A stretch of 64,000 nt of DNA from Leucoraja ocellata (GCA_036785375.1 JAWMAR010000167.1:4650001-4714000), one strand, 5' to 3'; positions 1-64,000 are shown, counted from the first letter of the stretch. Program-made: numbers and translations. Notes: generated from the letters alone by a model not told the origin.

Positions 1-1222
1 GATCGCTGGTCGGCGCTGGTCGGCGCAGCCATATCTCTAAAATTGAAAACTAAAAAATTCAATTTCTCTTCCCACAGGTGTGGACTGACCCGCTGAGTAT
101 TGGCAGCATTTTCTCTTTTTATTTTACATTCCCAGAACCCGCAGTTCTTTTTCATTTTCATTGCTTTTAAAATTGCCTCTAACAAAATATATAAATATTT
201 TTTTATTTCCTTGAATCACAAAACTGCAGCAAATAGGGAGGTTGCAGCTCCAGCATTATAAGAACCCTTGGCAATGAAATGTATTTGTCAAGGCCAAGCA
301 GTTGATTAGAGTGCATTTAGCACCATGTTAACAAAATGATGACAGAAAGCGTGTCTTTAAGTGGAGGGTCAGTGTGATTTACATTGTTTTTCACTCAGTC
401 TAGGACGGAATACTGAAGTGCTGTGATCCACATACAGAGAAAACCAAGGGCAACTTCCTAAATGCCAGCGAGATGAATTTAATAGGAAGTGCAGCATCTT
501 TCAGAATGTCATATGGAGCGAATGTAATATATTACCTCTCGGCGTAGGTTTGATATATTTTCGTTCTTTAGATGTAGCTACAATTTAATAGACAAGAAGT
601 AGGAATATGAGCAAAAAAAATTTAATACAGCATGATCAGCAAGGTTTCAACTCTTACTAACCAATTGAAGTCTACCCCATATCTATAACTCATTTTGTTT
701 TATAGGCCATTAGGATCTCCAGAGAAGGGCTGCATGGAGACTGCTGCTTTTTGTTGAAATTAAAATGTCAAAGAAAAAGAAATAGAACAAAACAGGGAAT
801 CTGCAATTAATTACATGCCCATAAAAATTCAATAATCAGAAGTCTGTGCAGCTTCAAGTCTGGCTCTATCTGATTCTGGCTAACAGGAAGGGAATACATT
901 CATCTTTTCAAATTAGTTTTTTAATCTAACTTGAATATACTGATAAGACCTTTCACCATTTGTCCAATGTTCCTGTCTAACATGTTCAACATAAACTGTG
1001 TAAAATTTCTGATCGGGAGCGCAAGAGTTCCGCGTGTCATTTGGGCTTCGAAAGTGAATGCCTACCAAACCCATGGAGGAGAGACTTTATTCATGGGATC
1101 GTTTGTGGACCTCACATGTGTGGAAGTGGATAAACCAAGGATCTCAGCCAGTGACCAAGGGTCCCGACCCTGAACATTGCCTATTCGCCTCCTGCACAAA
1201 TGCTGCCAGACCCGCTGAGTTA

Positions 1223-1438
1223 TGCCCCCGTCCCACTTAGGAAACCTGAACGGAAACCTCTGTAGACTTTGTGCCCCACCCAAGGTTTCCGTGCGGATCC
1301 CGGAGGTTGCAGGTGGCTGCAGGTAGTGGAAGCAGGTAGGGAGACTGACAAAAACCTCCGGGAACCTGATGGAAACCTTGGGTGGGGCACAAAGTCTCCA
1401 GAGGTTTACGTTCAGGTTTCCTAAGTGGGACAGGGGCA
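1223..1438. mobile_element. PIF/Harbinger-type MITE, subfamily A
   Basis: Long TIRs (tgcccccgtcccacttaggaaacctgaacg / cgttcaggtttcctaagtgggacaggggca) and a TTA target-site duplication at 1220-22 and 1439-41. Confidence 0.8.
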
Positions 1439-1957
1439 TTAATCTTGAACCCAATCAGTGAGTTCCCTGATATTCTGCCACCATTGTCATTTTAAAGGCC
1501 CTCTTTTCAAGACAGGTTAGTTCCCCTGGTTGACATCCATTGCTTGAAACAATGATTCAGAAACTAGTTAAAATGTGTAACTCAACGGGTCAGGCAGCAT
1601 CTCTGGAGAATTTGTGGAGAACATGGATCAATGCATGGAGCATTTCACAGTGCTCAGCCTCATCAATAGGGTTCCCCGTCAAAGTTAACATCTCAATATT
1701 CTGCAGCAGGACTCAGCTGCAACCTTAGCCCATAATTGGAACTTGGCACAGTTCTTTCGCCTTACCATGACCGCAAGCCACAAGTGGCCATTGTCCCAAT
1801 GCCTGCAGATCCATCATACCTAAAATCCAGGCTGCTCCAGGGTATGACAGTGCAGCTCTTGGGTCTCTGAAATCAAAGGGCCACAAAGGTTAGGCATTGA
1901 TACAGAAAGGGCAGGTTAGTGGGTGTGTACACACTTACACTCTCTGCAAACGGTGAG

Positions 1958-2263
1958 TCAGAGAGTCAAGGGCTGCTCTCACCCCAACCATGGACTGTTT
2001 ACCCTCCTACCATCCGGGAGGCGCTACAGGTCTCTCCGTTGCCGAACCAGCAGGTCGAGGAACAGCTTCTTCCTGGCGGCTGTCACTCTACTCAACAACG
2101 TACCTCAGTGACTGCCAATCACCACCCCCCCCCCGGCCACTTATTATTATTTATTCAAATCATTTGCTATGTCGCTCTTCCAGGGAGATGCTAAATGCAT
2201 TTCGTTGTCTCTGTACTGTACACTGACAATGACAATTAAAATTAAATCTGAATCTGAATCTGA
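1958..2263 (+). mobile_element. Rex1/Babar-type LINE 3' end
   Basis: HPNHGLFTLLPSGRRYRSLRCRTSRSRNSFF..AVTLLN, ending in (aatctg)n. Confidence 0.75.
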
Positions 2264-4587
2264 AGGTGTGCCCTGTGAAGGGGATGTGAGATGTGGAGAT
2301 ACTGACTCCACCATTGAGCGTTGGTGTCCCAATGATAGTCAATACTTGCCCCTCAGGGTAAGGATGTGTGGATTTGCTACACTTTCTCAGGGTCTTGGCC
2401 ACAATATCTAAAGAGTGAGCCCCAGCAACCTGTTAGAATGACCTAGCTCCTGCAGTTGAATAGCTGGCAGCGTGCACAAGCCAAGAGGTGTGGGGTTAGG
2501 CTTGCAGCTACAATAAGTGTACGTTGGTGCAATGAAGCATATGAATATGACAACTAACTGTTTGCGATTGCTGGTAGTAAGTAGTTAGCATGCAGTGGAT
2601 TGGGAAAGACCAGGGGCTATGTTTGGAGTTGATAGAAGATGGAATTTGAAGTTGCATTCACTGACCTTGCCCACTGGTGTGAGATCATTGAGTTCCTTAC
2701 GATGTTGCATCCTGGACCTCAGGGCTTGACTCCTGCTTTGACTTCCGTGGCTATCTGCTTGCACCGCTGCCAGATTGTGAGCTTGGAGCATCTCTGCCAA
2801 TATGGGACATCACAACTGCTTTCCCCCTCCTCCACCAAACTTCCCGTTGCAGCATCCTAAAGCCGTGGAGCTTCTCACTGCTACTTTGTCCCGTTCTTCA
2901 AGAACCTTCCAGCTCATCCTTGGTATTCCACATGTGTGATGTCCAAGCTAGTGCGAAGAAATATTCACAAGATTTATCTGTGGCAAACCAGTCATGATCA
3001 TTGTCAATGAATTCAATCAGACAGCAGTGTGGTTGCAGTTATTAGAAAGCATGAAGTTGGCAAGATGTCTACACCCTCTGACCCATCATTGGTTTCTTCT
3101 GTGCCATGATCCTATGCATCATCACATGGTCTTTAAACAAGACCAGAAACTAACGGTATCTGGTGCGGATCTACGCTGTCTATGTTGTATGATGTGTAGA
3201 TGAGATGGAGGTTTTGTGTGGGGCCTGGATAAATCTTCACCGATCAAAGCTGTAAAGCTAACACCACATCTCACAGCTCACACACAATGCCACCTATTTA
3301 ACCAATCAAATATGCTGTATGATACTCACTAACTCACTTTTCTCGCTCCCAACTGCACGTTGAGAATAACTTACAGTGCCCAATTAACTTATCAACCCAC
3401 GTGTCTCTGGGATGTAGGGGGAAAAAGAATCCTATGAAGTCACTGGGAGAATGTACAAACTCCACATTGACAGCATCTAAAGTCAGCATCAAATCTTGGT
3501 TGCCGGGGCTATGAAGCAGCAGTACTAACTGCTATCCCTCTGAGCAACAGGATGGAGTAACCCCGATTAGAGGAAGTGGATCAATACCATGTTTAAACCC
3601 TGATAGTGAAGATGGTAGAAGCCAATTGTCAATGGTAATGTTGGAAGCATCAAAGATGACCATATCATCACCCTTAAACAGCTTCCTCATAATACACCTA
3701 CCTTAACATGCACCTCATCACCTTATCACATGCACCTTCTAACTTATCAGCGCCCGCAGTCTAAGTGAGGAGATCTTTTCTGCCCACTGGTTGAATCTTT
3801 GTGCATTAACAGTATTCATCACGGAGATTTGATGAAGGCAGTTGTCTCCCACATTGGCTGAAAGCCAAGTTGACACTGGCTGTAAAGTTCAAAGTTGATT
3901 CTATTGGAATTCTATTTATGAATGTGCAGAGCTGACATGGATAAAACTACCAACAATCAGGTAAACCAAAAATAGTGAGCAGTGATTTCTAAACAATGGT
4001 GAAAACAGGCACCTGCCTCCCAAACTGTGGAACAGAAATAATTTCTCTGCCCGAGAGGCCAAGATGTTAACTCTGTTTCCTGACATTATCACGAGTTACT
4101 CATGTGGAGCTCATCGTGAGTCTTGCCAAATTGGATGAATTGTACGGATTCTGGGAACAAATGCCTCCCTGTTGCTCTCCTGGCACCCAGACATAACGAA
4201 CCCACAGGCTGTGTAGGTGGTCTAGAGATCAAATATTCAATCATTAATATGTTTGACTTCTGCGGTTTTGTTTTATCAAACAGTGTCGTTTTAAAAGAAA
4301 TGCAGTAACAGAGACTCTATGAATCTTTGAAAGGTGCTAAAAGGCATATAGGATTCATGGCTTTGCAACACAAGATTACAAAAATCTAGCAAGTTTTGAT
4401 AAGCTTTACAAAACTTTGGATAGGTCCCAGCTGTATTGCAGTCAATTCCAGGAAGCACATTTTAAGAAGTATGTCAGAGAAAATGCGGAAGAGATTTACG
4501 AGGACTGGAGAAACTGAGAATCTTTCAAATTGGGAACTTTAAAAAGATTTGCAGGAAGAGACCAAAATTGTCAAAGGTTTTTATAGA

Positions 4588-4918
4588 GTAAGTTATAGTT
4601 AGAGTCATAGAATGATATAGTGTGGAAACAGGCCCTTCAGCCAAACTTGCCCATACCAGCCAACATGTCCCAGCTACACTAGTCCCACCTGCCTCCGTTT
4701 GGTCCATATCCCTACAAAATTGTCCTGTCCATGTACCTGTCCAAATGTCTCTCAAACTTTGCAATAGTACCTGCTTCAACTACCTCCTCTGTCAGTTCGT
4801 TCCATACACCCACCACCCTTTGTGTGAAAAAATTACCCCGCAGATTCCTATTAAATCATTTACCCTTCAGCTTAAACCTATATCCTCAGGTCCTTGATTC
4901 CCCCATTCTGGGCAAGAG
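4588..4918 (-). mobile_element. CR1 LINE 3' end
   Basis: Reverse-strand FTQRVV-type motif and gaagggcctgtttcc tail. Confidence 0.75.
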
Positions 4919-6415
4919 ACTCGAGCTGTGGTAAAGGACACCGCTCTGGGAAGAAGGATCACTCTCCTGAAGAAATATTTTCACTAAATATTTAATGTAT
5001 CCATGATTTCCCTGTATTAACAAGGTGATCACTATTCAAAAGGTTGTATGTGATAGGTGTAGAATTAGGCCATTCGGCCCATCAAGTCTACTCCGCCATT
5101 CAATCATGGCTGATCTATCTCTCCCTCCTAACCCCATTCTCCTGCCTTCTTCCGTTCGATGTATAGAACATTACAATGTCTAAAAAAGGGTTTTGACCTG
5201 AAACGTCACCTATTCCTTTTCTCCAGAGATGTTGTCTGACCCACTGAGTTACTCCAGCCCCTTGTGTGTATATCTTTGGTTTAAACCAGCATCAGCTGTT
5301 CCTTCCGACACAATAAATATCACCGGCTTACCTATCTGAGATTAAAACATATTTTAAGATCTCTTCCTTAAATATAACTCTGTGCATTCATTTCACCGGA
5401 TAAAACACCTTTACAACAGCAGCCTATTGGTACTTTCTGCAATTTCCTTCTTCACTGCACCAAAGAAATTCCAGATAAGAAAGTTAACTTCTAACACCTT
5501 CACAGCATGGAACATGAAACAACAAGTCATGAACAGTCTGTCTACTCTGTGAGATTCAGAAGATTAGTGAGCAGCCATTTCTATCCATTATTTAGCATGA
5601 AATGATAACTGGAACTTGACTCAACATTGTAAGTCAGAAGTTCCAAAGACCTACCACAGTACTGCCTCATATGCCCGAGTACCATAATGTTATGGATGTG
5701 AAATAAGATCGCAGAGGTCAACATTTCAAATCCCTCCCTAACAAGTCGTGAAATTGAATTCAATAATTCTGATAATTTACGGGTTGACATCTGGGGATAT
5801 GTCCATGCTGAATTGCTGTAAAAACAAAAATGGTTTACTAATCTGCTCCAGGTAAGAGAATCTGTCACCTTTCTCTGACCTCGACTACATATCATTCTAA
5901 CCATCTTATGAGATTGACCCTTAACAAATGGGTCCAGTGCAGGATGGCAGCTTTTAACCATCATCTTGTGGCAATAAATACAGCCACATCAGCCTCTCCT
6001 CATTCCAAGGTCACATCAGTAAAGAAGGATCTTGTATAATTTGGTTCTTACATGCTTCCAGACATTTCTTCACAAACAGAGAGGCTCATCAGTGTAACTA
6101 GCATTATCACAGATGTTACCTCGAAATTTATTCCGAATCAGTGGCAGTAAACATGTGAGTGGTGCGCTGTACTTTGTCTCCTGAACTCATTCTTTTTTCA
6201 ATTAAATTCAATTATTAGTTAATTTTGTCGACTTCAATGTTAATGATCTTCAGAGGAAATTGACAGCAAACAGAAGAAGTGTCTAGGAAAGAACTGCAGA
6301 TGCTGGTTTAAATCGGAGGTGGACACAAAATGCTGGAGTAACTCAGAAGAAAGGTCTCGACCCGAAGCGTCACCCATTCCTTCTGTCCAGGGATGCTGCC
6401 TGTCCCGCTGAGTTA

Positions 6416-6631
6416 GGCCCCTGTCCCACTTAGGAAGCCTGAACGGAAACCTCTGGAGACTTTGAGCCCCACCCAAGGTTTCCGTGCGGTTCCCGGAGGT
6501 TGCAGGTGGTTGCCGGAGGTTGCAGGTAGTGGAAGCAGGCAGGGAGACTGACAAAAACCTCCAGGAACCGCACGGAAACCTTGGGTGGGGCACAAAGTTT
6601 CCGTTCAGGTTTCCTAAGTGGGACAGGCCCT
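6416..6631. mobile_element. PIF/Harbinger-type MITE, subfamily A (second copy)
   Basis: Same internal sequence and TIRs as 1223-1438; TTA TSD at 6413-15 and 6632-34. Removing it restores the host ccgctgagttactccagc. Confidence 0.85.
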
Positions 6632-7542
6632 TTACTCCAGCATCTTGTGTCTACCAGCCAGAAAACATTAGAAACTGCATATAGCAGGGAGCAAATACAA
6701 GGCAACAGTGTTCTGTCCCTGGTAAGTGTCCAAAGCAAACAGAGATATTGGTTACATTTAATTCAACCAACATCAGAATACCAAAATTGTCCCTGGCTGT
6801 TGGAATGATCAGGCGTTGGCAATGTTTTTGTGCAAATAACATTGCATCTAGAACATGTTTTAGAAAACCGCAGTTGCATTTGGTAATCACATCAAATAGC
6901 TATCATAGAATCATAGACGTATTTAGCACGAAATCGGAGGAACAGCCCCTCACATCCACGTGGGCACCTTACACCCTAACGACAAGAACATTGAATTCAC
7001 CCATATTAAGTAACTAACCAACAACAACCCCTTCCCACTTTTTTCACTGTGCCCCACCTGGATGCACACCCACTAGCCCCCCCCCCCCCCCCCCTACTTC
7101 CTCACCCCCTTCCATCCATATCCCTTCATCCACCTTTACATTTCACCCCTCTTCTCTTCTTCTTTCATGAGCTTTTGCCTTCTTCCCATCTCTGGCCTTT
7201 GTCAATCCATCTGCCAGTCAGAAACTCCTTTACCTGTCTCTACTTATTACTTGCCTGGTTTTGCCCGCCCCCACCTGTTTTCACCCCCCTACTACAATTG
7301 GTCTGAAGGTGGGTCCCGACCCGAAAAGTAGCCTGTTGATGTTCTCCAGAGTTACGTCAGCACTTAGTGTCCTTTTTCCATGCCGACCTAGTTCCTAAGC
7401 TGAGCTAGTCGTACTTGCTGGCACCTGGCACATAACCTTCCAAATCATTCCAATCCAGTATCAGTCTTAGTGTCTTTTACATGTCATAATTGTAACTATC
7501 TCGACCATTTCCCCTGGCAGCTCGTAGCATGTACATGCTATC

Positions 7543-7806
7543 AATAGACAATAGACAATAGGTGCAGGAGGAGGCCATTCTGTCCTTCCACCCAGCACCG
7601 CCATTCAATGTGATCATGGCTGATCATCCCCAATCAGTACCCCGTTCCTGCCTTCTCCCCATATCCCCTGACTCCACTATTTTTAAGAGCCCTATCTAGC
7701 TCTCTCTTGAAAGCATCCAGAGAAGCTGCCTCCACCACCCTCTGAGGCAGAGAATTCCACAGACTCACCACTCTCTGTGTGAAAAAGTGTTTACTCGTCT
7801 CCGTTC
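7543..7806 (-). mobile_element. CR1/HER1 LINE 3' end
   Basis: Reverse-complement match to 8860-9110; tail (caataga)n on the + strand. Confidence 0.85.
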
Positions 7807-8642
7807 ATATTTTCAAATCTGTTTTCCTTAAGGAAGCAATTGTGGACAAGTTAATGGCACAGAAATAGTCTCTGATTTCCCAAAATGCTTTGTAGGTGAA
7901 GCATCAGTGAGGCCTTGTTACTCACAGAATCCATGGAATCTCAGTTTAAAATCTTTGGTTTCAGGGATAATAGGATTGGCAGCAACAAACACTCAAGCGT
8001 TCTTCTATATTCGTACATAAAGGTTTTATTGTTTAAAATCATCAAAGGTAGCATATGCAAAATGACTTACAGGCTTCCTCCACCATTTCTCTGGGTACTG
8101 GCACAGTCAGCAATTTGTCTACATCATAAATTTGGCTTGTAAGCCAAAAACAATTCTGTGGACGACATTCCAGTTGATCAGTTTATTGTCTGCACCCAGC
8201 AAACTTCAGCAAAATGGAAAGCAAGTTATTTGCCATGTTCAGTTTGGAGAAAGGACTGTTTTAATCATATTTTTTTACTGAGCCAACTCAGTAAAATCGC
8301 AGAAGTCTATTTATGTTCCTGCTGTTTTAAGGACAAGGAGAAGTATAGGATATTACAGTGATGATGTAAACATTGATTCTCACTACCATTTTGTGAAGGT
8401 AAAAGGCTCATAACTCACAAGAGCTGTAAGCATAAGTGAGTTATGAAGGATCTCTTTTCATGAGTGACAGGACAATTGGAACAAATCATCATTTGTGCCG
8501 TGCTCAATGCGTAGTGTGAGGCTGTGTATAATATTACCCCGGTTAGTTGCTGTGTGGCTCCAATGAAAGACCGAGGGAACTGGAGCAAGGACAGGAGCAT
8601 CATTAAAGTGCAAACAGCTAACAATGGCCTGTTTCCTTTATC

Positions 8643-9110
8643 AGCGGGACTGTCATATGAGGAAAGATTGAAAAGACTAGGCTTGTATTCACTGGAGTTT
8701 AGAAGGATGGGGGGGGGGGGGGATCTTATAGAAACATATTAAATTATAAAAGGACTGGACAAGCTAGATGCAGGAAAAATGTTCCCAATGTTGGGCGAGT
8801 CCAGAACCAGGGGCCACAGTCTTAGAATAAAGGGGAGGTCATTTAAGGCTGAGGTGAGAAAAATATTATTCACCCAGAGAGTTGTGAATTTATGGAATTC
8901 CCTGCCACAGAGGGCAGTGGAGGCCAAGTCACTGGATGGATTTAAGAGAGAGTTAGATAGAGCTCTAGGGGCTAGTGGAGTCAAGGGATATGGGGAGAAG
9001 GCAGGCACGGTTTATTGATAGAGGACGATCAGCCATGATCACAATGAATGGCGGTGCTAGCTCGAAGGGCCGAATGGCCTCCTCCTGCACCTATTATCTA
9101 TGTTTCTATT
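8643..9110 (+). mobile_element. CR1/HER1 LINE 3' end
   Basis: GLSYEERLKRLGLYSLEFRR...SRTRGHSLRIKG...FTQRVVNLWNSLP; frameshifted at a poly-G run; family 3' tail follows. Confidence 0.9.
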
Positions 9111-9327
9111 GTTACTTTTTTGCATATCTTTCATTCATTGTTCTTTATCTCTCTACATCATCGCCTATATCTCTCCTTTCCCTTATCCCTAGCCAGTCTG
9201 AAGAAGGGTCTCGACCCGAAATGTCACCCATTCCTTCTCTCCAGAGATGCTGCCTGTCCCGCTGAGATACTCCAGCTTTTTGTGTCTATCTTCGGTTTAA
9301 ACCAGCATCTGCAGTTCCTTCCTACAC
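9110..9327 (+). mobile_element. Penelope pseudo-LTR with minimal hammerhead core (9198-9225)
   Basis: CTGAAGA-agggtc-tc-gaccc-GAAATGTC followed by the family tail ...ccagcatctgcagttccttcctacac. Confidence 0.7.
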
Positions 9328-10263
9328 CATTGAAGTGCAACTTTGCAACGTGAAAGATGAGACATTTAGTTATTTTCTGATCACTCTTTTACCATCATTA
9401 ACATCAGGTTTTATCAGGAGCATATTTTATATCTTCAATGCGACGTATTATTGCTGCTGATAATGTTGAATTTGATATCATGTTATTCTAGCTGGGTAGA
9501 TTCCACTGCCAACTCACATTAATGTACATTGCATTTGCTGGATTCCACCTTTTTATTATTTTGAAGAATTTATTGGTATTCCAGCAATCCATAGCTTTTA
9601 CTGGCAGTCACATTTAGTACTACATAACCAACTGATCAGACAGTAAGTGTCCTACCGTTTGTGAATTAATAAACCTAATTTAAACTTATCTACAAAGAAT
9701 GACACAAAGTGCAGAAGTAACTCAGCAGGTCAGGCAACATCTCTGGAGGACATGGATAGCTGACGTTTCGGGTCACCTATCCATGTTCTCCAGAGCTGCT
9801 GCCTGACTCACTTTGTGCATTAACCAGCATCTGTAGTTTGTTGTTTCTACATTTTATCTGCAAATAATGTTTTTACTGGCTTGAAAGTGGGGGCTCGAAC
9901 ATCACCAAGATTTATAAGGTCCTGTCTCTGTGGTTTTGTATTTCATTGAACATTGTAGATTAAGTCTTCGTGATGGGCTGCAGTTAGATTCTGTAAAAGC
10001 CAACGAAAGAAAGATGAAGAATCTGATACTGTGAAATTGTTCATTGATTATACATTTAAAATATGTTTCTACAAGTACATTGATTTAGGGGGATATGGAT
10101 TGTTGTGAGGCAAATGAAACTTTCACGCTACTTGTAATACATAACTTCAAAGCGTCTGGAAAATATCGCTGATTCCGCAGGCCTTGCCGGCCCGAGACCC
10201 CGCACATGCGCACACTCTGGAAAGGCCCTGCATATGCGCACACTTCAAACAAGGACATATGAG

Positions 10264-10530
10264 GCCAGAAACCTGGTTCGATCCCGACTACGGGCGCTGT
10301 CTGTACAGAGTTTGTACTTTCTCCCCATGACCACGTGGGTTTTCTCCGAGATCTTTGGTTCCCTCCCAACTCCAAAGGCGTACAGGTTTGTAGGTTAATT
10401 GGCTTGGTATGAATGTGAAATTGTCCCTGGTGTGTGTACGATAGTGTTGGTGTGTGGGGATGGCTGGTCAGTGCGGACTCGGTGGGCCGAAGGGCCTGTT
10501 TCCGTGCTGTATCTCTAAACTAAACTAAAC
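10264..10530 (+). mobile_element. HE1-type tRNA SINE
   Basis: B box ggttcgatccc, conserved core ggagtttgtac.ttctcccc, CR1-derived tail and (ctaaa)n. Confidence 0.85.
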
Positions 10531-10894
10531 TTTGTCCCTTTGTTCCTGTATTCTGCCAGCACATTAACACATCGCCATCCTGATCTTAACACCTTGGTGA
10601 GTTGCTTCAGTGAAGTAGATCAGGTGCTTTAAGACCACACAGAGGCAGCATAGAGAAACCATTCAATAACTTCAAACCATTGTGTGTGTCCATTTCTCCA
10701 CTTGATGGCAGCACTGAATATTGCTGCCAGTTCACTTTTTTCCAAGAAACGTCAGCCAAATTTTTATAGTTGCAATATCAGATAAACGGATCTGAGTCTC
10801 GAATCACATGTTCCTGGTAGGTTTATTTACGAGGTTTTCACCATTTCTATCATCCACTCTGTTCTCGTCAAAAAGGCTTCACATTTCCGTGTCT

Positions 10895-11054
10895 TTAGTT
10901 TAGTGAAGTTTAGAGACACAGCAAGAAAACCCACGCAGGTCACGGGGAGAACGTACAAACTCCGTACAGACAGCACCCGTAGTCAGGATCGTACCAGGGT
11001 CTCTGGCGCTGCAAGCGCTGTAAGGCAGCAACTCAACCACTGCGCCACCGTGCC
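10895..11054 (-). mobile_element. HE1-type SINE, internally deleted
   Basis: Intact tRNA head fused almost directly to the tail. Confidence 0.75.
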
Positions 11055-11099
11055 GGCCATATTGATATTGATAGAAAAAAATGAATTCATAAATCAGAG

Positions 11100-11610
11100 T
11101 TGTATAGAAAATATGGAACAGTACAACCCAAGACGAGGTACTTTGGCTCACAGCATCCATGCGAAACATGATGCCAAACTCCTATGTTTGGTCATGATCC
11201 ATTCACTGCATATCCATGTGGCCTATTCAAAAGCCATTTAGATGCTATTATCATATCTGACTCCACTATCATCCCTAGCAGCATGTTGCAGGCACCCAAC
11301 ATTCTCGGTATAAAAAGCTTGCCTGCAGACATCTCCTTTAAACTTTGCCCCTCTCACCTTCAACCAATGCCCTCTAGTCTTGGATATTTTCACCCAAGAC
11401 CTAACTGTCCACCTCATGCCTTTCATAAATTTATATACTTCAATCTGGTCTCCCCTCAACCTCCGATGCTCCAGTGAAAACAATCTAAGTTTGTCCAACC
11501 TCTCCCTGTAACTAATGCCCTCTAATCTAGGCAGTATTCAGGTAAATCTCTTCCGCACCCTCTCCAAATTCTCCACATCCTTCCTGTAATAGCGCTGTCT
11601 GAAATTCACA
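11100..11610 (-). mobile_element. CR1 LINE 3' fragment, degraded
   Basis: ORF 11238-11498 LRLFSLEHRRLRGDQIEVYK...TRGHWLKVRG. Confidence 0.8.
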
Positions 11611-11835
11611 CCCGCGATGAACAGGAAGGTAAAAGACAGCTGCACAGAGTAAGGCAAGTCCTTTAGAGAGTGCGGGGGGAGACAAGGGGAGAGAAGGGGG
11701 GAGAAGGGGAAGGGAGAAGGAGTGGAGACAACTTGTAATAAAGTTTAGCGGGCATTTATTACCGTTCAGTTTTCCTTGGTCCTGAAAACTCCAATGTGAC
11801 AATTAAAATGCCCGGTCAGCAAAGGAGATTGTCTA

Positions 11836-12107
11836 TGGCTGTCCTCGACTGCCTATAACTACATAGCGACCCCACTCCACTGCACTATGAGTTCAAAAGA
11901 ACCATGCCGACCCATTTTTACTTGGGGAAAATTTTCAACATGCTGAAGATTTTGCCTCGACCAAACTGAGGCCGTGAGTATGCGGGAACTTCCCTCAAGC
12001 TTGAAGGAGAGTTCCAGTGACCTCATAGGACCTCCTAGGACCACGTGTCGACCATGCTACAAGTTTGAGTCGAGGGCAGATTAGGTCGCCGCAGTGGGAC
12101 AGCCCCT
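11836..12107. mobile_element. Degenerate Harbinger-type MITE
   Basis: Right end agtgggacagcccct matches the family TIR; the left TIR is only partial. Confidence 0.45.
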
Positions 12108-13811
12108 GAAGGTTGTCACAGGATGTGTGAAAACCATCACTCATGCCATTGGGAATGTGACATTGGAATATCACCAATTGATCTCTGCTCACTGATCAGT
12201 AATGATGCTGCTTTAAATGCCATTTAAAGTTGCACTGCAATAACAAAATAGTAGCATAAATAAATCATGATTTGTAAAACAGGCGCAAATATAAATACTA
12301 CTTCAAATCCCACCACTAATTGATACACATGGTGACGTTATGCCATATCAAAGTAAAATGTTGTTAAATATCCCAAAAGCAGAGAAGAACTTAACATTAC
12401 AGCTTGTGGAGCTGCTGCTTCTTGGCACCAGCGACCTGTGTTCAATCCTAATCCTCAGGTGCTGTCTGTGTGGAGTTTGCAGGTTTTTCCAGTGACCAAG
12501 TAAGTTTCCTCTGGCCACTCAGGTTTCCTACCACTTGCCCCTAGAGCATAGAACCCAGGGGGAGTTGATGACAATGCGGCCTTCTGAGACAGGATGAGTA
12601 AAAATGGGTCAGTGCAGACTAGATGGGTGAAGGGCCTGTTTCTATGCTCTGCCTCTCGATGACTTTATTTGTTCCTCAAAGAATGCAGCTCTGCTGTTTA
12701 CATGCAACAGCTTCCTGTCGTTTTTCCAATTATTCATAAACATTGAACCTTCAACCACACAAATTATAACAAGATCTAAATGTAACTGTACCAGCTGGCA
12801 GCATTTGCATTTGAAACCATATTCATTTCATGCTAATTATGACATTTGATAAACACAAACATAATAATGTGAAATCACAAAAAATAATCAGAAAAAGAGT
12901 GGCCAACTCTTTCAGTGCCATAATATCCCATTTTTTTTGGCTGTAAAATCATACAAGGACACAATAAGTTACAGCTGCTTCAGTTCATTCAGTAGTTTGG
13001 AGGACAAGTTGCCAAAGACACCGCAGATTCATGTACCAAGTAAAACCGTTCTAGCCCAGAAAAAAAACAATTGGTTCTCATATTAGATCTTTGCTTGATT
13101 CTGATCCCAGACAAGGTGGAGATGGGGAAATGCCAGTGATCTCAGTCTCTGCAACTGGAGATAGAGAAAAGGACTGGCGAGATCTCCAGCCATGATGACC
13201 AAAGGAGCTGACTTTTCCTATGATTGAATAAATCAGCCTCTGTAGATGGAACACTGAGATTCCTATCCTTTTCCTCCAGAGATGCTGGGTGACCTGCTGA
13301 GTTACTCCAGCTCTTTGCGTCTATTTTTGGTATAAACTAGTATCTGCAGGTCTTTGTTCATATATACTGAGACATTGGAATTCTATTGATCATTTCAGCT
13401 CATATATAAAAACCAATGGCATATCACATTTCTTATATTTCATTTATAAATCATAGTAGGTCATATGGCCCATAAAGTTACAAACAACTCTTAGAGCAAA
13501 CCCAATTATCTCCCATATATTCTTGCAATCTTGTCTCTCAGATATTCAACGACTTCAGAAAACTAGAGAAACTAAAGAAAACCCATGTGGTTACATGGGC
13601 AATGTACAAACTCCACACAGCACCCAAAATCAGTATTGAACCTGGTCTGTTGAGACAATAACATAACCTGCTGTGGCACTGGGCCACCATCTTATGGAAA
13701 TTGTAAAAAGTGGAATATGGTGTATGTGTCTGACCTCCCCATTCCAAGGATGTCTTTGCAATAGGGGAGATGCAAGTAAGGTACATTAGGTGTAAGGATG
13801 TCCTTATGAGA

Positions 13812-14093
13812 AGACCGGGTTCGATCCTGACCTCAGGTGCTGTCTGTGTGGAGTTTGCACATTCTCCCTGTGACCACGTGGCTTTCTTACAGATGTGTCA
13901 GTTTCCTCCCACAGCCCAAAGACGTGTGGTTTTGTAGGTTAATTGGCCTCTGCAAATTGCCCCTAGTGTGTCGAGAGTGGATGCAAAAGTGAGATACCAT
14001 AGAACAAGTGTGAATGGGTGATCAATGGCCAGTGTACACTCAGTGGGCAGAAAGGCCTGTTTCCATGTCATATCTTTCAATCAATCAATCAAT
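13812..14093 (+). mobile_element. HE1-type SINE
   Basis: B box, core and tail (tcaa)n. Confidence 0.8.
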
Positions 14094-16624
14094 CCGGGCT
14101 CGGCCGCGGGCCCAGTGGACGACATCGACGGGAGCTCGCAGGTCACAGGTTGGTGACCTGTTTTTCCGGAGCTCCCGCAACTACTGCTGCGTCCGCTGGA
14201 CTAGATGGCGGCATCTTCGGCAGCTTTGACCGCCACGGGCCACGGAGCTTGAACCGGCCCATCCGCGGAGCTCGGTTGAGCCGCAGGACTTAGTAACCAT
14301 CATCCGGCGGGGTCACAACATCCAAAGCCTGGATCGCCTCAGCGCAGACGGAGAACAAGGAGGGAAGAGACAGAGACTTTAAGACTTCTGCCTTCATCAC
14401 AGTGAGGTGGTGCCTGGTGAACTCACTGTGGTGGATGTTAATGTGTGTTTTGTTATTTATTATTATATGTATGACTGCAGGCAACAAAATTTCGTTCAGA
14501 CCGAAAGGTCTGAATGACAATAAAGGAATCTAATCTAATCAAATCTAATGAAAAAAATCACCTGATGTTTGACAATGGGATGGATATCTTGGTTCAGTGG
14601 CAAGTGAGATGGCTGTGACTTGCAGATTTGATCATATAATGTACTTTGCTGCATTAAAGAGAGATTGCTGCCCTGTTAGAGGTGAGATCGGTGCTAAAGA
14701 CTCCATCTAAAGAGTAAAGGTGTCTTCCAGCGTTTTGTTGGCACTTGCTACGTACAAATTGGCAGCTGTATTCGCCCATATGGAACCATAACCACATTCA
14801 GAAACAATCCAATGTCTGTGAAATGCATTGACACAAATAAGGACCTGAAACTCACTCCTTAAATTCAATACAACTCATTTAAATGAATCCACAGACTTGC
14901 CCAAAACAAAGATCAGGTTCAACCAAGAGCAGTTCTGAGTCCTGAGTTGATTATAAATGAGGTCAGTGCATCAGGAAGCATTGCTTATTATCTCTGATGA
15001 GTTGGTCACCAGTGTACAAATTACCTGCCACTCGGCAGTCAATGAATGAAACAATGATTGTTCTTTGCAACCAGGCAAAGAAAATCAACCAAGGGTTTTG
15101 CAAATCTGTGATCCATCAGAAGGTCACTGAGGAAGGAAGAAGTCACAAAGGCAACATTAATCACCGCAGCAAGACTGACAACTTGACTCTGGACACATTC
15201 CCAGCCAGTTTCCTGGAGGACGACTTCAGAGAGTAAACAGAGCAGGAATAAATAGATGACTCAATGGTTGGGAGGCTGCAATGAGTGTGAAGCCATTGGA
15301 TTGATGCTGTGGCTTCAGCTGCTCATGATCAATATCAATGAAGAATGGATCATGAGTGCCGAGTGTAGCAAATCCAACTACACCGATGATACAAAGCAGA
15401 GTGGCAATGTGGGTTGTGAGAGAGGCTTCACCAGGTCTCGACAAGTTACGTGAATGGGTCAGGCCATTGAGGTGGAACATAATGTGATTACAATGTAAGG
15501 TCATCCACTTTGACAGAACGGGAACAGTGAAGTGGAGTATTTTGAAAAGAGGGAGAGATTAAAAGATGTTGTTCAAAGGAACCCCAGATCAATGGAAGTT
15601 AATAGGCAGCAATTAGCAAGGCGACAGTCGGCAGAAAGCTCAAGGAACAGCACACTTCATCTTCCAATTTGGCACTCTGCTCTCCTCAATACTTCACAAT
15701 GAATTCACCAATTTCAACAGCTTTCAATTAATGTTAATTCAGTTTTCTCTTTCTCCACGACTGGTGCTAGACACGCTGAGTTTTCACCAGGTCTCCCATC
15801 GATTTCAGATATGCAGCAACTGTAGATTGCTTCTTGTTGGAACTTGGTACCTGCAAATTAGCACCTGTGTTGACGTGCATAAAACCATAACTGCATCCAA
15901 GTCATATCCATTGTCTGTGAAATTCAATGATATAAATGAGGACCTGGAAGGCACTCCGTTAATTCAGTGTAACTGTTCTAACCAAATTAGTGCTTCTATA
16001 ATCACTGATGAGCCCCAACCAAAGATCAACTTTAACCAAGAACATCTCTGGTGCCTCTATTGATCACAGTGCATCTGGAAAAACATTCAGAATTGTTTTT
16101 CTCTCTCCCCTGCTCTCATTCATCATCCTCTATTTACATCTGTAAATTAAAGGACGTTCTTTTAGGAAGGAGATGAGGAGAAATGTCTTTAGTCAGAGGG
16201 TGGTGAATCTGTGGGATTCTTTTCCACAGAAGGCTAAGGAGGCAGAGATAGATTCTTGATTAGTACAGGGGTCAGAGGTAGAAGAATGGGATTAGGAGAG
16301 AGAGATAGATCAGCCATAATTAAATGGCAGAGTAGACTTGATGGGCCAAATGGCCTAATTCTACTCCTATTCCTTATGAGACCCAAAACATCACCTGTTC
16401 CTATTTTCCCGAAGATGCTGCCTGACTCGCAAAGTTACTCCAACTGCCTGGTGTCTAACTCCTTGTTCAGTGTTGGACCTAAAATGAGAGTTGATCAACT
16501 TGAGATCAATCTTCACATTAAAATGACTATTTTCAAGAGTATTCTGGAAATAAAAGAAGTTAATACTAGGAGCCCAATGACTACAAGAATTGTACTTTCC
16601 ATAAATATCACAACCGATTATGAA

Positions 16625-17065
16625 TGAATTAATAAGTTTATTGGCCAAGTATTGACACATACAATGAAATTGCCTTGGTGCTCCGCTCGCAAATGACAAC
16701 ACCTCACACAGTAACAGTTAAGAATGACACATAAAACAATAAACAATAATAATAAAACATTATAGTTTAAACGTGTGAATGAAATAAAATACTAGAGCAA
16801 AAGGAGGCTACAGACTTTTGGGTATTGAGTAGAGCTACTGCTCGTGTAAAAACGCTGTTTTTATGTCTGGCTGTGGTGGTTTGACAGTCTGGAGTCGCCT
16901 TCTAGAGGGAAGTGTTTAACAGAGTTTGTGGCCAGGATCATAGAGGATCTTACCCACTCGCTTCCTGGCTCCTGCGATGTACAGTTCATCAATGGGGGGA
17001 AGGTTGCAGCCAACAACCTTCTCAGCAGATCGGACGATTCGCTGCAGCCTCCGGATGTCGTGCTT
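16625..17065 (-). mobile_element. Rex1/Babar-type LINE 3' end
   Basis: Reverse complement of the 42106-42601 family. Confidence 0.75.
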
Positions 17066-17216
17066 GCTTTATTTTTCTGTAATAAATGTAGCATCTAACT
17101 GCATCCAAAATGTTTCATTATTCTTATGGGGATAGCAAGAAAAGCAATTTTTTATTCATATCACAATTCAATATCAACTGTGTAGTCCAAAGATTAACCA
17201 AGTTAAGATGTATATG

Positions 17217-17345
17217 TTATCTGAAGTTGGAGAATGGAACATTGAGTCCGGGAGGCTGCAATGTGCCGTGATGAATGATGAGGTGTTGTTCCACAAGCTT
17301 GTCTTGGGTTTCAATGCAAGAGTTTAGATGGAGGTCAAGGTGGAA
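17217..17345 (-). mobile_element. Penelope GIY-YIG C-terminal fragment
   Basis: Translation KLVEQHLIIHHGTLQPPGLNVPFSNFR, typical of the end of a Penelope-like ORF. A similar + strand fragment lies at about 15630-15718. Confidence 0.65.
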
Positions 17346-18931
17346 GTGCATTTCGATGTCTCTGTACTGTACACTGACAATGACAATTAAAATTGAATCT
17401 GAATCTGAAGTGGGTTGGAGCAATGAAGTGGCAGGCAACTGGAAACAATAATAATTAACCGTTTCAACAACGCTCTCAAGGCTGATCTTAACTTTCTCCT
17501 GCGTAGACGCTGGTCTAAACTGTGGACACAAAATGCTGGGGTAACTCAGTGAGAGGCAGCATCACTGGAGAGAAGGAATGGGTGACGTTCCCAGTCGAGA
17601 CTCTTCTTCAGGCATTTCAGAACTTTCTCCTATTGGACCGCAAACACTTCCATCCTGTAAGGTTCATCAAATATCCTTGAGACTCAGAGAGCCAATACAT
17701 TTTCTCAGTCTTAACTCGACTGAGATTAATTAGATCATGGAACACTATTGCACAGGAACAAGCCCATCTAACCTACGTTTGTGTCAAACATGATGTTCCT
17801 CTCCTCTACCTGCATGTGATCCATGTCTCTTCATTCCCTGCAAATCCATGTGCCTATCCAAAAGCCTCATGAATAGCACCATCAAACCTGCCTCCACCAT
17901 CACTCCTGATGACGTGTTCCAGGCACCCACCATTAAATAACTTGCCCACTGAGTCTCCATTGAACTTTGCTACTCTCACCTTACAGCTCTACCCTAATAA
18001 ATGAATACCTGCCATCATCGTCTTAATATGGAGAATAACAGTTCTATCGATTTGGGAGCTGATATGTAAAAGAATTATGTTTGAAATCTGATGAAGGTCT
18101 CGGCTCACATCATCAGCTGCAAGCTTTGATTGTTCACATCAATATTTGAAACATTTGTAAATTCAACATTTATCTTTCCCAATGACGACCAGAAGAAACT
18201 GCCCAGACCCACTCGATCCTGGAGAAGAGGGTGCGAGGCTGGCAGAGGGCACCTGCAATTGTGGCCTAGTTCACAGTTCCAGTTGCAGAAAATAGAACGT
18301 GTTCCAACTCCCCTCTGAAAAGGTCTATCACCCCCTCGAAGTTTGTTGTTCACACCGAAAATTGGCACAAAATGCTGGAGTAACTCAGCAGGACAGGCAG
18401 CATCTCTGGAGACAAGGAATGGGTGACGTTTCAGGTCAAGACCCTTATTCAGAATCACATTGAGTTCTCTCCAATCCCCACCACTGACTGGGCAGGAAGG
18501 AACTGCAGATGCTGGTTTACACCAAAGACAGATGCAAAACGCTGGAGTAACTCAGCGGACGAGGCAGTATCTCTGGAGAGAAGGAATATGTGACGTTTTG
18601 GCTCTGAAGAAGGATCTCCACCCGAAACGTCACATAGTCCTTTACTCCAGAGATACTGCTGGGCCCGCTGAGTTACTTCAGCTTTGTATGTCCTTCCCTA
18701 CTGCTGACTGACTGACTTGTCAGGTCTCAGTTCCTCTGTACTGATGTTAGATGGCCTTCCTCAGGAAATCCCTCTTTATAAAACTGAATCTTACAATCTC
18801 AATCCTGGCTCAGATTTTCAGACACAGTTTGCCATTCCGTGAGATTCTAGGCAATAATTTATTTTGAAGAATAATCTCAACATTTGTGATTGATTAGACT
18901 AATTTCTGATTTGCACAGGGCCAGGCCATCT

Positions 18932-19214
18932 TTTAGTTTAATTTAGTTTAGAGATACAGAGTGGAAACAGGCCCTTTGACCCACTAAGTCCAAGTCGACA
19001 GCGCTCGGGGCAATTTACAATTTTACTGAAACCAATTAACCTACAAACCTGTACGTCTTTGGAGTGTGGGAGGAAACCGGAGCACCCGGAGAAAACCTAT
19101 ACGGGCATGAGGAGAACACACATACTCCGTACAGACAGCATCCGTAGTCAGGATTGAACTTGGGACCCTGGCGCTGTAAGGCAGCAATTCTACCGCTGCG
19201 CCACCGTGCCGCCC
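18932..19214 (-). mobile_element. HE1-type SINE
   Basis: A box tggcgcagcgg, B box, core and tail. Confidence 0.85.
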
Positions 19215-20585
19215 AATGCACATGCATTTGAGAATCACAACAGGCTCTATTTGATCATTTTACCAGTGTTGCCATAAGTGTATTCTTGTCAGATATTTTT
19301 TTTTTATTTAAATGAAATAGCAGTGATTGCAACAAGAAGGGTCAAATCAAACGACCCCAATTAGCAACAAAACACTCACACCAAAGCAAAAACACAGAAT
19401 TAAATTTCTTAATATCCGAAAATATTTTAATGTTTTAAATGCTTCAAATGCAAAAATAAACTGTGTGTACCATTTATACAATTCAGCAATGTATTAAAGC
19501 AGTGAATCGTAAAACCATGTGCCCCTGTGTTGGCCTGGCAATAACCCCGGGAACTCGAGAGGTAACCTGCACACAATTGACGAACCGTTCCACAAGACAT
19601 GGTGAATTTGCTCATCCTACCTTGGGCTCAGATGGGCAGACCTGGCTGTGTCGGGACTGAGTCTGAAGAAGGCTCTCGATCCAAAACGTCACCCATTCCT
19701 TCTATCCAGAAATGCTGCCTGTCCCGCTGAGTTACTCCAGCATTGTGTGCCTGTCTTCTGTGTCAGGATGGATGCAGCAATGTGCATTGAACAAACCCAA
19801 CACATGGCATTGAGAGGTTACATGTTTTTCCTCCAAAGTACAAAATTAATGAATTATGGTTAAAAATAATTACTGGTCAGAGGGTTACCACATGGCCCCA
19901 GCAGTCTATGGTAGTCCTTTTTGGACAATCCTAAATGTCCCCACCCCCCTCTCTTTCTCCATTGCTTTGAACATTATTTTCCCTTTAATTTCCATCCAAC
20001 TCCCTTCTGCCTTCTCCCTTTTACCACCTCCCTTCCAGGGAGATAATTCCAAAACACAAACCGGCTCCTATTTAGTTGTGCCTCATATCCCATCGTACCC
20101 TTGCCCATCTCTTCATTTTCTCAACTAATTCGAACCAATTTCTCTCCTTGAATCCCACAGTGATACTGCACACATCTCAAGATGCATCTATATCCACATT
20201 AAAAATGTACCTACAGTCGTTTGCATTGAGACTGATTGGATGGTAAGGCTAGCTATCTATGGCAGGGATTGATAGTTTTTTGAAATAGTGTTGATTGATG
20301 CTTATAATTTGGTTCTGAAACGATAAAATCCCTGCCGATCATTGAGGATTTACATTGGAACAAACTATAAAACCAATAATAAACACACTTTACATGCCAA
20401 ACATTAAAATAAAGTGTCCAATACTTAATAGTTATAATATTGACTCACGATATTTGATTCCCAATGGATCTGGTGGACTTTTTAACCAAAAAACATAATG
20501 TATTAAACAATTAATCCCAGCTCATTCAGTTCATTGACAGGAAAAATAATATTTAATTATTTTTTTCTGAATTAGAGAGACATTT

Positions 20586-21140
20586 TTATGTAGCTTTTTT
20601 TGAATTAAAAGCTTTGAAGTAAAAGTTTGAGAAAAGACTCAGCATTGTTATACCATACAAGATCCCATAAATGCAGAATCCATGAAAGAGATAGCCCCAT
20701 GTTGCAAGAACCACGTCCATAACAAACTGGAAGATTTGCAGCTGTGTCAATCTTATCTTCCATGTGGGTCGCTGTGATGGATTCACAGCACTCTGGCCAT
20801 AGTAAAAATACAAGAAGATGTGGATAAATGAATTGAAGAGGAGGAAAGGAGCTATGGCTGGCCAGGGGTAGTAATGATAGCACAGGTCACTCAGGAGCAA
20901 CATACTGCAATGATGGTAGACATGAAGGAACGAGATCTGACGGTTCCGATGCCTCAAGACCATGAAGACCGTATCGAGCAACTCCACGTTTTTGACCAGC
21001 CAGTAAATGAGGTAAGCATGCTGCAGTTCTGGAAAAAACTCCTTCTGAAAGATGGAATCTGCCACGCTGAGGCCTTGCACAAAGAGGAAAGTGGCGTACA
21101 GGCTCATGATGCTACAGGCCATGTTGTAGACTAATAGGAT
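20586..21140 (-). CDS. ELOVL-family fatty acid elongase, large terminal coding exon (184 aa + stop)
   Basis: Acceptor ctgcag|ATC at 21141/21140, phase 0. Translation ILLVYNMAC...KNVELLDT...FLHVYHH...NSFIHIFLYFYY...TQLQIFQF...FNSKKAT* contains the ELO motifs KxxExxDT, HxxHH, NxxxHxxxYxYY and TxxQxxQ, and a C-terminal KKxx ER-retrieval signal. Confidence 0.95.
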   Translation of the reverse strand: MLLVYNMACSIMSLYATFLFVQGLSVADSIFQKEFFPELQHAYLIYWLVKNVELLDTVFMVLRHRNRQISFLHVYHHCSMLLLSDLCYHYYPWPAIAPFLLFNSFIHIFLYFYYGQSAVNPSQRPTWKIRLTQLQIFQFVMDVVLATWGYLFHGFCIYGILYGITMLSLFSNFYFKAFNSKKAT

Positions 21141-24100
21141 CTGCAGAATTTAACAAACACAGACAATTACAAGAACTTGTGAGCAGCAACTATTCAAATC
21201 ACATTCTGCTCAACATAACAAATTACATTACCTAAGAAAATTGAATTCATTTAGCTCTCAGCAACGTAATTACAAAAATACATTTGGGATTGAACACAAA
21301 CTAGACTTTTGGATTTAAACGCATAAATTATTTAACCAGAGGCTTTTATCTGTTATTTTACTTTGAGCATCAAGTGCGACCATTTTTGCTGCCACAAACT
21401 CACTCATCTTTTATACAGTTTTAATTCAGATAGAACTCAAAGATGTGACCAAAAAGGTTTGTTGTGTTGCACAGATTAATATTTTGGATTCAGATCCAAT
21501 ATGTTTTAGGTAAAGAATGTGGTTCTGCTTCAAATGGTTAATTGCCTTTTTTTTAATTCTCTCTTCTCATGCTGGAAATGTGACACTTCTGCACAGCTAC
21601 AAGACTGAAATTTCAGCGCTAGATAGTCGGGTGTCATACTTTGTTCAAAATCACCAACAAATGTGATTGAAAAGTCTCCTTGACAATTAGCAGAGGTTTC
21701 AAGGAGGCATTCAAACATAGGGGAAAAAGACACAAACTACAAACCATCGGCAAAGGTCTGAATGGAAATTAGAAGCATTTTTAAGCCATGGAAGGGGATA
21801 TTTAATGGAATGCTGCCTGACCTGCTGAGTTACTCCAGTATTTTGTACCTTTCTTTGGTGGATGGCTCGATCGTAATGCCGTATTATCTTTCCGCTGACT
21901 GGTAAGAATGCCACAGAACCTGTTCACTGTACCTCGGTATATGTGACAATAAACTACACTCAAACGCTGCAGTTCCTCGTTTCTCCATCTATGCTTTCCC
22001 CTTACATTCAACCTCCCAAAGTGCAACATCCTCACACCCGCTCTGAAGACCCCAAGGTCAGGATTGAACTCGGCTCGCTGGAACTATAAGGCCATCACAC
22101 AACCACATTGCCTGTTTTGTTTTTGTTAAAAGTAATCCGACTTGTTCAGCCCCGCAGATCCTTATACAACAGCACACACCACCTCACTTAGCTAGCTTGG
22201 GGTGTACCATCCTTCTCAGGCCTCACTAGAAGCTCGCTGTAGCGAAAGCTGCGCTGAGTTATTTTCTTGCCACGGGACAAAGTCACGGTGACCTCCAGAT
22301 AACAACAATAATGCAATCTCCTGTAATATCATATCCATTACAGGGAGCGAAAGCATCGGGGTAATAAATTAGGGCTCTCCAGGGGCTGCAATAGCTGTCA
22401 GGAAGGAACATCTAGCGAGCAGCAGATATACTGCAGCATTGGGCACTTTAACATATTGTGGCTACGATGGGAGCTCACGGAGGATTTACGCAGCCTTTGC
22501 GTGGCATGAGCAAAATTCGCATGCAAAATTAATACACTTCCAGGGCACTCATCTGCAAACTTCTAATCAAGTCTCATCAAACAAGCTTCCCTCGGTGTTC
22601 AGTGTCACCACTTCCACTGTACCTCACCTTGTTCAATAGCATCCACCTCCAAATCAGAATAGTCAGCTACAGAAGAATACACATCCATGTTACATTGACA
22701 CAAGTTGACAAAAGAAACAAAAAGAGGCCAGCGTAATCACATCTGTCATTGAGTTTTTTCCACAGGTTGGGAAACTTCATCCAAGTTGATTTCCACATTG
22801 AGGAGTCATTGTCAGTGTGGAACACAGTCTGGATATTTCGGATGAAGAATTTCGACCCCAACCAAAATGTCACCTTATCCCTGTTCTGCAGAGATGCTGC
22901 CTGACCTGCTGAGTTACTCCAGCACTTTGTGACTAATTTTTGTAAATCAGCTGCTGCAAGTAAGGATTTCATTGTTCCATTTTTGGTATATTTGACAACT
23001 AAACACTCTTGGCTCTGAGCATCTGTAGTTCCCTGTGCCTACTGGATATTTCAGACTACTCCATGCCCTATTAGCTTGCAAAAATCAGAGGAAAAGTTGA
23101 AAAATGATACATCGACTTTTCAGTAATACTACTCTGAGTACCATAGGATGATGACAAAGTAATTAAATTATAATGAGGCTAAAAGTAGGATTGCACATAA
23201 CTCACTATATTTCTTTTGGAATCAAAGGTGTCACAGCTGACAGACCCATAACACATCCAAGCAGCATTCTCCTCCACAATGTTTAACAGGGCCAGAAACC
23301 TATTTATCCCAGATCTTAAAAAGGATAACGCAACAGCATTTTCAATCTATTTCTACACTAAGAATCCAAAATGTAATATTTGTCTTTCAAAATCAGAGTT
23401 CAGAGCACAGTAAAATGTGTGGGGATATATATTCAAGTCAATGCTATTAAAGCTAATAGTATCTAATTAGAATGCAATTAATGTTGGAAATTGATCTTAA
23501 ATTATTAATGATTTGATATCAATTATTAATCCTTAAATGGCTAATATATTGGTCATGGCTCCAACTGAAAAACTATAATTGCTTGGTTTTGTGTGTTCCT
23601 CCTTTGTCATTCTATGGGTATGGAGTATGCTTGAGGAAAATACATTGCCCCCAAATCAAACACAGTAAACAGAAGCAACTCCTGCTCTGATTAATACTCC
23701 TCTCCTTTGTCATCAGAATAACTAGTAGCCAGAAATTTCATACAAAGTGGGATTATAGGACAGGGTGTTCAAGAAGGAACTGCAGATGCTGGAGAACTGA
23801 AGGTAGACAAAATTGCTGGAGAAACTTAGCGGGTGCGGCAGCATCTATGGAGCGAAGGAAATAGGCAACGTTTCGGGCCGAGGGGAAGGCAGGTTTGATG
23901 TTTCAGGTTGAAGATCTTTCAGATTTACATTGGAACAGCTCACTAGCAGTGGGGTTAAGCCAGCTATTCAATGGGAGTTCAGCTGGCAAACACAGAGTGT
24001 CTGGGCTTGCTAATGGATGGCAGAGCCAACAACGCGCTCTTAAATTATTTTTAACCTTTCAGCCACTGGGAGCCTCAACTCTTCCACCAACATCTGAACA

Positions 24101-24769
24101 AACTAATCATATTTCCTTATGATACAAGGCCATTCAGTCTACGAAGTGTATGCCAGCTCTCAAGTACCATTATCGGTCCCATTACTATTTGCCCACTGAT
24201 CTTCCGCTAACAGGGGTGGCACAGCGGTAGAGTTGCTGCCTCATGGAGCCAGAGACGCCGGTTCGATCCTGACCTCGGGTGCTGTCTGTATGGAGTTTGT
24301 ACGTTCTCCCTGTGACGGCGTGGATTTACTCCGCAGTTTTTTTCCCCCCACATTTCAAAGATGTGTAGGTATGTAGGTTAATTGGCTGTTGATATAAAAT
24401 GCTGGAGTAACTCAGCCGGTGAGGCAGCATCTCTGAAGAGAAGGAATGGACAACGTTTTGGTCCGAAACCCTTCGTCAGACTCATATAGTCTCTATCATC
24501 CAATTGCACTAGGAATTAAATTACATGAGCCTACCCAAATGTGTCTGGGATGTGGGAGGAAAGTGGAGTACCCGGGGGCAACCCACAAGTCAAAGGGGGG
24601 TCATGCAGACTCCACATAGACAGAACTGGAGATGAGGATTGAACCAGGATGGCTGGAGCTATCCTGTTGCAGTGTTAATTGGTGCAACAACATGTCACCA
24701 ATTGCTACATGGTTCAGCATGCCACACCCCTGCCACATTCAACACACTGAGTTCACAGAGTAGCTAAAA

Positions 24770-25070
24770 TGTGTAGGAAGGAACTGCAGATGCTGGTTGA
24801 ATCCGAAGATAGACACAAAAAGCTGGAGTAACTCAGCGGGACAGGCGGCATCTCTGGAGGAAAGGAATAGGTGACGTTTTGGGTCGAGACCCTTCTTCAG
24901 ACTGAGAGTCAGGGGAAAGGGAAATGAGAGGTGTTGACGGTTATATAAAAATATAGAACGAATGAATGAAAGATATGCCAAAAAAGTAATGATGATAAAG
25001 GGAACAGGCCATTGTTAGCTGTGGTCCAGGTGAGAACGAGTTAGAGGCAATGAGACTCAACAAGACGGCT
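24770..25070 (-). mobile_element. Penelope pseudo-LTR, long copy
   Basis: Reverse complement of the 9110-9327 type; hammerhead-like core at 24873-24900. Confidence 0.7.
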
Positions 25071-28000
25071 ACTGCTTGGTATCTTTGCTCGGTCAGATCT
25101 GGAGATGTGAGTTACAGAGAGAGGGTCAGATGGAAAATGCAAGCAGAGGCTTCTCTCCATGTCGAGCTATTGAGTGACGGTGACAGACTCGACAAGCAGG
25201 TTATTTGTCTACTTTCTCCTGCAAGATGCAGGAGCAGCAGCCCAGAAGGAGAAAAATTACTTCATCATGGTGTAAATATTAGGCTGGAGGCCTAGAGGTA
25301 TCAACCTTCATAATGTGTCCAATGACACTGCAGTCCATTGCTACTGCATTTGAATTTCAAATTATTCAGACTATCCAAAAACATCAAACCCCTATGTTTT
25401 AATATAATCCACTTATTTTACACATGTAATATTCAACATTATAATTTTCGCGATAACATTTATTACAGTGGGGAAAAAAAATTGCTCACCATGCGGGCTG
25501 CAGCTCAGACTTATAAAATGGATGGTATTATTCTAAACAGCGCATTAGGAATAAATCAAATGTGACTGTTGTTTAGAAACGGAACAAAAGAAACACATTG
25601 CCACAACATTATTAAAGTCTAAAATTAAACTATTTTTTAAGTGTACGAGAGGCAAGGGAGCCGTTAACAATATAACTATGTAACATTGAGTCCAATACTA
25701 ACTCAGTAAATGCATCATATTCTGGTACCCTTCTGAAATCAATAGCCCCAGGAAAAAGATTTTTTGGAGAAGGCTGAATTTATCAAACAGATTTCGACAA
25801 GATGGCCAATGTCAAATGTTTATATCTCTCTATCGGACTGTGTAACACACTGTGTGGTTTACGAGTGTCTGCCAGCCATTCATAAACATGTAACGTCTGT
25901 GGCTAGGAAATGACACCAGATTTACTGCTTTATTACTCAGCATCTAAAACCATATAAATATAAAAGGGAAAAAAAACCGAGAGAAAGAGGTAAGGGAGAA
26001 AATGACATGGTGAGTCAAGTGAACTACCAGGGAGTGGAATGAAGCCAAATGTTTATTTGCCTGTAGTGTGAACCATGCATTTCCGTTTTTTTTTATTACA
26101 TTGCATCTGGGTCCCTCACGTTCAGTTAAAAGCCACAATAGATGACAAACTCTTAAGCAAATGAACCAAAAACAAATCAACAACAAGCATAAATTTTGTC
26201 TTTTTAAAAATAAAATTCAAAGCACACTTTCTAGTATGTTAAAACCTTGAAGTGGCAAGTTTAAGTTCAGCTTTGTCACATTAAAAGCTAGACTAATGAT
26301 TGCATTTTTGATAATTAACACCTACTTTCTTATTAACGGTCAGCTCACAGTCCATCAGAGGGGACACGGATATCACTCTGATAATCTGATTGTTTCATGG
26401 TCCATGTTAAAAGGCTGCACTGTTAAATATTGCACACCACTCAATAAATGTTATATCTGTAAAATATTGCATACTTATCGATAAATATTATATCGAGCTG
26501 AATTTGCCTGCCCTACAAATCAAATGCATGTGATAAAACGTCGTATTCTATTCGTTGAAAGCTATTCGCTGTATTATTTTTATGATGCTTCAAGTTATAA
26601 TTAATGTAATTCAGAGGTAACAATTATTTACTTCCATCTGAACATGCACTCAAGATGTATTACGGAATATTTTACAGGCTCACATGGGCAGCAATTCCCG
26701 GAAAAGTCGACCTCTAACCATCCTATTTTAAAATTTATTGCACTGCAATTTTGTCCAGGGTTTTTTTGGTGGCGGTTTTGTTTTACTGCTGAGTTTGCAG
26801 TGTTCTGCTGGAACATTTCACAAAGCACCCACGCTCCTTTGGTAGCTTGCCCAGGTTTGCTATTCATCACCTACATGAACGTCACAACATACAGTGGAGC
26901 AGGCGCGTGGGGCATTAAGGCAGTCATCACCCCTGTCCTTACTTTCAAGCAACATTAATGAAATTCATGGTCAAAAACCAATTTCAGTTTAAGGGTCTCG
27001 ACCCTAAACGTCACCCATTCCGTCTCTCCAGAGATGTTGCCTGACCCGCTGAGTTACTCCAGAATTTTGTGTCTATCTTCAGTTATTCTTATTGTGGGTT
27101 TAGAGGACAATTGTAGCCCATTTAGTGTTGCCTGACAGAGAAGACCAGCTGATTTAATTATGATCTGAAGTACGGTTTCTGGAGAAGGGTCTCGACCTGA
27201 AACATCACATATTCCTTTTCTCCAAAGATGCTGCCTGACCCGCAGAGTTACTCCAGCTTTTTTGTGTCTATCTTATGGTCTGGGGTAGAGTGGGTGGTAA
27301 TTTTATACACAGCCACTGGGGGACACACTGGTTTAAAACAGTCACCCTTCCATGCTTTTCTTTCCAGCAAAATCATCTCAAACACACAATATACAGAACA
27401 TTTCCACCTCAGTACCTGATACCACAAAACAAAACCATAACTGACAAAGCCGTCACACACTGGCACCCAACCATCCTGACAGCGACCACATCATTTAGCG
27501 TGGAAGATATAAATATAAAAAATACATTTATTGTTCATCAGTTGGCTAAAAGCAAAATAAGATTGCTAATTGATATAAGTGCTTCCATTGCTACTCGCAC
27601 TGTTAACACAACCCATTATTTATAATTGACACAAATTCCACCCACAATCTGCAATCTATCAGCCTTGTTAATCCATCAAAATTTACTTTTGACAACCAAG
27701 GACAAATGATCAAGTTGCCACCATTACTGTAATTAATTTGATAAGTTTTCTTAAAAAAACGTATTACTCCAATGCGTATATTAACAGTCCCTGTCTGTAT
27801 TTAGCTTGTTCCTGCAGATCATTTGTTACAACACTGTGCAACTGCTACTTAGTAACTCAGAGTAGCTGATTACAGCTGAGTGAGCAATGTAGCAATAAAA
27901 ACTATCGAAATAAATTAGTGTATTACAGAAACACATGTGTCTTCACAATTAATAAATTCCACTCCATCAAACGGTGATTTAATTATGCATTATGTATGTT

Positions 28001-28371
28001 AGGCATGAATCATTCATGTACATTATTACCCAAGTGGGAAAATAGCAAATAGGCATATAAACAGCATACAGGAGTGCTTTTTGTCAAATATAACAGCAGG
28101 GATAATAATTAAAAGGAAAACAGTCAGTCCTAGGAATGCTAATCCTAATACACTTTTAAATAAAGTTTAATATAAAACAGGTCAAGTTTTAAAGTAATCA
28201 CTGGCACAGCTGCGATGAATAATGCAGTGGTAACAATTCTTACTTAATACTGGAATAGATGTCAAAAAAGTAGACTTGCTCGGAGTTTGAAATTTGTAAC
28301 TCAGCGGAATGGAGATATTTACTTGTGAAGGCAAACAGCTAACACCGTCGATGTGGGGTGAAATATTTCAC

Positions 28372-28650
28372 ACTAAATGGCACTTTTTAACCATCTCAGG
28401 AAATCCCCAAGTATCTATCAGTCCATAACCTTCTTCCAAAGTGCAGTCATTGATGTAATGAGGAAACATTGTTGCCAATTTGTGCACCGCAAACTCTCAT
28501 GGTCATGTGATAATGATCAGCTAATATTAAATGACAAGTCAAGGGGCAGTTATTAAAATACTGGGGCTTTTTTATTTTACAGTACCAAGCAATCCCTTGT
28601 GAGTCTGAGGCAAGATGGGAATTGTTTTAACACCTCGACTAAAAGACCTG
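28372..28650 (-). mobile_element. Ancient Deu-domain SINE remnant
   Basis: gccaatttgtgcaccgcaa...gtgataatgatcag resembles the recalled shark Deu-SINE consensus; similar remnants near 14660-14850 (+) and 60240-60360. Confidence 0.45.
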
Positions 28651-29259
28651 CATAAATGTTTTAACTGATTGAAAGGTAGAGCATTTAAACACAGCATTCG
28701 GCCCACCGAGCCCATTCCAACCGTCGATCACCCGACCATCGTACTAGTTCTATGTTATCTTACTTTCTCATCCACTCGCTGCATACCAGGGGCAATTTAA
28801 AGGCCGGTAAGAAAAGGCCGACTCAGAGCTGCATGCCCCGGAGTGTTCCGATACGTCCCGACGCCGGAGTTTCCATCATCCCGACGCTTTGGACATCGGA
28901 CCGTTGGCAGCGGTGACTACTGAGGGATCAAAGGCTTTGACCACCACGGGTGAACAAAGATGACTGAACTTTAGTGCCTTCCATCACATGTGGATTCCAC
29001 TGTGGTAGATGTCTATGTTACATTGTGGTAAATGATATTGTTGCTTTTCACTAGGCATGGGCTGTATGGCAACTCAAATTTCACTGCACCTTAGTTGGTT
29101 TAGTGACAATAAATGCGAACTTGAACTTGAGAGAGAATGCAGGTGTTGGAAACTAACTGCTGGAGGATCTCAGCAGCCAAACAGCATGTGTGGAGGCAGA
29201 GGGAACAGTCATCATTTCAGGTCAGGACCCTGCATCAGGCCTGCCTATCCCTCTGCCTC

Positions 29260-29488
29260 AAATTGACAAAAGGTGCTGGAGTAACTCAGCCTCACTGGAG
29301 AAAAAGGATGGGTGATGTATCAGGTCGTGACCCTTCCTCAGACTCTTAGTAGCCTGAGGAAGAGTCCCGACCTGAAATGACACCCATCCGATTTCTCCAG
29401 AGATGCTGCCTGACCTGCTGAGTTACTCCATCGCTTTGTGACTATCTTTGGTATAAACCAGCACCTGCAGTTCTTCATTTTCTCTTTG
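29260..29488. mobile_element. Fold-back pLTR unit with 12-bp TSD, nested in an older fold-back
   Basis: tccctctgcctc at 29248-59 and 29489-500; two inverted arms. Confidence 0.7.
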
Positions 29489-29972
29489 TCCCTCTGCCTC
29501 TACAGATGCTGCTTGACCCGTTGAGTTCCCCCAGCAGTTTGCCTTTTACTCCCTCAATGAGTCACCAGGGGAACAATTTGTTCCACTTGGCAGAAATGCC
29601 GGTGCAACAACTGGGATTGAACAGTGGCCACAAGGTTACTCATTCAACAAGCAAAAGATACCATGCAATTTATAACAGCTGTAGAGAGATGATCCAACAA
29701 AGCCAATGTGGGGTGTGCAAAAGCAAAGAATGTTCAATTTATGAATTGATCAAGAGTGCAACAAATATATTCCACGATGTTTCCTGTGACTGACTGTAAA
29801 ATAACTGTTTTTGCAAATCACATTCCTGGCTGTCATTTCATCAGAAGGCCAGTCCATAAAATATGACCAAATTAAATTAACTTGTTTTCCATTGCTGAGA
29901 GGATGGGACAGACACGACTGTGAACCAGGCGGGACTGCTGGAGGTGGGATAATGAGCAAGCAACATTCTCAC

Positions 29973-30143
29973 CTTCCGCATCTCCAGGGGTTTGGTGAAC
30001 TTCTGCCAGGATGATGAGAAGAAAATGATGGCCAGGTAAAGGCAAGCCAGTGGCATGGACGGTAAATTCAGGACCCGAATTAAGAAGCTCCCTCTGGTGG
30101 TCGGCTCCGGACTAACAGTCTGCATATTCTCCATGGCAAGATA
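29973..30143 (-). CDS. ELOVL-like elongase, N-terminal coding exon (YLA-MENMQ...PLACLYLAIIFFSSSWQKFTKPLEMRK)
   Basis: Acceptor tttcag|TAT at 30144/30143, strong Kozak gccATGG at 30134, donor AAG|gtgaga at 29973/29972. Phase 0 joins in frame to 21140. Encodes the TM1 'YL..' segment and the 'KP..(L/M)R' motif typical of ELOVL N-termini; 238 aa in total from ATG 30134. Confidence 0.88.
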
Positions 30144-30309
30144 CTGAAAATCAAATGCAAACAATGAGCATCAGAGACATAAAAACACATAAGCAGACCC
30201 TTCGGCCAACCAGGTGGATGCTGACAATTTACATTCATCCCATAAAAATCACTTTGTGGCTCAAACCTATGTCTCTTTCAATGAAGACGAACACAAAATG
30301 CTAGATTTA

Positions 30310-30531
30310 AGGGCCTGTTTCACTTTACGAGTCACTATTTTCTTACTCGTGGACATTTTTCAACAGGATGAAAAAACTTACCTGATGCCCCGAGTACCTA
30401 CCGCTAGTGTAACGAGCCACTACGATATATCTACGAACTCTTACGGACCCATTACAAACATTCTCCGAGTTTGAATCAAGGGGAAAACTCGGGAGAATTC
30501 GTCAGCAGATCGGGAAAGTGGCACAGGCCCT
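30310..30531. mobile_element. PIF/Harbinger-type MITE, subfamily B
   Basis: TIRs agggcctgtttcacttt / aaagtggcacaggccct with TWA flanks; internal sequence shared in inverted orientation with 59837-60040. Confidence 0.75.
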
Positions 30532-30575
30532 TAACTCAGCGTGACCAGCAGCATCTCTGGAGAGAAGGAATGGGT

Positions 30576-30603
30576 GACGTTTCGGGTCTAGACCCTTCGT
30601 CAG
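30576..30603 (-). ncRNA. Minimal hammerhead ribozyme core within a Penelope pLTR fragment
   Basis: Minus strand reads CTGACGA-agggtc-ta-gaccc-GAAACGTC: intact CUGANGA and GAAA boxes, 5-bp stem II, palindromic ACGT stem III and a GUC cleavage triplet. Confidence 0.6.
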
Positions 30604-31340
30604 AATCTTCCCAGTAATACGGCCAGACCTACTGAGTTTTTCCTATATGTTGAAACATAGAACTGCAGATGTTAGTTTACGCAAAAGGACACAAAGTGCT
30701 GGAGTAATTCAGTGGGTCAAGCATCATCTCTGGATAACATGATTAGGTGACATATTGGGTTGGGATCCTTCTGTAGACTGATTGCATTTACAATGCTTTA
30801 TTTTTGTTTTAATTCCATCCTCACCCACCTTCCCATCAATCTCCAAATTCTACCACCTATATTTTCACTGGTCTACCAACCTACCAATCCGCAAGTCTTT
30901 GGGATGTGGGAGAAAATGGAGCTCCCTGAGTAAACCCACACAATGTCTCCACCCGAAACGTTACCTATTCCTTTTCTCCAGAGATGCTGCCTGTCCCGTT
31001 GAGTTACTCCAGCTCTTCGTGTCTTTCTTCGATTTAAATCGGCATCTGCGGTTCCTTCCTGCACCATCAGATCCTGCACCTAAATCCTAATCTTCTACAC
31101 AGCCCCACCTGATCGCACAGCAACACTGCGGATAGGGTTACAGTATTCAGTTTGCTGTTTATTAAGACACCAAACATGACGTTGCAGGATTCATCTTGTA
31201 CCTTCGTGAATTAATTGGACCCAATTATAGTTCCTTATTCGAGAACTGGCTGTAGATTAGAGGTGAATTAGAGTGAGTTGTCAGAATTTACAATCAAACA
31301 GCAGGCCTTTCTCAAAGAGAAAGCTTAAATTCCTCCTTCT

Positions 31341-31623
31341 TTAGTTTAGTTGAGGCCCTTCGGCCCACCGAGTCTGTGCGCACCAGCGATCACCCCGTAC
31401 ACTCGCACTATCCGACATACTGGAACAATTGTACAATCTTTACTGAAGCCAATTAACCTACAAAACTCTACGTCTTTGGAGTCTGTGAAGGAACTGAAGA
31501 TCTCGGTGAAAACCCACGTGGCCCCAAGGAGAACGTCCAAACTCCGCACAGACAGCACCCGTGGCCAGGATCAAGCGCGGGTCTCTGGTGCTGTTCGACA
31601 GCAACTCTACTGCTGCACCACGA
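31341..31623 (-). mobile_element. HE1-type SINE
   Basis: Near full-length family match. Confidence 0.85.
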
Positions 31624-32531
31624 TTTTCTTCACAATTATATATTTTTTGATCCCTTCTTTCTAGTTACCTTGTGCTTTATATGATAAGTTGCATAAGTCC
31701 CCAAGTCTGAAAGCACCTCCTTAAAGTCCTTTGGTCAAATCTGTGGAGAAAGAGGAGCACAAGGTAAGGCCACAACAGTAACTGTGTTTCATTAAGCTGC
31801 ATTTTCAAATGAAAAAATGTAAATTCAATTGCCGAAAACCTCGCGGTTGCTTCTGAAAAACTACCGAGGTTCATGAAAGCCTTTGCTTGCATGGTGTCTA
31901 GTCAAAGAAAAATCTATACATGATTACAATACATGTAAACTAGACTGTACATGATTGCCTGATTGGAGAGGGGAGAAGAGAGGGTGACAGAGGTGAGACT
32001 GGTCCTTGATTACATTACTGGCTTTGTCGAGGCAGTGTGAAGTCTATGTAGATGGACTCTATGAAAGGGAGGACGGTGTGGACTATATCCACAACTCTCT
32101 GCAATAGTTTTTGCAGTCTTGGATGTCGCTGTCCCCAAACCATGCTGTGATGCATCCCAATAAAAAATGCTTTCACCCGCATATCTGCAGAAGTTGGTGA
32201 GGGTTGTTGGGGACATGTCGAACATCCCAAGCTTTGAGGAACTAGAGGCGTTTCTTTGCCATAACTTTGATGTGACTGGTCAACAACAAATTGCTGGTAA
32301 TAGTTATGAAGAACTTGAAGCTTTCGACCACCTCTATTTCAGCACCATCTGTGTACACTGGGGTGTGTGTACCACTTGGCTTCCCGAAGGAGGAGAGCTG
32401 TGGACCCCCAGCAGGACCATAAACAAGACTTGTCAAAGGGCGGGATGAGCTTCTAGCGAGCCAACGGCCATCCACACTTCAGTAGAAGTTGCGATCACTG
32501 TCGTACACGGCATTGTATGGAACGATGATAA

Positions 32532-32533
<2 letters not shown>

Positions 32534-32566
<33 letters not shown>
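32534..32566 (+). repeat. (CA)n microsatellite
   Basis: Perfect CA run. Confidence 0.95.
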
Positions 32567-32567
<1 letters not shown>

Positions 32568-33876
32568 AACATCCGATACTTCCAGCGGCAGAAGTCTGCA
32601 GGAACTGGAGGACAGAGATGTGTGGTGCGTCCGTCACCGTTCCCGTTGGAAACCAACACCACTGCGTCGCTAATGCTTTCAACGATGATGAATGAATGGC
32701 GAATGAATGGGTATCTTAAGTTTGCCCGTAAATCCTGTAAGTTTCAAAGGAGGAAAGGATAAGGGTGAGCTGCAAGGATGTGGGGCTCTGTCAATTTGAA
32801 GGCGTAAGGGAAACACCATCTTGTGAGTCAAATGCCAAACCATTGGAATTCCCAAATTATCAGATATTATTGTTTAGTTTGGTTTATTGTCACGTGTACT
32901 GAGGTGTCGTGAAAAGCCTTTGCAACAAAATAATTTGGTAATATACTGCAAATTAATTTTAAGTTCATGAATATTTTCCATGCAAGTGCTATTTCTTTCC
33001 TTCCCATCAACTCAGCCCAGAATGCCAACATGGACAGCATGGACATGTTGGGCCGAAGGGCGTGTTTCCATGCTGTGTGACTTAATGATTAAGTCCTCCC
33101 ATCTCATGCCAGGTTAAAAAGGTTAGTTAAAAAGTATAACACCAGTTAGCCTTGGCACACATTACCAAGTCTTGTCTTTCCTGAGTATTTTATGCTATGC
33201 TGGGGCAGACACTAAGCCTCCTGTGTCTCACTGAGCATTAGGTCTGAATATACGGCAGGACTGGGTTATTGTGTTTTTGAAATAAGGCAATGCACTGTAA
33301 CCATTTCCAATTACCAGGGCATTACTAATGGATTGGGTTTAGCTAACAAGTTTTCTGTTTGAGAATAATACTTGGTCGGCTAAGTACATAAAATACCAGT
33401 AAAATACACAGCGGTTGTGTGATTTAATTTCAGTTTTAGACATGCACAGATGTAAGAATTATTGGAAGATAATTAAGCTCACTGGACTGGCACATTATAA
33501 TGGCTCTTCAAAGATTTTTCCAGAGGCTGCCGTGCATTGCCTTTTATTACAGTCATAGGTTGCGCGATTTTCGATGAGGCTGATAATAAGATGCCAGTGA
33601 AAGTCCTTGCATCACATAAGTCTCAAATAAAAAAGTATGCAAGATCGTTTATTAAGAGCATAACAAATAGAGGAGGCCACTCAGCCCCTCATGCCTGTTC
33701 CTACATTGACAAGATAATGCTGATCTTTTAGTTCAGCACCATGTTCCTGCACTAACCACACATTCTTGAAATTCCCTTAATCCCAATCTCTGTCCCAAGT
33801 ATATTACGAGAGGCTGAGCCTGCATTGCCCTGATGGCCATAGAACATCAGACCTACAACCTTCCAGCAGAACAAGG

Positions 33877-34167
33877 GGCATCACAGTGCTGCCACGATAG
33901 TCACTGCCTTACAGCACCAGCGACCCAGGTTTGATCCCGACTACAGCTGCTATGTATACAGAGTTTGTACTTTCTCCCTATGACCGCGTGGGTTTTCTCT
34001 GGGTGCTCTGGTTTGCTCCCACACTCCAAAGACGTACAGATTTGTAGGTTAATTGGCTCCCAGAACCTGTAAATTGACCCGAGTGTGTACGATAGTGCTA
34101 ATGAGGTGATCACTGGTCAGCAGACTCGGTGGGCCGAAGGGACAGTTTCCACGTTGTATCTCTAAAG
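33877..34167 (+). mobile_element. HE1-type SINE
   Basis: Family head, core and tail. Confidence 0.8.
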
Positions 34168-34789
34168 TCTCAACAAGTTACTTCTCACTTCCATGCTCTA
34201 TAGCTGCCCCTTATTCTGAGTGAGTGAGAGTCACACAGAGACAGGCCCTTCGACACAATTCGTCCATACCGACAAAGATGCCTCGTCCCGAGGTTTACGA
34301 TTGACCCTTGGTTCTAGACACCGCAGCCAAGTAAAACATAATCCCTGCATCTACCCTGCAAGCCATGATCACATTGAATGGTGGTGCTGGCTCGAAGGGC
34401 TGAGTGGCCTTCTCACTCTGTGGGACTTAGAGCAAGACGTATCGACTCTTGTAGTCAAACCCTTTTGTAGTGGAGGCCAAAACACCAATTGTCTTATTAA
34501 TAACTTGGTGAATCTTCAGAGATTTATGAAATGCACCCATTACCCTCAGAACACTGCACTTTTCAACACTTCACCATCTAAGATGCACTGGTTTAGGCTT
34601 TTCTCCCCGCTTATATCAAGCTTATCTTTAATCAAAACATACCCAAGGGAAGTCAAAATCTTTAAAACCGTTACCGAAGGATATTTGGAATCCAAAAAAG
34701 AATGTTGTTTCCTCTGTAGTTGCAGCATTTGGATTTGGAGCCCCCTGTCCATCATTGACTGAACTCATCATCTTAATTTCAGCTTTGTG

Positions 34790-35097
34790 TCCGAAGGAAC
34801 TGCAGATGCTGGTTTAGACACAAAATGCTGGAGTAACTCCGCGGGACAGGCAGCATCTCTGGAAAGAAAGAATGGGTGACTTTTCGGGTTGAGACCGTTC
34901 CTCAGACTTATGACAGGCGAGAGGGAGATACAAAGATAAGGAAGTGTAAGGTGTGAAAATAGAACAAAGGGAATGTGGTCTCGACCCGAAATGTCACCCA
35001 TTCCTTCTCTCCAGAGATGCTGCCTGGTCCGCTGAGTTACTCCAACATTTTGTATCTATCTTTGGTTTAAACCAGCATCTGCAGTTCCTTCTTACAC
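34790..35097. mobile_element. Fold-back (inverted) Penelope pLTR unit
   Basis: The arms 34795-34890 and 34978-35092 are reverse complements. Confidence 0.7.
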
Positions 35098-36917
35098 AAC
35101 TCCAGCGAATAGATGACTAAGTGTTACAATCACTGGTTTGGACCATCAGTTAGTGCAGCCACATTGTAACCAATTTAACCCTGTTGAACTCTTGTTATTC
35201 AATTATATACCTACCAGGCTCACAACTGACATCTTGTGGCCACTTCTTCACACATTTATTTTATTACCTGTTCCTGCAAATGATTTAAGACAAATCTGTA
35301 AACAGTCCTCAAGTCTCGGGTTTAGAAGAATGAGAGGCAATTTCATCGAAATGTATACAAATCTAACAGAGCTTGAAAGGAGAATTATTAAGCTGGCTGA
35401 AGGGATCACAGTCCAAGATCAGTTCGGCCATTCAGGACCAAGAAAGATATGCTTCTTTAGATGGAGGGCTTTGTAATTCATATCTATGCAAAATGGAATG
35501 AAGGCTCGGGTCCTAAGTGTATCAAAGACAGCTAGTAGAGCTGCTGCCTCACAGCTTCGACTCAGGTTCGATCCTGACCTCTGGTGCAGTTTGTGTGGAG
35601 TTTGATACGTGACTGTGTGGGTTTCCTCAGGGTGCTCCGATTTCATAAGTCCTAGCAGCAGGATAAGGCCATTCGGCCCATCGAGTCTACTACGTCCGAC
35701 ATTCAATCATGGCTAATCTATCTATCCTCCCACATTCCAAAGACATGTGGGTTTGTAGGTTAATTGGCCTCGGTAAATTACCCCCAGTACGTAGGGAGCA
35801 GATGAAAAAGTGGGAAAACATAATATTGGTATAAACAGGTGAGCGATGGTCGGTGTGCACTCATTGGGCCGAAGGGTCTGTTTCCATGCTGTATCATTCA
35901 ATACATCAATATTAAGGGAATTAAGAACTATGAGATTAGTGCATGAAAGTAAAAGCTCAGCCTTAACTGTACAGAGTAGTGCAGAGAGATGTGGGCTAAA
36001 TGGCCTACTGCTTCTGCTTTCTAGCTACTAAACAGCAATTTTATGCCTCTCTGTACTTGGAAACCATTTTTAGCATTCCTTCCATGTTTATCTTTTGTGG
36101 ATTGTTAGAAATGCATTCCTATTTCAGAAAAATATGTAAGACTGTGGCATTTTCAGATAAGCTAACTACAACAATCCACTGTGTAAATATCTGCTTATCA
36201 GCTACAGTTGATATCTATTTAACTAAATGCAGTTCAAGTTGTTCTTTTGACCTCAAAACCAAAAAAAAATGCATTCACTTCTTGGGTCTTTTGACTGTAA
36301 TGTCCTTCAAGACTGGATCCACTTCTTGAAATACTTTTATCTTTCCCTTACAGTCACTGCATTGAACACCCTGCCTCTTCTTCCATGGAGGTGGCCAGGG
36401 AGATTCCCGCAGGTCACAGAGAAAAGCCACAGAACACTGACAAGCAAGCAGCACGAAAAATAGAGCTGGTATTTCAGAGATCCACTGACATAATCATTAA
36501 CTGACTGGTTCCAATATTTAGCAAGTGGAAGGTTAACTTGACATTGCAAACTACGGACCTTGTGAAATGCACACTGTGAACTCTCAATGTTGGTGAACAA
36601 CAATGATAGAAGAGGGATTATAAAGGAACCTGCTCCCAGAGATCCGCCATGGATTCCCATTAAAAATATGTAAAACTGTGGCACTCCAGATCACCCAACT
36701 GTGTACACATCTGCTTGTCTGCTGTGGTTGACATCTGTTGACTTAAAGCCGCTCAAAATGCCTCCCAGATGCAGATGCAAGGAACTGCAGATGTTGGAAT
36801 CTTAAGCAAGACGCAAAGTGCTGGAGGAACTGAGATGAGCCTCAGAATTAAAGGGCGGTCTTTTAAAAAGGAGGTGAAGAGGAACCTCTTTAGTCAGAGA
36901 GTAGCTAATCTGTGGAA

Positions 36918-37110
36918 GGTAGGCAAAATTGCTGGAGAAACGCAGCGGGTACGGCAGCTTCTGTGGAGCTAAGGAAATAGGCAACGTTTTGGGCCGAAAC
37001 CCTTCTTCAGACCTATTTCCTTCGCTCCATAGATGCTGCCGTACCCACTGAGTTTCTCCAGCAATTTTGTCTACCTTCAATTTTCCAGCATCTGCAGTTC
37101 CTTCTTGAAC
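36918..37110. mobile_element. Fold-back pLTR unit inserted into a CR1 3' end, 15-bp TSD
   Basis: ag(c/t)taatctgtggaa at 36903-17 and 37111-25; inverted arms; core at 36983-37010. Confidence 0.75.
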
Positions 37111-37965
37111 AGTTAATCTGTGGAACTCATTGTCACAGAGGGCTGCGGAGGCCAAGGCAGTGGATATTTTTAAGGCAGATAGATCGATTCTTGATTAGAA
37201 TGGATGTCAAGGGTTATGGGGAGAAGGCAGGAAAATGAGATCAGGAGGCAGAGATCAGCCATGATTGAATCGCGGAGTGGACTCAATGGGTCGGATGGTC
37301 TAATTCTACTCCTATAACGTGAACTCAGTGGGTCAGGCAACATCTGCGGAGGGAATGGACAGATGACATTTCAGGTCGGGATTCTTCTTTCAAAGAAGAG
37401 TCGCAACCGAAATGCCCATTTCCCCCACAGATGTTGGTTGACCCTCTTGAGTTCCACCAGCATTGTGTTTTGTTCAACAGACACCTTGTTTAAGAGGAAC
37501 AATGAGTGGCATTGATGAATTGTCAGAGAATGTATTGAAGGAGTAGGCCATTCGGCTTGAAGGCCTATTGTCTATTGCCCATTGAATTGATGGTGCAATG
37601 AACACACAGAGAAATAATTGAATGGATTGTAATTACGTATAAATTATGAATAAAATATTTGAAATTTAAAATAAATTGCTGATGACAGAACAATATTTCA
37701 GTGAGGACTAACAATTAATTCCATGGACATAGACACACAGATCTTCAATCTGACAACATTATCTCCTTTGTTTCCACTTTGTCAAAGATATTGATAATTC
37801 AATAATGTAAAACATGCAGCAAAATTGATTAATTGGGTTTACTTTCCCTTTCAGGCTGATGATTGCTCCTCAAAACGGAGAAATATTCAACACAAGCAAG
37901 AAAGTTGGGAGGGGAGGGGAGACAGGATAGGGCTATGATGGAGTAGATAATTCAAGAGGAGAAGG

Positions 37966-38297
37966 TTCAAGTTCAAGAGTTTATTGTCATGTGTCCCTGA
38001 TAGGACAATGAAATTCTTGCTTTGCTTCAGCACACAGGACATAGTAGGCATTGACTACAAAACACATGAATAAATAAATTGATAAAGTGCAAATAACAGA
38101 TAATGGGTTATTAATTTTCAGAGTTCTGTCCGAGCCAGGTTTAATAGCCTGATGGCTGTGGGGAAGTAGCTATTCCTGAACCTGGTCGTTGCAGTCTTCA
38201 GGCTCCTGTACCTTCTACCTGAAGGTAGCAGGGAGATGAGTGTGTGGCCAGGATGGTGTGGGTCTTTGATGATACTGCCAGCCTTTTTGAGGCAGCA
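37966..38297 (-). mobile_element. Rex1-type LINE 3' end
   Basis: (ttcaag)n tail on the + strand; same 3' UTR as 61441-62100. Confidence 0.7.
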
Positions 38298-38790
38298 GCG
38301 ACTTTGACTTTAGGTTCAGCAAAGAGAAAGTTTCCTGGAACAAAAAACCTTTGCAATGAGTGTCATGGTGGCACAGAGGTACAATCACGTGCTGCGCATT
38401 ACGCGCGCATGGTGACATAAGACTGTGAGGCGCAGTTGTGCGTGGCGCCCCAGGATTTTGGGATGTACAAAATCTTCGAGCACCATCTACGTGATGCGCA
38501 AATGGCGCCCAAGTGGGACAGGCCCTTTAATGTTTAAAGTCAAAGGCTCTTCATCAAATCTCATAAACCTTCTGATTCTCATTCATTTCATGAATGCTGT
38601 TATATGTCACGCTCTATCACCAAATACCTTATTTAAAACCCCAATGGGAACAGACCAGATAATTGAAGTGGGGAGAGGATTCAGAAATCGAATGTGCAAT
38701 GGGACTTGTGAGTTCTGGTGCGTGATTCCAGAACGGTTAATTTGAAGGTTGAGTCGGTTGTAAGGGACGAAAATGCAATGTTAGCATATA

Positions 38791-39098
38791 GTTTTAGTTT
38801 AGTTTAGTTTATAGATACAGCATGGAACCAGGCCCTTTGGCACGCTGCGTCTGCACCGACCATTGATCCCCGCACATTAACACCATCCTACACACACACA
38901 CTAGGGACAATTTACATTTATACCAAGCCAATTAACCTATAAACCTGCACGTGTGGGAGGAAACGGAAGATCTCGGAGAAAACTCATGCAGGTCACGGGG
39001 AGAACGTACAAACTCCGTACAGACAGCACCCGTGGTCGGGATTGAACACGGGTCTCCGGCGCCGCAAGACGGCAACTCTACCTCTGCGCCATCGTGCC
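38791..39098 (-). mobile_element. HE1-type SINE
   Basis: Family head, core and (tttag)n tail on the + strand. Confidence 0.85.
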
Positions 39099-39124
39099 AT
39101 TTATTTTGCGATGAGTGGAACATA

Positions 39125-39685
39125 ACAATAAGGATGTCATGCTAAGCTTTATAAGGTGCTGGTCAGGCCACAATTAGAATATTGTGAGCAGCTTTGGGCC
39201 CCATATCTGATGTAGGATATGCTGGTGTTGGAGAGGATTCAGAGGAAGTCATGAGAATGATCCCAGATATGATTGGGTTTATATATAGGAGCGTTTGATG
39301 GCACCTGCTGGAGTTTTGATGGATGAGAAGTGGCAGCATAACAGAGCAACATGAGTTTAGAACGACGAGGGGCCCTGATTGGAACTTACAGGCCGAGATA
39401 GAATGGAGTCCGGGACCAGAGGAAACTGCCTCAAAATAAATGGACATACCTTTTGAATGATGATGAGGAACAATTTCTTCAGCCACAGGGTAGTGAATCT
39501 GTGGAATTAATTGCCACAGGCGGCCGTGGAGGTCAAGTCACTGGGTATTTTAAAAATGGAGATTGATAGGTACTTGATTAATAAAGGTATAGAAGATTAT
39601 GGAGGAAAGGCAAGAGGGAAAAATAAATCAACCATCATCAAATGGCAAGGCCGACTCGATGGGCTGAATGGCCTGATTCTGCTCG
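39125..39685 (+). mobile_element. CR1 LINE 3' fragment, degraded
   Basis: LYKVLVRPQLEYC-like start; RVVNLWN and AVEVKSL motifs. Confidence 0.75.
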
Positions 39686-40583
39686 GGGGGGGGGGGGGGT
39701 GGATAATGGGGTGGAGACTGAGAAGGATCAGCTAAGAATGACGCTGAAGAAAGTATCTTCAGTTTACACATGCCCACCAACGCTCATATTCCACTTCACT
39801 CGTACCAGGTTCATGAAAGTGAACAGCACTGGGTGGCTAGTCTCGATGAGGAAGTCTATTATCTTGTAGCACTGTGCTCCTGAATTCCTCGAGTGCTGAT
39901 GAAGAGAGACCCAACAAATGATGCATTGAAAAAATGCAAACTGCCTGTTCCTGGCACATTTAATTATGCGAGTGCTTCACATCTCATTTCCCCATGAAAT
40001 CACTCCAGAGTTATCTTTAATCCATTAACACGCAAGTCAAACATGTACAGGCTCGTTTCTATTTAGAAATGACATTTGGACCTTGATCCTCACATCCATC
40101 ATACCTTGTTCTACAAAATGAACTAACCATTTTCCTGCTGATTTTACTCTTAAGTGGCTACAGTTTTAACAATCTAGTCAAGGCCCCAAGATCATATCTT
40201 TATTTATAAATTATTCTGCTTTTGATGGACACTATTGTATACTCACAAATTTGGCAGTGGTGGTTTCCAAATTATTATATCCATAAGATCATGTGATAGG
40301 AATAGAATGAGGCCATTCAGCCCATCAAGTCTACTCTGTCAAGACACACAGGTCAAATATTATTTTTTATTAACGAGTGAGCCCACTGCCAATCAAAATT
40401 AAATGTGAAATATTTTGCTACATACACAGTGATTAGGAACATAATTCTCTTGGCTCAGACTGAAGACATAAAGTACAAGCTGTTTAATTAAGAACCCAAG
40501 CCCAAAGTCACCCACTAATGCAGTCCAAATGCATTGAAGGAAGAACGTGGAGATGTCTAAATGTTTGATGCATTTTTCTCTCA

Positions 40584-40886
40584 GTGGCACAGCGATAGAC
40601 TTGCTGCCTTACAGCGCCAGAAACATGGGTTCGAACCCGACTACGGATGCTGTTTGTGCAGAGTTTGTGCATTCTCCCCATAACCGCGTGGGTTTCTTTC
40701 AGGATGCTCTGGTTTCCTCCCACACTCCAAAGTCGTACAGGTTTGTGGGTTAATTGGCTTTGGTAAAAATTGTAAATTGTCCCTAGTGTGTAGGATATTG
40801 CTAGTGAATGGGGATCACCAGTCGGTGCAGACTCGGTGGGCCAATGGGCCTATTTCTGTGCTGCATCTCTAAACTAAACAAAACTA
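40584..40886 (+). mobile_element. HE1-type SINE
   Basis: Family head, core and tail. Confidence 0.85.
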
Positions 40887-40961
40887 ATCAATTTTTAACC
40901 ATGAAATAAGATAAAGCAATGACATTTGTGTTTGAACGATTAGAAATTATCTATATACAAG

Positions 40962-41249
40962 GTCATGTGATAGAATCAGCAGAATTAGGCCATTCGGCCA
41001 ATCAAATCTACTCCGCAATTCAATTATGGCTGATCTATCTCTCTCTCTGTGAACCGCATTCTCCTGCCTTCTCCCCATAACCCCCGACACCAGTTCTAAA
41101 CAAGAATCTATCTATCTCTGCCTTAAAAATATCTATTGACTTGGCCTCCACAGCCTTCAGTGGCAAAGAATTCCACAGATTCACCACCCTCTGACAAAAT
41201 AAATGCCTCCTCATTTCCTTCGTAAATGAACATCCTTTAATCCTGAGGC
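40962..41249 (-). mobile_element. CR1 LINE 3' end
   Basis: LRIKGCSFTKEMRRHLFCQRVVNLWNSLP. Confidence 0.85.
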
Positions 41250-42105
41250 CACATTCTGTGCATGTCATATATGAGGACATCTCGTATACATGGCTGCAAA
41301 TGTGTTCCAAGCACATCAACCACAATTGTGCTATGGCGTAGGCTCATCAAAAGAACAAAGTGGTAGTGATTGAATACTGCATTTACTGCTTTACAAAGGC
41401 TTAATATGATTGTGGGTCAATAAAACTCCATGACTGGGTGTTAATATGATAAGTGGGATATTATGATTCCAATGTGGATATCATATTCTTAATTTGCCAT
41501 TGATTTCATCGCTTGAGCAGTCTCAGGCTGCGATCATGTACTGAAGAACAAGAGCTTCCTGAAAACAATATTTTAGGAAGTGGGTTTCAGAGAGAGGAAG
41601 CAAAACTGTACAAGCAGTGCACTGAGCTGGCCCAGAAACCCTGGGCCTGGCGCAGCCTCTTGCAGGAGTTCCTGACAATTAGAACAGACAAGAGAACAAG
41701 AATAACATGGTCTGGTATGGGTTCAGAAACAGCCACCTCTGTGAAAAGGGTTTACCAGCTAACCTGAATTTATCAAAGACTAGTCTGAAGAAGGATCCAG
41801 AGCCGAAACGTCACCTGTTCCTTTTCTTCAGAGATGCTGCCTGACCCGCTGAGTTACTCCAGCATTTTGTGCCTATCCTTTGGTGTAAACCGGCATCTGC
41901 AGTTCCTTCTTACACATGATTCAACCCATACCATGTTGCCTGATCACTAATCAGCTGGTGTGGGCAATGTGGTAGACACAAAATGCTGGAGTAACTCATC
42001 GGGACAGGCACTCTCTGGAGAGGGGGAATGGGTGATGTTTGGGTCGAGACCCTTCTTCAGACTGAGGTGTGGGCAATAGGTTGGACCATCATAGAGTGTG
42101 CCATC

Positions 42106-42601
42106 TATACTGCCATCGGAGAATGTGTCCTCACCTTCTCCATCGTGGTCTGGTTGGCTCGGACACCAAGCATGCAATCCGGAGTCTGCAGCGCATCGTT
42201 CGATCAGCTGAGAAGGTTGTTGGCTGCAACCATCCCCCCATCAACGAACTGTACACTGCAAGGGCCAGGAAGCGAGCGGGTAAGATCATCTCTCACCCTG
42301 GCCACAAACTCCTTGAATCATTTCCCTCTGGAAGGCGACTCCGGACTGTCTACACCACCACAGCCAGACATAAAAACAACTTTTCTCCACAGGCAGTAGC
42401 TCTACTCAACAGGCAAACGGCTGCAGCCTCCTTGTGCTCTGGTATTTTATTCCATTCTTCACATGTTTCAATTATAATGTTTTATTTTTAATTGCCTACT
42501 GTATGCCATGTGTCACGTTGTTACTTGCGAGCGGAGCACCAAGGCAAATTCCTTGTATGTGTACATACTTGGCTAATAAAATTTATTCAATTCAATTCAA
42601 T
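42106..42601 (+). mobile_element. Rex1/Babar-type LINE 3' end
   Basis: LQRIVRSAEKVVG...HPGHKLLESFPSGRRLR...NNFSPQAVALLN with an (attca)n tail. Confidence 0.8.
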
Positions 42602-44994
42602 TATTCAATCTACACATCTGGGGCGACTCCTCACTGCAGGTCGCTGGAGATTTTTGTCTGCTTTGCGACTTTGCCTCGGGGTACTTGGCTCAATCAACAA
42701 TGATTGTGTGCGCATAATTGTGCAGGATGGGGAGAGGGTGTGGTAAGGCGAGGCTAATGACACACATTCTTTCTTCACACACCCTGGGGCAGCCTTTGCT
42801 CAGTTGCTGCAACTTCCCTTTCGCGTTATGACATGCTCCCCATGTCCCTAATGGAAAATACAGTGTAGTTGTCTCTGCGATCCAAGTGGCAATGGGGAAT
42901 TATACAAGTCAAGTCAAGTTTATTTGTCACATACACATACACATGCAGGTGCATATACCGAGCATGTTGTATCATGCCAACAAAAGGCGCAGGCTGGTGA
43001 ATTTTCCAAAGGACATTTTTGGAGCTGGGATTAGGTTACTTTGAAGTAATGAGACAAAGTGTACTGGGTGTGTTAACTGTGAACAGGGATGTCGAGAGAA
43101 CGATAACTTCTCCACAAAAAAAACATTCGATATTTGCCACCGTTAGCTCTCTCCATCCCCATCTAAACGTCCCCAGCATGATGCAAAGTGAACAACCAGA
43201 CCAGATTGCAGAAGGTTAAATAGGGAAAAACAACCTTCACTTGCAAACAATTTGTGAATGGACTCCAATTTCTAGTCACAGATGTTTTGTTTTGATGATG
43301 GGCCTAGGCTGCAAAGTGAAGTCAGTCCCAAGCTCAGCCAATGAATGATAAACTTCAAGGTGCTTTAGGTTGTTGATGTTAGAGATAGCATGGTGACATC
43401 ATGCATGGTACTTTTTGAAAAAAGATGAACATTCAATAATTTTTGAGAAAAATAGTGGCAAACTTATTTTTTCAAATTTTAAATCAGTTTCAGCCACATT
43501 AATTCAGTAGGTTTTATTTCTGTAACATTAGGAACGGATTGTTCTGGTTACAGACTCACTCCTGAGTAAAGATCTGGGACATGACCTAAAGATAGCCACA
43601 GAGTGCTGGAGTAACTCAGTGGGTGAAGCAGCATCTCTGGAGAACAAGAATAGGTGACCTTTCCGTCGGAAACTAGTACACAAAGTTCCTGTTTATTACA
43701 GAGACATCAACTATCTGCAAGGAATATCACATGTAAGTATTTCCTTTGCATTAATATTTCAAGGAAGCATATTATCACTAAATGCATGTCTGTTAAGAAA
43801 TTCAGCATACTCGTATTTGCCAAAGTTTGGGGGTTTTTTTTAAGCAGTTGATTTATGCTTGTATCATTATGTTAAGGAATGCAGAATTTACAATTTCGCA
43901 GCAGTTGTGCAGGTGAGTGATTTTCCCACCTCAGGATTAAAGTACACAGGAGATTCTGCTGCATTTTTGGCGCATTTGGATTTACTTCCAACCATATTTA
44001 CAGCAGCCGCTACAGGCGACTTCATCATTGATTAAGTAAAATGCAGCATAAGGGTGTTGATTAGACATGGCCATTCCTTCCACGGACGCTGCCTGACCCA
44101 CTGAGTTCCTCCACCACTTTTGTGTTTTGCAGAAGAAAATTGCAAACCTGTGGTTTAACACAGACGTGTTTTTCTACATAGCTCGAAAACGACTAAGCTA
44201 AATCCAACCCTGTTGTGCAACTTCAACTCTTTTGGAACGAGTTTTCCCTGGAGTTGGTTCAACTGTTCACCCGCTTCTTTATTTAAATCAAGAGTGGCCT
44301 TGTGATGGCCTCCGCTTTATCTACATCAAATAATCCTGGAAACTGGAGCATTCCGACCTGGAAAATGTCCAAGATCATCGGCCGTCAACTCTTATTCACA
44401 GCGGTTGTTTTCGCTTAATGTAATGGAGCAGCTGGGGTTAGGTTACGTGTAAACCATGAGACAAAGAGTGCTGGCTGTGTGGACAGGGATGACTTAGCTC
44501 GATAGGAAGAAGAGGACGATAACTTCCCCACACACTTAAAAAAAAAACCTTAGACACACACGCACCTGTTCGCCATCTCCGTCCCCAGCTCAAACTCCCC
44601 AGCAGAATGCTAGTGAACCAGACCACATTACGGAATATATCTGACCGTTGTTTTTGCACAGGGTGCAACGATTCTCTCCATATGTGATAAAAAAGTATCA
44701 TGCTAGTTTCCAGCTCTTGCCTTGCGGGTGTTTTAACCTGCATCTGCAGTTCTTTCTTACACATGGAAGGCATTACAAATGGGACACTTGATGGGGGGTG
44801 GGGTTCCAGGTTAAATCTTTAGCCAGGATTCTTGCCTGCAGTTTCTTCAGTTGAGATCAGTTCTCGAGGATGTGACAGACTCTGGCGTTTCACGGACAAA
44901 CAACGCCCAAGGGAAAGCAGAAAGTGAAAGTACTGATCTTTTTTTAAAACAAAGTCGCTTTACTGAAGTTACAAAGTAACGGAACGAAACTTAC

Positions 44995-45060
44995 CATATA
45001 AATGTCAATAAATCTCGCACCTCAAACAGTCGCAGCTTCTGTCAACAAGAATTTTTTTTT
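44995..45060 (-). other. Probable first exon of the ELOVL-like gene, ending in ATG; upstream boundary approximate
   Basis: Consensus donor ATG|GTAAGT at 44995/44994. The ATG (44997-44995) splices in frame onto TAT CTT GCC ATG of the 30143 exon. It lies directly next to a promoter-motif cluster. Confidence 0.5.
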
Positions 45061-45125
45061 TCCGGAACAAACTCTTTGCAAGCCGTGACGTTTGGCGGTG
45101 TATCGAGGCGTGGACCAATCAGTGA
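45060..45125. promoter_or_regulatory. Candidate promoter: ETS (CCGGAA), CRE-like (TGACGT), GC box (GGCGTGG) and NF-Y CCAAT box (GACCAATCAG)
   Basis: Motifs at 45062-67, 45086-91, 45107-13 and 45115-19 within about 60 bp. Locally CpG-enriched, non-repetitive, and immediately 5' of the minus-strand donor at 44994. Confidence 0.5.
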
Positions 45126-45399
45126 TGTAAAATGGAATGAAACTTGCACAGGGCGCCAGAATATCCCTGATCGAAAGGAGGGGAGGAATCAAACTTCACA
45201 TTTATTGTACATTACAATAAAAAAAAAAATTAATTGCATCTGATTTTGTTATTCATAGTCAGCGACCGATGCCTCCACCGTGTTACTGCAAAAAACTGGT
45301 GTCTGCTGGCTCTGTTCTCAAGCTGATAGGGACCATCATACACAGAGCCACAGTTTGCCCCATCTGGTGTCGTTCTACAGACAACTACTTAAGATGGCA

Positions 45400-45840
45400 A
45401 AATGGCACAAAGTACTGGAATAACTTGTTCAAGAAGGAACTGCAGATGCTGGAAAATCGAAGGTACACAAAAATGCTGGAGAAACTCAGCGGGTGCAGCA
45501 GCATCTATTCCTTCGCTCCATAGATGCTGCTGCACCCGCTGAGTTTCTCCAGCACTTTTGTGTACCTACTGGAATAACTTAGCAGGTCAGGCAGCATCTC
45601 TGGAGAACACGGACAGGTGAAGAAGGGTCCTGACCCGAAACATCACCTCTTCATGTTCTCCAGAGTTGCTGCCTGACTTGCTAAGTTACTGCTGGTTAAT
45701 ACACAAACATCACATCAGTCTGAAGAAGGGTCTCGACCTGAAACGTTGCCTTATTCCATAGATGCTGCATCACCCGCTGAGTTTCTCCAGCATTTTTGTC
45801 TACCTTCTGCTAAGTTACTCCAGTACTTAGTATCCTTTTG
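45400..45840. mobile_element. Nested pLTR cluster: an old fold-back carrying two younger insertions
   Basis: Insert 45427-45566 has TSD tactggaataactt (14 bp); insert 45691-45807 has TSD tgctaagttact (12 bp). Confidence 0.75.
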
Positions 45841-48800
45841 CAAGGTTAAGTAGTTATCTGCAGAACAACACAAGATAGTGCAAACTAGGTTCTATGATGG
45901 TCTCATCAGCTTGAAATCAGTGAGTGCCTGATTTGTGGAATTAATTGCCACAGACGGCTGTGGAGGCTGTCAATGGATATTTTAAAGGCGGAGATTGACA
46001 TATTCTTGATTAATACGGGTGTCGGGGGTTATGGGGAGAAGTCAGGAGAATTGGGATGAGAGGGAAAGATAGATCAGCCATTATTGAACGATGGAGTAGA
46101 CTTGATGGGCCAAATTCTGCTTCTAGAATTTATGGCCTGCTGAGTTACTCCAGCACGTTGTATCGTTTTGTGTATTAACCAGCATCTGCAGTTCTGTGTT
46201 TCTACTTATCCTGGCAAATGGTTTGTAATTTTGGGATGGAACACTTTCTCTTAAGCTTGTTGATGTCCTTGATTAACAACATTAATGACACATTCCTGAT
46301 CGGTCCTGGCATGGTGAGGCAATTGTGGCAACACCTTGTTTGATCTGGAATCTGTCGAATAAGGAACGTACGTGTGTGCCTTCCCTAAAGGGCAACTTGA
46401 CAGCACATGAATGTTTGCAGTTTTGTAGGTTAATCATTATTGTTGCTGAGGCTGCCTTTTATTCTTGTTAAATTCTGGATTTAGTTAACTACACGAATGC
46501 GATTTCTCCAACTCATGAATCTGCCCCGACTTGTCAACCCAGAAACAGGCACGAAATCATCGCATCTTCCAGTAATGTTAAACAACATCTTAGGCACAGG
46601 CAGGCATTTTAACAAACTTTTAAGTGCAAGTTGAGTCAAGTCAAGTTTATTATCATTGTTATGGTGTAGGAAAGCAGCTGTTCCTAAAACTGGTACTACA
46701 TGACTTCTGTGATCCCTGCTGATGGTAGCAGTGAGATGAAGGCATGTCCTGGATGGTGAGAATCCTTGATGATGGATGGCGCCTTCTTGAGCCAACAGCT
46801 CACATAGATGCTGTCGATGGAGGGGAGGGAAGTGCTTGTGAGACATTAACGGCGCTTGGCTTTAAGTATAATGTATTTAGTGATTAGTTGAGGTAAGTGG
46901 TGTGGCCTCTGTTTCCCAAATTCCCAATTTCCTGAACCTTCCCCAGGATCTCAAAGACTTGTGAGTTAGTAAGTTAATGTAGGTGAGTGTAAAAACTGGG
47001 GACAGTGGATAGGAATGAGGAGAGAATAAAATGGATTAGTGTCGGAGGGTGCTAATGGTCAAATCTACCAATCACCCATATACCCACAAACTGGCCCTTT
47101 AGACCATAAAGTGCCCCATTTGCAATGCCTTCCATGTGTAAGAAAGAACTGCAGATGCTGGTTAAAATGTAAGGTACACACAAAATGCTGGAGTAACAGC
47201 GGGATAGGCAGACATGGCTGATGTTTCGGGTCAGTCTGAAGAAGGGTCTCGACCAGAAACATCGCCCATTCCTTCTCTCCCGAGATGCTGCCTGTCCCGC
47301 TGAGTTACTCCAGCGTTTTATGTCTACCTGCAATGCCTTTCACTTGCATACCAGTGGTGATTTAATGGTGGTCAATCCAACTGAATTGAGTCCCACAGCA
47401 AAGAAGCAGGCCCTTCGGCCCAACATGTCCATGCCAACCTAGACACCTTATCTATGCTCATCCTACCTGCCTGCATTTGGCCCATATCCCTCTACACCTT
47501 TGTGACCCTTGTATCTGTACCATATACCTGAAGGTTTTTGAGATGTGTGAGAAAGCTCCCATTCAGTCACAGGGAGAAAAGCACAGTACAGCACAGGGAC
47601 AGGCACTTTGGCCCACAATGTCTGCGCCGAACATGATACTAAGTTAAATTAATCTCCACTGCCTGTGCGTGATCCATATCCAGCCATTCCCTGCATATCC
47701 ATGTTCCTGTCCAAAAGCCGCTATTATATCTGCTTCCATCACCAGCCCTGACAGCTGCTTCAGGCACCCACTAGTTTCAGTGTAAAAACCTGCCTCGGCA
47801 CATCTCCTTTAAACCTTCCCCTCTCTTCTCCTTCTTTGCGTTTGAGGCAGCAGAAGCTGCAGCAGGGTGATGCCATCCGGTTCGACATTCGTAGGTGCCC
47901 GCCCTAAAATGGGCGCACACTCCAGGTTGGCACCAAGCTGCGGCACTGCTGCTGTCTCTGTTTGTTGTCGCTCACCTGACCGGGGTCTGTCGACAAGGCT
48001 CACCACGGGTAGGTCGACAACATGAGCCCCTTCCCCTTAAAGCTAATAAAATTTGCAAACTTAGCACAAACAGCACCCAAGATCAGCACTGAGTCCCAGC
48101 TACTCAGCGCTACATCGTGCCACTGTGGCACTCAAATCGTTCCAGGCAAATTGATTAGTCTTGTTTTATAACTGATAACAGAGGGCAATTCCAGGCATCA
48201 GATTATCAGACACAATGCTCAGGGCCAAATGGCTGGTTTCCAATAATTGCCTGAAAAGCAAGTGGTGGCAAGATACTCCTGCACACAGAATCTGCGTTCC
48301 ACACCCTCCCCTCTGGCTTGGAACGCACTACCACAGAAGGTGGTGGAAGCAGATGGGATAGTTGCGATTACGAGGCTTTCGGTTAGGCACATGGTTGTGC
48401 AGGAAATAGAGGAATGTGGACCGTTGTGGGTCAACGGACCTATTTCTGTGCTGATCTCGTCTATGTTCTCGATCTGCTCATTATGGAGCTAGCAATTAGT
48501 GATAACATTCAAATAAAGAGAGGCACAAGAGTCTGCGGATCTTGAGCAGAAAACAAACTGCTGGAGGGAACAGTGAGGGGAAATGACCTGATGAATTTTC
48601 AGGTGGGGAGCCTTCCTCAGATATATGGAGGAGGTGTGAGCGGGCTCGTCTATGTAGAACAAAGGATAAAGAGGGAATATTGTTGTGAGTGGGGATAAAG
48701 GGAGTGTAGGTACTTCTGGTAGCCCCTGCTTTCTCTCTCCATCCCCTCCCCCTTCCCAGTTCTACTAGTCCTACTGTCTCCGCCCACATTCTTTCTTTGT

Positions 48801-49689
48801 CCCCACCCCCTCCCCTGACCAGTCCGAAGCAAAGATCCTATAGGATCTTTGGTCCGAAGAAGTGTCTCGACCCGAAACGTCGGCAATTCCTTCTCTCCAT
48901 AGATGCTGCCCACCTCACCTCACCCGCTGAGTTACTCCAGCATTTTGTGTCTACCATAGGTACCTTAGAGCCAAGCCAGGCAGAACCTGAACTGGGAGGT
49001 TTGTAAGTGAAGCTGGAAGCTAAGCAGGAGAAGATGGCAGTGAAGGCAAGTGCTGAGGAATCACACATTGGTTGTGGCTAGCAAGTCGTGGTTCAAAAAT
49101 GGTGAAAGAGAATTAGCAGGAAACGTATGTGATGGGGGGAGGGGGGGTTGGACACTGGGGGTGAGATCACAAGATACAGAACTACAAGCTAAATTCTTCT
49201 GCAAAGTCCGGAACAATCGATGCAAACTGAAAGAAGGCTGTTTACATTAAATGGTGAGCGTGTGTGAGGGTGTCTTTCACTGACTGTATTCGAGGAGGAG
49301 GCGTTGAAAGAGCTTTTTCTTGGCAGAGTGAGATTCAGTGTAACAACAATGACATATTATCGTCTAGAAACCTGAAAAAAACAGTTCAACCACGGAAGGA
49401 TTCCAACAGGCCTTTTCAAGGAAACTCAGTTTTGTTTGTGCTCTCTGAGCCAGAGTGGGAGCAAATAACTTTCCTCTATAACTGCAATCAAATCTTTAAA
49501 TATTGCCCATAGTAAGAAAAGCAGATATTCAAAGCTGTGGGCGAGAGCAAGTACAATGCTTTTCTAGCGTGACGTCCCTCCCCAGCCCAACATGGGTCTT
49601 CTTTGGCAACAGAGTTCTATTGTGAAACAAGGCAACGACACACCCCTAACATTTCCTGCTTATAGTTGGCAAGTATCCAGAATTTCAAC

Positions 49690-50027
49690 ATGCCGATGGA
49701 CACAAAATGCTGGAGTAACTCAGCGGGGCAGGCAACACATCTCTGGAGAGAAGGAATGAGTGACGTTTAGGGTCGAGATCCTTCTTCGGACTGAGAGTCA
49801 GGGAAGAGGAAGACTAGAGATATGGAAGGTTATGAAAGCATAGATCAAAGGAAATGGAGAAAGGTTAGTTATACCACTGTGCTGCAAGCTGCTCAAGTGA
49901 AATACGAGGTGCTGCTCCTCCTATTTGAGTTGGGTCTCATTCTGACAGTGGAGGAGGCTCAAGATGGAAAGGTCAGTATGGAAATGTGAGGGGGAGTTAA
50001 AAGTGTTTAGCAACCGGGAGATCAACA
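49690..50027 (-). mobile_element. Penelope-like element 3' end: GIY-YIG C-terminus plus pseudo-LTR with hammerhead-like core
   Basis: Minus-strand degenerate translation PVAKH(F)NSPSH..DLSILSLLHCQNE..K*EEQHLVFHLSSLQ, followed by the agatgctgcc...gagttactccagc repeat. Confidence 0.75.
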
Positions 50028-50470
50028 TGTTGGGCTCGCTCCTAACCAACTCCCAGATGGAGATTATTCCATTTTAGTTTTAATCCTTAATCAAAGTTGG
50101 CTCCCTCTTTAGCAGACTATTTCAAGCAGCATTTTATCGCACCCTGTTAGGAAAGCCCAGTCACAATACTAGGGATTAAAACTCACACCGACAATGTACT
50201 TATCCTGCTTTCAAGTCCTGCACAGCACCAAAGTCTGGCAGCAATTAAGGTAATGCTGACTACAACATTTCCAAATAAAGACCAGCTAATTAGAATCAGT
50301 TCCCACAATGACACCAGGACTTGGTTTACATCCTCAGGCTTTCAGAATGTGCACTCGCCTGCAACAGATGAGATGAAGACATTTATTTTATTACCTTCCT
50401 GACAGACCACAGCTCTGGTTCCATTTTCATATTCCCATTCATTCACCGGTTCAGCTTCCACCTGCTCTAT

Positions 50471-50981
50471 TAGGGTCGCCAACTGTCCCGTATTAGCCTG
50501 GACATCCCGTATATTGGGCTAAATTGGTTTGTCCCGTACGGGACTGCCTTTGTCCCGTATTTGACTACTACTACTCGGGACGAGGGGACTGTCGGGTCGG
50601 AGCGCCGCATCCGGCCCCGCCTCACCCATCCCAATGTAGTGCAGCCCATGGAGTGCAGCAGCAGCACCTCGCCCGTGGCCCCATCGATTGGCAGCCCGGC
50701 CAGATGTCTGACCTTCGACCGTAGATACCACCGCCCCTCCTTCTCATGGCCTATCATCGGTTCATGAGTAGGATGGGGTGCTGGATTTTGTGCGCGACGT
50801 CACGCCCGGGCCAAAACTCCTCAGCTGGCCCGCCGGCTGGGCTTTGTGTGCAGTCCAGCACCTGGGCCAACTCATCATTCACCCAGTCACGGCCGAGTCA
50901 GTCAACGAATTGCCGTGGGGAATTTGCCCCGTATTTTGACCTGTTGTCCCTTATTTGAGAGTGAGAAAGTTGGCGACCCTA
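50471..50981. mobile_element. Non-autonomous DNA transposon, hAT-like
   Basis: Perfect 14-bp TIR TAGGGTCGCCAACT / AGTTGGCGACCCTA, subterminal gtcccg repeats and a CpG-rich body; a clean 8-bp TSD is not visible. Confidence 0.7.
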
Positions 50982-51777
50982 CCCAACGCTCTATCCCCGT
51001 GTGTGTCTCCACACAACTGAAATTTCTCCACCTGGGGAATTTGATGCCATTGGATGCAATGAAGGTTGAGTCACTGAATATATCCAGGCCAGTGATTGAT
51101 AAGATTTTTTTTTAAATTAAGGCAATTACGCGTAGATCAGTGTATGGAACTGTGATGTTGTGGCCATTACAGAGACTTGGTTGCAAGAGGGGCAGGACTG
51201 GCTGCTGAGAGTCCAGCGGTCTCACATCACCAGAAACCAGAGTTATATCTCACCGTTGGTGCTGTCTGTGTGGAGTTTGCTCTTTTACTCTGTGACCACG
51301 TAGGTTTGCTCCCGCATCCCAAAGACTTTTGGGTTTGTAGGTTAATTGGCCTCTGTAAATTGCCCCTATTGGGTTTAATAGTGAGATAACAGAGAATTAG
51401 TGTGAACAGGCGATCGATGGTGTGAAGCCAGGTGGCAAAAGGCCGGTTTCCACTCTGTAAAAAATTGTTCTATGGTGTTGATGTTTCATATGTGATAGAG
51501 GGGTAAAAGTCAGAACAGTTGCATTACTAAACAGGGAGCGTGTCATGGTGGCACTCAGAGAGGATATACTGGAGGGTCATCCACAGGCAATATGGGCAGA
51601 GTTTCATATATTAAGAAAGGCACAATCACTCTGGTGGGATTATATTATAGGCTACCTTATCACCAACAGAAGAGTGCAAGAGTCTTAGACGGGGTAAAAC
51701 AAGTTAGACGCATCTTTAAATAGCATGTGGATAAGTCAAAGAGAGACCATGCTGGATCTTATATTGGGAGATCCTCA

Positions 51778-52110
51778 GCACGGTGGCGCAGCGGTAGAGT
51801 TGGCGCCTTACAGAGCTTGCAGCGCCAGAGATCCAGGATCGATCCCGACTGCAGGCGCTGTTGTACGGAGCTTGTAATATTCTACCCGTGGCCGCGTGGG
51901 TTTTCTTCGAGATCTGCTGTTTCCTCCCACACACCAAAGACGTGCAGGTATGGACGTTAATGGTTAATTGGCTTGGTGTGTGTAAATTGTCCCTAGTGTG
52001 TGTGTGTGTGTAGGACAGTGTTAATGTGCGAGGTTCGCTGGTGGGTGCGGACTCAGTGGGCTGAAGGGCCTATTTCCTCGCTGTATTTCTAAACTAAACT
52101 AAAAATAAAC
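51778..52110 (+). mobile_element. HE1-type SINE, full length
   Basis: gcacggtggcgcagcggtagag head through to the (ctaaa)n tail. Confidence 0.85.
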
Positions 52111-52509
52111 CTGGCCAGGTGTTAAACCTGAAAAGCCTGGGAGAACATTTTGGGAACAAGATCACATCTCCTTAAGGTTTAATGTGATTATGAATAAAGA
52201 TGAGTCTGGAGCAAGCAAAATACAATTTTACAAGACATGAGCTAACGAGAGTAAATTAAGAGCAGCTGTTATTTATTAAGTCCACATCTGACATGTGGGA
52301 GTCATTTCAAGACCAAGCGATCAGATCAGGACAAACATGTTCCAGTTAGGCTGGCGAGATAAGGAAACATTAGATAACATCAGATGTTTTACATTTTTTG
52401 CAGAAAAGGAAGCATCTGTAAGGTTGTGGAAGATGAAATCAAACAAGGCTTTGAGGAACAGGAACATAAAGCAGGAATGAACTCAAGCTAGGATGAGTGA
52501 TCACATGAA

Positions 52510-52972
52510 GGATTAGAAGATTTAGAGAGGATGCAGAAGAAATTTACCAGGACACTGCCTGGATTAGACAGTATTAGATCTCAGGAAATATTGGACAAAC
52601 TTGGATTGTTTTCTCGTAGCATCAGAGATATGGAAGACCCAAGAGAAAATTATGAGGCGTAGAAAGGCTTGCATCTTTTTCCCTAGAAAAAAATGCAAAA
52701 TATTACAGGAAATAGTTTAAATGTGAGAGGGGGCAAGTGCAAAGATGTGTGGAGCTTTTTTTACACAGAGAGTGGTAGGAGCCTGAAACACACAGGGATA
52801 ATGGTGGAAGCAGATATAATAGTGTCGTTTAACAGGATTTCAGAGAGACATGTGAATCTGCAGGGATTTGAGGGACAATGATTCTGTGCCAGTAGAAGGG
52901 ATTAGTTTAATTAGGCATAATGTTTGGCACGGATACCGTGAGCTGATGGGTCTGTTCCTGTGCTGTACTGTC
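52510..52972 (+). mobile_element. CR1 LINE 3' fragment, degraded
   Basis: LERMQKKFTR and LDKLGLFS motifs plus the CR1 tail. Confidence 0.65.
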
Positions 52973-52999
52973 CTTTGTTTAATATTGGGCTTGTGTAGG

Positions 53000-55057
53000 A
53001 TGGTGCTGTTTTGGGAGATCATCAGCAATCATGTTCAATACTGTGCTATTTCTTATTTTTTTAAGCAACTATTATCTTTCCAATAATAAGTCAAGACAAT
53101 TTGATATCAAAATAAGTTTACTTATGTGAGATTTTGGAGTAAACTCTTTTTTTCTTATTAGATTGGCTTCACAAAATTTGCTTTAGACATAGCCGATTTA
53201 AATTCATTGTAAGTTCAAAACCCCTTTCACCAGATATATGAATTGGCAAATTTCTTTACAAGCAAAATTAAATCCCAACTTATCATTCAAAGCAAAAACA
53301 CCACATGTTGCATATATACCTTGTAAAGAATATTTCAAAAACAAAATGTAAACTTGAATTCTTGAGATTATCGTCATTTCTCAAATGCAGTAAAAAATGA
53401 ATTAGTAAGCATTTTAATTCAGGTAAAACATCAGAAATTTGGAATGACAGAGCTACAAACTATTTTATAGTGTCTACAACAGAAAGAGCAATTTGAAATA
53501 CATATCTGCATTTGTATATTCTATGCCAAGATAACAGATCTGGAAAAACCCTATTCCCACAAATTCAACGGAAGTGAAAATTAAATCCGAGTTAACTATT
53601 TAGATACATGCATTCTTTTGTGGAACAAAAAAACTTTTTTTGGTGCCATCATTTCAGACAGGCACTGCTTTATACAATGAGAAATGATTGAAATACTGCA
53701 ACCAATATTCAATTTTCACATTAAAACCAGAAGTCTGCATGGGAGATGGCAATCAGCATCCAATCAATACAAATGTTGCATATAAAAAGCTAGAACTTCA
53801 CAAAAGCTTTACATGGCATGATGCGAAATGCTTAACTGTACGATGAATTATCAAAAATAAAGATTAGTATCTGCATATACCAATTGCCCAGATATTAGAA
53901 TAGACCTCTTTGCATGTAAAAGAATGTTTATCAAATGCCTGCTATCGTAAACTGGCTTGCTTTATATTATCAATCGAGTAATTTATTAATGGTAAGCTCA
54001 TTCTAAATAAAGCTAATAATAGAACATAACCAATTTTGCACCATCACATAGAATTTAGCATCATTCTTGAACGGCCCAATTAATACCAAGGGACAGTGAT
54101 TGATATTGGCTCCTTTTCTCCTCCACAATTAGTGTGCATATAAACGCTCAAGGGACCAGAGTTGGTGCATACAAGTCTTCAAAACTGTTTGTATTCTTGC
54201 AATAGATAATGTGAAAAATGTTTCATCAATTGGAAACAAAATGTCCTGCTTGTTTTATGCTGCACTAAAAGAAGGCGACTCCAATATAGTTTCCAACACT
54301 ACCAGTGTCAGAAGCCAAGCAACACCGAATGGCAATGATACAGCTTCAAAAGAAATAAACACTTTTCACCAAAATTACCCTGACTTGCCTTTGCACCTTG
54401 ATCAACAGGAGGCCAATGTCCTTCCAATGATACCCATGGTCACTGAGCATAGCTGCCATTATAAAAGCATGGCATCAATTAATATTGTTTAAATACAAAG
54501 GTATCTTGATAATTCTAAAATATATTTTCCTATTCCACTGATCTATTTTCAAAAGTATTATAGCTTGTCCGTTTAAAAAAAGGTTTGTTCACAGTTGTCA
54601 ATCATATTCCTGTTCATTTCATCATAACCAAAATCAAAACAGAAAAATGCTCAATTGAAGCATTTACTGCCTGTAGGTGTTCCAATTGTAAAATGCTGTG
54701 ACATCCATACTAGTACAGAAAGCAATCCCCATTACATGTATTGGTAAATACACAGAACGCCATAGCCAACTTTCAGACATTCAGTTATGTGCTACATCTA
54801 TTCGTATAAAAAGCAGTTTTTGACATGGTATAAGGTTCTGCAACGGAGCATAACCAGTTTTAGTCATTGCCACCATGTCAAAATGTCATCTTGTTACGAT
54901 CGCAGAAATTGTTATATAAAGCCACCAAATATTCTGTAGTATAATTCAGCACCTAATCTGATGGAGGTCATGCTAGAATCAACTCCAACATAATCCAGTG
55001 TTGTATAATGAGCATTCTGTAATATTTAACAAAGTAGTGCCTTCCTCTGCACCCAGT
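53000..55057 (-). other. Probable long 3' UTR of erlin1; distal end uncertain
   Basis: About 2 kb of AT-rich, transposon-free sequence after the stop codon. Candidate minus-strand polyA hexamers near 53985 (AATAAA) and 53415 (ATTAAA). Confidence 0.5.
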
Positions 55058-55306
55058 CTAAGTTTTGTTGTCTTCAAAGTCCTTCACTGCATCTCTTTGT
55101 TGCCTGCTTGAGGTGCTTTCAGATGCAGGAATCGCCTCGTTCTTTTTCAGTGTGGGGGAGCTTTTATCAGTCCTCTTTTCAGCGTTTTGCTGAAACACAC
55201 TAGCATCCACGAACATGTCGGGGATGTCACTACCAAAATAAATCTTGCTGTTTGCCGATATTGCTTGATATTTAACCATCTCCAGATATTCTTTAGTCAG
55301 TTTCAT
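55058..55306 (-). CDS. erlin1: Erlin (ER lipid raft-associated, SPFH family), terminal coding exon
   Basis: Acceptor aacag|ATG at 55307/55306; [34 protein letters not shown]...* matches the erlin C-terminus. [11 protein letters not shown] is closer to ERLIN1 (FGSNIPNMFVD) than to ERLIN2 (FGKDIPNMFMD). Confidence 0.9.
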
Positions 55307-56825
55307 CTGTTAGGAATGAACAATGGGAAAATATAGAAATGCTCAATTTATATTTGAATTTGATTGCGCAGAAGCATGTAATTAATGGATGGCAAGAAAG
55401 CAAGATCCTTTCCATTATTGTCTTTTCAACCATTAAAAAAAAAATTGTATATTTGTAAAATAATACACAAATTCTAAAGTAGTGCATTTTTCCTGACATT
55501 TGCCAATGGAGGTACCTTTGACTGGATAACAAAAACATGCCAAGTATCTAACTGATTGCAAATCAAAATGTTTAGTAAAGAGATCTTCAATTTCATAATT
55601 CAGATAAGGCAGTGCAAATTTACCTTTGTTTGAACTTTATGCTAACGTTGTTAGTTAAACAAACTAGAAATGTATTGTAGGTTTACCCACACCTCAAGTA
55701 CTACAACAGTGCAAGGCAGCAACCCACCACCACCACCACCACCTTCCATGGGGCGACTAGGGACAGGCAATTAAATGCTGGCTCAGTCTGCAAAGCCCGT
55801 ATCACTTCGATGAATATAAAAGGGGCTGGATAAGAATATTACCTTAGCTTGCTATTATTATGCACTGTGGTACAAGATATAGTAGGAAACAGCAGATCTA
55901 AATTTGAAGAAGACCAATGCACAGATGAATGGCCAAACAAAGAAGGCAATGGTGGTAACTTTAAACAGACAGGAAGGCAAAGATATTGAGCCTACAGATG
56001 ATAGACAAAGGTCGGGCATGCATGTCAACAATTAAATAGGGCCAAGATACTAGGGTTTAAGGGTTTGGTGCAAATTACTAGCTCAGCCTGATCAACATTC
56101 CAGGTTGATATGGAGACAGTACTCACCTGTTTGCTTTTCTTTGAATAGTATTACCGACATCAATGCTTTTCAATATCTTCATATAGTATATTTTTAGTAT
56201 ATATCTCACTACTTTAGCACAACAGATACACATTCAAAAAGCTGAAATAATTTATAGTTTCTGACCTTGCAATGCTATTCCTTTAAATAACAAATGATTT
56301 AGATTGCATATCCATTATGCAGAGTGCCTAGCAATCAGACTTGCTTTTTCCTCGTACCAAGTTTAAATGTGGTTTACGACTGTACATAACTGCCCCAGGA
56401 ATAATATACTGCTTATAAAGGAAGCCTGACATCTTTAACAAGTTAATTGTGTGCAGTTTCTGCAATGTCGCTCTAAATTTCTATCACACTCTTCAGGTAA
56501 ATTAGCAGGTGACAAAATGCAAAATGAACAATGGAACCATGTAAACACAATTTTAGCACTGCAACATTAAAATAAAATCCCGATAATCAATAAAACTGCC
56601 TTTATCTTCTCTAACCACCTGTTCTAATTGTAATAGAAACATTTATAAAATGTCCATAAAGCATAAGAGCATGCTGAGAAAGCCCCGGGATAGCATTTAA
56701 AGGTCACTGTTGAGTTCCTTGCAGCCATGGATGTAAAATCCTCACCGTTATTAGCATTTATACGGCAAGACCACATTACTGTTTGTACTTTCACAATTAT
56801 CCATGGACATTAGGTAATTTCATAC

Positions 56826-56905
56826 CTGATTTGCGATTGCTGTTTTCTCGGAAGTGTAGAAATCTGCATCTGCTTTAGCCTTCTCCCTGGCTAAATAAGC
56901 ACGAT
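56826..56905 (-). CDS. erlin1: Erlin internal exon, 80 bp (DRAYLAREKAKADADFYTSEKTAIANQ)
   Basis: tgtag|AT acceptor and CAG|gtatg donor; LAREKAKADA erlin motif; phases fit both neighbouring exons. Confidence 0.92.
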
Positions 56906-58544
56906 CTACATGCAATACAAAATGATTAAATCCACTCGTGCTAAACATGCCATTGAGTTGTCAGTTCTCAGTACCGACACTGAAAATGATTCCTTTTAAA
57001 TGAATGGAATGAATTTGAGAGGCAGATTGCAACATTCTGTCGCCACTATATACTGTATCAATGATACCACTGGGAATGAATTGATTCATTAATTCATTAA
57101 ACATTGATTCACCAATGCACAACACAAATGGATTCATTTTATTCGGCTGCTTAATAACTTAAAACAGGCAGTCTCTCTTTGGGGTTTAGTTTTGAATAAG
57201 GTGCATCATGCAAAATGTATAGTTTTAGAGCTATAGGAATTATGAACATATGTCTTAAATTCATATAATGTTACGAAAAAATAACTAAGAATTAATATAT
57301 TTATATTTTGCTTTCCCTTCTCCTATCAAGTAAAATATAAATGTTGTAATTATTCATTTTTGTAGAGTCATTAACCATTAATTTATTTTAAGAACAAAGC
57401 AGGGATTCAAAAAATATTTTTCAAATGAGCTGCAAAGAATTAAATGGTTGGAAGCTTATTGATAATTAGATTTAGCTGTCATCTTCTGAGTAAAATCAAT
57501 ACTTCTTATATTGGGGGTAATGTAGAGAAAATGGAGATAAAGGAAATAGTCGGAGATAAAGCAGAGGCGAACTCCAACTCATTACTGAATGAAAATCTGT
57601 ATCTTGAGCTGGAATAAAATCTAATGTCCCACTTTGAGAAGGGCACTCATGCACAGGGAAGGGCTACTGTTTTACTATGGGTGCTGAGAATCGCTAGTAA
57701 GAAGAAAAAGGAAAATACTGAGGATGTGTAGTGGAAAATTGTAATCGATGAACTGGTAAGGCAAAACAAGATGCTAATACTTGAGACATAGAATTTGTAT
57801 AGACTATTGTTATTAATACTGTCCAGGGCAATGACTTTGAAAGGAACCTGGACTCTGTAAAGGAAAAATTAACTCCTTTAAGCAAAAAAATGCCTTTACT
57901 TGTGGCATCCTTGTCCTACAGAATGCTGATCCTACAGAAGTTCAGGTTCACATTTATTGTCACGTACCAATTGGTACAGTGAACTTTGAGGAACAGCAGA
58001 TGCTGGTTAAAACCAAAGATAGACACGAAAAACTGGAGTAACTCAGCTGGATAGGCAGCATCTCAGGGGAGAAGGAATGGGTGACGTTTCGAGTCGAGAC
58101 GTCCCCAAGTCTGACAGAACCTGACCCGAAACGTCACCAATTCCTTCTCTCCTGAGATCCAGCTGAGTTACTCCAGCTTTATGTGTCTATCCACAGAATG
58201 CTTTGCAGATCTGCCCATTGAGTCGAGTTATTCAATAGAATTTTTTAAGTTTCTATTTTGTGATTACCATTTAGAGAAATTGCTCTGGAATAACTAGTCA
58301 TCAAGGGTCTGGTGCTCAAATCATCTGCTGGCACCCCTAATGGTTGTCGCTCATCTAGACAAGATACTGAAATGTGGCACTCGGGGAGATGGAAAGGTTA
58401 ATAAATATTAACTAAGATGGGTGACGTAACAATTTGTGATTCATTAATAAATGGTTGGCGATCTGGTATTATGACTCGATGAGGGTCTAACAATCTCTAT
58501 ATCAAACTCTGAATAGAAACTTTTAATGTTTTCAAAATGCTCAC

Positions 58545-58634
58545 CTTCAATTTCTGAAATTGTCTTCTGCGTTTCTTTTTCCATAATCTTTTGCTGGAAT
58601 AGAATCTCTGCCACCTGTGCAAATTTCTCAGCCT
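58545..58634 (-). CDS. erlin1: Erlin internal exon, 90 bp (EAEKFAQVAEILFQQKIMEKETQKTISEIE)
   Basis: acacag|AG acceptor and GAAG|gtgag donor. FQQK resembles ERLIN1 rather than the YGQK of ERLIN2. Confidence 0.92.
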
Positions 58635-58829
58635 CTGTGTATAGGGATAAAACATCTCAATTCACAACCGCGCAAAACACAAGCGCTTTAACAGGCACAA
58701 AATGGTGGAGTAGGTAATTGGCCAGCAGCTCAGTGGGTCAGGCAGCATCTCTGGAGAACATGGACAGGCAACGTTCAGGTTTAGAACTCTTATTTCTTCT
58801 TTGTATCTTTGTGTCTATGGTTAACACTC

Positions 58830-59390
58830 CTACCACTTTCCTCATGGCGCTATAACATCACATAGTATGTGTTAAATGTATGCTTTAGTGTTCTTTAGTT
58901 TGTTTTATGTGGAGTGTGGGGGTTGGGGTAAACTTTTTTTAATCTCTTACTTTGACGGAGATGCGATATCTTTTCCATATCGTATCTCCGTCTGCACTGC
59001 GGCCTAACATCGAGGAGTTGGCGGCCTATGCTGGAGATCGACTTTAACTTCGGACTTTAACTTCGTGGAGCTTGCGTTAGAGACCGACTTCGGGAGCTCC
59101 AAGCTGCAGGAGTTTCGTCCGCCCCAAGGTGGGAGCTTCGACCGGCAACTGCGGGAGATGCAATCGCCCGACTGCGGATGGTTTGACTGCTCCCACCACG
59201 GGAGAATGAAAAGGGAAGATTAGACTTTATTGCCTTCCATCACAGAGGAATGTGGGGAATCAGCTGTGGTGGATGTTTATGTTAACGTTTATGTAGTGTG
59301 TTTTGTAGCTTTTTTTTAGTATGGCTGTATGGTAATTTGAACATCACTGTAACTTAATTGGTACACGTGACAATAAAAGACCATTGAAAT
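58830..59390 (+). mobile_element. Unclassified GC-rich non-autonomous retroposon; relatives at 14095-14548 and 28800-29130
   Basis: Shared gccttccatcaca...ctgtggtggatgtt hairpin and tgacaataaa-type tail. Confidence 0.5.
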
Positions 59391-59836
59391 TACCTAAAAA
59401 TTTCACAACTCAATAAAAGTAGCATCTCTGAAAAGGGAAACATGAGGGGCTGGACATGCTTCAATGCAATTTTGCACCCGAATCAAAGTCAAATAAAGGC
59501 ATGATTATGGTTTTCAATTGGAATTTAGATAGAATTCACTCTCACAACGTCAACCATTTTGCTGCATGAGAACTTTCTAAACCTGTACCTTTTGCATCAC
59601 AAGTACTTAACAACACTGACTATATTTTTGTGAATATTTCAGGTTCACAGAATGGTGACATAACAGGGTTTCCAGTTATTTACTGCATCACTCTGTCTGT
59701 GAGCTTTCTTTTAAAAGGAATAAATTCGACACTTCCCCAGCACATGAAAGTCTTACAATTATAAGCAGATCTTTTCAATTCTTTGTTTAGTGCAAATTAT
59801 GCACTAAAAGGTTCAGAAGTCATGGGAGCAGAATTA

Positions 59837-60040
59837 AGGGCCTGTCCCACTTTCACGACCTAATTCACGACCTCTGCTGAGTTTGCCCTTGACTCGTACT
59901 CGCAGCATGGTCGTCACGAGATCGTAGGTAGGTCGTGATGCTAGTCGTAGGTACTCGTGGCATCAAGTAGGTCGGGTGTTTTTTCAGCAAGATGAAAAAT
60001 GTCCACGAGTAAAATAGGTTGTGAATTAGAAACTGGCCCT
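59837..60040. mobile_element. PIF/Harbinger-type MITE, subfamily B
   Basis: Begins agggcctgtcccacttt and ends ggccct; TTA TSD at 59834-36 and 60041-43; inserted into a CR1 3' tail (gcagaattaggccattc). Confidence 0.75.
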
Positions 60041-61135
60041 TTAGGCCATTCGACGCATCGAGTCCATTCTGCCATTCAATCATGCTGATCTGTCTTTCCC
60101 ACTCAACCCCATTGTCCTGCCTTCTCCCCGAAATAAGACGAGAAATAGACTTAATGTTTGAGGTCAGAGACACACTCAGAATCTGCAGTGTTTTTGTTTT
60201 TCACTTACTGGGAAAAACATCCTGGTTCTATACAATCACTGGATCATGAGATGTCTCCCAAGTTTAACAACACATCCAAAAGATTGCACATTTAATGCAG
60301 CACTCTAAAAGTACACTATTTGTGTGCTGAAGTCTCTTGAGTGTGATGTGAACCTGCAGTAACTAACTCATCACTGTTCTACTATCTAGGCAGTAAAATG
60401 TCATGCTTTGAAATTAATTGTGTTCAATCTTCACAGATCATAACTTCAGTGCCTCAGCTTGTAATTAAATCATTTAAGGGACTGAAATAATTCACTAGAG
60501 CAAACACAGACACCAAGCACTTTTTGCTGGACTCATGTTCGTGCAAAAGTAAACCAACACATCTGGGAAAGAGCCAAAGAATTCAGTCGAACTACAATTA
60601 CTCATTTGTGCCTTTAGGGCGTGGGAGGTCAAACTGAAATAAAACCATAAAAGGCTGGAAACAGCAACATCTGTGGACAGAGGTTGGGGTTAAAGGTTCG
60701 GGTCAATTATTATTCTTTATAAGAAAAATTTGTAAAGAAGGCATATTTAAACTTGTAAGATAACCTTTAGAATGGAAAGTACATGGAATATGTGTGATAG
60801 TGCAGATACTGAGATAAGGCAGACAGCACAGACTGATGTTAACCAGCTGAGTGGATTGAAGGCTTAGCTGGGGAGGATTAAATAGACGGAGGGGAAACAA
60901 AAAGAGAAAATAAGCCTGCTGGAACTGTGCGAAACGGAGCACAATAATTGTAGGAAATCCGGTATAAAGGAGAATTCTGGGGTAGATCAGGAAGTCCAGC
61001 GGTGTCTGTGGAGTGAGAAAAATCTAGTTACAGAGATTGAAAAGCAAAAATAAAGAGGCAAATGCTGGAAATCTGAATCCGAAGAAACCCTCAGAAGATC
61101 AAGCAGCATCTGTGGAGAGGAAAGCAGAGCTTCCT

Positions 61136-61186
61136 CTCGTTTTCTTTCTGTTTCAGCCTCTACAACCCTTTGCCGCTGTTCAGAAA
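61136..61186 (-). pseudogene. Partial duplicate of the erlin 92-bp exon inside the downstream intron
   Basis: Aligns to 62663-62719 with 46/51 identities plus a 6-nt gap; translates [16 protein letters not shown]; no clear splice sites. Confidence 0.75.
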
Positions 61187-61274
61187 CGGTGAAGGCCAAC
61201 CACCCTTCAGCAGGTCATTAACGGTATATTCAGCTCATCTTCTTGCTGGGATTCCCTGCTTCGACATCACCGTG

Positions 61275-62270
61275 AGTGGCGCAGCGGTAGAGTTGCTGCC
61301 CTACAGCTCTTGCAGCGCCGGAGACCCGGGTTTGATCCCCACTATGGGTGCTGTCTGTACGGAGTTTGTACGTTCTCCCCGTGACCGTGTGGCTTTTCTC
61401 TGAGATCTTCGGTTTCCTCCCACACTCCAAAGCCATACAGGTTCAAGATTTAAGATAGTTTATTGACATGTGTTCCAGATAGGACAATGAAATTCTTGCT
61501 TTGCTTCAGCACAACAGAATATAGAAGGCATGAATACAGAACAGACCAGTGTGACCTTATCTATCTATCTATATTACTAAAACTCTATTCTTGACCGGTT
61601 TTGGCGATCTGTGCTGCGATTTCCGAGAGAACGCCGCCACCTACTGCCGTCATTTTTGGCCACCTCACTCAGAGCCCCCCTCCGCCGCATGTGTGCCGAG
61701 GATTTTTCCCGTCGATTAAATATGACAGAGATATTAATGTTTTTACAACATTCTCCATTCTCTCTGCTGCCCCCGCTGGCAGCAGGGGGGAGGGACTACC
61801 CCTCCCTGCTCCCCACCCTTCATCTCACCCCCCTCTGAGCACTCCCTCTCTCTCCCCCCTCTCCCACTCTCCCCCCCCCTCTTCCCCTCTCCCCCCCCGC
61901 CCTCCTCTCTCTCTCCCCCCCCCCTCCCCTCCATTAGCGTGAGTGCGGGAGGGGGGGTAGTTAGTGTGTGACGCTGCATGCCGCCCCCCCCCCCACACAA
62001 CCGCACGTTGGGGGAACAGACCTAACGGGTCTGCACTTGGTCTAGTACCATTATGTAAATATATACACACATGAATAAATAAAACAGATAAAAGTGCAAA
62101 GGTTAATTGGCTTGGTAAAGGTTTGCAGGTTAATTGGCTTGGTAAATGTTTAAAAAAATTGTCCCGAGAGTGTGTACGTTGGTGCTAATATGCGGGGAAC
62201 CCTGGTCGGCGTGGACACGGTGGGCTGAAGTGCCTATTTAGCTCTGTATCTCTCTACTAAACTGAACTAA
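61275..62270 (+). mobile_element. HE1-type SINE split by nested insertions (head 61275-61443, tail 62101-62270)
   Basis: The two halves join at caggtt/ggttaattggc. Confidence 0.75.
61560..62045 (+). mobile_element. Non-autonomous Helitron
   Basis: 5' TC (tctatctatctatattactaaaac), 3' CTAG (62042-45), subterminal hairpin cagacc-taacg-ggtctg (62017-33), inserted between A and T with no TSD. Confidence 0.8.
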
Positions 62271-62653
62271 ACATCTGGCCAGAACGGAAGGATACTGAGA
62301 CGCAGACGCGTTGCTGTTCCTCAAGTTTATGCTCAGCTTTGTTGAAACAGCGTGACTGATGCCTTTCACTTAACTAATAGCTTTGCCACGTCACAAAGAA
62401 ACTTTAAAGACAGCACATTTCCCTTTTCTCTAATCTGTCTCCATCTCGGGAGACAAATTAACCACAGTCCTTGCTCAGCAGCATTAATTGCTGGGCCACA
62501 CACTGCCGCTCCTTTCTGGATGGTGCAGTTCCCAGGGACTGTAGAAAAATATACCACACTGCATCGTGCAGTGTCAGCAACTTACCTAAATGTCTGCAAA
62601 ATATTTAAAGTTAAATTCTGAACTCAAGGATTTTCTCTTAGGGGAACACGTAC

Positions 62654-62745
62654 CAATAATAGCTCGTTTTCTTTCTGTCTCAGCCTCTTGCTCTACAACT
62701 TTTTGCCTCTGTGCAGAAATCAGCAACTTTGTCTTCTCTCCCTCC
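62654..62745 (-). CDS. erlin1: Erlin internal exon, 92 bp ([30 protein letters not shown])
   Basis: ttttag|G acceptor and TTG|gtacgt donor; matches erlin [27 protein letters not shown]. The gene continues beyond the window end. Confidence 0.92.
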
Positions 62746-62989
62746 CTAAAATAAAAACAAACTGTAAGGTAGAAAGAAAAAAAAAGACATCCACCAGTAA
62801 ACGACAATGTTTGTTGCAATAATTACCTTGCATGTGGCAACAATTTAAATGTGGACAATATCTGTACTCTAGACAGACAACAGGTCCAAAGTGACAGACA
62901 CTGACCCCTCGTATTAACAGACCTCTTTATAACATTATTTCATGGAATGACCATTAGGTGGATGGAGTGAATTGTGTTTTTGACACATT

Positions 62990-63678
62990 TTAGCTTAGTT
63001 TAGTTTAGAGATAGACTCTGGCCAAATCCGTGCCAACCAACAATCACCCATACACTAGTTCTACCCCACACAATGAATTGTCTCTAGTGTGTAAGATAGA
63101 ACTAGTGTATGGGTAGTTCTATCTTACACACCAGTGCCAATTGACAGTGTTTGGATAGAACTAGCCCAGTGGGTCTATCTTCCCTCCCACATTGCAAAGA
63201 CATTGAGACAGTGTAGGTTTCCCCTGGGCACCATGGCCGCACCGCCCCCCCCCCCCCCCCCGCAAAGATGTGCAGGCCTGTAGTACAAGTGGCTTCTACG
63301 AAATGTGTGAACCGCCACCCCACAGCTCCAGAGACTTTGTGACCGGCTTCCCTGCCAGGGAACCCCGACACACCAGCTCCACCCCACACACCACTGTGTG
63401 TAGGATAGAACCGGTGCACCGGAGCAGCTGGAGGAAACCATGCCACAGGGAGCACCCGAGGCCAGGATCGAACTCGGGCTCCGGCGTCAAGAAGCAGCGG
63501 CTACAACAGCGACACACACAACCCACAGGAGCCAACATGCATGTCTCTGCATCGCTGGAGGAAACCGGAGCACCCGGATGAAACACACACTGCCACAGAG
63601 AGCACCCGAGGTTAGGGTCGAACTTGGGTCTCTGGTCCTGGAAGGTAGCAACTTTACTGCAGCGCCACTATGCCATCC
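62990..63678 (-). mobile_element. HE1-related SINE with internal tandem duplications
   Basis: (tttag)n tail on the + strand near 62990; two head-like units (about 63420-63510 and 63555-63678); repeated gtgtaggatagaac motif. Confidence 0.55.
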
Positions 63679-64000
63679 CAAAGTATTGTGTATTTGTTGT
63701 CCCTTACTGTTTATAGTATATTTATTGGCTGCTTTTCCACATATTAACCCCGTATTTGGTTATAGCGGACAATCAGTAATAACAGACAACCCAGTGGGGT
63801 TTGTGTATCAACACACACATTTTACTCTCTGTTAAGAGATTAAGTGGAATGAAATGATTTGTTTTATATTTAATCTGCACATTTTCAAAACCTGCAACAT
63901 TTCGCTGACAGAATTTCTTACAAGTGATAAACAACCAGATTAAATACACTAATTACATTGTTGGTGAAAGATTATCTTATCTAGGCTACTTGTATTAGGT

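What the first reader, a model, noticed from the sequence alone, without database searches (positions are those of the whole stretch)
20586..30143. Divergent ELOVL elongase that does not fit the canonical vertebrate ELOVL1-8 classes
Seen: an intact ORF of about 238-242 aa with all ELO catalytic motifs and a KKxx end. The His box continues HVYHHCSMLLLSDL without the WW pair; the TM2-TM3 loop (FVQGLSVADSIFQKEFFPELQHA) is short and has no Cys; HxxMYxYY reads HIFLYFYY. Known: ELOVL2/5 read HVYHHASML.IWW, ELOVL4 HVYHHCTMFTLWW, and ELOVL1/7 HVFHH...WW; they have a lumenal C-x-PV-type loop, which is disulfide-bonded in the ELOVL7 structure. Inference: this may be an old elongase lineage, closer to invertebrate ELO-like proteins, kept in cartilaginous fish and absent from mammals. 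Its substrate range may be distinct, which matters for elasmobranch lipid biology.
Basis: partly seen in the sequence, partly recalled or inferred. Interest (0 to 1): 0.75.

Follow-up and report, generated by a model that had tools for sequence, protein, structure and literature searches.

The report
Ninth vertebrate elongase class, in sharks
This skate gene encodes a spliced 238-residue fatty-acid elongase that groups with marine-invertebrate enzymes, not with the vertebrate ELOVL classes tested, and was found among vertebrates only in sharks, rays and chimaeras, so it is likely an ancient, mislabelled elongase class lost in bony vertebrates, predicted to extend fatty acids other than the usual polyunsaturated ones.

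Summary
A minus-strand gene with two coding exons (30134-29973, 21140-20586) encodes 238 aa ending KKAT. The splice is seen in two public contig sets. All 16 ELOVL7 catalytic and CoA-binding positions checked are kept or conservatively changed, and the predicted fold matches ELOVL7. Orthologues of 238 aa occur in rays, sharks and chimaera (70-95% identity), labelled 'ELOVL5' or 'ELOVL4/5-like'. The next relatives are amphioxus, hemichordate, echinoderm, mollusc, annelid and cnidarian proteins (43-54%); canonical ELOVLs are 21-32%. An ML tree separates this lineage from ELOVL2/5, 4, 8-like and 1/7 with 100/99 support, and AU tests reject each grouping. ELOVL3/6 were not in the tree but fail on motif. 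No named bony vertebrate is among the best 120 hits of either search. The phase-0 intron appears shared with molluscs and an annelid, so the gene was probably inherited, not transferred. Class marks: S-D for W-W, Ile at G170, Leu at M184, short lumenal loops and no TM2-3 Cys. The substrate is untested; the probable sea-urchin orthologue ('Elovl-like') barely elongates standard PUFA. Verdict: a real, apparently unnamed vertebrate elongase subfamily; a new variant of a known kind.

The parts
31669..31740 (-). upstream exon, likely 5' UTR (in-frame TGA near its start, no in-frame ATG)
   Evidence: the N-terminal extension of Logan protein P0001 (residues 2-16) matches 31713-31669 at 100%; AG acceptor and GT donor
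29973..30143 (-). first coding exon: 9 nt of UTR, ATG at 30134, 54 codons (N-terminus and TM1), phase-0 donor GTGAGA
   Evidence: spliced to 21140 in contigs of runs X1 and X5
21141..29972 (-). the single coding-region intron (8.8 kb, repeat-rich); its position appears shared with mollusc and annelid relatives
   Evidence: GT..AG ends; protein-level sign of the same acceptor in 14 of 37 unnamed genomic gene calls
20586..21140 (-). terminal coding exon, 184 aa: TM2-TM7, HVYHH box (H127, H130, H131), N157, H161, T186/Q189/Q192, C-terminal KKAT
20039..20585 (-). 3' UTR, at least this far; ATTAAA at 20557 and 19989
   Evidence: run X5 contig 18 spans 20039-21140; signals

Best explanation
It is an intact, spliced ELO-family gene of an ancient lineage separate from the vertebrate ELOVL2/5, 4, 8-like and 1/7 classes, found among vertebrates only in cartilaginous fishes and likely lost in bony vertebrates, and its product is predicted to be an ER fatty-acid elongase with a short acyl pocket that likely prefers C16-C20 saturated, monounsaturated or otherwise unusual acyl-CoAs over the standard PUFA. 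Shown: gene structure, splicing, orthologues, tree position, residue conservation. Inferred from ELOVL7: acyl-CoA enters the TM2-7 tunnel; H130 (=H150), primed by H131 and D110, takes the acyl chain as an acyl-imidazole; CoA leaves; malonyl-CoA is decarboxylated and condensed to a 3-ketoacyl-CoA, with N157 and H161 assisting; KKAT would retain the enzyme in the ER. Inferred from substitutions: the closed end of the tunnel is rebuilt (W158 to S138, W159 to D139, G161 to C/T141, G170 to I150, F238 kept as F209), both lumenal loops are shorter and the disulfide partner is gone. A D139-H207 pair may cap the pocket instead (speculation; no coordinates examined). My odds: active condensing enzyme about 0.85; separate ancient class about 0.95; absent from bony vertebrates about 0.75; this substrate class about 0.4.
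For: Identity is 70-95% to chondrichthyan rows, 43-54% to invertebrate clade rows and 21-32% to canonical ELOVLs. ML tree of 78 rows and 239 columns: chondrichthyans form a clade at 100/99, chimaera first, inside a 45-row group split from all canonical and microbial-type rows at 100/99; four AU rejections. N72, K124, D130, R137, H147, H150, H151, N177, H181, Y187, Y188, K204, T208, Q211, Q214 and F253 of ELOVL7 have the same residue in 9 of 9 chondrichthyan rows (roles). The AlphaFold2 model (pLDDT 79.5, pTM 0.76) matches ELOVL7 6y7f at TM 0.77, E 3e-8. Position 139 is acidic in 9 of 9 chondrichthyan and 20 of 22 invertebrate rows, against W in 25 of 25 canonical animal rows. Position 150 is I/V/M in 31 of 31 against G/A/S/T/K. 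L164 in 31 of 31 against M in 25 of 25. 6 of the 7 coding differences listed for run X5 are synonymous. The sea-urchin 'Elovl-like', which clusters with no human or zebrafish Elovl, converted 1.1% or less of C18/C20 PUFA and no C22 in yeast (PMC11750391). Sensitivity control: the same search tool listed teleost and frog ELOVL7 at 53-54% identity from an invertebrate query.
Against: No activity was measured for this protein. That the sea-urchin Elovl-like (OR753999) is an orthologue is inferred by elimination; its sequence was not seen (supplement unavailable). In that paper Elovl2/5-like, 4-like and 8-like were also weak (under 6%), so low yeast activity is not diagnostic. Activity on yeast 16:1/18:1 was reported only for Elovl6-like C, which weighs against a plain MUFA role for Elovl-like. 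The motif before the His box is of the PUFA subfamily. Only 120 of 2256 hits were listed and 56 of those 120 are unnamed (my count); 13 of 14 deep tree rows are unnamed, so a divergent cyclostome or bony-fish copy is not excluded. The tree lacks ELOVL3/6 and shark canonical ELOVLs and used LG+G4 without a mixture model. Chondrichthyans join cnidarians weakly (81/88), not amphioxus. ELOVL7 R266 has no exact counterpart. The register around F209 lies next to a 5-residue deletion.
Confidence: 0.72

Rival explanations
1. A diverged ELOVL5, ELOVL4 or other canonical vertebrate elongase, as the database names say.
For: NCBI names the orthologues 'ELOVL5', 'ELOVL5-like' or 'ELOVL4-like'. The protein carries the PUFA-subfamily motif Q-x-S-x-L-H-x-x-H-H.
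Against: Identity to true ELOVL2/5, 4, 8-like and 1/7 is 21-32%, against 43-54% to corals, molluscs and amphioxus. AU tests reject all four groupings. Amphioxus has a separate, characterised Elovl2/5 (ALZ50284) that falls elsewhere in the tree.
Confidence: 0.02
2. The shark counterpart of ELOVL3/6 (saturated and monounsaturated elongases). Human ELOVL3 and ERLIN1 both lie on 10q24, and ELOVL3/6 also lack the WW pair (both points recalled, not from a call).
For: An ERLIN gene is the upstream neighbour.
Against: The S/MUFA subfamily is defined by H-W/T-x-H-H (as cited in PMC11750391); this protein reads HVYHH. Among 546 stored proteins only one fragment has HWYHH, so no ELOVL3/6-type protein ranked in the best 150 of the full HMMER scan, whereas ELOVL2, 4 and 5 did.
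Confidence: 0.03
3. A horizontal transfer from a marine invertebrate (for example a cnidarian), or a retrocopy, in the chondrichthyan stem.
For: Patchy vertebrate distribution; most of the domain lies in one exon; chondrichthyans group weakly with cnidarians (81/88; SH 90).
Against: The AU test does not reject chondrichthyans plus amphioxus (p 0.22). All three invertebrate deuterostome groups sampled have the gene. 14 of 37 genomic calls, among them oyster-, Gigantopelta- and Capitella-like rows, start with an intron-like tail and Q just before the same TM2 position and run on without a break, 22 start at or after that point, and 1 reads through: the two-exon layout looks ancestral.
Confidence: 0.07
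4. Same ancient class, but an ordinary, redundant C18-C20 PUFA elongase, lost in bony vertebrates because ELOVL5 covers the job.
For: PUFA-subfamily motif; the nearest outgroups are PUFA-type elongases; the sea-urchin Elovl-like showed traces of C18 and C20 elongation.
Against: Pocket residues and loops differ consistently from all canonical PUFA elongases; conversions were 1.1% or less; the gene persists beside Elovl2/5 in amphioxus.
Confidence: 0.25
5. The class is not confined to chondrichthyans: cyclostomes or early-branching bony fishes keep a fast-evolving or unannotated copy.
For: Only protein collections were searched, only the top 120 hits were listed, many hits are unnamed, and the list of vertebrate genomes held is unknown.
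Against: No stored protein outside chondrichthyans exceeds 63.4% identity to any of them over 150 aa or more. None of 37 unnamed genomic calls is sister to the chondrichthyans. The control search finds bony-vertebrate proteins at 53% identity.
Confidence: 0.25

Closest known systems
Human ELOVL7 (PDB 6y7f; 10.1101/2020.11.11.378570, parts 1-2 of 5 read)
   Same: Same 7-TM fold (TM 0.77); same His box, catalytic and CoA-binding residues.
   Different: 27% identity; W158/W159/G161/G170/M184 replaced by S/D/C/I/L; TM2-3 span 44 against 52 residues; Q214-F253 span 32 against 37-39; no TM2-3 Cys for the lumenal disulfide; shorter N-terminus and tail; separate clade (AU p 4e-41).
Vertebrate PUFA elongases ELOVL2/5, ELOVL4, ELOVL8 (PMC4746653 and PMC8392482, passages read)
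   Same: PUFA-subfamily motif before HxxHH; the databases use their names for this gene.
   Different: 26-32% identity; lacks WW; AU-rejected; elovl8 is placed near elovl1 or the Kcna cluster ('erlin' has 0 occurrences in that paper's main text), whereas this gene lies next to an ERLIN.
Hemicentrotus pulcherrimus 'Elovl-like' OR753999 (PMC11750391, parts 2-3 of 6 and passages read)
   Same: PUFA-motif elongase that clusters with no human or zebrafish Elovl; the sea-urchin members of this clade (S. purpuratus XP_011669851, Lytechinus, Diadema) carry that motif. Probably the same clade.
   Different: Orthology not checked by sequence; described as having no vertebrate counterpart; no chondrichthyan sequences mentioned in the methods read.
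Actiniarian 'Novel ElovlA' (PMC6010785; section 11, passages and supplement 2 read)
   Same: Uncharacterised clade sister to all of ELOVL1/7/2/5/4, which fits the position found here; Nematostella has two members of this clade.
   Different: Reported as actiniarian-specific; identity with this clade not verified (no sequences seen); here the clade spans corals, spiralians, deuterostomes and chondrichthyans.

Membership tests
ELO/GNS1/SUR4 elongase family | Pfam PF01151 above the curated cut-off | tested here: met
   124 bits against 27
ELO/GNS1/SUR4 elongase family | KxxExxDT, HxxHH, NxxxHxxMYxYY, TxxQxxQ motifs | tested here: met
   All present; the M of HxxMYxYY is L164, as in 31 of 31 animal clade rows
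ELO/GNS1/SUR4 elongase family | 7-TM fold with a six-helix barrel | tested here: met
   Predicted model matches 6y7f, TM 0.77, E 3e-8
ELO/GNS1/SUR4 elongase family | Condenses acyl-CoA with malonyl-CoA | not testable with these tools
   Needs an assay
ELOVL2/5 | Monophyly with vertebrate ELOVL2 and ELOVL5; WW after the His box | tested here: not met
   AU p 4e-45; S-D instead of W-W
ELOVL4 | Monophyly with vertebrate ELOVL4 | tested here: not met
   AU p 5e-67, with one named vertebrate row
ELOVL8 | Monophyly with vertebrate ELOVL8 | tested here: not met
   AU p 1e-4; the two frog rows are named 'elongase 4-like' and taken as ELOVL8 from tree position and recall
ELOVL1/7 | Monophyly with ELOVL1/7; two Cys for the lumenal disulfide | tested here: not met
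   AU p 4e-41; TM2-3 Cys in 0 of 9 against 11 of 11; E 5e-13 to human ELOVL7 against 3.5e-95 for a true 1/7-like protein
ELOVL3/6 (S/MUFA subfamily) | H-W/T-x-H-H box | tested here: not met
   HVYHH; definition
ELOVL3/6 (S/MUFA subfamily) | Monophyly with ELOVL3/6 | not tested
   No ELOVL3/6 sequence came back from any search
Echinoderm 'Elovl-like' / actiniarian 'Novel ElovlA' | Sequence-level orthology with the published members | tested here: inconclusive
   Tree position and motif fit; the published sequences were not obtainable

The most novel reading that the evidence does not exclude
Cartilaginous fishes keep a ninth vertebrate elongase class, of pre-bilaterian and perhaps pre-animal age, with its own chemistry: a disulfide-free, re-capped pocket that makes the acyl chains of a lipid class shared by sharks and marine invertebrates (ether lipids, non-methylene-interrupted or branched chains), lost in the bony-vertebrate stem.
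Probability: 0.3. Interest if true: 0.72.

Novelty: new variant of a known kind. Interest (0 to 1): 0.55.

Why it matters
The vertebrate elongase repertoire is described as ELOVL1-8 (PMC8392482, PMC11286186). A further class, conserved at 238 aa from chimaera to skates and shared with corals, molluscs, echinoderms and amphioxus, would change the inferred repertoire of the first jawed vertebrates and mark a loss in bony vertebrates. It is labelled ELOVL5 or ELOVL4-like in databases (for example Callorhinchus XP_007896740 and oyster XP_034312036), so expression studies that use those labels may mistake it for the PUFA elongase. Because the catalytic core is unchanged while the pocket end and lumenal loops differ, it is a natural test of how ELOVLs set chain length and whether the lumenal disulfide is needed. 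It gives a concrete candidate gene for the unusual lipids of sharks and marine invertebrates.

Tried and rejected
No whole genome is held for the window, so paralogue counts and synteny in other species could not be checked. Paper searches: 'elovl9' gave 0 papers; 12 accession numbers of clade members gave 0 papers; the topic searches listed no paper on such a gene in sharks or skates. The library lacks most subscription journals, including the Prog Lipid Res reviews and the 2024 echinoderm Elovl survey cited, and accessions in figures and supplements are not searched, so prior mention is not excluded. The supplement of PMC11750391 was unreadable; supplement 1 of PMC6010785 was not read. The ESM Atlas returned only generic ELO clusters. 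Earlier findings of this scan: nothing. The look-up of sequencing runs: no RNA holder listed on record. The one run on record as RNA (X24, 5% read) had a depth of about 1-2 over the coding exon and no junction among the joints shown. Name look-ups left 10 of 10 unnamed rows unnamed. A Pfam scan of 102 stop-to-stop frames (72 from 1-18.2 kb on the minus strand, 30 picked elsewhere; 553 unmasked frames existed) found no hit below E 0.01. Recalled carboxypeptidase-N motifs found no downstream neighbour. The 253-257 aa Logan forms are rejected as true N-termini: they start at GTG or TTG behind an in-frame stop in the UTR exon. Rows dropped: 74 of 273 partial proteins in the first tree; the final tree used 78 hand-picked rows.
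Full report
Gene structure. Six-frame scans put the ELO motifs in one minus-strand frame at 21149-20589. A second coding exon at 30143-29973 has an ATG at 30134 and a phase-0 GT donor. Joined to the AG acceptor before 21140 it gives 717 nt, 238 aa, ending KKAT. The terminal exon scores 124 bits on Pfam ELO. Four Logan proteins equal the model at all 238 residues; Leucoraja erinacea XP_055517680 differs at 1 and Amblyraja radiata XP_032868879 at 12, so the window is from a rajid skate. Contigs of runs X5 and X1 (RNA only by the tool's guess, two studies) join 29973 to 21140 and leave unique intron bins empty. A further upstream exon at 31740-31669 explains the longer Logan forms; these start at non-ATG codons behind an in-frame stop, so I treat that exon as 5' UTR.

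Relatives. With the terminal exon as query, 157 of 185 candidates scored and 120 were listed: nine named rays, sharks and chimaera at 74-85%, then amphioxus, molluscs, corals, hemichordates, a brachiopod and echinoderms at about 47-60%. A profile of 11 chondrichthyans, 2 amphioxus and 1 hemichordate gave 2256 hits among 7030 candidates. Of the 120 listed, 64 carry names by my count, and none is a bony vertebrate, cyclostome, tunicate, arthropod, nematode or cephalopod. As a control, the same tool listed teleost and frog ELOVL7 at 53-54% identity from an invertebrate query. The full HMMER scan of 50% representatives reached canonical elongases only at E 1e-22 or weaker. Look-ups named these as ELOVL5 (Aotus), ELOVL4 (Columba), amphioxus Elovl2/5, frog 'elongase 4-like' (taken as ELOVL8) and a primate hypothetical protein taken as ELOVL2, and named one deep clade member as from the diplonemid Artemidia motanka (a single transcriptome record, contamination not excluded).

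Phylogeny. IQ-TREE (LG+G4, 78 chosen rows, 239 columns) puts the nine chondrichthyan rows in one clade (100/99), chimaera first. That clade lies in a 45-row group of invertebrate and unnamed deep sequences separated from ELOVL2/5, 4, 8-like, 1/7 and microbial-type elongases by a 100/99 branch (FastTree on 199 rows agrees). Forcing the chondrichthyans with vertebrate ELOVL2/5, 4, 8-like or 1/7 costs 207-221 log-likelihood units and is rejected (p 4e-45, 5e-67, 1e-4, 4e-41). Inside the clade resolution is poor: chondrichthyans sit weakly by cnidarians (81/88), but a grouping with amphioxus is not rejected (p 0.22). ELOVL3/6 were not available; they are excluded only by motif.

Age of the gene layout. 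Of 37 unnamed calls made mostly on genomic contigs, 14 begin with an intron-like tail and a Q directly before the residues where the skate exon starts, 22 begin at a Met at or after that point, and 1 reads through; all continue without a break through the catalytic domain. Some of these pair with oyster, Gigantopelta and Capitella. This is read from proteins, not DNA, but it points to a two-exon layout already present in the bilaterian ancestor and argues against a shark retrocopy or recent transfer.

Mechanism. Against the ELOVL7 structure paper (10.1101/2020.11.11.378570, parts 1-2 read), the residues for catalysis (K124, D130, H147, H150, H151, N177, H181, Q211, Q214) and CoA binding (N72, R137, Y187, Y188, K204, T208, F253) are all kept in 9 of 9 chondrichthyan rows; M184 is Leu, and R266 has no exact match though K235/K236 lie nearby. 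The AlphaFold2 model of the Leucoraja orthologue has pLDDT 79.5 and matches 6y7f at TM 0.77. I therefore infer the same ping-pong condensation through an acyl-H130 intermediate. What differs is the closed end of the tunnel: S138-D139 for W158-W159, C/T141 for G161, I150 for G170, F209 for F238 (F/Y in 31 of 31 animal clade rows); a TM2-3 span of 44 against 51-54 residues, with no Cys in 9 of 9 and a Cys in 1 of 22 invertebrate rows; a TM6-7 span of 32 against 37-41, with its Cys kept (C210, 31 of 31) but no partner. A bulky residue at the F238 position is what limits ELOVL5 relative to ELOVL2 (recalled, no call). With the Ile at 150 this suggests a pocket for chains of C20 or less. The probable sea-urchin orthologue, 'Elovl-like' of PMC11750391, converted at most 1.1% of C18/C20 PUFA and no C22 PUFA in yeast. 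I commit to C16-C20 non-PUFA or unusual acyl-CoAs as the likeliest substrates, at about 0.4, knowing that three other enzymes in that study were also weak and that no MUFA activity was reported for Elovl-like.

Neighbourhood. Two ERLIN exons lie upstream on the same strand, at about 62.7 kb and 55.1-55.3 kb; the last exon fits Erlin-1 better than Erlin-2 (E 8e-14 against 3e-11). No other gene was recognised. Synteny in other species was not testable.

Prior knowledge. Papers on chordate Elovl2/5 (PMC4746653) and Elovl8 (PMC8392482), of which I saw passages, do not mention this gene in those passages. An orphan PUFA-motif elongase in sea urchin (PMC11750391) and 'Novel ElovlA' in sea anemones (PMC6010785) probably belong to this clade, but neither could be checked by sequence. 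Passages of PMC4550275, PMC12405942, PMC11286186 and PMC13134332 gave no identifiable account of it. Searches for 'elovl9' and for 12 accessions found no paper. Subscription reviews and unseen supplements could still hold a mention.

Verdict. The protein works like an ELOVL and is an ELO-family member, but it is not a member of ELOVL1, 2, 4, 5, 7 or 8 by tree, nor of 3/6 by motif. It is a known kind of enzyme in an apparently unnamed vertebrate subfamily: new variant of a known kind, interest 0.55.

Noticed in passing
window 55061-55309 (-) and about 62655-62750 (-): Last exon and one internal exon of an ERLIN gene, closer to Erlin-1, on the same strand about 23 kb upstream of the elongase.
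   Followed up: partly
window about 61100-61190 (-): A second, short copy of the ERLIN 'EAETERK' exon stretch, 1.5 kb from the real exon; possibly a decayed exon duplicate.
   Followed up: no
window 31669-31740 (-): The 5' UTR exon holds a short out-of-frame upstream ORF (ATG plus 4 codons and a stop), seen.
   Followed up: no
P0010 (XP_007896740), P0287 (XP_034312036), P0360 (XP_011669851), P0114: Members of this clade are named plain 'ELOVL5' in chimaera, oyster, sea urchin and Nematostella, although the true Elovl2/5 is a different gene.
   Followed up: partly
P0151; unnamed P0158, P0169, P0176, P0140, P0149, P0155: Deep branches of the clade, one from the diplonemid Artemidia motanka, suggest that the lineage reaches beyond animals.
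   Followed up: partly
searches hit lists: No named arthropod, nematode, cephalopod or tunicate is in the listed hits, while freshwater bivalves (Potamilus, Dreissena) have the gene; several corals, gastropods and crinoids have two or more copies.
   Followed up: no
whole window: About 26% of the window is repeated within itself, mostly short interspersed elements that draw very deep read coverage.
   Followed up: no
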